Virus record (IMG/VR): IMGVR_UViG_3300009037_000003
Coordinates: 1 to 64,000 of that record
DNA from: a virus
Taxonomy: Duplodnaviria; Caudoviricetes
Length of the DNA: 64,000 bases
Strand: one strand, 5' to 3'
Every line of letters begins with the position of its first letter. Position 1 is the first letter of the stretch. The notes under the pieces were generated by a model. That model was not told where the DNA came from, searched no databases, and saw only the letters and a program-made list of their open reading frames with translations. This document shows, in pieces, positions 1 through 64,000 of this stretch. A program made the position numbers and the translations under genes.

Positions 1-178
1 CCGGTTATCGGACCTTGCCGCATCCGGTTATCGGACCTTGCCGCATCCGGTTATCGGACCTTGCCGCGCCCGGTTATCGGACGTTGCCGCGTCCGGTTAT
101 CGGACGTTGCCGCGTCCGGTTATCGGACCTTGCCGCGTCCGGTTATCGGACCTTGCCGCATCCGGTTATCGGACGTGC
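1..178. repeat. Tandem array of a 23-bp unit CCGGTTATCGGAC(C/G)TTGCCGC(A/G)(T/C), 7 full copies plus 1 partial; may continue left of the window
   Basis: Units start at 1, 24, 47, 70, 93, 116, 139 and 162 with no spacers. Confidence 0.97.
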
Positions 179-795
179 CGGAGCTGCACATTATCGGACC
201 GTCACAATAACCAGTTTAGCATGCCCGAGAATATCATCCCTTGTGCGTCTTGCAATGCGGATTCTAATGATAGGACGTAGGTTATTATTGTTAACGTATG
301 ATAATATCTATTGACCGGCGATAACCAGACGGCACCAGCCATATTATTGGACAGGCGATTCCCTGGCGGCGAATAACGATATTATAAGAGCACGCTCCGG
401 CTGTCGGCAAACATTGATATTATCGGGTGCCAGAAAGCGGACGCAAAGATTATCGAACCGGGACGTTGTTCCGCTGATAATGTCACGCGAGACGCTGGCG
501 AGACCGCCGCTTTTTTTTCGGTATAATTATTTGCCTGACGGTATAACTAACGCTATGATACAATGTGAGAAGAGAAGAGAGAGAAAGAAAAGAAAAGAAT
601 GAATTGAATACGCTGGCGATTGATTCGCCGGTCCGATAACGTAAAACGACCGACGTATGTAACGTCCGATAAGTATCGGGCGGAACATTATCGGTCTTAA
701 TAGTGTAGATTGGTCCGATAACTACTTGTCTGTCCCGTAGTCGGGACGGAGTAGTCGCGGCTTACGGGACGGACGTTTCCATGAGGGATTGACCT

Positions 796-1110
796 ATGTC
801 AACGTCTAACACCGTAACGGGGACCGAGTTTGGGGTGGCCGAGTTTCTGGCGTCGGCTCGTTTCTACGACCAGAACCGCAAGGCCGTCGATCTTCAGGCG
901 GAGTATCCGTCTCTTGAAGCGGCACTGGAAGCCGTCACGCAGGGATGGAACATCGTCCAGAACATGATCGATGACGGTGCGGGATATACTCCGGCCGCTC
1001 AATTGGGGTTTGGGTCCGAAAGCGCAGCGGCTATCGGCGAATCGATCCGCGGTTTGCGTCCGACCCCGAGTAAGATCCGGTCCCTGTTCGCCAAGGCAGG
1101 CAAGAAGTAG
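796..1110 (+). CDS. First early protein, hypothetical (104 aa)
   Basis: ATG preceded by GAGGG, GC-rich third positions, followed by a strong hairpin. Confidence 0.75.
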   Translation: MSTSNTVTGTEFGVAEFLASARFYDQNRKAVDLQAEYPSLEAALEAVTQGWNIVQNMIDDGAGYTPAAQLGFGSESAAAIGESIRGLRPTPSKIRSLFAKAGKK

Positions 1111-1127
1111 TCGGAGTGTGTACCGGA

Positions 1128-1165
1128 CCGCGCTCGTCCTATATCCTCTCGTGGGGCGAGCGCGG
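1128..1165 (+). terminator. Strong hairpin after the first ORF (terminator or ncRNA 5' stem)
   Basis: CCGCGCTCG (1128-1136) / CGAGCGCGG (1157-1165), extendable outward; no clear U-tract. Confidence 0.45.
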
Positions 1166-1987
1166 ATCGGTGGACATTCTGTCAAGTGAGATTGAATTGA
1201 CTGTTTGTCGGATAGTCACCGACTTATAGGTCCGGCTATATAATCGGATCAGCAGTCACCACAACCAATGGAGCGAGAAGTCCGGATAACTCTGGATATA
1301 CTCGGACGGGGTTGGGGTAGTCCCATAACCGCCGTAGTAGGGTCTAGTCGCGCAGAAGGTTTGCGCCAAGGGTCCGAACCGGAGTCAACGGTTATCGGAT
1401 GTAGCCAGTCCCAGAAGCGACACAACGCAGAGTCCGAGAATGCGGACTCGGTCTATGACGTAAAGCGTCACTGGACTAAGGACTTGGTTGGTCTTGATAA
1501 CAACCGGTACGCGTGGCAAGAACATCCGATTTCAGCGTCGGATAGTCGCAACCACCGGAAGTTGTCTGGACATAATACTAAGTCCGGTAAATCCAGCGAT
1601 TCTGTCATGGGCTAGGTACAGCCATGGGATAGGCATTCCTCATAGTCTCACTTCACAAAGCATACCACATATGACGTGTGCAACGGGTCTTATAACCGAA
1701 AGCTGAATCAATTATGGGGTCTATGGCGCGCGTCGTGGCGCGCTTTGACAAGTGGTACTTGGAATCGTCGGACGTTTAGTCTAGCAAGCTAGGTGTCTGA
1801 TGGTACGCCGAACGACATGGCGCGACTACTGAACACACAATCGATAAAAATACTTCTAGCAGTACGATTGGCGTGCCAGTAAGTCGTTAAACACAAAACT
1901 ACACGAAACCATCCTGAGGATAGTAGGCTAGGATTTACGTTCTTGGGGTGTTAGTTAATTCCCTGGCGCAGGGTTTAAATGCGCCGA

Positions 1988-2130
1988 TAGCAGTAAACCC
2001 CGGACAGCGGGGCAACAATTCGGGCGGCAAATGCTAGAAGTCGAGAAGCAAGTACCGGTGAAACCCCGGTTGTGAATTGGCCAAGGTTCCCGAAAAACCT
2101 CTGGCGCGGGTGCAATTCCCGTACTGCTAT
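1988..2130 (+). ncRNA. 143-nt RNA with tRNA-like acceptor stem and T-arm enclosing a multi-hairpin insert
   Basis: TAGCAGT (1988-1994) pairs with ACTGCTA (2123-2129), directly 3' of T-arm GCGGG-TGCAATT-CCCGT. Confidence 0.6.
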
Positions 2131-2869
2131 TTTATACAGCTCGTTTGGCACGACAACAAAGGTTATTATCTCCACTCCACAGCAGCCAATAAACCTAGTC
2201 GGACGCCTTGTGTCCCCCTATGGTAGAAAGGGGTGTTTGTTTCTGTATGGCGCACAGTAGTGTTGTTGATTAGGCCAAAGGCACTGCGGTCGAAGTTATT
2301 GTGTCGATGGCAGTTTAGTCTTTGTGTGTATGAAGGAAACGCAGATGCGCATAGTAACTTGCGAAAAAGCCGGAACACCGTCTCTGAATTTCGTCGACAT
2401 GAACAACAGAATGGTCGGTTTCGATGTTCAGCAGCATCGTTGGTGTATCAGCCGAAGCAATGCTCCGAAAGAAATGGTGTCCGACGACTCGATTATCGAA
2501 CGGCTGCAATTCGTCAACGGCGCGCCGCACACCGAGACCCCGCTCGTGTGTTTCGACCTTGTGGATCCGCAAACCGGTGACATGTACGTGCTCAAGTTGT
2601 CAAACACGCATAACGGCTACTACTGTCACGGCTTCGTCCAATAATGATTATCCTACCCTGTCTTGCGAAAGGAAGGCGCCCAGTGACTATCGATGATGTT
2701 TTTTCCTGTATGCATGAGAGCCACATCCGTCGCATCGAGCGGAAAAGTCGAGTTCTCGATGGTGTTCAGGTCTACTACTGGGAAATCGAGGAAACGTATG
2801 GGGCCAGAACGCAATCCTACGACATCACGTCGGACGAACTCGCCGACCTAACCGAAAGGAGTTGGCAAA

Positions 2870-3142
2870 ATGCATGACATTCCCGAGTATCACAATTTGA
2901 CGGAGTCGCAGAAGACGGCATGCGCCAGAGCGGCTTTCTTGGGTTGGGCGGAAGCCATCAGACTGTACGACAAGGACGGCAAGCACTGCTTGACTATCGT
3001 TCGCTGTTTCGATGACGGCGGGTTCGACTGGGCAACCCCTGACGGCAAAGTATTGTGGTGCGACGCCCTCGCTGAGGATGCTGCTCTCGTCGCCGTCTTG
3101 GGCAAAACTTTTGGCTACTCATCGCTAGATCGCAGGAGTTAA
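2870..3142 (+). CDS. Hypothetical early protein
   Basis: ATG ORF with AGGAG upstream, packed with neighbouring ORFs. Confidence 0.6.
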   Translation: MHDIPEYHNLTESQKTACARAAFLGWAEAIRLYDKDGKHCLTIVRCFDDGGFDWATPDGKVLWCDALAEDAALVAVLGKTFGYSSLDRRS

Positions 3143-3289
3143 GTATGATTTGCCATTTTCACCAAACCGACGATTCTGAGTGTGGATGCGTGCTTCGGCG
3201 GTGTCCCAAGTGTGGTCTTGGGATGATGTATCTGGGCGGCTACTTCTGTCCGGAGTGTGAGTTCAACAAAACTTTTGGAGACAAAGACG

Positions 3290-3490
3290 ATGGACACGAA
3301 CCGACTGGGACTTCTCGTCCAACTTGAAGTAGACAATACAGCTTGTAACGACGACCCCGGGGCCGAAATCGCCAGGATCTTGAAAGAATTGGTCGATACA
3401 GTGGAGTCGCGCTCGTCACTATTTCCGCAGACCATTCCACTGAAGGATGTCAACGGCAAAATCATTGGGGTCGCGAAGATCTACGAATAA
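3290..3490 (+). CDS. Small phage protein, 'DDPGxEIARILxEL' family, copy 1
   Basis: Clear paralog of 7841-8038 (DDPGAEIARILKELVDTVESRSS vs DDPGMEIARILRELADTMESRSS). Confidence 0.8.
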   Translation: MDTNRLGLLVQLEVDNTACNDDPGAEIARILKELVDTVESRSSLFPQTIPLKDVNGKIIGVAKIYE

Positions 3491-3703
3491 AGGCGCTGGG
3501 AGTATGACGAATTACCGACTCTTGATCGGATTTTACCTCTTGGCGTACTCGTATTTCCACACCATCAGAACCGGGATGTTATGGAGAAGGCTGTCGAGCA
3601 GAGCAATGGCGATGAGAATGTTCTGCGATGTCGTCTTTCTCGCGTGCGGCGTCACCGTTGTTGCTGGTGACTACTAAAGGTTTTCGATTTGAGGGGAGAC
3701 AAA

Positions 3704-3940
3704 ATGGCTATCGTAGGCGCAAGTTGCGAAGAATGTCGTCACTGGTCCGGCCCGCTCCCGAAGGATGACTGCGCCCCCGTTTGGGGATACTGCATGTTCA
3801 ACAATGTAACGTGCTATTCCAACGAACTTTGTGGCCAGTACGCCCCAACGGATGCCGTCAAGAGCAAAGACGAGACGAAGGATCTGGACATCGTAGTCAG
3901 CCGTCGCAGGGACGAATGGCTGCGAAAGGTTTTTTCTTGA
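3704..3940 (+). CDS. Small Cys-rich hypothetical protein
   Basis: GGGGAG RBS, CxxCxHW motif. Confidence 0.6.
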   Translation: MAIVGASCEECRHWSGPLPKDDCAPVWGYCMFNNVTCYSNELCGQYAPTDAVKSKDETKDLDIVVSRRRDEWLRKVFS

Positions 3941-4223
3941 GAGGAGTATCGGGTGCTAGGAAATATCCGAAAGAAAGTGAGGAATAATCCCGATGGATTT
4001 TGACCCAATCTACAACGACGGTCGGTATGCAATCGCCAGCGAGGATCCCCCCGGTTACTACGACGTATTCAACGTGTTGCGAGATCCGCAAACTGGCCAT
4101 ACGCGGTATATGCAGTGCGGATTCGTCTCTACTGTCCAACTGGCTAAGATATTCGAAGCTTCGGCCCAACTGATTTCGTCGCTCATGACAAGGGTCCGCT
4201 GAGCGCAAACGAGGAGTAACAAA

Positions 4224-4526
4224 ATGTACAGTGCCATGCCACCTGAAAATCCGAAAGAGTGTCCGGCTTGGTGGGAGAAACATCTCAAAGTAATGAAAAC
4301 TCTCGGGTACCCCGACGACATTCTCAACAAAATTCGTTTGTACATCAATAGCGAAACCGTCTACGGATACGGTGCGTGGGAAATCCGCCCAGGCCCTCTC
4401 GGACGATGGGACGTATTGTACCGCATCGCCGACAAACCGAACAAGACGGCAGTCAAAGCGTGTGGTATCAGCATCGGCGAGTATCTCAGCAGCTGCAGGA
4501 TCGAATACGGACACGTCTCCGAATAA
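4224..4526 (+). CDS. Hypothetical protein
   Basis: GAGGAG RBS and ATG. Confidence 0.65.
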   Translation: MYSAMPPENPKECPAWWEKHLKVMKTLGYPDDILNKIRLYINSETVYGYGAWEIRPGPLGRWDVLYRIADKPNKTAVKACGISIGEYLSSCRIEYGHVSE

Positions 4527-4811
4527 GATTGGACACACGTTCATGACTTATCGAGAATTGATTAGCAAAGCCGAAAAATTTGAATCTGCTTCTAGAACAG
4601 AGGGGTTCCCATGGGGAGAAACTCCGTCTTGGGTGGTCGGAGAACACGGTGACTTGCAGGTGACTATATCCCCAGATGATTATGGGAGGTATAGCGTTAT
4701 TTGTCGTTTTAGTGGCGGTCGCGCGAGAAAACCCTCGGCACGATGCAACGGCATCCGCCGTGCCATTCGGGTGGCGAATCGTCTTCTGAGTAACAAAAAG
4801 CACTAAGAACA

Positions 4812-5573
4812 ATGAATCTTGAGAGAAACACCGTGACCAAGAGAGCATGCGAAGAGTGTCGTTATTGGGTGTCTAATGCTGAAGTGTTGCCTTATTGCGG
4901 CGCCCCAGGAGATGGATACGACGAGGAAGAATGTCCGTTCGAACCGATAACGAAACAAAGGGCTATCTCAAAGAAAAATCTGCAACCACCAACCCAACCG
5001 ATGGCTCCGGTCCTAGCGAAAGTCGAAAAAAGTCCCACCGGGATTTTCAGAACTGTATTCGAACTGTCTCCCATGTGCAACAACGACGAGTGGGTGATAC
5101 ATAGCGAAACCCCAGTCGATAGACAAAAAGACTCAAGAATGGTTATGTGTCGTCCAGTGTATCAGATCGAAATCGACGATGGATTGAAAGTCGAACTCGG
5201 TCTCCGCCAAAGACTTGGATCAGAACCGGAAATTACAACACTGATAGACGCATTTTGGAGAGTAAGAGACGGTGTCGTCTCAGCTATGTCCTGGGGCGAT
5301 CTCGCACACGCCATTGCTCACCATGTAGCGTATACTTATTATGACTGCATGAGTGAGGGTATGCCTCTTTTCCAGCCAGTCGTAATCAGGATGATCTGTG
5401 AACAATGCAACGTACCTCTGGACACTCCAGTTTATCCCAAAATGGACAATCCGGAAGACGATACGTGGTACACGTTGGCGGACTTTCTTGGGGACTTTCC
5501 TCCCGACGACACTTACAAGGCGTTGGCGTCCAGGTGCTCGGTTCTCCAGCTCCCGTTACTCAAGGATAATTGA
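4812..5573 (+). CDS. Hypothetical protein with Cys motifs (253 aa)
   Basis: Long ORF, N-terminal CEECRYW similar to ORF 3704. Confidence 0.7.
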   Translation: MNLERNTVTKRACEECRYWVSNAEVLPYCGAPGDGYDEEECPFEPITKQRAISKKNLQPPTQPMAPVLAKVEKSPTGIFRTVFELSPMCNNDEWVIHSETPVDRQKDSRMVMCRPVYQIEIDDGLKVELGLRQRLGSEPEITTLIDAFWRVRDGVVSAMSWGDLAHAIAHHVAYTYYDCMSEGMPLFQPVVIRMICEQCNVPLDTPVYPKMDNPEDDTWYTLADFLGDFPPDDTYKALASRCSVLQLPLLKDN

Positions 5574-5813
5574 AAAGAGGAAAAATGAATACTGGTATTG
5601 TCGGAAGAATTGCAGTCCGTTATGGCATGACCAAAAAGGAAATGGTCGATTTGCTTAACGCCCACCCCCATAACGGGGCGTACGCCAAGACCGTATGTCG
5701 TAGGTGTGGGGCTTTCACCTACAACGTGTACTGCATGGCAGAAAACGTAAAAATCCTCGATTCCTGTAGTCAATGTCAGAGTGGGGCAGACTGAAAGGGG
5801 AGGGAGAAACGAA

Positions 5814-6242
5814 ATGTTTCTGGACGAGTGTGGGCACAATTTTCCAGAGGATGTTGCATCCGGGATCCTTGATGTTCTGGCAAGCCTATTGACTATGGAT
5901 AAAAAATACAGAATAGTGACGGCAATTGCCAGACTTGAGGCTGCTCTCCACGATTGGCGCGTCCTAGAAACCTTCAAAATGCAGTGGCCGAATCATTGCA
6001 AGACGTGTGATGGGTTTGGAGCAATTCTGTCTCAAGATAACACTGTTTCTCCATGCCCGGACTGCAACGGCAAACATCTTTGTCCAAGGTGTTCAACCCA
6101 AAGGGGAGTATTCAATATGAAAGATCCTTCCAGTGGGTGGACAAGACACGTTGATTGTCCAGAATGTGGGTACTTTGGTGAGTGTGAGCCCGTGAAAACG
6201 GTCGCCAAACGAGCCGTAATCGACCACACGACAGACCATTAA
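5814..6242 (+). CDS. Zn-finger protein with DnaJ-like CxxCxGxG motifs
   Basis: CKTCDGFG, CPDCNGK, CPRC, CPECG. Confidence 0.7.
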   Translation: MFLDECGHNFPEDVASGILDVLASLLTMDKKYRIVTAIARLEAALHDWRVLETFKMQWPNHCKTCDGFGAILSQDNTVSPCPDCNGKHLCPRCSTQRGVFNMKDPSSGWTRHVDCPECGYFGECEPVKTVAKRAVIDHTTDH

Positions 6243-6512
6243 GAGGCGCAGTGGAACAGGAAGGGTTTTCCCGATAACCTCTTCTAGGCCAGGCAATACG
6301 GAAGTGAGGGTATTCTCATGACTCAGGGATCTTACGGTCGATGGGTTCCTAATGGACACATGCGAATGGCTATCAGACCTCCGTTCATGGGTGTCCATTG
6401 CCAAAGGAGAAGGAATGATGATTCCTTATAAGTCCGACATAATAGTGGAGATCATGACTAGCGTCACGCTGGGGACAATTTTGTTGTGCGGGATCATCAC
6501 GAGGACTAGTAT

Positions 6513-6752
6513 ATGACAAAACAGGAATTATCGCGTGCCCTGGAAATCGCAAGGTCAAAAACCCAACTGTCTCATATCAACACCAGCATTTTCGACGGAT
6601 GCGCGCTCCAAGATTTTAAGCCGATCCATGTTACAATCGACGCCTTGGCCGCCTTCCTAAGATATCAGGTCGTCTGTTTCGACGGCTCGATTGATCAACA
6701 AGAACTCAACGATATTGCATCTTATGGTCGCCAACGTTTTATGGTCGTCTGA
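6513..6752 (+). CDS. Hypothetical protein
   Basis: GAGGA RBS, ATG ORF. Confidence 0.6.
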   Translation: MTKQELSRALEIARSKTQLSHINTSIFDGCALQDFKPIHVTIDALAAFLRYQVVCFDGSIDQQELNDIASYGRQRFMVV

Positions 6753-7320
6753 GTCGAGAGGAAACAACATGGCAGTCATGTCGATGGTTATGTTAGGGAC
6801 TGTTCTGCTTTGTGGCATCAAGAGTATCTTGGGCTTCCGCTGGGGCTGGGAAAAGTGTGAATGCTGCGGAAAACCTTGGAAAGATCATCACTAGAAGGAG
6901 AAAAACAATGACCAGCTGTGTCACGCAGACAGAATTGGTGCCGGGTACGAAAGTCCGTGGAAAGTTCGGTTATGGCATTGTCGTCGCAACGGGTCATGGA
7001 GCCCCCAAAGGCCGATGGGCAATCGTCAAGTGGGAATCACATCAAGAATGTGTAGCGTTCGACGAGATCCACCCTGTTAGGAAAGGCTGAGTCATGAGGA
7101 AGCTACCGAACCAATTGACAACTGACGAACAAATCCTGATGTACTTGGTTGACTGTACGTGTAGCACTCTCGCTGATCCGAGAGAGGAAACTGCGAATTT
7201 CAGTTCGTTCAACGGCTTCCCCAATCACCTTGTGCGTCGTGCGATGCGCTTGATCGTAGACCGCTTCAAGCTCCCCATCAGTGTCGACGACTGCATTTTC
7301 GAACACCAAAATGGGAGAAA

Positions 7321-7809
7321 TTGATGCCCTCCGAGAGTTTTATCGTCGCTATCGAGAAGTTGTGCGGACACCCACAGATACGGATGTGGCTCACGGATAT
7401 CGCAGTAGCATATGACCGAGAACTCAAAGTTATTCTACTTGGTGCCCCCATCGCCTGCCCCCACTGCGCCAGTTGGCACGGGGTTACAGAGTTCACGACA
7501 ATGGACTCAGAAACACTACGCCCAATCATCCACTGTGTCCAGTGTGGGTTCGATTTTACTCTACGCGCAGGGGTTACCACTCTGTTCGATATCAACACAG
7601 CCTACCCTCCAAACCGTCTACATTATGGAGTCGATATCTTCGAAGAAGACGTAATACGTATGCGGAAATACTGGCTTTCTTTGGATCCTGCTTTGAATAA
7701 TAAAGTGTTGGTTATCGCTACATCAAACCAGCCCCCAACCGCTGAGGATCTTGAACAACGGCTGCGAAAGGCTCGTGATTCGGCCCTACGAAAAATATTC
7801 GGAGCATGA
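7321..7809 (+). CDS. Zn-ribbon hypothetical protein
   Basis: CPHC and CVQC pairs. Confidence 0.65.
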   Translation: MMPSESFIVAIEKLCGHPQIRMWLTDIAVAYDRELKVILLGAPIACPHCASWHGVTEFTTMDSETLRPIIHCVQCGFDFTLRAGVTTLFDINTAYPPNRLHYGVDIFEEDVIRMRKYWLSLDPALNNKVLVIATSNQPPTAEDLEQRLRKARDSALRKIFGA

Positions 7810-7840
7810 CGGAGTAAGGATAATGAATACTGGCGAACAC

Positions 7841-8038
7841 ATGGAATACTCGGGGAGATTGCTCATCCAAATTGAGACATCTAACGCGGCTTTTGATGAT
7901 GACCCAGGGATGGAAATCGCGAGGATTCTGAGAGAGTTAGCTGATACTATGGAATCGAGATCTTCTTGGTTTCCGCAAACAATGATATTGCGGGACGTTA
8001 ATGGCAACAAAGTTGGCGCCGCAGAGGTGACATCATAA
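7841..8038 (+). CDS. Small phage protein, 'DDPGxEIARILxEL' family, copy 2
   Basis: Paralog of 3290-3490; start could also be 7823. Confidence 0.8.
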   Translation: MEYSGRLLIQIETSNAAFDDDPGMEIARILRELADTMESRSSWFPQTMILRDVNGNKVGAAEVTS

Positions 8039-8518
8039 ATGAACCTCAAACAACTTCAACAGATTTTTCCGAAAGCCACGGCAGAGACTTGGCATCAGCA
8101 TCCCAACGGTGGCGGCTGGGTTGAAAACACGGCTACGGTCGCCGATACGGCGTTCGTTGGACAAAACGCTTTGGTGTATGGCAAAGCGAAAGTTTCTGAC
8201 AAGGCTCGGGTCTATGACTCAGCCCAGGTCTACGGGCAAGCCGAAGTCTGCAACGAAGCACAGATTTATGGCAACGCAACAGTTTGCAATAAGTCACAGA
8301 TCTATGGCATGGCGCAAATCTTTGGAGATGCGGTGGTTAACGGTGAGGGGGTACTGGTGTACGACTGCGCAAAGGTGTGCGGCATGGCGTATGTAGAAGA
8401 TTTCGCTTGGGTGAGTGGTGAAGCCATTGTCGACGATAATGTAATAGTATGCAACAATGCCTGGGTTTTTGGGCAAGTTCATTTGCGTGGACTCATCCAG
8501 GTTTGCGGCGACACCTGA
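8039..8518 (+). CDS. Left-handed beta-helix (hexapeptide repeat) protein, paralog 1
   Basis: N-terminus LxQLQQIFPKATxETWHQHPNGGGWVENTA followed by xAxVYG 6-residue repeats. Confidence 0.9.
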   Translation: MNLKQLQQIFPKATAETWHQHPNGGGWVENTATVADTAFVGQNALVYGKAKVSDKARVYDSAQVYGQAEVCNEAQIYGNATVCNKSQIYGMAQIFGDAVVNGEGVLVYDCAKVCGMAYVEDFAWVSGEAIVDDNVIVCNNAWVFGQVHLRGLIQVCGDT

Positions 8519-8564
8519 ATCAGCCAACATGGAATCTCCTAGGGGTTCGCAGGTATAATTGATT

Positions 8565-8648
8565 GCCCATGTGGCGGAATTGGCAGACGCGAAAGATTCA
8601 AGATCTTTTATCCTAACGGGTGTGAGGGTTCGAATCCCTCCTTGGGCA
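8565..8648 (+). tRNA. tRNA-Leu(CAA)
   Basis: GCCCATG/CTTGGGC acceptor, AAAGA-TTCAAGA-TCTTT anticodon arm, long variable arm, GAGGG-TTCGAAT-CCCTC T-arm; CCA not encoded. Confidence 0.93.
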
Positions 8649-8965
8649 TTTTTAAGGAGAAAACAGTATGGCAAATCGCAAATCGTTATCAAAAATCGCT
8701 AAGACTATGGTCTCACTCAGTCCAAACCTTAAGCAAGACGGGTTGACCACTGATGAAATAATAGCGATTATGACCGATCTAGAGACATTAGACAATACCG
8801 GTAAATGGCGGTCACCTGCGTGGGCAAAAGAACTTGGCGATTATCTTGATGTTCCGCCTGGACACCCCAGCGTAACGTCTATCGGCTGGAGAGCTGTCGC
8901 TGTGAGTCTCATAAATCTTTTAAAGGCATAAGTGGTAGTAACTGAGTTTAATGAAAGGGTAATGA

Positions 8966-17702: not shown

Positions 17703-18359
17703 ATGTATATACAAATTACTACTCGATGCAATATGTCGTGTCGTCATTGCGTGTTTGGTTGTACCAGTTCTGGTATAGACATGCCGCTGGATACGTTTAA
17801 AGCAGCGGCCGCAATAGCCGAAGAATTTGATTGCGGTATCTGTATCGGTGGCGGCGAACCAACACTACATCCGGATTTCTGGGAAATCCTTGGTATATCT
17901 CTTGGATCTCTAGTCGAATACGTATGGCTATCTACAAATGGTTCAATAACAGATATTGCCATACCTCTGGCAAGGATGGCAGCAAAGGGTATAGTCGGAT
18001 GCCAACTGTCGAGAACTCAATTTCATGACGACATAGACATAGCCGTAGAAGAAGCGTTTCACAAAAACGAAGAGATTCCGCACACAGTTGATCGGAGAGG
18101 GTATGTTGGTCCAATAGCAGAATCTCGAATCGCTCGGAAGGGTCGTGGGATCAACTTCGTCAAAGGCCAGTCGGATCAATGTGCTTGCGAAGATACGTTT
18201 GTCGAACCAACCGGAGTAATACGCCAATGTGGCTGCGAAAACTCACCAGTCATAGGCGATGTTTTTTCCGGCATCTTTGAAGGTTATACGAACGATCCAT
18301 GTTGCGGCATACTGGGAGTAACTCGTGAAACGCTACCACGTGTTTGCCAAAATCACTAA
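17703..18359 (+). CDS. Radical SAM protein
   Basis: CNMSCRHC (CxxxCxxC), GGGEP, STNG, C-terminal Cys cluster. Confidence 0.9.
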   Translation: MYIQITTRCNMSCRHCVFGCTSSGIDMPLDTFKAAAAIAEEFDCGICIGGGEPTLHPDFWEILGISLGSLVEYVWLSTNGSITDIAIPLARMAAKGIVGCQLSRTQFHDDIDIAVEEAFHKNEEIPHTVDRRGYVGPIAESRIARKGRGINFVKGQSDQCACEDTFVEPTGVIRQCGCENSPVIGDVFSGIFEGYTNDPCCGILGVTRETLPRVCQNH

Positions 18360-18781
18360 TTCGGGCGGGTGGTACGACCACCTACAATCGTTCGATAACC
18401 TGCCAGCTGCGACTCGCCTCGCGGTGATTTGCCCGTACATGTGGGCATATGTCGTCGACATAGAGACCGAGAAAATCGTGGTGCCATTCGCCGAGATTAG
18501 CCAACAGAGATTGAAGCAAAATGTCTCATGAAACACGACTCTGGATAAAAACGATAATTTATTCTATCGCAATCACAATTGCCACATGGTAGCCAAAAAT
18601 GGACATCAACAAAGATATAAGATTGGGACAAATACAACGAGAAATTGAAAGATTGGTCAGAAAGCACAATATTTCCATTACAGAATGGAATCTGAGGACG
18701 GATAGAGTGGAAAGTATCCTCGGACATCTACTAAGAGAAAGAGACCGGCTGTTGAACCGCGAATATGAAAGGTAAGTATCT

Positions 18782-19051
18782 ATGTATGAGTATAACGATC
18801 CATCTAGAGAGTCAGATCCTTGGGCATTGCCTGATCTTGAAGTTTTTTATGTCGACGCGTCAGAATTTCTGAACGCAGAAGAAGGATCTTGGCAAGAAGA
18901 ATATTATGCCGAAGACGGTGGCGGAAATGCAGACGACCTGGTCGGATGGTATTATTGGTCATGTTTCCCGGGGTGTATGCCCGACTCTCCTCCGCTTGGA
19001 CCATATCCATCCCATCGAGCGGCGCTACGGGCAGCAAGAGATGTGGATTAA
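18782..19051 (+). CDS. Acidic small phage protein
   Basis: GWYYWSCFPGCMPDSPPLGPY motif. Confidence 0.65.
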   Translation: MYEYNDPSRESDPWALPDLEVFYVDASEFLNAEEGSWQEEYYAEDGGGNADDLVGWYYWSCFPGCMPDSPPLGPYPSHRAALRAARDVD

Positions 19052-19465
19052 AGAAAGGTTGAGATGGGAAAAATGAAAGTACACGAATTGATCAAAAAGT
19101 TGCATGAATTCGATCCAGATGCTATAGTAATGATTGAACACCTGGACAACGATGGCTGCGACACGTGTGGTTGGGGGGCTACCGAAATACATTCGGATAT
19201 CCAAAATATCATCGATCTTGAAACTAAGGTTATTTTATCTATCCTGAAAACGTAAAAATCGCATGACGAGAAAGTTTAGGGGGCAGATGGTTTCAAAATA
19301 CCTCGCTTGCTGGCTTAGTTCACCAGATGCGACATCGGATAGGTCTTTGGTAATTATTCTAGAACCTGTAACAAGACCAGATGAGGGGTTTCGACTGGTA
19401 ACCTGGAAGCATGGTAAGTGTCGCTATTTGGAAAAGATCCTTGGCAAAATGGGTATTAATCCAAC

Positions 19466-20068
19466 ATGGTAACATTAAGACTTATTGGTGACGTACATGG
19501 CCATTACGACGCGTACATAGCCCTAGCAAAAAAGGCAAAGTATAGTATCCAGTTGGGCGACCTTGGATTTTCCTATTCTTGTTTTCAGGCGCTCGATCCA
19601 GACAACCACAAATTCCTTGGCGGAAACCACGACAATTATTCAGTTGTCCACAAGTACAAGCATTATTTGGGCGACTATGGCACCATACGTTTACCGTCGT
19701 GCCCTGAGATATTCTTTGTCCGAGGCGCTTACAGTATCGATAGGGAAATGAGGATCCTAGGCATCGACTGGTGGGCCGAGGAGCAGCTGACAACAAAAGA
19801 AGGATATCGTGCCATAGAAATGTATAAGACTCATAAACGGGAATTCGTAATTAGTCACGATTGCCCTCTTTGTGTCAAAAAACTGTTGTGCTACGGCAGG
19901 ATGGTTCCCGACCGAACATCCTTTTTGCTGCAGGAAATGTTTGAGATTTATCAGCCACGGCTGTGGATTTTTGCCCACCACCACATTCCTTTTGATCAAA
20001 CAATAGATGGCACAAGATTCATATGTCTGCCAGAACTCGGGACCTATGATATCGAACTGGAGCAATAA
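19466..20068 (+). CDS. Calcineurin-like metallophosphoesterase
   Basis: GDVHG, LGDLG, GNHD, SHDCP, AHHH. Confidence 0.92.
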   Translation: MVTLRLIGDVHGHYDAYIALAKKAKYSIQLGDLGFSYSCFQALDPDNHKFLGGNHDNYSVVHKYKHYLGDYGTIRLPSCPEIFFVRGAYSIDREMRILGIDWWAEEQLTTKEGYRAIEMYKTHKREFVISHDCPLCVKKLLCYGRMVPDRTSFLLQEMFEIYQPRLWIFAHHHIPFDQTIDGTRFICLPELGTYDIELEQ

Positions 20069-20295
20069 TAATGGTTATTAGCGATGATATGCGAGATGTT
20101 GTCTTGTCGGCGAGTAACGGCATTGAACACGATAGACAGTTAGACGAATGCGTTGCAGTGGCTGACGCTTTGATGCAAGTCCAGAATCCGAATAGCGAAG
20201 TAATGCAAATGGTAGAAATTCTGATCGAAAGTATTACCAAATACGAAAATGATATGTATCCGTATGAGAATTAGCCTATAGTCGGGAAATAGAAG

Positions 20296-20784
20296 ATGAC
20301 ACTAGACGAATTTGAAGCTGCTGGAAATGAACCTTGGCAGGTCATGCAACAAGAATGGGTAGACATCATGCATCGCCATGTTACGAGTCTTAATCAACAG
20401 CCTAACGATACGGAATATAAAAATTTTCACGAGTACGACGTGCAAAAAGCGCTCGAAATGGGTCTCTCTGTTCCTGATCGTGTTTTGCAGGACTATCCGC
20501 TCTTGGTGGACAAGGTAGCTCAGCGACAAAAACATGAGAACGATTTTCGTCAACTGAAGATTGGGGATCCAGTCACTGTAAGAATTAACTATTTTGGAAC
20601 GATGGCCGAAGGATTTTTTGTAGGCTTCCTTCCACGCGAAGATGCGTTGGTCTATATCAAGGTGAAGGGCAGAAATCGACCAATGCAATACAGTCGTCAC
20701 GAAATATTTGTCAGAAACGGAAACCGGGCAACCGCCGCAGAAATGAAGAGTCTGAACAAGTGGCGACTTGCGGCTGGGATATAG
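20296..20784 (+). CDS. Hypothetical protein with a motif seen in phage polyvalent proteins
   Basis: PWQ..EW..H..VQKALEMGLSVPDRVLQDYP. Confidence 0.6.
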   Translation: MTLDEFEAAGNEPWQVMQQEWVDIMHRHVTSLNQQPNDTEYKNFHEYDVQKALEMGLSVPDRVLQDYPLLVDKVAQRQKHENDFRQLKIGDPVTVRINYFGTMAEGFFVGFLPREDALVYIKVKGRNRPMQYSRHEIFVRNGNRATAAEMKSLNKWRLAAGI

Positions 20785-20799
20785 TGACAGGGAGAAGAA

Positions 20800-21216
20800 A
20801 TGACACTGAAACAGCTAAAAAAGTTTTTCCCGAAAGCGACTCTTGCAACGTGGAATCGGCATCCTAATGGCAGGGGGTGGGTTGAAAATACTGCCTATGT
20901 TTCTCCTACGGCTTATATTGGACCGGATGCCATAATTTCCGGACAAGCCAGAATTGGAGGTTTGGCTAGGATTTACGATTCTGCTCGCGTGTCGGGCAGC
21001 GCGTTGGTCAGCGATTCGGCGGAAGTCTTTGGGTTCGCTCGGGTGTACGAAGAAGCCGAAATTTATGACAACGCTATCGTACACGGTAATGCTCACGTAT
21101 ACGGACGATCGCTGATCCTTGATAGGACAATGATTTCGGGAGAATGTCACGTTGGATGCGATGTGAAAATTTCTGGCAATGCAAATATTACTGGGGACAG
21201 CGTCATCGGATCGTAA
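20800..21216 (+). CDS. Left-handed beta-helix protein, paralog 4
   Basis: MTLKQLKKFFPKATLATWNRHPNGRGWVENTA plus hexapeptide repeats. Confidence 0.9.
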   Translation: MTLKQLKKFFPKATLATWNRHPNGRGWVENTAYVSPTAYIGPDAIISGQARIGGLARIYDSARVSGSALVSDSAEVFGFARVYEEAEIYDNAIVHGNAHVYGRSLILDRTMISGECHVGCDVKISGNANITGDSVIGS

Positions 21217-21246
21217 AATGCTGTGCTCGTAGCTCAATGGCAAAAC

Positions 21247-21320
21247 AGACCTGTCGCCTAATAGATATGGCATCACTCTTCTAAAGTGAAATAATCTGGG
21301 TGCAACTCCCAGCAGGTCTA
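21247..21320 (+). tRNA. tRNA-Arg(TCT)
   Basis: AGACCTG/CAGGTCT acceptor, TCACT-CTTCTAA-AGTGA, CTGGG-TGCAACT-CCCAG. Confidence 0.88.
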
Positions 21321-21580
21321 TTTGGAATATCTTTAAGTAAAAGATATTTGTTATCAAATTCCCAGTGATGGTTTGGACATAGCGGTAAAAGATTTTTAGG
21401 ACTGTTAATTTCTGTGATAATCGCAGAAAGAGGAAAATCATTTATTGGTCTAATATGGCAAATTTCTACATGATTTTTATATTTACAAACAGCGCATTCC
21501 ATTTTAAGACCAGAAGCAATAAAACTTTTTCTTGCCAATGAAATTGTATTTTGGGGTTCTCCGGTTTTCTTGTTACTCAA
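21281..21580 (-). CDS. HNH endonuclease (possibly N-terminally truncated)
   Basis: CAVC..EICHIRP..NLLPLCPNHHWEFD; AT-rich; the only convincing minus-strand gene. Confidence 0.8.
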   Translation of the reverse strand: MSNKKTGEPQNTISLARKSFIASGLKMECAVCKYKNHVEICHIRPINDFPLSAIITEINSPKNLLPLCPNHHWEFDNKYLLLKDIPNRPAGSCTQIISL

Positions 21581-21674
21581 TGATTAATAATAGTGTATCC
21601 GTTGGTTGGGGGTTCGAGTCCCTCCGGGCACAATCGAAGTGTTCCATAATCTTAATCAGAACAGGTAATGTAAA

Positions 21675-21824
21675 ATGAACGAAGCACTACAAAAGCACTT
21701 ACAGAAACTAACGTCACAGATCGATTCCCTCAGGGTGATGGTAAAGTATCTGGTGTTCGATCTTGAAGCAACCAAGAGGGAAAACGAAAGGTTGCGTAAG
21801 CTCTATGAGGATAACCGCAAGTAA
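21675..21824 (+). CDS. 49-aa coiled-coil protein resembling a conserved small Planctomycetota protein (missing from the ORF track)
   Basis: MNEALQKHLQKLTSQIDSLRVMVKYLVFDLEATKRENERLRKLYEDNRK. Confidence 0.7.
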   Translation: MNEALQKHLQKLTSQIDSLRVMVKYLVFDLEATKRENERLRKLYEDNRK

Positions 21825-22194
21825 AAGACAACTAGCAGCAGCAATCAAAACTGCTAAGGCCGGTACGGTAAAAAAGGCAAAGGTAGCTGCAATTGCGTTT
21901 ACTAAATCAGGCGAAATAATAACCCAAGCAGCAAATAAAAGAATAGATGGTTGCCGACGGTTTAGTGAACACGCAGAGGAAGGTGTCGTTAGAAAACTTA
22001 TCAAGCTAAACGCTTTCGTAAGGTATGACAATATAACAATCCTAGTCATCAGAGTATCTGGCGGTAAGATACGGATGGCGAAACCATGCGTTCGATGCCA
22101 ACGAATGCTACGACGATATCCAATCAGTGTACGATATTCCGACACCAACGGGAACATCAAGGAGCTAGACCATGAAGTGGCCAACTGTTGGTAA
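21805..22194 (+). CDS. Zinc-dependent cytidine/adenosine deaminase family protein
   Basis: HAE and PCVRC motifs. Confidence 0.85.
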   Translation: MRITASKRQLAAAIKTAKAGTVKKAKVAAIAFTKSGEIITQAANKRIDGCRRFSEHAEEGVVRKLIKLNAFVRYDNITILVIRVSGGKIRMAKPCVRCQRMLRRYPISVRYSDTNGNIKELDHEVANCW

Positions 22195-22605
22195 ACGTAT
22201 CGTTTGTCTAAAACGAGTTGAAGCGTATTATTCAAAGTATGGACCAATGCCAGAGTGCTTTCTGGAGCTAGGTGATCTCGCAACTGTAAAATCCATCAAT
22301 ATTCCTCCAGTGGTTGGCAGAGGGCCTAACTTTCTAGTGGCGGAGTTTGAGAAATACGGTATTGTATGGAGAGTCGCTCTCAATCGTGGAGAATACAGAG
22401 AAGTGGAGCAAAGACAATGAAAACAGCCTGGACAGCTATTGTTGTTCCTATGTGCATCATTGCAAAATGCGCTATAGATTTTATTGGCATGGAGTATGGC
22501 AGCGACCACCAATGCGTTGACGACGTCTCTTTCTTTATCGTACAATGTGGTGTTACTGCGTTTGCTGTTATGGTCGATACGCGAAATTGGTTCGGGAGTC
22601 GATAA

Positions 22606-23025
22606 ATGCTCACTGATAAACAGCAACAAAAAATTATTAACATTGCGGAACAAGCCCGGCTGTGGGCAGAACGACTGGTCGTAAGTAAAAACCAAGATAT
22701 ACCGAAACATACCAGTCAACATACGCTCGAAGGTTTGTGCGCGATAGCAAGTCACGAACTTCAGACGATGCTGTATCGTGCCGGTATCCCTGCGGATTTG
22801 GCGATAGCTCCAAATCATGCATTTGTTCTGGTTGACAACGATCAGCTAGCCATCGATATAACAGCTACCCAATTTGGATCGCGATATCCGGAAATCTTCT
22901 TGGAAAAGACGAAAGTAATTGAAAAAGATTCTACGTGGAACTTTAAAAAGAAACTTTCAACACATAGAGATGCTTTCTGGAATTGGCCAAAAGATCAGGT
23001 ACCATTTGCTTTGAGGCAAAAATGA
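22606..23025 (+). CDS. Papain/transglutaminase-like fold protein
   Basis: GLCAIAS..HAFVLV..IDITATQF (Cys-His-Asp order). Confidence 0.6.
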   Translation: MLTDKQQQKIINIAEQARLWAERLVVSKNQDIPKHTSQHTLEGLCAIASHELQTMLYRAGIPADLAIAPNHAFVLVDNDQLAIDITATQFGSRYPEIFLEKTKVIEKDSTWNFKKKLSTHRDAFWNWPKDQVPFALRQK

Positions 23026-23112
23026 CTCTAATAATCACAGCGACAATCTATGCATGCCTAGTAACGATCGCCCTTATGATTTGTAGTGCTAACGATACAG
23101 GAGATAACGACT

Positions 23113-23340
23113 ATGACGGAGCGTGAGGAATTACTAAATTATGGCGACGACGGGATTATAACCCTGTATTATGTTCCGACTTCGGGATACAAAAATACTG
23201 TCTCTGGCTACGGAGCAAAAATACCAACGGACTGGGTAGTAAAGTACAAAAATCGCTCTAGGAGAGTTTATTGTACAATCTATGGCAACATTGGGACATG
23301 TTGGTTCCTGCACAAGGATAGGAAAATGGTTGTAGGATAA
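23113..23340 (+). CDS. Small phage protein
   Basis: GYGAKIPTDWVVKYKNRSRRVY motif, GGAG RBS. Confidence 0.6.
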   Translation: MTEREELLNYGDDGIITLYYVPTSGYKNTVSGYGAKIPTDWVVKYKNRSRRVYCTIYGNIGTCWFLHKDRKMVVG

Positions 23341-23602
23341 ATAGCATGACGAACAAGTATATCCATGTCGACGTCGGGCAAAAAGTGTCCGGAATCGGTC
23401 TTGATATGACAGATATTCCTGTTGGAGCAAAAGTGCTATATTGTTGTGGCGTCGATCTGAAATGCTGTGAATGTGTAGTTACGACCATAAACGGTTCAAA
23501 AGCGCTTCGGCCGCGTGGCTGCAAAAACCTATTTTTCTGGGGACAGGGCGACGTGTCATTCTCGAACACTATAGAACTCATCGCACTATAAAGGATTACG
23601 GT

Positions 23603-24052
23603 ATGATTGGACCGCTGTTTAACGTCGGCGAGGATAAGTATTTGCAAATCTCTAGTCGACTTGAAATGAGCGAATCTTTGATAGAATGCTCTGACTATTC
23701 CCTCATCTCTATCTACGGCACGGGCTCTCTGGTTGTTGTCCCAAGAACTAGTCCCAAGAACATGCTACCGCTTCGTTTCGACGACATCAAAACCATGTTG
23801 CCGGGATACATTCTTATGAATCAGGGGCACGCGCGATTGATCGTAGAATTCGTCAAACAATGGTATGGCGATTCTAGATCTTCGTTGTTGATTATCCAAT
23901 GCGAAGCCGGTATCTCGCGGTCGGCGGGTGTGGCTGCTGGTGTGTTGAAGTATCTCAACGGAGATGATTCGCCAATCTCTGACCACAATTTATATATGCC
24001 GAATCCTCATGTTGTAGCAATGGTTTATAACGAACTTGTGGCCAACTCGTGA
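23603..24052 (+). CDS. Cys-dependent (tyrosine/dual-specificity-type) phosphatase
   Basis: LRFDD, CEAGISRS (CX5R), C-terminal PN. Confidence 0.88.
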   Translation: MIGPLFNVGEDKYLQISSRLEMSESLIECSDYSLISIYGTGSLVVVPRTSPKNMLPLRFDDIKTMLPGYILMNQGHARLIVEFVKQWYGDSRSSLLIIQCEAGISRSAGVAAGVLKYLNGDDSPISDHNLYMPNPHVVAMVYNELVANS

Positions 24053-24061
24053 GAAAAAATT

Positions 24062-24664
24062 ATGCCATGGGACGGAATGCTTGGACCGCCTGGTGTTTTA
24101 ACGTGTAAAAGATGTCATCGCCATTTAAATCCAAACGGCGATCGTCCTGCCGAAGTATATGCCGGTACTTTTACTGGCCTTTGTTACGCCTGTCAAGATC
24201 GTGGGGCAGAAATAATCGCTACGGATCCTTTAGACGGTGCGATTTGTATCGAATATCCACCCCATTGTCCGTCGCATCGACGAGATCGCGAATCATATTG
24301 GGGATATGCCGATTGTCAAAGGTGCGATGGAAAATGTTCTATAGTTGTGTCACGAGACTTCGGTAACGGCGGACCTTACCGCCAGTCGTGCTCTGTATGC
24401 TGGGAAAAGTATCTTAACAACCCAGTACGAAAATGGACAAGGGATAAGAGGCGAAAGATTAGGCGTATTGCTAACGAAATGTTCTGTAGGGAAATCAAAA
24501 ATCGTCGAAAAAAATTGAAACTAAAGAAGAATGACCTAACGCCGGAATCTATTCTTAACGAAATAAGAGCCCCTTTGTTGAAGAAAGTCGATCGGGCAAT
24601 CGAACACCTGGACGCAATTGCCGGCAAAATAATGCCTCCGATCAGTTATTCTGGAGACCACTAA
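24062..24664 (+). CDS. Zn-finger basic protein
   Basis: Four CxxC pairs, Lys/Arg-rich C-terminus. Confidence 0.6.
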   Translation: MPWDGMLGPPGVLTCKRCHRHLNPNGDRPAEVYAGTFTGLCYACQDRGAEIIATDPLDGAICIEYPPHCPSHRRDRESYWGYADCQRCDGKCSIVVSRDFGNGGPYRQSCSVCWEKYLNNPVRKWTRDKRRKIRRIANEMFCREIKNRRKKLKLKKNDLTPESILNEIRAPLLKKVDRAIEHLDAIAGKIMPPISYSGDH

Positions 24665-24665
24665 C

Positions 24666-25046
24666 ATGCAGATTGATCTACGCCGTCCGATTCGAGGCGA
24701 ATGGGAAGGTCGCGGTTTCGGAAGACAATTCATTTGGACTTATGAATGTTCTTTTGGTCACACCGTCAGAGTTAAGTGCTCGAAATGGCGAGGAAAAACG
24801 CCGGACGTTGAAATCGGAGCTATTGTCTGTCCACAATGCATGGTTGTGGAAACTAAGCCGATTCCTGTGGAATTGGATGCGAATCAAAATGTCCCGGAAA
24901 TTACTTGCCCAAGGTGCCACGGACACGGTGGTCGTTTCCCCACCGACAAAGATGCATGTACGTTGTGCGACGGAAATGGCCAGGTGTCTGATCATGGAGA
25001 TGGAACTTATTCGAACAAAACTGATAAATCTCGATACTTTTGGTAA
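24666..25046 (+). CDS. Zn-finger protein (CxxCxGxG)
   Basis: CPRCHGHG, CTLCDGNG. Confidence 0.6.
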   Translation: MQIDLRRPIRGEWEGRGFGRQFIWTYECSFGHTVRVKCSKWRGKTPDVEIGAIVCPQCMVVETKPIPVELDANQNVPEITCPRCHGHGGRFPTDKDACTLCDGNGQVSDHGDGTYSNKTDKSRYFW

Positions 25047-25068
25047 AAATGGATGAAAAGTAGTATTT

Positions 25069-26118
25069 ATGAAAACAACTGTTAAGAATATTTTTGGCAC
25101 CGGCGAGTTATATGATACTCCTGTTGGAAAAAAGATTTATGTAACGTGTGCCGCATGCTTGTCGATCTATGCCGAATTCGCGTCGTGGGCGCTCGATCCA
25201 GAAAATGAAAATTTACTTGTAGGCAATCCGCAAGAAGCTGATTGTATTGTTGTCCTTGGGTGCCAGGTCACAGATCTTGCCGTCCTAAACGACTTTCTTA
25301 CGCTAGAACGATTACAGAAACAAAATCCATCCGCAACGTTTATGATGGGTGGTTGTCTCGCAAGAAGATTCGATATCGATCTTCCCGAAACAGTTCTCAG
25401 ACTCAATCACTGTCGCAAAGATGGAACAGACATTCGAGATATTCGTTACAAGATCCACTGGGAAGCCCCGTATTGGGTTGACGATTTTCGCCCATCGGAT
25501 CACGAACTGGCGGATGGCCATCTGTTTCGAGATAATTGTTATCCATTAAGAATTGGCAGCGGCTGCAAAAATAAGTGTAAATTCTGTACAATTCGCCATA
25601 CCAGAGGAACATACTCTTCAGTAAATACAAAAGTGGCAATGAAAGAATTTCTGGCCAACGATCAAATTGTTCTCGTAGCCGACAGTCCATCGGCAGATCA
25701 GATTTTGTTCTGGGCGGATAAGGCTTTGGAACACGAAAAGCCAATCAGCATCCGCAATTTAGAACCCGATGTCGCGTACAAAGTTTTTAACACGTTACGT
25801 AAATTGTCTGTGTCGCGACTGCTTCAGGTTTTGCATATTCCAATACAGAGCGATAATGTAGATGTATTGCAAGATATGGGCAGGAATGCTAATACGACGA
25901 TCGCACTACTGAACCAGCTGTCGCTCATAGATCCGCAAACGACTTTGGCCACGAATATTATCGTTCGATATAAGCAATTTCCAGATCCGTCGCCAGACAT
26001 TTCGGGAATTTTTGAGTATATATCCTGGAATCCATATTGGGATGGCGTTTGGAATAGAAGTTGTGCTGAAGTAAAATTTGACTTATTGTTTCACATACAC
26101 AGACATAAATTATGGTAA
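25069..26118 (+). CDS. MiaB/MtaB/RimO-family radical SAM methylthiotransferase-like protein without TRAM domain
   Basis: N-terminal UPF0004-like Cys (AC, LGCQVT, GGCLA), GCKNKCKFCTIRHTRG, LHIPIQS..MGR. Confidence 0.85.
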   Translation: MKTTVKNIFGTGELYDTPVGKKIYVTCAACLSIYAEFASWALDPENENLLVGNPQEADCIVVLGCQVTDLAVLNDFLTLERLQKQNPSATFMMGGCLARRFDIDLPETVLRLNHCRKDGTDIRDIRYKIHWEAPYWVDDFRPSDHELADGHLFRDNCYPLRIGSGCKNKCKFCTIRHTRGTYSSVNTKVAMKEFLANDQIVLVADSPSADQILFWADKALEHEKPISIRNLEPDVAYKVFNTLRKLSVSRLLQVLHIPIQSDNVDVLQDMGRNANTTIALLNQLSLIDPQTTLATNIIVRYKQFPDPSPDISGIFEYISWNPYWDGVWNRSCAEVKFDLLFHIHRHKLW

Positions 26119-26130
26119 AAGGAGATATGT

Positions 26131-27084
26131 ATGATCGATCATCCATGTCCTGTCGTTTCTGTAAAACTTGAACCATGCCCGAATTCCGATCAACTCTCAA
26201 TTGTTCGAATTGACGATTATCAATGCGTTGTCCGAACGGCCGATTGGAAGGACGGAGATTTGGGAGTATACATCCCCCCAGACAGCATAGTCCCAGACAC
26301 AGAACAGTTTCGATTCCTTGGAGATAGCAGACGAATTAAAGTTAAAAAAATGCGAGGAAGTATATCGATGGGACTTTTGATCCCAGCGCCAAACGGAGCA
26401 GTGCTCGGCGAGGACTGTGCAGAACGGCTAGGCGTCGTACACTATAACCCTGAAATGCATTCTTCGTTCTCGACGGGGGGAGAAAATATTAGTCCGCCAA
26501 AAATCTACGCTCCGAAGTACGATGTTGAAAATTTTAGGAGATATTCCAACTATTTCGTCGATGGCGAAGAAGTTGTAGCGACCGAAAAAATCCACGGCGC
26601 TTCATGTAGGTATGTATGCCACAAGGACGTAATTCACTGCGGCTCGCACACCAGTTGGAAAAGAGAAGATCCTAAGAACTTATGGTGGAAAGCACTGAGC
26701 AATTACGACGTACTTCAGAGTTGGTTACGTCATAATCAAGATTTTGTAGTCTACGCAGAGGTTTTTGGACAAGTTCAAAATCTAAAGTATGGTGCAAGAC
26801 CAGGTGAGATTTTCCTAGCAGTCTTTGATATTATGCATAACAATCGTTGGCTCGACTACGACGAAGCTCGAAAACTAGGCCAACCGCTACCGTGGGTCCC
26901 GCTCGTATATCGTGGCCCATTCGACAAGGGAAAGATGTTCGATCTGGCAGAAGGTTCAAGTTTAATTCCTGGTGCAGATCACTATCGAGAAGGCATCGTG
27001 ATAAAGCCGGTCGTAGAGCGAACGGGACACATCGGAAGAATTCAGCTAAAATTAGTTAGTAACACGTATCTGGAAAAGAGTTAA
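26131..27084 (+). CDS. RNA ligase, DRB0094/Rnl5-like
   Basis: N-terminal OB-like domain, TEKIHG (motif I), AEVFG, VFDI, REGIVIK, LKLVS. Confidence 0.9.
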   Translation: MIDHPCPVVSVKLEPCPNSDQLSIVRIDDYQCVVRTADWKDGDLGVYIPPDSIVPDTEQFRFLGDSRRIKVKKMRGSISMGLLIPAPNGAVLGEDCAERLGVVHYNPEMHSSFSTGGENISPPKIYAPKYDVENFRRYSNYFVDGEEVVATEKIHGASCRYVCHKDVIHCGSHTSWKREDPKNLWWKALSNYDVLQSWLRHNQDFVVYAEVFGQVQNLKYGARPGEIFLAVFDIMHNNRWLDYDEARKLGQPLPWVPLVYRGPFDKGKMFDLAEGSSLIPGADHYREGIVIKPVVERTGHIGRIQLKLVSNTYLEKS

Positions 27085-27594
27085 GTCAAAAGATACAAAT
27101 ATGTTAAAATTATCTGTCGCTAGTAGAAAACGTCTTACCGCCATTTTAGATAATCTAGATCGAGGTCTTCATTTTCTAAATAAATCAGACATTATCGTTG
27201 CTCGTGGCCACGAACATAATAAGCGACGAGCGAATGACGCAGAATATATCAAAGCTGGATCGCTATGCAGATTTGGCGTACTAACTCCAATCTTTAAGGA
27301 AGCTGGCTCAGAATTAGCGCTTTTGTACACTGGAGTACAGCAACTAAGGGCTGCACTAATGCAGGACGAGGACTGACATATGAGTAAGCTCCAAATTATT
27401 AGCGGAGAATATCGTGGATCAACTGTATACGACAATTAAGACACTAGCAGAACAAGCAGCAGTAAAAGATAGTGAAGATTTTATAGTCGACGAATATGCG
27501 GGGGGAAATGTCGACGACGCCTATAGTATCGGGTTTCGTGACGGACAAATAGCCTTAGCAAGACAACTGCTAGGTTCGTGTGAAAGGAATTCTA

Positions 27595-28278
27595 ATGATG
27601 GGTAATACGCCTGATCTATGGACAATGATGAATTATAGCGATACTGAACTCACTAGACTGGCAGTACAAATCAATAACATTTTGAAAGATAGACTGACGG
27701 ACAAAGTGTCCGACCCGTGGGAAGACGTCTTAGGACAAGAAAGCGCGAAACGCGCGCTGATGGTAGCAGCAGCTGCAAAAGTTGGTGCCGTAATCATAGG
27801 ACCGACGGAGAGCGGTAAAGAACTGCTACGTGCCGGCGCAATTAGACTTGGATTGCCATGGGTTGGTCTTTTCTCTTCGTGTCCGTGCGGAAACTACGGA
27901 GATCCTATCATCGGGTGCGGCTGTTATGCCGACAAAATCCTTCGACACTTAGATAGCTTTAAGGATATAACGGAAAAGAGTGGGGTCGTAATCAGAGTAT
28001 GTCGTACTACGCGTGATAGTCACGATACTCCGGTTCCATTTTCGACAATCCAGAAAAGAATTGATAATCTGCCACCACTTCGCATTGTTAGCAAGGCGGA
28101 ACTTTGTCCGTTATCTCTTAAAATGCTTGCTCAAGCCAAACACGAACTGAACATTTCGGAAGACATCATCTTGCAAGTCGCGAGCGGTGTGTCTCGACTT
28201 GACGATAGACCACTGGACGTCGCCTGTGTGTCCGAGGCGATTTGCTATAGTCACGCAACAGTCTTGAGACATTATTAG
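27595..28278 (+). CDS. Shortened, degenerate ComM/YifB (Mg-chelatase-like AAA+) homolog
   Basis: DVLGQESAKRALMVAAA, GPTESGK, CPCGNYGD..CGC, VSEAICY. Confidence 0.75.
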   Translation: MMGNTPDLWTMMNYSDTELTRLAVQINNILKDRLTDKVSDPWEDVLGQESAKRALMVAAAAKVGAVIIGPTESGKELLRAGAIRLGLPWVGLFSSCPCGNYGDPIIGCGCYADKILRHLDSFKDITEKSGVVIRVCRTTRDSHDTPVPFSTIQKRIDNLPPLRIVSKAELCPLSLKMLAQAKHELNISEDIILQVASGVSRLDDRPLDVACVSEAICYSHATVLRHY

Positions 28279-28287
28279 GGCTATACT

Positions 28288-28761
28288 ATGGCTAGGGTAC
28301 AAATAGTTGCTGGGGATATGCTGCAATCCGATTGTCGATATATTTGCCACCAATGCAATTGTGTCACCCGTAATGCAGCGGGACTTGCCGCAGAGATCTT
28401 CCATAAATTTCCATGGGCCAATGTATACTATAAGCAAAGATACGGAGAAATGGGCAGAATCATTGTTTCCGGCGACGGTTACAATCAACGATTCGTAATC
28501 GGCATGTTCGCACAGTACTATCCAGGAAAGGCGAAATATATCGATAGCCCTCTGGACGGCATATTGGCTCGCGAACGTGCTTTCGCAACTTGCCTGAATT
28601 CGATCTTAAAAATCGAATGGTTAGGCAGTGTCGGGTTTCCATATAAGATTGGCTGCGGACTCGCAAAAGGCGACTGGAATAAATATCTGCAAATGATTGC
28701 TGAGTTTAGCGAAAAAACTCCGGCAGAAGTAAAGATTTACAAAGCGGAGAAACCATTGTGA
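28288..28761 (+). CDS. Macro-domain (ADP-ribose processing) protein
   Basis: GDM..ICHQCNC..AGLA..FP, MFAQ, FPYKIGCGLAKGDW. Confidence 0.9.
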   Translation: MARVQIVAGDMLQSDCRYICHQCNCVTRNAAGLAAEIFHKFPWANVYYKQRYGEMGRIIVSGDGYNQRFVIGMFAQYYPGKAKYIDSPLDGILARERAFATCLNSILKIEWLGSVGFPYKIGCGLAKGDWNKYLQMIAEFSEKTPAEVKIYKAEKPL

Positions 28762-29123
28762 CACCAGAACAACAGCAGGCGGTAAGATTGATCGGCAAAA
28801 TTTCGAACGGTTTTCAGTTTCCGGACGAAGCATTAGAGACCATTATCGGCTATTTAGAAACGATCGTCTGTTTTCTAGAAGGAAAAGGAGATGTTTGGGC
28901 ACTGGCTTATATACCACTTACACATGAATTACGCAACTTCCAGAGAATGCAACAGGAACGGCAACGCGAGTGCAATTAACGACGGAGAATGATCATGGGA
29001 TTGGTGCCAAAGGGATTATGGTTGTTGACAATCTTAACGTGGTTAACGGGTCTTGTAATCGCAGGAACGATTGTCGGTCTCGCAACGATTCTTGTAAATC
29101 TTAAATAGGAGAATGCCGGAATA

Positions 29124-29450
29124 ATGGCACATCAAACTTTAATTTCCATGGCAACAAAGCATATATTTTTTCTAGAAGTTGGAGAGAATGATAACAGAGT
29201 ACATGTAGATCTCGATCAGCAGGTAAGTGTCGAACTTAGGCGCCGCGATCCAACCGGCAAAGCGAATCTATGGGCGGTAATGGTCGATGGACTAGTACTC
29301 AATCTTAATGGTGAACTTGAATCTGAACCATCGCCGTCTAATCGCAGCAATGATTTTCTTTCGAAAACGCGGTTTCCTTTATTAAAAGCCTTTAGGGTCG
29401 CAGAGGACTACATCGAAAAACACATTTTGAGAGAAAAAAATGAGCAGTAG
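29124..29450 (+). CDS. Hypothetical protein
   Basis: LNLNGELESEPSPSNRSNDFLSKTRF motif. Confidence 0.6.
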   Translation: MAHQTLISMATKHIFFLEVGENDNRVHVDLDQQVSVELRRRDPTGKANLWAVMVDGLVLNLNGELESEPSPSNRSNDFLSKTRFPLLKAFRVAEDYIEKHILREKNEQ

Positions 29451-29742
29451 ATTCGTTCGCGATAGGCACGGGAGCGAAGCGTCTATTGAAATCGGACTTG
29501 ATGGACAGTATAAAAAAAGACGATCAACATTAGTAAAGCCTAAATCGGCTAGATCTACTGCCAGCAGAAAAGCCAGACGAATAGATGGTTCTGCGTGCCG
29601 TTTGGTTTCATTAGCAGAGATTGCAGAGGCGACGACTGACCCAATCGAAAAGGCTAGTCGCATCGATCAAGAACGCCGAGCAAAGCGTTCTCATAATAGA
29701 AATCATCGCGCAAGAAGAAGGTTGCACAAAGGGAGAAAATAA
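29440..29742 (+). CDS. Highly basic small protein
   Basis: Arg/Lys-rich, overlaps the upstream ORF. Confidence 0.55.
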   Translation: MSSRFVRDRHGSEASIEIGLDGQYKKRRSTLVKPKSARSTASRKARRIDGSACRLVSLAEIAEATTDPIEKASRIDQERRAKRSHNRNHRARRRLHKGRK

Positions 29743-30470
29743 ATGTTCACAGGAAAAATTTTATTTAGAGACACGAGCTCGCAGTCATCGACTCCAAACA
29801 CAAGGGTTCTTTTAGTGATTGGAAAAGTTATTGTACCATCAGAATTCCCTGCCGTGTCAGAAAATTTCTACGATATATCTGGCGACGAAGAAATTGGAAC
29901 GATGCAGATAGATTACGATAACCCGACCGATGTTTCTGAGCAGGTGTACGATCTTACATTAACAAATTTGGGTGAGATGATACTCGAAGACGAGTAGAAA
30001 AATAATATGAAAACGACGCAGCTGACATTAACATTGCCTTTTATAATCAGTCTCGAAAGCCTTGCGCATATCGATCAAGTAATTGAAGGGTTAGACGAAG
30101 CAGTAGGGTCTGCGTCTCATACAACCGGTTTGGAGATTGGACGATGGGATCACCGTCATATCTTTATTATTTTTTCAGATAAGGAGAAGTATACGCTTGA
30201 CGATTTCAAAGCTATCGTAAAGAAATGGTTTAACGGCGATGACCCCAACAACGTTACGGGTTGGCGATGGACGCTTAAGGAGATTAAGTCTTGACCGGCA
30301 CATATACTAAATCGCAACTATCGAAACTGCTACGAAATTTTAGTGTAGACGTAAAATCACTTAATAAACACAGAAGGGCATATTTTGTCGATAACAATGT
30401 AATATACTGCGCAAAATACCATGGTCCCAACTTGTATGTAATCTATCAGCTCCAGAAATTAGGTGAATAA

Positions 30471-30665
30471 ATGCCGACCCACGCATTGATCGAACTACTG
30501 GACAGTCTTCATCCGGGCAGTAAAGAAGACGAGAGTATCATTGACACATTGAAAATATGCGCGCAATATGTATTACTAGATTTAGAGGCGACAACGAGGG
30601 AGCGGGACTATCTAGAATATATCATTGAACTCGCAGAGGAGTTAGAGAATAATGACGAACTATAA
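30471..30665 (+). CDS. Second 'DLEAT' small coiled-coil protein
   Basis: IDTLKICAQYVLLDLEATTRERDYL aligns with 21675-21824. Confidence 0.7.
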   Translation: MPTHALIELLDSLHPGSKEDESIIDTLKICAQYVLLDLEATTRERDYLEYIIELAEELENNDEL

Positions 30666-31297
30666 AGCTTTTAGCATTACCAATATCGACGCAGAAACTG
30701 GAACAACCACAATCGTCCTCCACAAAGGAATGATCGGCCCAGTCTGCAATTGTCTATGCGGTGTTGATGCAGGTCAGAAAGCTGCGGGAATTATCAAGGA
30801 ACTTGGTCGACTTTTAAAAATAGCAGGTAATTATCATTACAATAAGTCTGCACTCGAAGATATTGAAAAAATCTTCCCGGACGTAACGAAAGGAAACTAA
30901 ATCGATGGATGATGCATGTTCTTTCCCAAAGTGCAAAAAGCAAGCTATTTTGACATATCTAGAGCGTGGTCTATGTGATTGCCATTGGCAACAGCTTTGC
31001 AATCTAGAGCCAGGATCAGTGCCGGAATCAACTTTCCTTAGCAAACTCGGCCTATCCCGTATCGACGGAGAAATCAAAACACATGTCAAAAAAGGAAATG
31101 CTCGCGAGACTTAAGAAACTCCTGAATAAGGAAGATTCCGAAAACGATGGGGTTCTTAATCGCAAGACAAAAAAAGGGATGACGGACGAATCTTTCGTGA
31201 TAATGAAACATGTAGAAATTATGGTCGCTGATCTACGAATGCAATTAGCGGCAACTAAAAGCGAAGTATTCAGTCTCAGAAAAATTATAGAAAGCGA

Positions 31298-32869
31298 ATG
31301 ACTATGCAGAATTTCGATAAGGAACTTTGCGACTATATCCTGTCTGGATATGCTTTGCTCTATGTCGATACTCATGAGAAAGACAGAGCCATCGGTCGCA
31401 TTAGTGACATAGCAGCGGCTCTCAAGAAAAATGTCGCCATATGGTCTATATCATATGGATGGATGGTGTCTGATACTGCTTCTCCACCTCCTCCGAATAC
31501 ATCTCCAATTGAGTCACAGCTTGGTTACATTCTCCAGATGGAGCCAAACACTATCTGTATCCTGAAGGATTTCGGCTTTTATGTTTCGCATGATACGAAT
31601 CCGTCTTTTGATGTTGTTATTAGCACGCTTGACGATATTCGCAAGATAATCGTTGATCCTGAATTTGGCCATACGATTGTCTTTGTTGGTCCAGACTTTA
31701 AAGTACCAACTCAGTTACTAAACGAAATAACTCATCTTGATTTCGATCTGCCAAACGAAGACGAGTTGTCGCAGATTATCCAGGAAATCTGCAACAACGT
31801 AGTAAACGCAAATGGCGAGAAGTTCGTACCACAATTGGATAAGCTAGAAATGGCAGTCCGCGCATGCAAAGGAATGACCGCGCAGCAAGCGTCAGACCGT
31901 ATCGCTTTAGCACTACGAACAACTAAAGATCTTGGCCATGATGCGATAGAAAGCATCCTGAAGGAAAAAGCCGCCATCATTAAACTGGCCGGAACAATCG
32001 AATACACTGAACCGCCGCCGGGCGGGCTAAGCAATATCGGTGGTTACGAAAATATTAAGGAACACATCCTAATAGATCGCACTTGTTCCACTCAGCAAGC
32101 AAATGATTTTGGAATCGAATTTCCAAAAGGATTGATGCTAGTCGGCGTCCCAGGCTGCGGCAAGACGAGAATTGCCGAATGCATCGCGTCAGAATTACAA
32201 ATGCCTCTTATTTCGATGGACGTCGGAAATTTAATGAGCAAGTATGTCGGCGATAGCGAAAAAAATATGCGTGACGCCATAAAGATTATTAATCGCGTGT
32301 CGCCATGTGTCTTGATGTTGGACGAAATCGAGAAGGGTTTCGGTGGTGCCGGAGATCAGGACGGTGGGGCCAGCCAACGAGTCTTTGGAACATTCTTAAA
32401 GTGGCTGAGCGATCGTAAAACATCTGTATATGTCGTTGCAACTGCCAATAGGGTAGAATCATTGCCTCCTGAATTCTGCCGCAAAGGAAGGTTCGACGAA
32501 ATCTACGGTCTTGACTTGCCAAACCAAAAAGAACGCGCCGACATCTTCGCTATCCACCTTAAGAAGAGAAACCAAAATGTATCCCTATTTGACCTTGATC
32601 GTCTCGCTGCTGATACCGATGGATACACAGGCGCGGATATAGAACAAGCTATCAAGTTAGGGCTAAAGATCGCGTTCATAAATGACAAGACCCTTGATAT
32701 GGAGTCTCTTCTAAATGGTATTAAAGATGTAATCCCGCTATCAAAAACAGAAGCAGAAAGGATCACAAAGATCAGAGAATGGTGCAAGCTGCATAGTAAG
32801 CAAGCTAGTACCACCAATACGACTAAGTCTGTTGCTTCAAAAATGTCTCGGAAAGTTAGTCTCAATTGA
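31298..32869 (+). CDS. Ycf46-like AAA+ ATPase
   Basis: N-terminal degenerate domain (ILKDF), GVPGCGKT, LDEIEKG, TAN, LPPE..RKGRFDE, GADIEQ. Confidence 0.92.
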   Translation: MTMQNFDKELCDYILSGYALLYVDTHEKDRAIGRISDIAAALKKNVAIWSISYGWMVSDTASPPPPNTSPIESQLGYILQMEPNTICILKDFGFYVSHDTNPSFDVVISTLDDIRKIIVDPEFGHTIVFVGPDFKVPTQLLNEITHLDFDLPNEDELSQIIQEICNNVVNANGEKFVPQLDKLEMAVRACKGMTAQQASDRIALALRTTKDLGHDAIESILKEKAAIIKLAGTIEYTEPPPGGLSNIGGYENIKEHILIDRTCSTQQANDFGIEFPKGLMLVGVPGCGKTRIAECIASELQMPLISMDVGNLMSKYVGDSEKNMRDAIKIINRVSPCVLMLDEIEKGFGGAGDQDGGASQRVFGTFLKWLSDRKTSVYVVATANRVESLPPEFCRKGRFDEIYGLDLPNQKERADIFAIHLKKRNQNVSLFDLDRLAADTDGYTGADIEQAIKLGLKIAFINDKTLDMESLLNGIKDVIPLSKTEAERITKIREWCKLHSKQASTTNTTKSVASKMSRKVSLN

Positions 32870-32881
32870 AAGAAGGGTATC

Positions 32882-33844
32882 ATGATTCAGCAAACTACTA
32901 AGTTATTCGACAGCGGTTGTCTAGTCAATCTTAAGATTGGTACGTGGTCTGGTAGAAAAATGCTTACACGATCTGACTTAATAGCTATGGGCTATAATCC
33001 GGATAATCTTCCAGAAGAAATTGTTAATCTTGGCCGCAAACTAATGGTCCCAAAGGGAGAGATTCAAGCCATTACGAAGCTTGATCAAAGAGCGAGGAAG
33101 ATTCTAGAAAAGAACTCCGTCCCCTTTGGTATCTCTGGCGCTAAATTCGTCCCCATTAAGTTATTGCCTATGGTAGAAGCTCAGTTTGCCGAATTAAAGG
33201 ATGAGTTTTTCGCTACAGTAGATAGTTTCATTGGTCGATTTGGCGACATGGTTCAGGCTGCTAAAAATTTTCACCCGGAATTTTGGGAAAGATGTCTGAA
33301 GAAGCATTATCCGGCAAATCCGAAAGCGTTGCGAGAGAAATTCCAATTCGGTTGGTTTATTTTCACGATTAGCGGAAGTAGCGATCTAACACAAACAACG
33401 ACAGAACAAGCGGTACAGGACGATAGCCTACGCAAGCAGCGACAAGAAGCGATGGCGAAGGCACTGCAAGAAGAAGCTGAAAATTTTGCTCAAGAATATG
33501 TCGATCTAATGAGAACTAAGACGATCGAGTTCTGTAATCATATGGCGGCTCGTATCAATGGAACACCGTATGGAGATGAAGAATCCGCTAGGAAGATGAC
33601 GGCAAGATCTATTGCATGTTTCAGGAAGCAGATTACTCATTTCAGAGATATGAATATCTTTGACGACGCAGAAATTGAGAAATCCCTAATGGAATTCCAG
33701 AAGACATTCCTTGATCACGGAGTTACCGCTGAAACCTTTAAGTCCGGTAACGTTAAGAGCGCCGTCCTGCAAGCGTTGGATGCTATTAAGTCAAAGGCTA
33801 GCACAGTACTCGGCACATCGCCATCGAGAAAGGTAGTTTTATAA
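32882..33844 (+). CDS. DUF3150-like protein
   Basis: LVNLKIGTWSGRK..LGRKLMVP..SVPF..FVP..YP..LREKFQF. Confidence 0.7.
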   Translation: MIQQTTKLFDSGCLVNLKIGTWSGRKMLTRSDLIAMGYNPDNLPEEIVNLGRKLMVPKGEIQAITKLDQRARKILEKNSVPFGISGAKFVPIKLLPMVEAQFAELKDEFFATVDSFIGRFGDMVQAAKNFHPEFWERCLKKHYPANPKALREKFQFGWFIFTISGSSDLTQTTTEQAVQDDSLRKQRQEAMAKALQEEAENFAQEYVDLMRTKTIEFCNHMAARINGTPYGDEESARKMTARSIACFRKQITHFRDMNIFDDAEIEKSLMEFQKTFLDHGVTAETFKSGNVKSAVLQALDAIKSKASTVLGTSPSRKVVL

Positions 33845-34260
33845 TGAGTCGATTCTGTACAGTTAAGACTGAGTTACGAGATAAAACTGCATTGTTGGCT
33901 GCACTGGCAGAAACAGGACAATGGGCACCTGAGTGGATTGAGTCTCATGATCTTCCTCAGCCTCTGTTCGGTTACCAGGGGGACAAACGAGAGGAAGTAG
34001 CCAATATTATCGTCCGACGAGAACATATCGGCCTTGCCTCTAATGATCTCGGATTTGTCAAAAATCCCGACGGCACATATTCGTCTATCGTTTCGGAGTT
34101 CGACGGGCGACGAATCGACAAGGCCTTTATGGGGCGACTTAAGGCCAATTATGCTTTTCATGTAATCAAGAATCAACAGGAAGCTCTCGGGCGAACAGTC
34201 CAAAGAACTCGCGATCAGAAAACAGGTCGTCAATCGGTGGTAGTGGCCGGATATCGCTAA
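33844..34260 (+). CDS. DUF1257 (Ycf35-like) protein
   Basis: MSRF..VKT..L..AL, GYQGD.R, SNDLGF, YA. Confidence 0.85.
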   Translation: MSRFCTVKTELRDKTALLAALAETGQWAPEWIESHDLPQPLFGYQGDKREEVANIIVRREHIGLASNDLGFVKNPDGTYSSIVSEFDGRRIDKAFMGRLKANYAFHVIKNQQEALGRTVQRTRDQKTGRQSVVVAGYR

Positions 34261-34273
34261 GTGGAGGAAACAT

Positions 34274-35257
34274 ATGATTCTACCGAGAAAACTTTCGTTT
34301 GATAATGTAGCGATAAAGCAGAAAAAGAATATTTGTAGATCTAGGAGCGATGTCGATATCAAGACGACTATCATGCGAGGACTAGTCAGAGAAATCCCTC
34401 TTATCGCAGCTAACATGGAAAGTGTTACGGATCCGCAGTTCTGTATTGATTTGTATAACTATGGCGGTTTCGGGATTCTGCATCGAGCATATTGCAGTCC
34501 TGCCTCTTACACCCAAGCCGTTCGAACGATAGCAGCTGGGATTCCGCACGTCGCCGTGTCTATAGGAGTACAAGAACAAGATAGACTATTGGTCGATCAG
34601 TTGATCAAATATGGCGCTAATGTTATCTGTATAGATATTGCTCACGGGTACTGCGATCCAGTCATCGAAATGTGCAAATATTTGTACCAGCAATATTCGC
34701 ATGTGTCCATTATCGCGGGAAACACTATCTGTACAGATATGCTTGACGAGGTTAATGATTATGTGAGTGCCGTGAAGGTCGGCTGCGGATCTGGCAGCGC
34801 CTGCGAAACGAGTAGCACAGCTGGCTGCACGGAGCCTCAGTTTAATGCTGTTATGAGATTCAAGGAAAGATCTTTAGAACTTGGATTGCCAATCATTTCC
34901 GATGGCGGAATCAGAACACCGTCCGACTTTGTAAAAGCAATCGGAGCAGGTGCTGCTAGTGTAATGGCAGGATCTATATTCTGTCGTTGCCCAGAAAGTG
35001 CAGGTCCAATCGTATATGTGGGAGATGAACCTAAAAAAATGTACTCTGGAATGGCGTCGAGAAATGTTCAGCAAATTTGGAAGGGCGGTCTTAGAAATGG
35101 TTGCCCGGAAGGGAAAACAGTAGTTTTAGATGTCGGTGAAGGTTATAAGGAATTACTTTGCAGATATGCTGGAGCATTGAGGTCTGGCATTACATACGCT
35201 GGCTGCAACAACGTCGATGACTTCAGAACAAATTGTGAATTTGTGGAGATATCGTAG
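34274..35257 (+). CDS. IMP dehydrogenase/GMP reductase family protein (no CBS domain)
   Basis: AANME, IDIAHG, AGN, GSGSACET, SDGGI, YSGMAS, PEG, LRSGITY. Confidence 0.9.
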   Translation: MILPRKLSFDNVAIKQKKNICRSRSDVDIKTTIMRGLVREIPLIAANMESVTDPQFCIDLYNYGGFGILHRAYCSPASYTQAVRTIAAGIPHVAVSIGVQEQDRLLVDQLIKYGANVICIDIAHGYCDPVIEMCKYLYQQYSHVSIIAGNTICTDMLDEVNDYVSAVKVGCGSGSACETSSTAGCTEPQFNAVMRFKERSLELGLPIISDGGIRTPSDFVKAIGAGAASVMAGSIFCRCPESAGPIVYVGDEPKKMYSGMASRNVQQIWKGGLRNGCPEGKTVVLDVGEGYKELLCRYAGALRSGITYAGCNNVDDFRTNCEFVEIS

Positions 35258-35259
35258 AT

Positions 35260-35505
35260 ATGAAGTTATTAATCACGGAGAACGGTGATGTGTTGTGTAT
35301 GTATACGGAGCGAATCGATCTCCCAGAGATCGGACGAATTACCAATATCAAACAAGCTGCCACTATTGTCTTCAACGAAGATAATCAGCGGTGGGAGGTA
35401 CTATTTGAAGGACAAAAGTTGTACGAACACCAAAGCCGCGAAACTGCCGTCAGGTGGGAAGAAGATTACTTCTCAGACAGAATCAATGAATTCTACGGAA
35501 CTTAA
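35260..35505 (+). CDS. Small protein of the Ycf46/DUF1257 cluster
   Basis: YTERIDL..IG..A...WEV..SRETAVRWE. Confidence 0.65.
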   Translation: MKLLITENGDVLCMYTERIDLPEIGRITNIKQAATIVFNEDNQRWEVLFEGQKLYEHQSRETAVRWEEDYFSDRINEFYGT

Positions 35506-35508
35506 CGT

Positions 35509-35712
35509 ATGTACAAACAAACAAAGCAAATAGTAATTGAAATAGATGAGCAAGGCTACGTATCGTTAGACGGAATTGGTTTCACTGGTCACGAGTGCCA
35601 TGCCTTCCTGTCGGAAATCGAAAACGCACTGGGAAAGAAGATTAGCGACCACAATAAACCATCTCGCGAGCAAAGCGTAACTCGTAAACAAATCAATCGG
35701 GGTATCAATTAG
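35509..35712 (+). CDS. DUF2997-like protein
   Basis: IEIDEQG.V..GFTGHEC..IENALG. Confidence 0.8.
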   Translation: MYKQTKQIVIEIDEQGYVSLDGIGFTGHECHAFLSEIENALGKKISDHNKPSREQSVTRKQINRGIN

Positions 35713-35722
35713 GAGAAGATTT

Positions 35723-36187
35723 ATGGCAACGGCATTTAAGCTTGGCTCTTTCCTGTCTGGCCTAACGGTTATCGGAATAGCTAGTCTTTATGGTAGTTCT
35801 CCATGCGAAAAGAATTGCTATGAGAATTTCACCTGGAGATGCAATTTATGCTACAAGACTTACGAAACAGATATCCTCGCATGCACTATGGAAGGCGAAC
35901 CTGATCTTGAAGAATGTTTAGCAGCGGCCGAAACTTCTAGGATAGAATGCGTAGCGCAAACTGGACAAACTCTAGTCGAATGCGTAAACGATTGCAACAA
36001 GTGCGAAGACGAATGTGAAAAAGAATACAACGATCGCAATTGGAACTGCGCCATGACTTATATCAACGCAATGCTCAGTTGCGACCCAAAAGATAAGGAT
36101 TGTTTGGTAGAAGCAGAAAAGGCCTATCAGGAATGTCTGCGGTTATCCAATACCTTGTATCAATCGTGCCTAGAAGAATGTTCCTGA
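35723..36187 (+). CDS. Secreted Cys-rich protein with internal duplication
   Basis: Hydrophobic N-terminus; two ~65-aa units with conserved Cys spacing. Confidence 0.7.
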   Translation: MATAFKLGSFLSGLTVIGIASLYGSSPCEKNCYENFTWRCNLCYKTYETDILACTMEGEPDLEECLAAAETSRIECVAQTGQTLVECVNDCNKCEDECEKEYNDRNWNCAMTYINAMLSCDPKDKDCLVEAEKAYQECLRLSNTLYQSCLEECS

Positions 36188-37626
36188 AAACATACTAATC
36201 CGTAGATTTTTTACAACTACCTATAGTCCGATAATATCGTTGGGGATAATTAATGAGTGAGGTAAAGGCCAAAGTCACTGGGGAAACAACGGCAGAATGG
36301 CTACTCGACGACAACAATCATGTATATGGTGTTGGTATTCATGTCTGTCTCGTATGCCATCGATGTCAAGGAGCTGGATGTACTGTTACCGACTTGGGGA
36401 TGGGGAAGGAGTGTCAGATGTGTAAAGGACGTAAAAAGATTCTATTTCATGTCTACACTCCTGGGAAGGAATAATTGCATGACAGAAAAGAGTAATGTGC
36501 GGAAAAGGGCAACTGTAGGTAAACATTACGTCGTGCTAGAATGCTCTGTCGACAATGGGATTTACGACAAAATAGCGTTGGCCACGAGAAAGGATGGTAA
36601 ATTTGCGATACTGGCTTATGCGATGAACGATCCGTATGACGATGATCCGGAAGTCATTGCCGTAATTGACGAATTGGATGCTATAACGATAAACGAATGG
36701 TTGACAAAAAGAATTAGCGATGGTAAGAACAGGAGAGTGCGATGAGATCTGACTGCGAAATAACCTACGAGTCAATTCCGATTCCATACGGACAACTCCC
36801 AATCGGAAATAAGAATGATGTTGAGCCTGGCGACATAGTAACGTGGGAAAATGCGGGCAGCATGCCTATAGGCAGAGTACTTGGTAGAGTAAGAGCCCAT
36901 GACCTTGAAGTTCCATATATTTGTGTAGTCGCCATGATGTCGGACGGAATGACTTGCGAGCGATGGATTCCCGTGCGAAGCTTAACGTCTTGTTCACAAT
37001 GTCCCGATAAGCGACTGTTATGGCTTTTCGGTCCAAAATTTATAATACTCCAATAAATGTAAGCAGGCGATCTTTCGACCTGACAACGGACCAAATAATC
37101 GCTTCAATCTCAGGAGATTAAAATGTCAGACAGCCCACTTTTCCTCAATCAGGGACAAATACGTGGAGAACCGTTAATTTACTGGGAACGGGATCTGGAC
37201 GGAACAATTTGTAGCTTATTTGTCACCGTCGGTTTGGTTTGTCCGTGGTGCAAAGGACGTGGATACAAAGCGGAAGTTATACCATCGTTGGACGACGTTA
37301 ATTCTGCCAGGACTATTAATTGCCCATGTCTTCGATGCAAAGAAAGTGGAAAACTTAGCATCGATTATCGGGCTATGGCTAGTATTTTTGGATAAATGAT
37401 GATTAACCTAAGTTGTTGTAATCAAAGGACTTGGAAATATTGCATGACGAGAAAAGTTATGTGTCACTAGATCGGTTTGCGATTGTCTAAGATTTGTGGA
37501 AAAACTGACTATCGGTTTGGTATTATGTTAATAATGGGGGGTCTATTCATGTTGCGAGTGCGACATGGACCTAGTTTACTGCTCGATTTCTAGGAAAAAC
37601 TTGTTGATGATTACCCAAAAAGTTCG

Positions 37627-37988
37627 GCGCGACACCGAATCGCCTTGCATCTCAGATTCGGTTCCCCCTGTCGCTAATCCAGAAATACCGGGTTTCGATA
37701 CACCCGGAAAATCCCGAACGCAGCACCGCTGCGTTTCCAGGCAACGATCCACCCGGCGTCGACCTGGTCTGTATTCCATACGCTACAATAGCCAGCTTGG
37801 GGAGCCAAGCAAGGGAGCGCTGAGACGGCCAGCTTCTGGACAAAACGACGAGATGCGGCAGTTTTTTAATCGCGGACAAAGCGGACTGCTGGAGAGGGTC
37901 GAAAGTATCTGCCTATTAAATATATAAGCTACCCAGATGACTCACCCGGAGAAGAGTTGTATGGAGAAGAATAGGCCGGGGTGCGCGC
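37627..37988 (+). ncRNA. Candidate ~360-nt structured RNA/DNA element
   Basis: Closing stem, several perfect hairpins and crossing long-range helices (see findings); strand is assumed. Confidence 0.5.
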
Positions 37989-38001
37989 AGGAGTAAATAG
38001 C

Positions 38002-38562
38002 ATGATGACATACGTAACAGACAGCATGAAAACGGAAATGGCTTCGCATGTTTTAATTCCCGTAGAGGTATCAGACAATTTTAAGCTATACACTTTGAAT
38101 AGACCTGGAACAATAGTTTATTCTGTCTATATCGCTGAGTTTGCCAGAAGATTATGTCTTTCTGGCGATATATGTTTGGGCGGCAATGATCGCGGAATCG
38201 TGTCGTCTCCTGGATACGGGGTTGCGTGGTTTTCTGGGCACTTAGCAGAATCTTATCTGTGTCAAAAATTTCTGAGAGAAGAGTGGCAATGGGACGTAGC
38301 CGTGAGGGGGATTAAACAGCATATCGAGGACGATCGAAACGATGGCGAAGGCTTGTATCTCGAAAACGAACATAAACTAGATGAATTAATCAATAATCAT
38401 TTTTGGGAGTACGATGAACCGAATCAAGCCGAATATTATGAATATATGACAAGCATTGGACACGACGGTTGTGAGCTACCTGGGTTCGACTATCCACGCA
38501 TGCATGCTGGGTGGTTGTGCGCAATTCAACAACGGTTTAGCGAGTTATTTAAACATGGATAA
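38002..38562 (+). CDS. Hypothetical phage protein
   Basis: AGGAG RBS, LCLSGD..WF..YLCQKF. Confidence 0.65.
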   Translation: MMTYVTDSMKTEMASHVLIPVEVSDNFKLYTLNRPGTIVYSVYIAEFARRLCLSGDICLGGNDRGIVSSPGYGVAWFSGHLAESYLCQKFLREEWQWDVAVRGIKQHIEDDRNDGEGLYLENEHKLDELINNHFWEYDEPNQAEYYEYMTSIGHDGCELPGFDYPRMHAGWLCAIQQRFSELFKHG

Positions 38563-39967
38563 GTTGAAACAGATATTCTCAGAAAAGGGAATTGTTGTTA
38601 GAAAGGGATTAGATATTGGCAAACTTAGTAGGTTACCGAATGCTGTTGTAGAAACACTTTACGAGACACTCGAAAGTAACGACCATGCGGTCAAAGTGGA
38701 GCAAATAGAGTCAATCGTTCAACACTGTTGTTTCTCAAGTGCGCAGAAAGAGTTAGTTAAAAGTATCGTGAGGGAGCGAGGAGAAGCTACTCTTCTTGAC
38801 AGATTGGTATGCAATTTTGACGAGCAACGAGACAACTACTTCGGACGACTCCAGTGTTTGCCAGAATTGGATTTGCGGGTCGAGCAACCTATAATTAACA
38901 CATACGGGAAATATCTTCTGACGACAACAGGTTTGTGGGGTAGCGCCAGATTGACTTACGAGGATATGAAATTCAAAAACAAATACTATCCCTACAACGT
39001 CCTGGAGTTCGTACCACTGCAAACAACAGATATGAGCCTAGACGAGTTTTGTGTCAGAAGAAAAGAGTTCGACACAAATGAATGGATCGATATCCTGATG
39101 GCTACGATGGGCCTATCTACGACAACGATGACTACTGAGCAGAAAATGGTCCATCTACTGCGACTTGTTCCTTATGTCGAAGAAAATGTCAATTTAATCG
39201 AACTTGGTCCGTGTTCGACAGGAAAGACATTCTTATTTCAGAATATTTCGCCACACGGTTTTGTTATTACGGGAAGCCAAACGACAGTGGCTGCTCTTTT
39301 TTACAATAAGCTTAAGAACGAAGTCGGTCCGATCGGGACACGAGATGTGGTCGTGTTCGACGAGGTTTGCGCCGTCGACAATTGGGGTGATCCACAGCTT
39401 TTCAACATGCTTAAATGCTACATGAACGACAAGCAGTTTAGTCGCGGGCATGCCGAAGTAAAATCGTCTTGCTCGCTTTACTTCGTTGGCAACGTCGATT
39501 GCGATACTAAAACCAATTCTTTGTCGCCAAGGGTGAGGAATCTGTTCTCAAAATTCCCGGAAACAATTAATAGAGATGTAGCATTTTTTGACAGGATAAA
39601 CGGAATAGTACCTGGCTGGAAACTATCTCCACTGTCTGCAAACAGCTTTGCGTCCGGTTACGGCTTTAGTAGCAACTACTTTTCTGGCGTCATGCAGCAA
39701 ATGCGATCTGTTGACGTTTCACGTCATTTTGACGGTATTGATTTTGGGAATATGCCCCAACGAACAAAAAAGTCAATTATGAAAATAGCATGCGGATTGT
39801 TAAAGCTTATTTATCCTGATCGATTAAAAGCTGAAAGATCTTCCGACGGCATACAGGTACTGCTAGAAATAGGTCTTTCTTGTCGCAAGTTGTTGATCGA
39901 ACAATTAGCTAGTATTTCGCCGAATGAATTTCGGTCCATGGATTTTACATATAGGAAGGAAACATAA
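38555..39967 (+). CDS. brxL: BrxL-like AAA+ protein lacking the Lon protease domain
   Basis: GLWG, EWIDILM, LLRLVPYVEENVNLIELGPCSTGKT, TVAALFYN, VVFDEV, AFFDRI..PGW. Confidence 0.82.
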   Translation: MDKLKQIFSEKGIVVRKGLDIGKLSRLPNAVVETLYETLESNDHAVKVEQIESIVQHCCFSSAQKELVKSIVRERGEATLLDRLVCNFDEQRDNYFGRLQCLPELDLRVEQPIINTYGKYLLTTTGLWGSARLTYEDMKFKNKYYPYNVLEFVPLQTTDMSLDEFCVRRKEFDTNEWIDILMATMGLSTTTMTTEQKMVHLLRLVPYVEENVNLIELGPCSTGKTFLFQNISPHGFVITGSQTTVAALFYNKLKNEVGPIGTRDVVVFDEVCAVDNWGDPQLFNMLKCYMNDKQFSRGHAEVKSSCSLYFVGNVDCDTKTNSLSPRVRNLFSKFPETINRDVAFFDRINGIVPGWKLSPLSANSFASGYGFSSNYFSGVMQQMRSVDVSRHFDGIDFGNMPQRTKKSIMKIACGLLKLIYPDRLKAERSSDGIQVLLEIGLSCRKLLIEQLASISPNEFRSMDFTYRKET

Positions 39968-39969
39968 AG

Positions 39970-40785
39970 ATGACTTTTATCACGGATCCACAAATTAAGT
40001 TGATAGGCAAGCCTGTTCTTAACATCGAGGGAATAGTTGCGTTCATGGATGACCACGGGTATTGGTGGCCTGAACTAGAAAGAGATCTTGATGGATTTGC
40101 TAGTCTAGCAGATAAGGATGCCGAATGGATCGTAGAAACTGGTGGACGCAATTGCTATCAGTCATGGGCCAAGGCAGGAGAACCCCCTAAGGGTAGATCT
40201 CATGATGATCACATTAAGCACTTGATAGATAGTGGACATCATTCATGTTTAGAACATGCAAACCTAACATTCATGATTTGGAACGTAAGTCGTTCGTTAT
40301 CTCACGAACTTGTGAGGCACAGGTTGGCGTCGTATTCACAGCTATCACAGCGTTACGTTGATTCGTCGGATGTCAATTTTATTGTTCCACAATCGATACA
40401 GCAACTCGGCGAAGATCATCCACTGTACACAGAATGGAAACGGCATTGCGAACAATCGGTTGAGTTGTATGAGAAGTTAACTAGTGAGTTGTCAGAATTA
40501 TATCGCGATGTGCCAGATAAGACGGAGCGTCGAAAGTTGGCAAGACAAGCGTCCAGAAGTGTTCTGCCGAATGCTACTGAAACAAAAATTATGATCACGA
40601 TGAACATCAGATCAATCCGTCATTTCATCAAATTACGAGCGAGTAGGGCGGCGGATCTAGAAATTCGTAGACTTGCTGTCAAAATGTATCATTTGCTTGA
40701 GAACGCTTATCCTGTTTTTACGTACGGAATGTATTTGAAAAAGGAGAATGATGGCACAGAAACTGTGGAATTTGTCGACTCTTAG
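39970..40785 (+). CDS. thyX: Flavin-dependent thymidylate synthase
   Basis: GHHSCLEH, SRSLSHELVRHR..SQLSQRY, RSVLPNATET, EIR. Confidence 0.96.
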   Translation: MTFITDPQIKLIGKPVLNIEGIVAFMDDHGYWWPELERDLDGFASLADKDAEWIVETGGRNCYQSWAKAGEPPKGRSHDDHIKHLIDSGHHSCLEHANLTFMIWNVSRSLSHELVRHRLASYSQLSQRYVDSSDVNFIVPQSIQQLGEDHPLYTEWKRHCEQSVELYEKLTSELSELYRDVPDKTERRKLARQASRSVLPNATETKIMITMNIRSIRHFIKLRASRAADLEIRRLAVKMYHLLENAYPVFTYGMYLKKENDGTETVEFVDS

Positions 40786-40828
40786 TACGTACAACAAGAC
40801 GTAGGCACAGGTATTTAAAGGGGTCAAA

Positions 40829-41488
40829 ATGACTGAACCTAAATTGAGTTGTGAATGCGGCAATGAGCAAGAAACAGATTCGGCTACGGCTTATGAGACA
40901 CTTGACTCTGCGGTAGAAAAGTATTTGTATCGTACACGCAAAATAGTGATGACAGGGGAAATCGACGACGTAATGGCCGCAGGAGTTTGTAACGCTCTTC
41001 AGTATTATAATTGTAAATCCAGCATTAGACCGGTTTTTATGTACATAAATAGTCCTGGCGGCAGTATGAGCGCAGGATTTTCAATTATTGACCAAATGGA
41101 ATGCATCGATTGTCCGGTATGTACAATTGTTCGCGGCGAAGCTTTCTCTATGGCAGCACTTATCACTGCTTTTGGTACGCCAGGATTGCGATTTGCTATG
41201 CCTAGCGCGTCTTTAATGATACATTCGGTATCGTTGATAGAATCTGGTAACAGTGCGGAGTGTATCGAGAAGCACATGCTCATGGTGCGGTATCTTGAGA
41301 CAGAATATCGTACGAAAGTTAAGGAATTAGCGAAACGACTTTCTAAGGCACTCGCACAAAAGATAAATCCAAAAGAGTTAGAAAAAATGATGGCAGAGAA
41401 TCTGTGGATGAATCCGAAAAAGGCTATAAGTATCGGTCTGATTGATGGAATTTGGACAAAGGAGTTTGATGGAGCTACGAATCTATAA
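40829..41488 (+). CDS. clpP: ClpP-family peptidase
   Basis: MYINSPGG, AFSMA, MIH, GLID. Confidence 0.9.
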   Translation: MTEPKLSCECGNEQETDSATAYETLDSAVEKYLYRTRKIVMTGEIDDVMAAGVCNALQYYNCKSSIRPVFMYINSPGGSMSAGFSIIDQMECIDCPVCTIVRGEAFSMAALITAFGTPGLRFAMPSASLMIHSVSLIESGNSAECIEKHMLMVRYLETEYRTKVKELAKRLSKALAQKINPKELEKMMAENLWMNPKKAISIGLIDGIWTKEFDGATNL

Positions 41489-41991
41489 TGAAACCGATCA
41501 GACGAGTAACGAAATCGTATTTTATGTATGGTGTGAAGAAATATAAGCCGTTGATTTTAATGCTGGCGTGTCGACTGAAACATCGGAGCATTGATACGGA
41601 TGAAATGGTGTCGTACGGATTGCAGGAATTATTGAAGGCAATGATATGTTTTGATCAAAGCCTAGGATGCTCTTTTACGACATTTCTCTATAACAGGCTA
41701 TTCTATACTTATCAGCACCTACTTCAAGCAGAGGCAAGACACAGAAGAATGATGACCGGTACAGACTTATCGGGGTATCGCGACAACAAAACCGACAGTT
41801 TCGGCGATACTAGCGATATCGAGGCTATGTTGTCATCGCTTACAGATGACGAGAGATATGTAGTTAAAAAGATCTTCTTGGACGGCAGTACACTCGCTTC
41901 TGCGGCTGCAGAAATCGGTACGTCTATTACTACGGCCTATCGGAAGAAAGAATACGCAATTGAAAAGTTGGCTGAGAGATACAATCGATGA
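41488..41991 (+). CDS. Sigma-70 family (group 3/ECF-like) sigma factor
   Basis: Region 2 (G..ELLKAM..FD...FTTFLY) and region 4 HTH. Confidence 0.85.
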   Translation: MKPIRRVTKSYFMYGVKKYKPLILMLACRLKHRSIDTDEMVSYGLQELLKAMICFDQSLGCSFTTFLYNRLFYTYQHLLQAEARHRRMMTGTDLSGYRDNKTDSFGDTSDIEAMLSSLTDDERYVVKKIFLDGSTLASAAAEIGTSITTAYRKKEYAIEKLAERYNR

Positions 41992-42231
41992 ATAACGAAA
42001 GATGTGCTTGTGGTGGTGCATGCTGTGGAGACTGTAGGGAGAACCACTTAGACGAGAACGGCAAAGTCAGTTGTTCATCCTTCTATCTCGAAACAAAGAA
42101 TAGAATCATACGCGAGAAAAATGATTGTCATGTTGATTGCAAAATTAGTCGTGTCACAAACCGCAGACTACTGAACAATCAATACAAAAAGGACCAGGGT
42201 GTATAATCCTCAACAAAGAAGGAGATGCTGT

Positions 42232-42675
42232 ATGAGAAAAATGATGATGATATGTTTTCTGTCATTAATTCCCGTCTTTGGATGTCAAACTGGCGGAGGT
42301 GGCGGCGGAAGCAATCCAATTCCATGGACTCAAGATGTTGATCGAATGAAGACAGATATTAAGTTTCTTGCCAAGATGTCCACAAGAATCATGCTGGCGA
42401 ATATGTCGGTTACAGCGACAGATGTTGAACAGATAAAACTATATCTTTTGACAGCTAAGGATGTCCTTGCTACGTCGCCACCCGTTTTCGATAATGCTAG
42501 AAAATTGGTACCAGCACTCCCTCAGCGATATCAAGTATACGGTTATGGCATCATTGATGTCGTTGAGAGATACGTCGAAGCAACAAAGCTCACCAACGAT
42601 ACAGTAATCGCAGAAATCATAGAAGCAGGACTAGAAGGCGCTCTTGAGGCAGTGCAAGAATTGGAGTTATCATGA
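42232..42675 (+). CDS. Putative lipoprotein
   Basis: Signal with VFGC lipobox, Gly linker. Confidence 0.65.
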   Translation: MRKMMMICFLSLIPVFGCQTGGGGGGSNPIPWTQDVDRMKTDIKFLAKMSTRIMLANMSVTATDVEQIKLYLLTAKDVLATSPPVFDNARKLVPALPQRYQVYGYGIIDVVERYVEATKLTNDTVIAEIIEAGLEGALEAVQELELS

Positions 42676-43487
42676 AAAAAATAGTTGCAATTACATTAGT
42701 TTTTGGTGCCGGACTCATAATGGCTATTGCTTATATTTCTCATGGGCGAAGAACAGAAGTATTGCCAGTTGTCCAATTAACAGAAACGGAAATCAAATAC
42801 AAGGAAATGTTAAGAACTTGTCTGCTGGTAGACACAATAAATAGTTTGGGGTCGGGCATCATTATAGATAAGACTGAGTGCTCGCCAGGTGTTTTCAGAT
42901 ACTACGCTTTGACGAATGCCCATGTCACTGAGTGTAGATTTGTCGAATCTCTCACCAATGTAGACGGATTAACCGGTAAAGTATCGACAAAAACTATGGA
43001 TACAGGATGCACCGTGGTTAGTTATCACACTATCCCTCCAGAAAAGTACAAGGCAGCAGTAATAGGTGAAGATGTCGACAATGATCTTGCCCTGCTCTTA
43101 TTCGAAACTGCGTCGGATTTGCCAGTGGCTATGATTGCTACCGATGAAATATTGGACGATATCAGGGTATTTGACGATGTTTTTGCTATCGGTTGCCAAT
43201 TAGGCGAATCACCATCTCCTAGCAGTGGAATCGTTTCTAGAATTATTAACACAGATTCTGGTGAAAACTTTCTCCAGTTTTACGGAAGCACTGCGCCGAT
43301 CGCCCCAGGCAGTAGCGGCGGCGGATTGTTCAAGTACGTTTCTGGTCATTACTACTTGATAGGCGTACCATTTAGTGTGTCACTAGCGAGGAATGGTCAA
43401 CTAATGACCCATTTGACTTTCGCGATCCCCATGTCCACAGCAAAACGATTCATCGACCAATGTATTGGGAATCGGCAATGCAATTAG
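42672..43487 (+). CDS. Membrane-anchored trypsin-like serine protease
   Basis: GSG, TNAHV, DLALL, PGSSGGGL. Confidence 0.92.
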   Translation: MKKIVAITLVFGAGLIMAIAYISHGRRTEVLPVVQLTETEIKYKEMLRTCLLVDTINSLGSGIIIDKTECSPGVFRYYALTNAHVTECRFVESLTNVDGLTGKVSTKTMDTGCTVVSYHTIPPEKYKAAVIGEDVDNDLALLLFETASDLPVAMIATDEILDDIRVFDDVFAIGCQLGESPSPSSGIVSRIINTDSGENFLQFYGSTAPIAPGSSGGGLFKYVSGHYYLIGVPFSVSLARNGQLMTHLTFAIPMSTAKRFIDQCIGNRQCN

Positions 43488-44080
43488 AATTGGTTGAAAA
43501 GGCTGTGCAGCAGGAGTATCCGGGCAGTTATCTGCGTAAGATGAATTTTCAATTTGAAGAATTCAGTGCTTGTAAAACAGTGATTCAGCGGAACGGGTTA
43601 TCGGTCTGTGACCATACATTTAGCGTATTAGATCGCTTGCATCGCAAAAACATGACGACTATGCTATCCGGTATATTTCACGATCTAGGGAAAAGGCATA
43701 GCATATTTTCTGATGCGGATAGCAGAACTAAGTCGGTATTTTGCGATCATCAAAATATTTCTGTTACTATTGCAGTAAAAGTACTATCTCGATTAATCGA
43801 CGTAAACATATTAGATAGTGTTGTTAGAATTATTGCTACGCATATGTATGATATCTTTAATCTAACTACCAGAGGAGTACGGAGCTTTGTCGGCTTAGTA
43901 GGAGTTCAAAATATCGACGATTGGTTTTCATTAAGATATGCGGATACTGATTATCCAAGCGAACGGCACACCAACAAAATAAATACGTTTCGCGGACTAG
44001 TCGATGCTTTTTTGAAAACAATACCCTATGACACTCATGCAAAGTTAGATGATGGTCCACCCAAGATATTCCTTAACTAA
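43478..44080 (+). CDS. HD-domain phosphohydrolase resembling the HD domain of CCA-adding enzymes
   Basis: V.DHT, FHDLGK, F.DH..S, HM, AD. Confidence 0.8.
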   Translation: MQLELVEKAVQQEYPGSYLRKMNFQFEEFSACKTVIQRNGLSVCDHTFSVLDRLHRKNMTTMLSGIFHDLGKRHSIFSDADSRTKSVFCDHQNISVTIAVKVLSRLIDVNILDSVVRIIATHMYDIFNLTTRGVRSFVGLVGVQNIDDWFSLRYADTDYPSERHTNKINTFRGLVDAFLKTIPYDTHAKLDDGPPKIFLN

Positions 44081-44093
44081 CGGAGAAGTTTAA

Positions 44094-46694
44094 ATGTTAT
44101 ATGAACCAACCGGATTCGCAGGACAAATTTTCAAGGATAGGTATGCGATTCATCCGGACGAGACATTTCAAGAGGCGTGCGAACGAGTAGCAAAATTTGC
44201 TGCGAGCGCAGAAGATGGCGATAAGATAAAGCCTTTTGAAAACCGTTTCATGGAAATCTTGTCACATAATCGTGGATCTGTCGGCGGACGAATCTGGAGA
44301 AACGCTGGTCGCAAGAAAGGTGCGTGCGCAAATTGTTATGTGGTACCAGTGGAGGACTCCAGAGAGGGGTGGGGTCAGCTTCTTAAGGAAGTCACAATTA
44401 TTAGCGGCATTGGTGGCGGAGTAGGTATCAGTTTTGACAACATTCGCCCACGCGGGTCGGAGATAAAAGGTATAGGCGGTATTGCGACAGGTGCAGTTTC
44501 CTTAATGAAAATTGTCAACGGTGTCTGCAATGAATTACGAAGCGGTGGATCAAGACGATCAGCACTACTGTTTGGTTTATCGTACTGGCATCCAGATATC
44601 GAAGAATTTCTTGATGTTAAGCTAGACAAGAAAGAACTAAATAATGCTAATGTTAGTGTCATGGTTGATGATAAATTCTTCGACCTAGTCGAGACCGACG
44701 GCGATATCGAGTTAGTGTTTCAAGGTAAAACACACAAAAAAATCAAGGCTAGGTGGCTATATGACAGGGTAACATCGAACGCATTGAAGTCTGGCGATCC
44801 TGGATTCTTAAATTTAGGTTACGCCAACAAGATGAACAATCTATACTATTGTCGTCCGATGTCTTGCTCGAATCCATCCATGCCAAGCGGAACACTTGTA
44901 CTGACAAGGGACGGAATTATTCCAATACAACAGTTGGAAAATCAAACGTTTTATATCCGAGATATCAACAATAAGTGGGTAGAATCGCGATGTTTTCTTT
45001 CGGGAAATAACGAGGAGGTTTTTGAACTAGATTTTGGTGGCGGAAAAAAGATTTACGCAACCAAAGAGCATGATTGGCCAATTTTGGATTCTTACGGTAG
45101 AATTCATAAAATAAAAACGAAAGATTTGCGGCCGAAGGACAGGGTTTTGGCACATCACAATAATCAGCTAGATCTACATGGAGATAATTCGCTAACAGAA
45201 GACGAAGGGTTTTTTGTTGGAACAATAACGGCAGGCGTCGGAACAGTTGATAGCCAGGAGCAAATTGAGAAATACGGATTTGATTCCGATCAAAACCATA
45301 TACCATCTTGTATTTGGCGATCCAACGACGAATTTATCAAAGGATTTATCGACGGAATATTTTCCGCGTGCGGATCTGTAGATACTGTCAAAAAAAGTCT
45401 GACGCTAACTCAGCTTAGCAATACCCTTTTGCAGGAAATCAGTCAATTGCTATCGTTTTATGGGATTTATGGAATTCATTCTGAACAAGACAGCACCTAC
45501 TGCACTTATCGTATCAGAGAATTCCGAAATATTTTTAATCTTTCTAATGCGATTAAGCAAAACAAGATAAATACGATAACATCTTATCATGCTTGTCATT
45601 CATTAAACGGTTTGCAATATCTCTGTCTCAAAAGCATTACTTATCACTCCCGACAAGACGTATGGGATATTTCGGTATACGACGATAACCACATATTTCC
45701 GGTCGCTTATACCTACACAGGTAATTGTGCCGAGCAATTATTAGCGCCATATTCGGTATGTTGCCTCGGGTCTGTTATCTTAAGCAGTCATGTTACAGAC
45801 AAAGGAGATATAGACCTAGATCTATTAGGCGAGACAGTACTGCTTATGGTTCGGCTATTGGACAATGTAATCGACATGACAGAATACCCATTTCCGGCTA
45901 TCAAGGAGTGGTCACAAAAGGAACGGCGAATTGGTCTCGGAGTAGCTGGTCTACATGACATGCTCCTAAAGATGGGAATTAAGTACAGCTCAGACGAAGC
46001 TATCGCGATTATCGATAAAGTTATGAATTTCGTTAAGAAAAAAGCATACGAAGCCAGTATATTCCTAGCAGTAGAAAAGGGACAGTTCCCATTGCTAGAT
46101 AGAGGTCAATTCGTCAAGAGCGGATTCTGTCAAACTTTGACACAATCTATTAGAGCAAAAATATTGGAGTATGGTATAAGAAATAGTTTTCTGCTTACTC
46201 TGCCACCGACGGGAACGACGAGCATCGTTGCAAACTGTAGCTCTGGGATCGAACCAATGTTTGCTCCGATATATAGAAGGACGTTTAACAGGCATACTGT
46301 TTCCGACAATGAGGTAAAAGAAACCGCTTCCGAGATTGTTATCCACCCACTGCTTCTAGAATTTGTTAGAGCCGGGAAAAATTACGACCATTTTGAAGGT
46401 GCGCATGAGATATCTCCGGAGCAACATTGCCGTGTTCAGCTAGCGTGTCAAAAGCATATATGCAGTGGAGTTTCGAAAACTATAAACTTACCGGAAAATG
46501 CGACCCAAGAATGTCTATCCGATATCATCTTAAAATACATGCGATCGCTTAAGGGCATGACAGTTTTTCGGCACAACTCGAAAGGTACCAGCCCCCTTGA
46601 GCCAATACCAATATCTGACATCAAGGAGTACCTAGAAGGTATCGCTTCAGAGATAACGTCGAACGAGTGCCCAAACGGTATTTGTGAGTTGTAA
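44094..46694 (+). CDS. nrdJ: Class II (B12-dependent) ribonucleotide reductase with intein
   Basis: ANCYV, GGGVG, GGSRR, HPDI, NP/CAEQ, CCLGS, RRIGLG, PTGTTS, SGIEP, SKTINL; no small-subunit gene adjacent. Confidence 0.9.
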   Translation: MLYEPTGFAGQIFKDRYAIHPDETFQEACERVAKFAASAEDGDKIKPFENRFMEILSHNRGSVGGRIWRNAGRKKGACANCYVVPVEDSREGWGQLLKEVTIISGIGGGVGISFDNIRPRGSEIKGIGGIATGAVSLMKIVNGVCNELRSGGSRRSALLFGLSYWHPDIEEFLDVKLDKKELNNANVSVMVDDKFFDLVETDGDIELVFQGKTHKKIKARWLYDRVTSNALKSGDPGFLNLGYANKMNNLYYCRPMSCSNPSMPSGTLVLTRDGIIPIQQLENQTFYIRDINNKWVESRCFLSGNNEEVFELDFGGGKKIYATKEHDWPILDSYGRIHKIKTKDLRPKDRVLAHHNNQLDLHGDNSLTEDEGFFVGTITAGVGTVDSQEQIEKYGFDSDQNHIPSCIWRSNDEFIKGFIDGIFSACGSVDTVKKSLTLTQLSNTLLQEISQLLSFYGIYGIHSEQDSTYCTYRIREFRNIFNLSNAIKQNKINTITSYHACHSLNGLQYLCLKSITYHSRQDVWDISVYDDNHIFPVAYTYTGNCAEQLLAPYSVCCLGSVILSSHVTDKGDIDLDLLGETVLLMVRLLDNVIDMTEYPFPAIKEWSQKERRIGLGVAGLHDMLLKMGIKYSSDEAIAIIDKVMNFVKKKAYEASIFLAVEKGQFPLLDRGQFVKSGFCQTLTQSIRAKILEYGIRNSFLLTLPPTGTTSIVANCSSGIEPMFAPIYRRTFNRHTVSDNEVKETASEIVIHPLLLEFVRAGKNYDHFEGAHEISPEQHCRVQLACQKHICSGVSKTINLPENATQECLSDIILKYMRSLKGMTVFRHNSKGTSPLEPIPISDIKEYLEGIASEITSNECPNGICEL
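44877..45725 (+). mobile_element. Intein (283 aa) with degenerate LAGLIDADG region
   Basis: Starts SMPSGTLVLT, block B ATKEHDW, FIKGFIDGIFSACGSV, VWDISV, ends TGN before the catalytic Cys. Confidence 0.92.
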
Positions 46695-46704
46695 AAGGGA
46701 GAAT

Positions 46705-47895
46705 ATGGATAAGGAACAATCTAGAAAATTGCAGCAAGCTATCGATGCTGTTAACGATTATGGCACGATTACGAAAGCTGCTAAGAAGTTAGGTATACCT
46801 AGAAAAACACTGAGCTCCAGGTATAACAAAGCGATAGACCAGGGTTACTGCGCAGGCGTTCCGGTTGTAGATACGGGCAAGAAGATAGCTTTCGACGCCA
46901 AGCTCAAATCAATAACGAAGGAAAAAAGAGAACTACAACAAAAATACGATTCGCTTCTAAAAACGTTAGAGGAAACGGCTGGAACAAAAAACATTATCTC
47001 TGATATGCAGCAGCAAATTGCTTTAGCCGATCCAGAGAGAGTCAGAATAACGATGGATCGACCGAGCAGTGGTCGTAGCGAATCTGTTGCTGTAATGCTT
47101 TGTTCCGATTTGCACTACGAAGAAAGAATCGTTCCCGCAACCGTAAATGGTCTAAACGAGTACAACACATCCATTGCAGAAACTAGATTCTTTAACGTGT
47201 TTAAGAACGGACTAAAGCTTGTAGAAATGACGAGGCATTCGTCTGATATCAAAACACTGATACTTTGGCTCGGAGGCGACCTGATTTCGGGCTATATCCA
47301 CGAAGAGCTAAAAGAAACAAACGCCATGTCACCAGTAGAGGCATCTTTGTCGGTATATCGTCTGTGCGAATCGGCAATAGATTTCCTCGCAGAAAACGGT
47401 GGTTTCGAGCAGATCGTAGTAGTGTGTTCCGTTGGCAATCACGGCAGGACAACTGATAAAACTAGATTTTCAACATGTGTTGAAAACTCATTCGAGTGGC
47501 TCATCTATAATTTCCTTGCCTCGAAATATGCCGATTCAAAAATTGTCAGATTCAACCTTTCTCGTAGCTATCTGAACTACATGAACATCTATAAGTGGGT
47601 TGTTCGTTTCCATCATGGCAACTATGTGCGATATAGTGGAGGTGTTGGCGGTATTACAATTCCGTTGAACAAAGCTATTGCCCATTGGAATCAATCTAAA
47701 CATGCAGATCTCGATGTATTCGGCCACTGGCATCAGCGAATGTCTGGCAAAAATTACGTATGTAACGGGTCAATAATTGGATACGGCCCGTACGCTCTGG
47801 CAATCAAAGCTCCATTCGAGGTACCGCAACAGTCATTTTTCTTGATCAACTCGGGAAAAGGGAAAACTGTAGAAGCGCCGATTTTTGTGGAATAA
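46705..47895 (+). CDS. HTH + coiled-coil + metallophosphoesterase protein
   Basis: ITKAAKKLGIPRKTL; SDLH, GGD, GNHGR, HHG, GHWH. Confidence 0.85.
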   Translation: MDKEQSRKLQQAIDAVNDYGTITKAAKKLGIPRKTLSSRYNKAIDQGYCAGVPVVDTGKKIAFDAKLKSITKEKRELQQKYDSLLKTLEETAGTKNIISDMQQQIALADPERVRITMDRPSSGRSESVAVMLCSDLHYEERIVPATVNGLNEYNTSIAETRFFNVFKNGLKLVEMTRHSSDIKTLILWLGGDLISGYIHEELKETNAMSPVEASLSVYRLCESAIDFLAENGGFEQIVVVCSVGNHGRTTDKTRFSTCVENSFEWLIYNFLASKYADSKIVRFNLSRSYLNYMNIYKWVVRFHHGNYVRYSGGVGGITIPLNKAIAHWNQSKHADLDVFGHWHQRMSGKNYVCNGSIIGYGPYALAIKAPFEVPQQSFFLINSGKGKTVEAPIFVE

Positions 47896-47898
47896 AAA

Positions 47899-48828
47899 AT
47901 GAGTAAATTAGAAATATCATTTGCTTGGTCAGACAGTCGCTTGAAAACATTCAGGGAATGCAAGTACAAGTACTATCTCCAATATTTTTTGGCGTGGGAA
48001 GGTTGGCTAGTATCGGCGCCGGAAGATAAACGAAAAGCATATATGTTGAAGAACTTAACTAATATGCCGATGTTCATAGGATCTACGGTCCACGATGTTA
48101 TAGAGCAAATTATAAAGAAAGGCAGAGCCACAGGGGATTGGGGCAATCAAGAATCGGCTAAGGAGGCAGTTCTTGCAGCTCTAAGAAGGGGATGGAAACA
48201 ATCTGTAGATAAAGAATGGGAAAATAAGGTAAAGGGTGTCGTTAACTTAGCCGAACATTACTACAACGAGAAGATAGACAAAGAAAAACTCGCAGGACAG
48301 AAACAGAAGGCTTTAGACTGCATCGATGCTTTCTACGCATGTTCATTGTTCCCAGTGCTCAGTGGATTAAAGCCCGAGGATTGGCTCTCACTAGAGGAAT
48401 TCCAAAAGTTTCAATTATCCGGAGGCGAGGAAGTTACCGTAAAAATAGACTGCGGTTTCAGACACAACGGGGAAGTCACTCTTTGCGATTGGAAAACCGG
48501 AAAGATAAACGATGACGTAATAGAACAGCTCGTGACATACGCCATGTATGCCATAAAGCAAAAGTGGACAGATAGTTGCCAGAATATCTCAATCGTACCA
48601 GTATACTTGGCTCAATTTGCAACGACTGGAGAAAAAGCGATTCCGAGATTGAAGGTAACTATGCCGATGATTAAGAAGCAAGCTGGTATCATCGTCAGTG
48701 AATATCCGCTACTCAAGCAAGCTCATGATAATCGTGACAATCCGGAATTTTTCCCAAAAACAGATAACGATAGAGTCTGCGCGCGATGTACCTTCCGAGG
48801 GCTTTGTCTTGGAGAGAAATCGCCATGA
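47899..48828 (+). CDS. PD-(D/E)XK nuclease, AddB/Cas4-like
   Basis: FREC, G..VH, KID, DWKTG, QL..YA, CARC....C. Confidence 0.88.
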   Translation: MSKLEISFAWSDSRLKTFRECKYKYYLQYFLAWEGWLVSAPEDKRKAYMLKNLTNMPMFIGSTVHDVIEQIIKKGRATGDWGNQESAKEAVLAALRRGWKQSVDKEWENKVKGVVNLAEHYYNEKIDKEKLAGQKQKALDCIDAFYACSLFPVLSGLKPEDWLSLEEFQKFQLSGGEEVTVKIDCGFRHNGEVTLCDWKTGKINDDVIEQLVTYAMYAIKQKWTDSCQNISIVPVYLAQFATTGEKAIPRLKVTMPMIKKQAGIIVSEYPLLKQAHDNRDNPEFFPKTDNDRVCARCTFRGLCLGEKSP

Positions 48829-49262
48829 CGGAGGAGATTATCCTTTACTTCGATGGTGGATCCAGAAAAGGAATCATGGCAGTCGGCTGGATTATCCTAG
48901 ACGCAAGCGAACCGTCTCGTATCCTTGCTTCCGGAAACAAAACATGTGGACGGGGCACTTCAAACATAGCCGAATATAGAGCGCTGATCTCTGGTTTGTA
49001 TGGGGCACAATCTATCCGTAATGTTAGACACATAAACATCTTCGGAGATAGTCAGTTAGTAGTCAAACAAGTCAATGGAATCTTTAGGATAAATAGTCCA
49101 CTGCTACAGTCACATTGTGATAAAGCAAGAGAATTACTGAGTCGCTTTAATTCATATACTCTCGAATGGATACCGCGTCGTCATAACAAAATGGCAGATG
49201 GGTTAGTTAATCAGGTGTTTGAAAGAAGGAGCAACAAATGCAAATCAAAAAGGAAAAAGTAA
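48825..49262 (+). CDS. rnhA: Ribonuclease HI
   Basis: FDGGSR, NIAEYRAL, GDSQLV, WIPR..N..AD. Confidence 0.93.
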   Translation: MTEEIILYFDGGSRKGIMAVGWIILDASEPSRILASGNKTCGRGTSNIAEYRALISGLYGAQSIRNVRHINIFGDSQLVVKQVNGIFRINSPLLQSHCDKARELLSRFNSYTLEWIPRRHNKMADGLVNQVFERRSNKCKSKRKK

Positions 49263-49720
49263 CCATTCTAGCGACATTAATAGTTTTGATGTGTACAAGT
49301 TGCGTAAAAGATATTACGGGAATGCGGAATGACCTCGGCGAAATGAAAGATCTCATCGATCACAGCATGCAGGTAGTCACGGAGGAAGTCGGTACTCTTA
49401 ATAATAATCTTGCCACATTAAGCAAAACGGTTAACAATTCCGGGGTGATTAAATACTCTGGCGGCGGTTGGATAGCGATAGTCGTCGGCCTTTTTCTTCT
49501 CAGCGGTGTCCTTATGTTCAAAATAGTTGTAAACAACAAGAATGGATGGTTACTGAAGTTCTTAACTAGTGCAATCCAGAAGTCCGATAAAGACACGGTC
49601 GCTGCGGTCAAACAGCAGTTAAAAATAGAGTCGCAAACATCTCCATTTACCGAAAAGGACCGCCATAGTCTCGGCGAGTTTGCCAAGAAGGTCGGCACTT
49701 TCGCCGAAAAACGCGAATAA
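49238..49720 (+). CDS. Membrane/lipoprotein
   Basis: Signal with Cys and one further TM segment. Confidence 0.65.
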   Translation: MQIKKEKVTILATLIVLMCTSCVKDITGMRNDLGEMKDLIDHSMQVVTEEVGTLNNNLATLSKTVNNSGVIKYSGGGWIAIVVGLFLLSGVLMFKIVVNNKNGWLLKFLTSAIQKSDKDTVAAVKQQLKIESQTSPFTEKDRHSLGEFAKKVGTFAEKRE

Positions 49721-49765
49721 TAGACAAGTATAATATCTTAAGACCAACTAAGGCGGAGCTGAATT

Positions 49766-50056
49766 ATGCCAACTTATGAGTACAGATGTTCGTCGTGTGA
49801 AAACCATATAGAAGTAGTACACTCGATGACAACAACCTTACTTGTCTGTCCTGCCTGCCACAAAGAGTCTCTCGTCAAGCTAATTAGTGCGGGTTTACCA
49901 CCGATTGTACGAGGGACAAAAACCCCATGCCGTGGCGGCAGAGTCTTAGAGCAGAAGCCGAAACCGGAGCCATACACACCGTTTTGGCGTGACGACAAAA
50001 TTAATCCGAATGTTCTCAAAAATCCTAAGAAGTACATCGAAACAGGAGAAATCTAA
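49766..50056 (+). CDS. FmdB-family zinc-ribbon protein
   Basis: MPTYEYRCSSC..CPAC..KLIS. Confidence 0.88.
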   Translation: MPTYEYRCSSCENHIEVVHSMTTTLLVCPACHKESLVKLISAGLPPIVRGTKTPCRGGRVLEQKPKPEPYTPFWRDDKINPNVLKNPKKYIETGEI

Positions 50057-50954
50057 ATGCTTGGTCCAAGATTTTCAATGGCAGCTAGGGACGGTAAGGA
50101 AGTTACATTGAGTTCTGCCGGAATGGTAAAACTCATTTGTGAATCATGCGATACCGAACTAATGCACATTCAATTCGTCAATGACGATCGTTGTCGCGGC
50201 TTGAATCAAAATGTCAAAATGTTCGCGAAGTGTCCTTGCGGACAATTTTCGAACATAGTGACTACTACTCAAAAATTTTTTCCAGGAGCCGCCAGCGACC
50301 ATTTAATATTTGACATCCTAACTGATGAACAGCCAGATGTGACTGATGTGTGTTTTCTCGTACATAAGAAACATGAATAAACAATTATTTATCGATATTA
50401 ATGGGACTGCACATAAATCACGCGAAGATTCCAGCGAGTTAATAGTTGCTGTACAAAATACGTCTCGCTGTCTGGTTCTAGCTTCATCTACTGGTGAATT
50501 ATTCGATCCATGTAGGTCGGCGATGTTAAACCAAAAAGATAACGAGAGGGGGCAACTAAAGTGGCAAATGAGACCGTGTAGCAGTGAGTGTCTACAACAT
50601 TATTCTGTCTTTTTAAAAACTCGTAACAGAACTCCGTTTGTATTAGCACAAAGGGTTTATACATATGGTAATTAGTCGAATCATTTCCGACTTGAAAGCG
50701 ATAATCAGAAAGCATTCTTCGGTCAAAATAGCTGCTGCCAATGTCACACAGCTTGCTACCAAGATTGCAGATTATATCGTTTCTCTCACTCCACCAGAAC
50801 CAGTCAAAGGCGATGGAGATAGAATCATAAAGATTATGCCGGTGAATAACGATCGTTCGTTAAATATTGGGAAAGGTGTTAGTGCGATGACGCCATCTGA
50901 GTCGGCAAGAGCAGACGAACAGCTAAATCGTTCCCCATATAAGAGTGAAAGTCA

Positions 50955-51379
50955 TGGCAACGCTTAGAGATGAACTACTATCGTTTAATGCTACGAAAGA
51001 GACTCCGAAGACAAGATTCTTAGTTTCTTTATCAGATGGCAGAACCGTTATACAGGACGACAGAGTCGGCCAACGACATGCCTGGATAAGACTGCGTGAA
51101 TGGCTACAAGCTAATCATGATGTCCACATAACCGGCTTACGATTACAAGGCGCACGTAATTTTATGATTGATATGCCGAGTAATTGTGGTGGGTATTTTT
51201 TCGGCAACAAGATCCATGCCGTGTGGGGTGGGCGAAGGAGCGAATATGTCGGGGTTGGATATTTGGACAAAGACACTGTTAGAGTGGCATGGTATCGAGT
51301 ACCAAATTTTGATCACTCATTCAGTGAATCGCGGACTGTTTCGGAAGCAGGTTTCCTTTTGATTGAAAAGAGTAAGTAA
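50955..51379 (+). CDS. Hypothetical phage protein
   Basis: LSDGRTV.QDD..AW.RL motif; packed operon. Confidence 0.65.
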
Positions 51380-51861
51380 TGTATCAACAAAGAGAAACAG
51401 GTAAATTAGACTCGCCAACTACCCCCGGAATGATGGTAACGCCGAGAAATTACTGTATAGAATTGATCTGCCTGAATGTTAATAGAAGTCTACCGCCGAA
51501 ATTTTGGCTGGACAATAAGTATTGGGGGCCTAAGTTCAAAAGAGAAGTTGGTGGTATTAGTAGATTAGGGAAGAAACTCGCCAACACGGATCTAGATCTA
51601 GGAACGCCGTTCAATATGACAATATTGGCATCCGTGATTCAGGCGTATTGCGTGAAGTCTTTGACTGCTAATAGAACTATGGACAAAGTAATTACGTGGA
51701 TGAAGAAAAAGAGTGCCTCAATACAATCGCAGCGGTCTGTGATAGTGTCACAAGCAGCGCCAGTTTCTTTTGATATAACAGAGAATATGCGAATCGTTGA
51801 TGTAGGTGAATCGACCCCGCTGTCCAAAATTAAGAAGATAACCCAAAATGGCCAAACATAA
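51379..51861 (+). CDS. Hypothetical phage protein
   Basis: Coupled TAATG start. Confidence 0.65.
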   Translation: MYQQRETGKLDSPTTPGMMVTPRNYCIELICLNVNRSLPPKFWLDNKYWGPKFKREVGGISRLGKKLANTDLDLGTPFNMTILASVIQAYCVKSLTANRTMDKVITWMKKKSASIQSQRSVIVSQAAPVSFDITENMRIVDVGESTPLSKIKKITQNGQT

Positions 51862-52903
51862 AAAGACAGATATTTCTCAGGAATCTCTCGATGTGTTTCT
51901 GACCAGGATGTATGGCGATGGGATTATTGCAACGGCAGACCGAGCACTTTCCCCCAAAGCTAAAAAGGTATTGAAGACTCCACTTTCTTTGGATGTTGCT
52001 TTGAGCGGTGGGATTCCGGATGGATGCATTTGTCTCATAACAGGGAAACCTAAGTCTGGGAAAAGTACATTATGTCTTGAGTTACTCAAAAACGCGCAAC
52101 AAGCCAACAGACCAGCATTCTATGTCAATATTGAGAGACGTTGTACCCCGTCACTCCTGAGTACCATTCAGGGGCTAGATACTACAAAACTGCAAGTGGT
52201 TCCATGGCAATCAGAGAAAATCTTATCAGCCGAAGACTATTTATCTATCATAGAACAGATAATCAAAACACAGATGAATGCTGTTGTGGTGATAGACAGT
52301 ATAGCGGCACTATCAACTATCGTTGAGCAAGAAGAAGCTTTGGGGGCCGGTAAAGATATGGCAGGACCAGCCAAGCTCCTATCTTCGTTCTTCCGCCGAG
52401 CATTACAAATTGCAGACCAGAACAATATTATAATGATATTCATTTCTCAGGTAATGTCAAATCGGGAACCGAAAGGTCCTAAGTATACCGAGAAGGGTGG
52501 CATGGCAATTCAGTACGCTTGTTCTGTGTGGTTGAAAATAAATTGGACGCAACAATGGGAAAAGAATCCTGAAACTAATGCGCCGGACGGTCATGATATA
52601 TACGTTACTGTTCAATCATCGGCAATGGGGAGACCATTTCTTCCGTGCGTATTGCCTCTTCGGTACGGAATGGGAATAGATAATGTAACCGATATCGTTA
52701 CAAATGCGGAGAATCTTGGTCTAATAGAACGAGCGGGGTCATGGTATTCTGTTCCATTGCTGGCAGGCGATGACGGTTCGCCAATGAAATTTCAGGGTGC
52801 CACAAAGATTGCAACGTACTTGAGGGAAAATCCGGAGAAACTCGCAGTATTGGAGAACAGTGTTCGAGACATAGTTTTGGGGGAGAAACGGTATGACAAT
52901 TGA
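51848..52903 (+). CDS. recA: RecA/UvsX-like recombinase
   Basis: SLDVALSGGIP.G, GKPKSGKST, VIDSIAAL, GG.A..YA, AGSWY, FQG. Confidence 0.92.
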   Translation: MAKHKKTDISQESLDVFLTRMYGDGIIATADRALSPKAKKVLKTPLSLDVALSGGIPDGCICLITGKPKSGKSTLCLELLKNAQQANRPAFYVNIERRCTPSLLSTIQGLDTTKLQVVPWQSEKILSAEDYLSIIEQIIKTQMNAVVVIDSIAALSTIVEQEEALGAGKDMAGPAKLLSSFFRRALQIADQNNIIMIFISQVMSNREPKGPKYTEKGGMAIQYACSVWLKINWTQQWEKNPETNAPDGHDIYVTVQSSAMGRPFLPCVLPLRYGMGIDNVTDIVTNAENLGLIERAGSWYSVPLLAGDDGSPMKFQGATKIATYLRENPEKLAVLENSVRDIVLGEKRYDN

Positions 52904-53471
52904 TCTGACTTGGCTGTGTCTGAATGATCCAATTCTGAGCGACAGATCCGCTGATAAATATTATTTGACAACTGCATACGAGATATCTAGAAGTAGTCCT
53001 GATCCGTATACAAAGAATGGCGCAATTATTGTCGACGAGTACGAAAACACGGTAATCGGTAGAGGTATAAACCAAATGCCTGGAGACAACTTCGTTCCGT
53101 GTCGTTGTAGTACTTTGTCTAGGTCGTGCGATGTAATGGACAGGAACCTCAAGAACGAGTACATTATACACGCCGAAGAAGCTGCTATTATTGATGTAGC
53201 AGTTAATGGCAATAAACTTGGTAGGGGGAAGATGGTATTATATGCCCCATTTCTATGTTGCTTCAGATGCGCAAGGATGATTATTCAGGCTGGAATCAAA
53301 GAAGTAGTAGGGCATGCGCCTCTTATGACCATGGCGAAACAGCATACTACGTGGCTTGATTCTACGAAACGTGGGTTAGAGCTATTGCAAGAAGCTGGTA
53401 TTAATTGCGTATTCTATAAGTCGTTAGTCGGCACGACAACATTGTTTAACGGCAAACAAATCACCGTATGA
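52893..53471 (+). CDS. dCMP deaminase
   Basis: S.DP.TK.GA, HAEEAAI, CFRCAR.IIQAGI. Confidence 0.9.
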   Translation: MTIDLTWLCLNDPILSDRSADKYYLTTAYEISRSSPDPYTKNGAIIVDEYENTVIGRGINQMPGDNFVPCRCSTLSRSCDVMDRNLKNEYIIHAEEAAIIDVAVNGNKLGRGKMVLYAPFLCCFRCARMIIQAGIKEVVGHAPLMTMAKQHTTWLDSTKRGLELLQEAGINCVFYKSLVGTTTLFNGKQITV

Positions 53472-53836
53472 AAATGCTATCAGCATCTGGTGTTGAAATC
53501 GATGTCAAGCTGCATGGCAAAAGGTTGAGATCGGTAGAATGTTGCAAATCAGGCTTCCAATATGAAGTTGGTCGTAGCTTACTACAGCATTATCCGCACA
53601 ACATAATCTTCGAGGAGGTTTATATTCCGGTCGACAAAATGTTCCTCGATTTTTTCATTCCGTCTTTGAGTATCGTGGTAGAATGCCATGGCGAACAGCA
53701 TGTTAAACACATTAAGTTTTTCCACGCGACCAAAAAAGACTTTAATGACCAGCGAGACAAAGATCAACGCAAACGCAATTTTTGCGAGATAAATAATCTA
53801 AAATTGATAGAGGTGTATCGACATGAATATTCATGA
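53468..53836 (+). CDS. DUF559/Vsr-like endonuclease
   Basis: LDFFIP, VECHGEQH, RD..K..FC. Confidence 0.8.
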   Translation: MKMLSASGVEIDVKLHGKRLRSVECCKSGFQYEVGRSLLQHYPHNIIFEEVYIPVDKMFLDFFIPSLSIVVECHGEQHVKHIKFFHATKKDFNDQRDKDQRKRNFCEINNLKLIEVYRHEYS

Positions 53837-54227
53837 GGAATTCAACGAGTATAGACAGCAACTGGATTTATGGATGCAGTCATTAGGACTCTTAAATTGT
53901 AAGCCACCAGAAAATGATTGCGTCGAGCAAATTCTATCCATGGATAGAACTGCGCTAGCCGAAAGGGAAACGATCAAGCTGGGACAAGACGCTTTTATCC
54001 TATCTCAATACGCATTGTTTCTGGAAATGAAGTCAAATGAATGTAAGGGGTTCCTAAAATGGGCGGCATACACGTCTCCTAAGCTGGACCAGAACGATCG
54101 TCCATTGTTATTCCAATGGACAAAGAAAGCGGAGCTTCGGCTAGAAAGGATACAATATCTCACAAAAAGAATCGAATCGATGATACAGGCATTGGGTAAT
54201 ATCATTAGAATAAGGAAAAATGTATGA
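53823..54227 (+). CDS. Hypothetical helical protein
   Basis: Overlapping operon ORF. Confidence 0.6.
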   Translation: MNIHEEFNEYRQQLDLWMQSLGLLNCKPPENDCVEQILSMDRTALAERETIKLGQDAFILSQYALFLEMKSNECKGFLKWAAYTSPKLDQNDRPLLFQWTKKAELRLERIQYLTKRIESMIQALGNIIRIRKNV

Positions 54228-54727
54228 CACCGCTAGAATTGATCAAAAATGGCATAGAGAGAGCAAACTGGCAAGATATTTGCGAAGCGTATCAAATATT
54301 AACTGGTTGCGCAATATCGCCCAGCACTTCATCCTATGCAATTCCGTCCAAGGTAGCGAAAATTTGGGCTATCATGAATGAGCCTGATGACGATACCAAC
54401 ACGTCAGAGCTAACTGTTGCGACATTTTCCGACAATATAGATGTTACAGTCGAGCCAACCGAACAGGCGGACGAACTAGTCACGTCAGATAATTCCTGCT
54501 TAATAACGAACACTCCAACACAAGCAGAGATCGAAGAGAATAAAAAATTGGCTGCTAAAAGTATGCAGAGAAAAACTGCGACAAATAGGCAGTCAAAACC
54601 GACTACGTATGAGGTTAAATGCAGTGAATGCAACAAAACTTTTTTGTCTCCTATTCGGAGTGGTAGCATTGGGCAGAAGTGTCAGGATTGCTTGAACGAT
54701 AAGAAGGGGCGATTCGTCCGTGGCTAA
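54224..54727 (+). CDS. Hypothetical protein with C-terminal Zn ribbon
   Basis: CSEC..CQDC. Confidence 0.65.
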   Translation: MTPLELIKNGIERANWQDICEAYQILTGCAISPSTSSYAIPSKVAKIWAIMNEPDDDTNTSELTVATFSDNIDVTVEPTEQADELVTSDNSCLITNTPTQAEIEENKKLAAKSMQRKTATNRQSKPTTYEVKCSECNKTFLSPIRSGSIGQKCQDCLNDKKGRFVRG

Positions 54728-56153
54728 TAAACCAAATGCAATTCTTCAAGACGTAGAACTCGAAAAGGCGGTACTCCAATGCATAATTAGCAATGGTCCG
54801 AACTGCTTTTTCCAAATAGAGGAGTTACTAACTGGAGATGATTTTTATTGGACTAAGCACAAGAAACTTTTCAAGCTTCTATCGCATCTTGCCTATCAGG
54901 AGGATGTGAAGAGCTATGATCTAGTGTTGATTCAGGTTGCTGCAAAAACACTTGGGTTTACCGATTTCTTGCAAGACGGAGAAAATTACAAGTACCTAAC
55001 TGATCTCGTCTCGCATCCTGGTGCTACAACAGAAACAATTTTGCCTACAGTTGCCGTTGTTTACAAATTGTCTTTGGCTCGTAAAGGATATCTTGCAGCG
55101 GTTGGCATCCAGGATAACATGAAGAAGGTAACCGGAGGAGAAGGGGTAGATCAGATTATTGAATGCATTGAGGAACCGATATTTTCGCTAACAGGTAAAT
55201 TGAATGATCAGAATAGCGGGTCGACGTCTCTCGGGCACGCATTTTTCGGTGTTATGACACAGTTAGCGACGGAACCCAAAGACGTCGTCGGTCTACCGAC
55301 TGGATTCCCATTGTGGGATATTGCGATCGGAGGCGGCCTCAGACCGGCGACAGTCAGCGTCGTTGGCGCGAGGCCGAAAATTGGCAAATCATGGTTTTGC
55401 TTGAATGTGGCAAAAAATGTTGCAATGCATGGAATTCCTGTATTATATCTTGATACGGAATTGACCGGAACTGTGCAGATTCAGAGACTTACAGCATTAA
55501 TGACCGGTGTCGAACTATCCAGAATCGAAACAGGAAAATTTGTAACCAATACTCACGAGGAAAAAGCTGTATTCGGCGCTAAAGAACAAATGGAAAAACT
55601 GACAATAGAGCACGTGTCAGTCGCCGGACTAAGTCCACAGGCCATTGTTTCGATTGCGAGACGTTGGGTCGCCAAGACGGTTGGGTTTACGGCCAGTGGG
55701 GCTGCAAAGCCGTGTGTTATTATCTATGACTATCTTAAGCTGATGGACGATGGCGGGCTAAAAGGAAATCTGCAGGAATATCAGGCACTAGGATTTCTAG
55801 TTACCGCGCTTCATAACTTTGCGGTTAAATTTAAGCTACCGATACTAGCGACTGTACAATTGAATAGAGACGGCGTAGAAAAAGAGGGATCAGAAGTAGT
55901 GTCTGGCTCAGACCGGATCGTATGGCTATGTTCCAATTTCTCAATCCTTAAAAATAAGACATCAAATGAGCTGAACGAAGATCCGCCAGCCAACGGCACC
56001 AAAAAGATTTTTGTAACCGATACTAGATATGGGCCAGGAATGCCAAAAGGCGAATATATCAACATAATAGATAAATTATCTCACGGCGAGCTAAGGGAAG
56101 GCAAGCCATTTTCATTTGTTTTATCGTCTGCATGGAATAATAAACAAAAATGA
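54720..56153 (+). CDS. dnaB: Replicative DNA helicase
   Basis: GLPTGF, GARPKIGKS, YDYLKL, VQLNR. Confidence 0.93.
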   Translation: MANKPNAILQDVELEKAVLQCIISNGPNCFFQIEELLTGDDFYWTKHKKLFKLLSHLAYQEDVKSYDLVLIQVAAKTLGFTDFLQDGENYKYLTDLVSHPGATTETILPTVAVVYKLSLARKGYLAAVGIQDNMKKVTGGEGVDQIIECIEEPIFSLTGKLNDQNSGSTSLGHAFFGVMTQLATEPKDVVGLPTGFPLWDIAIGGGLRPATVSVVGARPKIGKSWFCLNVAKNVAMHGIPVLYLDTELTGTVQIQRLTALMTGVELSRIETGKFVTNTHEEKAVFGAKEQMEKLTIEHVSVAGLSPQAIVSIARRWVAKTVGFTASGAAKPCVIIYDYLKLMDDGGLKGNLQEYQALGFLVTALHNFAVKFKLPILATVQLNRDGVEKEGSEVVSGSDRIVWLCSNFSILKNKTSNELNEDPPANGTKKIFVTDTRYGPGMPKGEYINIIDKLSHGELREGKPFSFVLSSAWNNKQK

Positions 56154-57226
56154 TGAATGTCAAATTTGTTCAAGATAGAGCTTGTGAACGAGTGCAAGAA
56201 ATTTTCGACGCCTTCGATCTTTCCTATGTTGAAAGTATCGACTATTTTCATATGAAGTGTCCAGTGCATAATGGGGATAATGAGCGTGGAATGTTTTGGG
56301 CTAAGAATACCAATCACTGGCAATGCATAACAAGAGGTTGTCAAAAGGATCAGATAACTGGTCGATCGAATAGTATCTTTGGATTGATCAGAGGCATTAT
56401 GGCAGCACGAGGAACTCCAATTAGTTTTAGACGTGCAGTTGATTGGACATCTGATCTGCTGTGTTTACGTGGAACATGCGATCGTATAGAACAAAAACGT
56501 ATCACGACGAAGAAAGAAGATAGGCCAGAGATAGCGAAACGTTTTATCGAACTGAAAGATGTTGTCGGATATCTCAATCGCGATTGCACGTATTTCCCAG
56601 CAAGAGGTATCTCTCAGGACATTTTGGCGAGATATCATGTTTCTATCTGCAATACTCCTAATAAATCGATGTACCAGCGAGCGTTTTTCCCGGTGCTGGA
56701 TGTTAGTGGAAGAAAAATTTTAGGATGGTCTGGACGGAGCATATTCGACAAATGCGAAAAATGCGGTATGTATCACAGTACTAAGGTGGATTGTACTAAT
56801 GTTACTCTTACTAGCAGATTCGCCAAGTGGAAACATACGAAGGGTTTTCGCAAAGGTCAATCATTATATAACATATGGTTCGCAAAGTCACACATAAACA
56901 AATCCCGAACAGCAATAATATGTGAGGGCGCTGTGGATGTTTGGCGATTGGAAATGAGTGGTTTCAGAAATTCAGTAGGAATTATGGGTACGTCTATCTC
57001 GAAAGAACAAAGATTACTGCTACAGCAAGCAGGAGCTCTTACGCTAATACTGGCGCTGGATAATGACGAAGCGGGTCGGAAGGGGACGGCGACAATCGTA
57101 GACCAGCTATCTTCGTATTTTAGAATTTTCGTAGCAGACATCTCGAAAAAGGATATAGGGGAAATGAATGTAGCAGAAATCACACAAACAATGAAAGGAG
57201 TTACCAATGGCAGAGTTTATCGTTAA
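56150..57226 (+). CDS. dnaG: DNA primase (Zn finger + TOPRIM)
   Basis: CPVH..C...C, SGR, LYN, CEGAVD, LDNDEAG, KDIGE. Confidence 0.92.
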   Translation: MMNVKFVQDRACERVQEIFDAFDLSYVESIDYFHMKCPVHNGDNERGMFWAKNTNHWQCITRGCQKDQITGRSNSIFGLIRGIMAARGTPISFRRAVDWTSDLLCLRGTCDRIEQKRITTKKEDRPEIAKRFIELKDVVGYLNRDCTYFPARGISQDILARYHVSICNTPNKSMYQRAFFPVLDVSGRKILGWSGRSIFDKCEKCGMYHSTKVDCTNVTLTSRFAKWKHTKGFRKGQSLYNIWFAKSHINKSRTAIICEGAVDVWRLEMSGFRNSVGIMGTSISKEQRLLLQQAGALTLILALDNDEAGRKGTATIVDQLSSYFRIFVADISKKDIGEMNVAEITQTMKGVTNGRVYR

Positions 57227-57566
57227 GGATTCCGGCGAACGAAAGGAATTCGCTACCGGAGCAGTAAGAGACACTCAAGCAGGAAAACCTCGATATGACC
57301 TAATTCCACCAACAGCCTTGAGGCGTTTGGCGACGCATTATGCCAAGGGGGCGGAAAAGTATACTGAGCACAATTGGACAAAGGGTATTCCGATGTCTAG
57401 GTGTGTTGCCAGTTTGATGAGACATATAATGCAATTTATTCTTGGCGACAAAGAAGAAGATCATCTGGCAGCTTGCTTGTTCAATATCATGTGTATCATT
57501 CATTATCAAGAAACAGGCCGCACGGATCTGGATGATCTGTTTGACTGGAAGGCATCTAGCGAATGA
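57207..57566 (+). CDS. dATP/dGTP diphosphohydrolase domain protein (DUF5664-like)
   Basis: F.TGAVRD..GKPRYDLIP, GAEKY..NW.KG, RH, EDHLAA..FN. Confidence 0.88.
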   Translation: MAEFIVKDSGERKEFATGAVRDTQAGKPRYDLIPPTALRRLATHYAKGAEKYTEHNWTKGIPMSRCVASLMRHIMQFILGDKEEDHLAACLFNIMCIIHYQETGRTDLDDLFDWKASSE

Positions 57567-58432
57567 AAATAGAAAATTGCAGTGCTTCTGCCATTAAGCT
57601 GTTCGATAAGTGTAACTTTGCGTATTTTCTGAGATACGTCCTAAGGAGATCTATTGCCGCAGGGAAAGCTGCTATGCAAGGGAAGATTGTCCATAAGGCC
57701 GTGGAAATGATAGCAAAGCTCCACCTTAAAGGGAAAACGATAGATACCGAAAGGGTGTTGGAATGGGCATGGGACCGATGCTTGCGAGAGAGTCCAGACG
57801 TTGATATCCGTAAAACTACATCTCGCGGAGAAGCGGCAGATTACAAAAAATGTCGCAATGCTCTTGAAGGCATTTTGGATAGCGACTATAATCCCAGGAA
57901 GCTTAAGATACTTGGGATAGAAAAATGGTTTTCAATAGAAATGCCCGGTCCGGAATGGGCTAATCGCAATGGGCAACAACTTACGGTCAGAGGGTTTATC
58001 GACCTAGTTCACGAAATCGACGAAAACACTATAGAGATCGTCGACTGGAAGACCGGCGCAGTTGCAGATATATCATCAAAAGAAATTATTGACTCGGATC
58101 GAGTAGCTGCCGAAATTCAGGCTCAGCTATATTTTTTGGCCGCATGTTTAATCTATCCAGAGTACAAAAATATCATAATAACTTTTTATTACACAACTGA
58201 TCAGTTGCCGAGAACCGTATATTTTGATCTGACAGACACATGTCGCATTCTTGAAAGGCTTCTCGGGTTCTTTACCACAGTGCAGAAAACGGTTTGTGTA
58301 CGTCGCAATCGGACATGGCAATGCAAAATGTGCGAATTCAATAAAGGGGATCTGTGTACCAATGTGTGGGCAGACTTCTGCACCGCTGGCGAAAAATTTG
58401 TGTTGGAAAAATATCAGCAATCTAATGTATAA
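57563..58432 (+). CDS. PD-(D/E)XK exonuclease, Cas4-like
   Basis: SAS..C, G..VH, GFIDLV, VDWKTG, Q..LY, CKMC..C. Confidence 0.88.
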   Translation: MKIENCSASAIKLFDKCNFAYFLRYVLRRSIAAGKAAMQGKIVHKAVEMIAKLHLKGKTIDTERVLEWAWDRCLRESPDVDIRKTTSRGEAADYKKCRNALEGILDSDYNPRKLKILGIEKWFSIEMPGPEWANRNGQQLTVRGFIDLVHEIDENTIEIVDWKTGAVADISSKEIIDSDRVAAEIQAQLYFLAACLIYPEYKNIIITFYYTTDQLPRTVYFDLTDTCRILERLLGFFTTVQKTVCVRRNRTWQCKMCEFNKGDLCTNVWADFCTAGEKFVLEKYQQSNV

Positions 58433-58456
58433 TCATTTTGGGGCAGGAGATGATAT

Positions 58457-59197
58457 ATGATTGAAGAATGGAAAGATATTCCGGGATACGAAGGATTGTA
58501 TCAGGCTTCTAGTATGGGAAGAATAAAATCTATTAATTATACGGGTTATTGTTTTGGTCGTCTCTATTCCAAGAAAAGAGAGAAAATATTAAAACCATGT
58601 AAAAATAAAAATGGGAAAAAATATAGATTGATTGTATCTTTACGGAAAGATAAAGCAGTTAAAAGATTTTATATCCACCAATTAGTGATACAAACTTTTG
58701 TTGGGCCTTGCCCATCTAATATGGAGGTGTGTCATAACAATGGAGATTCTGAGAATAATTCAGTAGAAAATTTAAGATATGATACGCACAAATCGAACAT
58801 GATAGATATGTCTAAGCACGGAAATTCACAGATAGGTATCAAAAATCCTAATTGTAAATTGACTGAAGAACAGGTGTTAACGATAACCAGCTTATTACAA
58901 GGTCAATATACCATTGAGGAGATAGCAGAGCAATTCGGTGTTGCTAATAGTCTAATTTCTTGTATTAAAAATAAGAAATACTGGAAACACTTAACCGAAA
59001 ATATTAAATTAGATAGAAAAAATGTTAGAAAAACCCAAAATAAAGGCAGCACAAAATTAACGAGTAACGATATAGATACTATTAAAAAATTAATTCATGG
59101 TGGTCTAAAATCAAAAGAAATAGCTAAAAGATTTGGCGTTAGTTTTGAAACAATCAATAGGATTAAAAAGGGCATTACGTTTAAGGAAGCCTCATGA
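58457..59197 (+). CDS. NUMOD4-HNH homing endonuclease with C-terminal HTH repeats
   Basis: EEWKDIPGYEGLYQASSMGRIKS, HQLV..F, CHNNG..NN..NL; AT-rich. Confidence 0.92.
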   Translation: MIEEWKDIPGYEGLYQASSMGRIKSINYTGYCFGRLYSKKREKILKPCKNKNGKKYRLIVSLRKDKAVKRFYIHQLVIQTFVGPCPSNMEVCHNNGDSENNSVENLRYDTHKSNMIDMSKHGNSQIGIKNPNCKLTEEQVLTITSLLQGQYTIEEIAEQFGVANSLISCIKNKKYWKHLTENIKLDRKNVRKTQNKGSTKLTSNDIDTIKKLIHGGLKSKEIAKRFGVSFETINRIKKGITFKEAS

Positions 59198-61470
59198 CTT
59201 ATATACCTCTTCACGCACACAGTTTTCACTCGCTTCTAGACGGACTCTCTTCTCCCAAGGATATGATAGATCGCTGTATAGAGCTAGGGCTCCCTGGAAT
59301 AGCACTCACCGATCACGGAACCATCTCCGGAATGAAAGCTTTCTTCAACGCTGCTAAAAAGAAAAAAATTAAGCCTATCTGTGGGATCGAGGCCTATGTC
59401 TGCGAGCAAGATCCACTGATAAAGGATACCTCTAATAATAAAAGACATCATCTTATCATTTTAGCCAAAAACGATGACGGTATCGAAGACCTCATGCAGT
59501 TAGTATCCGAAACGAATAGACCGGATTATTTCTATAGAAAACCCCGTATCGATCTCAATGGAATTAAGCCATTTGCATCCAGAGGCAATCTGATCGCCTT
59601 ATCGGCTTGCATCGCTGGCGAATTGCCAAGCTCCTTGTTTACGGATTTTAAACATGCTGTTAATATCGGTGGACACGGAGAAAATCTATCCGAGATTCGC
59701 CGTGAACTGCGCAATGACTGGAAGGAAAAGGGCAAGGAGATTATTCTTAAATATCAAGACGTATTCGGTAAAAACAACTATTTTCTCGAACTGCAAGACG
59801 AAGGAATGTCATCGCAGACAATAACAGTTGAATGTTTAAGAACATTGGGGAAGGAGTTGGATGTCCCAACAGTCGCTACAATAGATAGTCATTACTGCAG
59901 GAAGGAACAAGCGGAAGACCAACGAGTGCTACTGTGTTCGCAGCTGCACACAACGATGGCGGACCAGCAGAGAAAACTCGAAGCCGGTGCAGATATTATG
60001 GACTTTTTTGTATCCGATAATTACTATATCCCTTCGTATGAGGAGATGGCGGAAAAATTCACCGCAGCAGAATTGGAGACCACTCTCGCGATAAGTGAAT
60101 CCATTAAGTATAAAAAAGACTTGAATCGTGCGCCGAATATACCAGTATTCGTTAGCGGCGACAAAAAGGGAACGACATCAGACGACTATTTGAAGACGTT
60201 ATGTGTTGCCGGAGCTAAGAAAAAACTTGGCCATCTGACCGACGACAGCAAAAAAACTTATTGGGATAGATTGAACAAAGAGTTATCGGTCGTGCGGGAC
60301 GCCGGTCTAGCAGATTATTTTCTGATCGTATGGGATATATGCAAATACGTCGATAGTTTACAAGCCGCCAGGGGCGTTGGGCGCGGATCCGGAGCAGGAT
60401 CTCTAATCAATTATTTGCTCAACATCACCGGCATCGATCCGATCCAGTATGATCTATATTTCGAGCGATTTTACAATGTTAGTCGAAATATTAAGCCACA
60501 TTTTAATGTTAGCGACCAGATGTCGTACCTAAAATGGCTGGCAGATAGTCATGAAAACATCCGTGGACAAGACTACAAGATCGCCAGAAAACAAGTTTCG
60601 GAATTTATGGCCCAAAGAATTAAGAATGGCGTAGCCTTTACCGAAAAAATGAAAGCCGAAACGGAATGGGTAGACCAAAATAATCCGTCCATGTGGTTTT
60701 ATATTAGAGACCGGCTACAACAGCAAGCTGTCGGCGTCAATATTGATAATTCACACCTAGCTTTTGGGTTGGGGATAGTTGATCAAGTCAAAAATGAAAA
60801 TGTTGTTACCAATCCGGGACACATCAGTTTGCCAGATATCGACCTCGACGTTTCTGTCGAAATCAGAGATACGGTAATTGCGTATCTCATCGATAAATGG
60901 GGATCCGATTATGTATCGCAAATGATCAGCTTTGGTAGATTACAGGGGAAGGCGGCGCTAAAAGAAGTGTTTCGAATCCAGTCCGATACAGTAAAACAGC
61001 TCATGAAGGTCAAATCGCTGAAGGAAGGCAAAAATCCTGACGATATAAGTACAACAGCATTCGATCTGTGCAACACAATAACGGCCGAAATTCCCGACGA
61101 AGCTGCAATTTCAGACGAATTAGAGGTAATGAGGGAAGACGATAATGAGTATGGGATTTTGCGATGGGCATGCGATAATGTAGACACCGTAAGAAAAGCG
61201 TACGAATGGTATAAGCCGTTGTTTGATCAAGCAATGCGGATTGAAGGTACAAAAAAGTCACAATCACGACATCCGGCTGGAGTTGTTATCTCCAAACAGC
61301 CGATCAAGGATTTATTTCCCTTGGTCCATGATTCGTCGCATAAGAATCGCGTTATCGGTGTTGAGATGGCAGACGCTGAGGCTATGGGTGGAGTGAAATT
61401 TGACGTCCTTGGTGTTGTCGCACTCGACAAAATCTGGCACGCTATGTCACTTATAAACTCGAAAGGTTAA
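59194..61470 (+). CDS. dnaE: DNA polymerase III alpha, N-terminal part (PHP + palm/thumb)
   Basis: LHAHS.HSLLDG, TDHG, DSHY, GRGSGAGSL, FERF, PDIDLD, HPAGVVI, KFDVLG then stop. Confidence 0.92.
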   Translation: MTYIPLHAHSFHSLLDGLSSPKDMIDRCIELGLPGIALTDHGTISGMKAFFNAAKKKKIKPICGIEAYVCEQDPLIKDTSNNKRHHLIILAKNDDGIEDLMQLVSETNRPDYFYRKPRIDLNGIKPFASRGNLIALSACIAGELPSSLFTDFKHAVNIGGHGENLSEIRRELRNDWKEKGKEIILKYQDVFGKNNYFLELQDEGMSSQTITVECLRTLGKELDVPTVATIDSHYCRKEQAEDQRVLLCSQLHTTMADQQRKLEAGADIMDFFVSDNYYIPSYEEMAEKFTAAELETTLAISESIKYKKDLNRAPNIPVFVSGDKKGTTSDDYLKTLCVAGAKKKLGHLTDDSKKTYWDRLNKELSVVRDAGLADYFLIVWDICKYVDSLQAARGVGRGSGAGSLINYLLNITGIDPIQYDLYFERFYNVSRNIKPHFNVSDQMSYLKWLADSHENIRGQDYKIARKQVSEFMAQRIKNGVAFTEKMKAETEWVDQNNPSMWFYIRDRLQQQAVGVNIDNSHLAFGLGIVDQVKNENVVTNPGHISLPDIDLDVSVEIRDTVIAYLIDKWGSDYVSQMISFGRLQGKAALKEVFRIQSDTVKQLMKVKSLKEGKNPDDISTTAFDLCNTITAEIPDEAAISDELEVMREDDNEYGILRWACDNVDTVRKAYEWYKPLFDQAMRIEGTKKSQSRHPAGVVISKQPIKDLFPLVHDSSHKNRVIGVEMADAEAMGGVKFDVLGVVALDKIWHAMSLINSKG

Positions 61471-61473
61471 AAT

Positions 61474-62205
61474 ATGCTCGATCCATGGTTTTACGATGTA
61501 GAGATCGCTGGAACACGAGTGGTTCCGGGCGTTGGCTCCCCCCACACCGAAGCACAACTTGTGGCCGACGCTGAATATAAAAGAGATATTTTAGTACAAC
61601 AGATTGTCGAAAGATACGATTTTAAGAGCAAAAGTGTGCTGGATATTGCATCGAATTGCGGCTACTGGGGGCTGGAATATGCGAAACAGGGGGCAACCCG
61701 TTACCTCGGCGTTGAAGGAAGACCGTTGTTCATCGACCAGGGCAATATGCTATGGAGCGAACAGTCGCCAAAATGTAACTGGCAGTTTCTGCAGGGCGAT
61801 ATCAACAGTAACGATACATGGAGTAAAATAAGAAGTCACGGAAAATTCGATTTTTGTTTGTGTGCCGGAATATTGTATCACATAGTAGATCATTGCACTT
61901 TGCTAGATCGTATACTTGAAGTAACAGACGATACTGTCCTTGTAGACACAAGAGTGAGTCCGGATAACGATCCGAAGACGAAACCGTTCATAGAAAGAGG
62001 AAATTGGGGGTTTGACGGAATCCATACCAACGGAAAACCCGCAACGGCGTCGCACCCGACCAAGCAGGTATTGATTAGATATTTTGAGAATAAATCGTTC
62101 GACGTTGAGGAAATTCGAGCGACTAAGCCAGTACCATTAGATATGGCAGCTAATGATAACTACGACGCGGGAAAACGAATAACTTTACTGTGCAGAAAAC
62201 GATAA
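61474..62205 (+). CDS. Class I SAM-dependent methyltransferase (CmoB/DUF1698-like)
   Basis: SVLDIASNCG, GVEGR, FDFCLCAGILYH. Confidence 0.85.
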   Translation: MLDPWFYDVEIAGTRVVPGVGSPHTEAQLVADAEYKRDILVQQIVERYDFKSKSVLDIASNCGYWGLEYAKQGATRYLGVEGRPLFIDQGNMLWSEQSPKCNWQFLQGDINSNDTWSKIRSHGKFDFCLCAGILYHIVDHCTLLDRILEVTDDTVLVDTRVSPDNDPKTKPFIERGNWGFDGIHTNGKPATASHPTKQVLIRYFENKSFDVEEIRATKPVPLDMAANDNYDAGKRITLLCRKR

Positions 62206-62229
62206 GAGTGGTATCGAAAAGGGAATAAA

Positions 62230-63417
62230 ATGAAAATTGTAAAGCTAATCGCTGAGAACATCAAGATTTTGAAGGCAATCGAGATAACTCCTGACGGAGC
62301 AACGGTTTGCGTCGGAGGCGATAACGCGCAGGGCAAAAGTTCGGTACTAGACGCCATCGAATATGCACTTGGCGGCGAGGCCTCTATTCCAGAAAAGACT
62401 ATTAGAGACGGTCAAGAAAAGGCAAAGATCGTTGTCGATTTGGGAGACTTAGAAGTCACCAGAACATTTACTACCAAGGGGACGCGACTTGTTGTAAAAA
62501 ATAAGGACGGCTCAACATTTAGCAGCCCACAAGCGGTATTAAATAAGCTGTTCACAACGCTCACCTTCGATCCAATGCAGTTTCTGCACACAAAACCTCA
62601 GGATAGAGTTGGAATTCTCAAAAGATTAATGAACATAGACTTTACATCGCAGGATGCAGAATACAAAAAGTTGTTCGAAGAAAGAACTGCGGTGAACCGA
62701 GAAGGCAAAGATCTGCGAGCCAAGATCGACGGCTTGACAAGACATAACGTTCCGGCAAGCGAAGTGTCCGTCAGTGAATTGACATCGCAATATTCCAGCG
62801 GTATGGCCATCAATACGGAGCTTGAAAACAAGACCAGACGGCTCGGTTCACTGGAAACAGAACTGGCATCATTACTGCAGAAAGTTTCAGAAACAAAAAC
62901 CAAGATAGAAGAACTTAAGATAGCCATAGCGGCGACAAAGCCAGTCGACATAACTTCCTTGTGGCAACAAATCAGTACGGCCGAGGAAACCAATAAGAAA
63001 ATTCGCGAAAATAAGCAGTACGACTATCTATCCCAAAAGCTGACCGCTATGCGAACGAAATCGCAAGAATTGACAGACCGACTAGAGCAAATCACTTCCG
63101 ACAAAGAAAGTGTGCTAAAGAACGCAGAATTTCCCGTTTCTGGCTTGGGATTTACCGAAAACGGCGTGACTTTTAATGGCGTCGACTTCGAAGAATGTTC
63201 GACAGCAGAACAACTAAAAGTATCTGTCGGCATAGGATTAGCGATGAATCCGAACCTACGAATCCTGCTGGTCAGAGAAGGGTCGTTGCTCGATAAAAAG
63301 AGTCTAGGCTTAATCGCTGAGATGGCCGAAAAGCACGATGCACAGATCTGGATCGAGCGAGTGTCCAAAAGCGAAGAGTGCCAAGTCATCATCGAAAATG
63401 GACAAATAGTGTCGTAA
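62230..63417 (+). CDS. SMC/Rad50-like ATPase
   Basis: GDNAQGKSSVLDAI, coiled coil, STAEQ signature-like, ILLVREGSLLD. Confidence 0.88.
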   Translation: MKIVKLIAENIKILKAIEITPDGATVCVGGDNAQGKSSVLDAIEYALGGEASIPEKTIRDGQEKAKIVVDLGDLEVTRTFTTKGTRLVVKNKDGSTFSSPQAVLNKLFTTLTFDPMQFLHTKPQDRVGILKRLMNIDFTSQDAEYKKLFEERTAVNREGKDLRAKIDGLTRHNVPASEVSVSELTSQYSSGMAINTELENKTRRLGSLETELASLLQKVSETKTKIEELKIAIAATKPVDITSLWQQISTAEETNKKIRENKQYDYLSQKLTAMRTKSQELTDRLEQITSDKESVLKNAEFPVSGLGFTENGVTFNGVDFEECSTAEQLKVSVGIGLAMNPNLRILLVREGSLLDKKSLGLIAEMAEKHDAQIWIERVSKSEECQVIIENGQIVS

Positions 63418-63418
63418 T

Positions 63419-64000
63419 ATGATCAATACCGTATTCATAGAGCTAACGAACAACTGCTGCTCTTCCTGCAAATCGTGCCCACAGTCAATAGGACTGTCTA
63501 GACCAAAGGGGTTCATGGACTTCGATTTATTCCGAAGAGTCGTTGATCAAGCATGGACGATGACCGATACGATTAATTTCTCATTTTTTGGAGAACAGTT
63601 GTTGCATCCGAAGTTCGTTGACTGTATGGAGTACGTTAAAAAACGACCAAAAGGCAAAAAGATTGTCATATTTTCCAATTTCCTATGCATGACAGATAAG
63701 GTTATGAAAGCCCTGATCGATGTCGAACCGGCTAAGGTATGTATCAGTATCAATGCGATATCTCAGCAATCGTACGACGAGGTTAGGGGCGGGAAATACT
63801 GCTTAGATCTTGATGGTAATATCCATGTGTCAAGTTTTTTTGATATTTTAGTTGACAAGGTCCGACGATGGTTCACAGTTAAACATCCTAGGACTAGACA
63901 TGAATTTGTGGTTAGTAGTTATACAGTAGACTATGTAGAACCATTCGTTAAACAGTGGTTGCCTCTATTGGGGAAATCCGATGATATTCTGCTCAAACGG
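63419..64000 (+). CDS. Radical SAM protein (runs off the window; missing from the ORF track)
   Basis: MINTVFIELTNNCCSSCKSCP (CxxxCxxC)..GFMDFDLF..FGEQLLHP. Confidence 0.85.
   Translation, partial: MINTVFIELTNNCCSSCKSCPQSIGLSRPKGFMDFDLFRRVVDQAWTMTDTINFSFFGEQLLHPKFVDCMEYVKKRPKGKKIVIFSNFLCMTDKVMKALIDVEPAKVCISINAISQQSYDEVRGGKYCLDLDGNIHVSSFFDILVDKVRRWFTVKHPRTRHEFVVSSYTVDYVEPFVKQWLPLLGKSDDILLKR

Follow-up and report, generated by a model that had tools for sequence, protein, structure and literature searches.

Group I introns are carried in the anticodon loop of bacterial and phage tRNA genes. By the usual view, homing endonucleases get into essential genes only inside self-splicing introns or inteins, or else sit between genes. 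SegB of phage T4 is a free-standing GIY-YIG homing endonuclease in the T4 tRNA gene cluster, which recognises the T-psi-C motif of tRNA genes and homes together with the neighbouring tRNA genes, and the end of its ORF abuts a tRNA-Arg (PMC2330249). The HNH endonucleases F-TflI/II/IV in the tRNA region of phage T5 are named in the same paper (PMC2330249). 'Fractured genes' are protein genes in which a homing-endonuclease gene separates the two parts and split inteins restore function (PMC2677866). In the literature we have searched, no description was found of a nuclease and tRNA cassette nested in a tRNA gene. Here we analyse such a locus in an environmental phage, and we consider it likely that a free-standing HNH homing-endonuclease cassette landed in a phage tRNA gene with a linked tRNA-Arg(UCU) and left the locus as its footprint.

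The window, i.e., the whole stretch of DNA that was analysed, comprises the first 64 kb of an IMG/VR virus record of 139,974 bp with a CheckV completeness of 84%. In the whole record, ARAGORN calls four tRNAs only (Leu-CAA, Lys-UUU, Ile-UAU, and Arg-UCU), and there is one copy of an HNH gene of the tRNA-array type. At 21223-21632 of the window, a phage tRNA gene is split by a foreign low-GC cassette, which is composed of a tRNA-Arg(UCU) (the cargo tRNA) and an antisense HNH gene. The features are as follows.

21223..21242, + strand: 5' half of the disrupted tRNA gene, with acceptor strand GTGCTCG, U8 and A9, D-stem 5' strand GCTC, and D-loop AATGGCA (tRNA positions 1-~21)
21243..21596, strand given as '.': inserted cassette of exactly 354 bp, with junction AAAC, cargo tRNA, HNH gene, and a 16-nt junction
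21247..21320, + strand: cargo tRNA-Arg(UCU), complete, with an atypical D-loop (AATAGATAT, without GG) and an atypical T-loop (TGCAACT)
21281..21580, - strand: HNH_2-family endonuclease ORF of 99 aa, N-terminally truncated, its last 13 codons antisense to the cargo tRNA
21597..21632, + strand: 3' half of the disrupted tRNA gene (tRNA positions 38-73)

Read from 21223 to 21632, the order is thus GTGCTCG TA GCTC AATGGCA, AAAC, the tRNA-Arg(TCT) at 21247-21320, the antisense ORF (21580-21281), 16 nt, and the 3' half. The last consists of position 38 (A), the anticodon-stem 3' strand (TCCGT), the variable loop (TGGTT), the T arm (GGGGG.TTCGAGT.CCCTC), the acceptor 3' strand (CGGGCAC), and the discriminator A. 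A previous sequence-only reading had described an insert of ~354 bp replacing the D-stem 3' strand through the anticodon loop, complementary acceptor strands in the outer halves, an intact tRNA-Arg(TCT) inside the insert, and an AT-rich minus-strand HNH ORF overlapping that tRNA. All of these observations are confirmed. The insert, exactly 354 bp long, replaces tRNA positions ~22-37, and the acceptor strands of the outer halves pair at 7/7 positions. The cargo tRNA is called by ARAGORN, scores 55.5 bits with the Rfam tRNA model, and is folded into a cloverleaf by RNAfold (7-bp acceptor, D, anticodon, and T arms; z = -3.4). The ORF matches Pfam PF13391 (HNH_2) over residues 29-80 with 46.7 bits against a cut-off of 21 (E 2.8e-12) and overlaps the cargo tRNA by 40 nt at its 3' end. 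GC content is 0.30-0.33 at 21300-21600, across the HNH gene, versus about 0.44 in the flanks.

The two outer halves clearly come from one gene. In a scan of the 64-kb window for a T arm with a complementary acceptor, U8, G10, A14, and GG, as expected of a split tRNA, the 21223/21632 pair is the single match, while shuffled sequences give 0.02 per window (4/200). With a tRNA profile in nhmmer, the 3' half corresponds to profile positions 39-73 (E 0.019). These results bear on an explanation that needs no homing, in which the halves are leftovers of one or two tandem tRNA genes, the tRNA-Arg is an ordinary neighbour, the HNH gene is intergenic, and later deletions mimic the nesting. Such array decay is unlikely in our view, considering the full complementarity of the two acceptor strands, the low chance expectation for a split tRNA given above, and the occurrence of the acceptor pair plus 5' 18-mer, in viral and metagenome scans, only in single tRNA-Arg genes of two lineages. 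It does draw on real properties of these regions, i.e., the tRNA arrays around this HNH family are full of tRNA fragments and degenerate tRNAs, deletions are ongoing at the window locus itself in a sister strain, and the 3'-half sequence is generic, matching Met, Arg, and Lys tRNAs. However, the insert is compositionally foreign as one block, and in the related phage pair L055/L069 described below, a cassette of this design is a clean insertion into an intact gene.

An Arg identity of the broken gene is likely rather than proven, because the anticodon has been deleted. The 5' 18-mer is the exact 5' end of a tRNA-Arg(TCT), a tRNA-Arg(GCG), and a tRNA-Ile in other viral contigs (L005, L006, and L004, respectively), and the 3' 25-mer is exact in another tRNA-Arg(TCT) (L003). 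When the 5' 18-mer and both acceptor strands are taken together, matches in the viral and metagenome collections are limited to the tRNA-Arg(TCT) of the L005 lineage and the tRNA-Arg(GCG) of L006. The stretch 21597-21629 is matched by short bacterial contigs, whose upstream sequence reads on as tRNA-Arg UCU (stem ACGGA/TCCGT) or UCG. A 27-mer of the variable loop and T arm was dropped as identity evidence because it is not Arg-specific; in the bacterial genome scan it is exact in 75 alphaproteobacterial tRNA-Met(CAT) and 4 Arg(UCG) genes. Viral tRNA-Lys(UUU) genes show the same acceptor stem and the same anticodon stem, ACGGA/TCCGT, as the broken gene, and when the halves are ranked crudely by identity to 363 tRNAs, a Lys(TTT) comes out on top, which is not decisive. 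The earlier description of the outer gene as 'Arg-like' is made likely by the 18-mer and acceptor matches to Arg genes, but weakened by the lost anticodon and by the parts shared with Lys(UUU) and Met(CAT) genes. From these matches, Arg would be the best guess at somewhat better than an even chance, Lys would take a distinctly smaller share, and other identities the rest.

An intact, HNH-free allele of the window phage's own locus was not found by pattern, DNA, or synteny searches, and the versions of the locus seen in other contigs are decayed ones only. In viral and metagenome contigs, the exact pattern (5' 18-mer, gap, 3' 21-mer) gave 0 matches, and a looser pattern gave only tRNA-Arg(TCT) of the L005 type. 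The locus DNA has no match among 50,697 cultured phage records. Synteny via the upstream beta-helix protein led to one relative at 35%, without tRNAs, and via the downstream deaminase to relatives at 46-57% in other contexts, also without tRNAs. The empty allele that the sequence-only reading had proposed to look for was thus not found in these searches for the window phage lineage; for a sister cassette there is one, as L069 is intact where L055 is filled.

The HNH protein has kept its core and lost its front part. In an alignment of 12 members (the window protein and 11 relatives), the window protein keeps all 17 invariant family residues, and the metal-binding and catalytic beta-beta-alpha-Me core is invariant in the 12 members (C29, C32, H37, H42, N59, N63, C68, N70, and HHWEFDN at 71-77). 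The Cys-rich N-terminal region (KFCSRSC, CxxC; ~80-100 aa) is absent, which leaves 99 aa versus 131-293 aa in the relatives, except for a few that are clearly stumps as well. Its start codon, TTG, is not preceded by a clear ribosome-binding site, and a promoter and terminator scan of the locus gave no signal above shuffles. With such a truncation, start codon, and unclear ribosome-binding site, the window HNH may be dead.

In soil metagenomes of a different study, we have found a strain that is 97-99% identical (L048-L050). It keeps the 5' half and the cargo tRNA, the latter with one substitution (A1 to G), while 21384-21610 is deleted, i.e., 227 bp that include most of the HNH gene and reach into the 3' half, joined at a 3-nt microhomology. 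This indicates that the cassette is older than the strain split and that the nuclease gene is eroding. By its sequence, the element is a decaying relic or fossil rather than an active one, because its HNH is truncated to 99 aa and the sister strain has lost 227 bp more. In this respect the active HNH element that had been implied for the window has to be corrected.

The sister strain also supports the assembly. Contigs L048-L050 and pieces from runs X6 and X7, all of other studies, contain either the 5' half beside the cargo tRNA or cassette-internal sequence, and an assembly artefact is unlikely. The whole architecture is not fully replicated, because the right-hand junction (HNH/3' half) is bridged only in the probable source run. 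Such independent assemblies argue against a chimera, which we take together with site-specific integration of the integrase type, in which attachment fragments would be duplicated. tRNA genes are well known as sites of integration, and the elements integrated there frequently bring along a copy of the 3' part of the tRNA. Yet the element is just 354 bp long with no integrase and no direct repeat, and the two halves complement each other as parts of one gene instead of being duplicated. Integration or chimera is hence very unlikely.

Several differences between the two strains lie near tRNA genes. Beta-helix (hexapeptide-repeat) paralogs adjoin tRNA genes at 8039-21320 of the window, and the copy at 20800-21216 stops 6 bp before the split tRNA. 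On the other side of the split tRNA, a 49-aa gene begins at 21675. Between this beta-helix gene and the split tRNA (between window positions 21216 and 21220), the soil strain bears two further genes (L048:6301-7707), which the window does not have. They constitute a split-intein pair, with a 175-aa protein bearing an N-terminal intein splicing domain and a 275-aa protein starting with a C-terminal intein piece. In addition, the window segment 15564-17096, which holds a 5' remnant, a D-armless tRNA, a beta-helix paralog, and a tRNA-Ile, is matched in position by unrelated DNA with a different tRNA-Ile(UAU) in the soil strain (L048:958-2176). As this exchange begins exactly at the 3' end of the tRNA-Lys, tRNA genes mark recombination boundaries here. 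The remnant at 15564-15589 (GGCTCTTAGCTCAACAGATAAA) is a second tRNA remnant resembling a 5' half, 16/24 identical to the half at 21223, and it lies directly upstream of the D-armless tRNA, exactly at the mosaic boundary with the sister strain. A 3' partner for it was searched for, and none was found.

The HNH family itself is strongly associated with phage tRNA arrays. Two successive scans yielded 40 and then at least 80 viral loci of this family, with about 58 distinct architectures, and all but 2-3 of these architectures are located in tRNA arrays. In these loci the HNH stop codon usually lies inside, or a few nt from, a tRNA or tRNA remnant. The window HNH shows the same trait, being located in a tRNA array with its stop codon inside a tRNA gene. 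In the HNH tree, the window protein is paired with the 218-aa protein of L047 (support 96/91), and both fall within a clade (83/85) in which every HNH gene is antisense to a tRNA of the Arg type or to what remains of one. The partners of another clade (95/91) are Arg tRNAs and D-armless tRNAs with UCU or CCU, and the clades beside tRNA-Met(CAT) are sense-oriented. Such clade-specific tRNA partners are what one would expect for site-specific homing enzymes. The family has a cultured member, gp109 of Streptomyces phage TomSawyer (MN369750), which is annotated only as 'HNH endonuclease'.

In the D-armless tRNA-like genes mentioned above, the anticodon loop carries UCU or CCU (once GAU), and the anticodon hairpin is followed by a single-stranded GTAATTGGA that is conserved. 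Their family shows compensatory changes in 18/19 pairs (RNAalifold). None of them is called by ARAGORN, and the four copies that are intact in the scanned loci were not picked up by the Rfam tRNA model at the gathering threshold. These genes adjoin the HNH family either as cargo or as target, and were located as follows.

Window 15590-15663 (+): D-armless tRNA-like gene
L059:2104-2180: D-armless tRNA-like gene
L069:1916-1991: D-armless tRNA-like gene
L103:2110-2185: D-armless tRNA-like gene
L113, L115, L118, L126, L096, L060, and L076: further D-armless tRNA-like genes

The survey of HNH and tRNA units nested within tRNA halves, which had been suggested as a check, has shown that the design recurs. 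An HNH gene with a whole Arg tRNA lies between tRNA halves in at least three other lineages, represented by unrelated phage contigs (L055, which is the same contig as L009; L103/L105; and L115). The order in L055 is the 5' half of a D-armless tRNA(UCU), 15 nt, a canonical tRNA-Arg(TCT), an antisense HNH gene (167 aa), and the 3' half. In L103/L105 the arrangement is a canonical tRNA 5' half ending at the anticodon TCT, an antisense HNH gene, a whole D-armless tRNA(UCU), and the 3' half; in L115 it is a 5' half ending in the D arm, an antisense HNH gene, a D-armless tRNA(CCU), and the 3' half. The breakpoints elsewhere cluster at tRNA positions 36-40, and the 3' half in the window begins at 38. 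In the two independent cases in which the broken anticodon is readable, it is TCT both times, the same as that of the cargo. Two observations count against the cassette reading. In L110 a sense HNH gene lies between tRNA halves with no cargo tRNA, and in L059 the remnant loop reads TAT though the cargo is UCU, which may be due to pseudogene drift.

L055 and L069 offer the most direct comparison. Their flanks are 85-90% identical, and the UCU tRNA that is split in L055 is intact in L069 (1916-1991). Compared with L069, L055 carries 624 bp more, inserted cleanly at AAA|C|AG directly 3' of the anticodon loop, so that one UCU tRNA gene is seen in its filled (L055) and in its empty (L069) state. 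In its 3' acceptor strand, the L055 half is unlike the L069 allele and closer to another D-armless allele (L059 type), as might result from co-conversion with a donor. L069 bears an HNH gene of its own at another place (47% identical), of which only the last 52 nt remain in L055, and this indicates nuclease turnover.

These nested inserts also help to judge whether the element is an intron, group I or other, that carries a homing-endonuclease ORF and is spliced out to restore the outer tRNA. Group I introns do occur in the anticodon loop of tRNA genes, and in one locus a group I intron in a tRNA gene (L068:2887-3078, -; Rfam 64.3 bits) lies directly beside an HNH and tRNA-Arg(UCU) unit. In the window, however, no tRNA could be restored by splicing because the outer halves are without positions ~22-37, including the anticodon, and with a tRNA and an antisense ORF taking up the about 350 bp, there is no room for a ribozyme core. 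Intron models gave no family match in the window, with no Intron_gpI at E<=10, and no match in the nested inserts of L055, L103, L115, and L110, while the L068 intron is detected by the same tool at 64 bits. With incomplete exons and no intron-model match in the window or the nested inserts, the intron reading was rejected as extremely unlikely. That any compensation does not work through splicing, as had been claimed, agrees with the incomplete outer parts and the absence of an intron match.

The cargo tRNA of the window is peculiar in its tertiary contacts. It is without the canonical G18 G19 in the D-loop (AATAGATAT) and without T54-psi55-C56 (T-loop TGCAACT). Among tRNAs with U-G-C-R-A in the T-loop instead of T-psi-C-R-A, the D-loop GG is missing in 8/9, versus 11/354 ordinary ones. 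Since both deviations co-occur in this way, the combination looks like a variant class rather than decay, that is, one in which the tertiary contacts appear to co-vary. The Rfam RAGATH-21 model shows a weak resemblance to the class (22 bits), whose members are as follows.

Window 21247-21320: tRNA with UGC T-loop (the cargo tRNA)
L068:2725-2797: tRNA with UGC T-loop
L093, L097, L103, L107, L114, L117, and L121: further tRNAs with UGC T-loop

In addition, the T arm of the cargo (GGGTGCAACTCC) departs from the SegB motif GGTTCRANTCC, while that of the broken gene fits the motif. This contrast would suit an enzyme that reads the T-loop, and we give it little weight because the T-loop of the L055 cargo is ordinary.

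Based on the above analyses, we propose how the locus may have come about. In a mixed infection, a full-length HNH protein, with the Cys-rich N-terminal DNA-binding part and the HNH core, would nick or cut HNH-free tRNA alleles of the UCU type, probably near the 3' side of the anticodon loop. Repair from the donor would then bring in the HNH gene together with the tRNA next to it, the tRNA halves serving as homology arms. As nothing is spliced in this scheme, the resident tRNA gene would be destroyed, and the invasion would be nearly cost-free because the co-transferred isoacceptor keeps AGA/AGG decoding. After fixation the nuclease would decay; the window HNH has lost its N-terminal third, with tRNA positions ~22-37 lost too, and in the sister strain decay has gone further, with the HNH almost all gone and the cargo tRNA retained. 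We infer that the HNH protein makes the break, and where it cuts; the cargo allele would in turn escape cutting, and the cargo would have been selected as compensation rather than by hitch-hiking. As the design, and with it an intact 'empty' allele, is found in related phages too, it appears to be a recurring, intron-free way for a homing nuclease to invade tRNA genes. The selfish cassette originally proposed for this DNA is strongly favoured by the foreign unit, the tie of the HNH family to tRNA arrays, the recurrence, and the L055/L069 pair, while its HNH here is a truncated relic, and the match between broken and cargo isoacceptor is unreadable in the window phage.

A broader reading is possible, though well short of probable. 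HNH and tRNA units might be a separate class of mobile 'tRNA replacement cassettes', which destroy the resident tRNA of a given anticodon and install an atypical isoacceptor whose DNA is immune to the nuclease, either with a UGC T-loop and no D-loop GG or of the D-armless GTAATTGGA type. If this is true, the isoacceptor might also resist host tRNA-targeting defences at the RNA level, and both the selfish element and the phage would then gain.

For RNA genes, the proposed cassette suggests a third route, i.e., to break the target and carry a spare. This would help explain the abundance of HNH genes, tRNA fragments, and redundant or odd isoacceptors in the tRNA arrays of phages, the position of tRNA genes at mosaic boundaries between phage strains, and the spread of unusual tRNA architectures among phages. 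The L069 and L055 alleles would be concrete substrates for studying the specificity of an uncharacterised nuclease family.

Compared with known systems, the cassette is like T4 SegB in being a free-standing nuclease gene inside a phage tRNA cluster, and it would share with SegB a tRNA gene as target and the spread together with adjacent tRNAs, by which SegB replaces the recipient's tRNA region. On the other hand, SegB is a GIY-YIG rather than an HNH enzyme and is sense-oriented, it cuts the 3' ends of tRNA genes via the T-psi-C motif, unlike the proposed anticodon-loop site, and it leaves no target gene as halves around the element, since the cluster is exchanged by flanking homology. F-TflI/II/IV of phage T5 are similar to the window HNH in that they are HNH-type ORFs among phage tRNA genes and, to our knowledge, have not been reported within a split tRNA together with a compensating isoacceptor. 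Like the cassette, group I introns of tRNA genes and the homing endonucleases that they encode lie in or next to the anticodon loop and have presence/absence alleles (for the cassette, L069 and L055), and the endonuclease decays after fixation; unlike them, the cassette has no ribozyme or splicing, and rescue, if any, would come from the second complete tRNA gene that it carries. TomSawyer gp109, from the same family, is 51% identical over the core and is located in a tRNA array with its stop codon 8 nt before a tRNA-Ile, but it is sense-oriented and intergenic, and the annotation shows no split tRNA. 'Fractured genes' (PMC2677866) also have a homing-endonuclease gene between host-gene pieces and a separate device that restores function, and their rescue is protein trans-splicing of the same gene, while in the cassette the broken gene is abandoned and a spare copy is used instead. 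Overall, the window locus is best seen as a variant of the free-standing homing endonucleases of tRNA clusters, with T4 SegB as the closest system studied.
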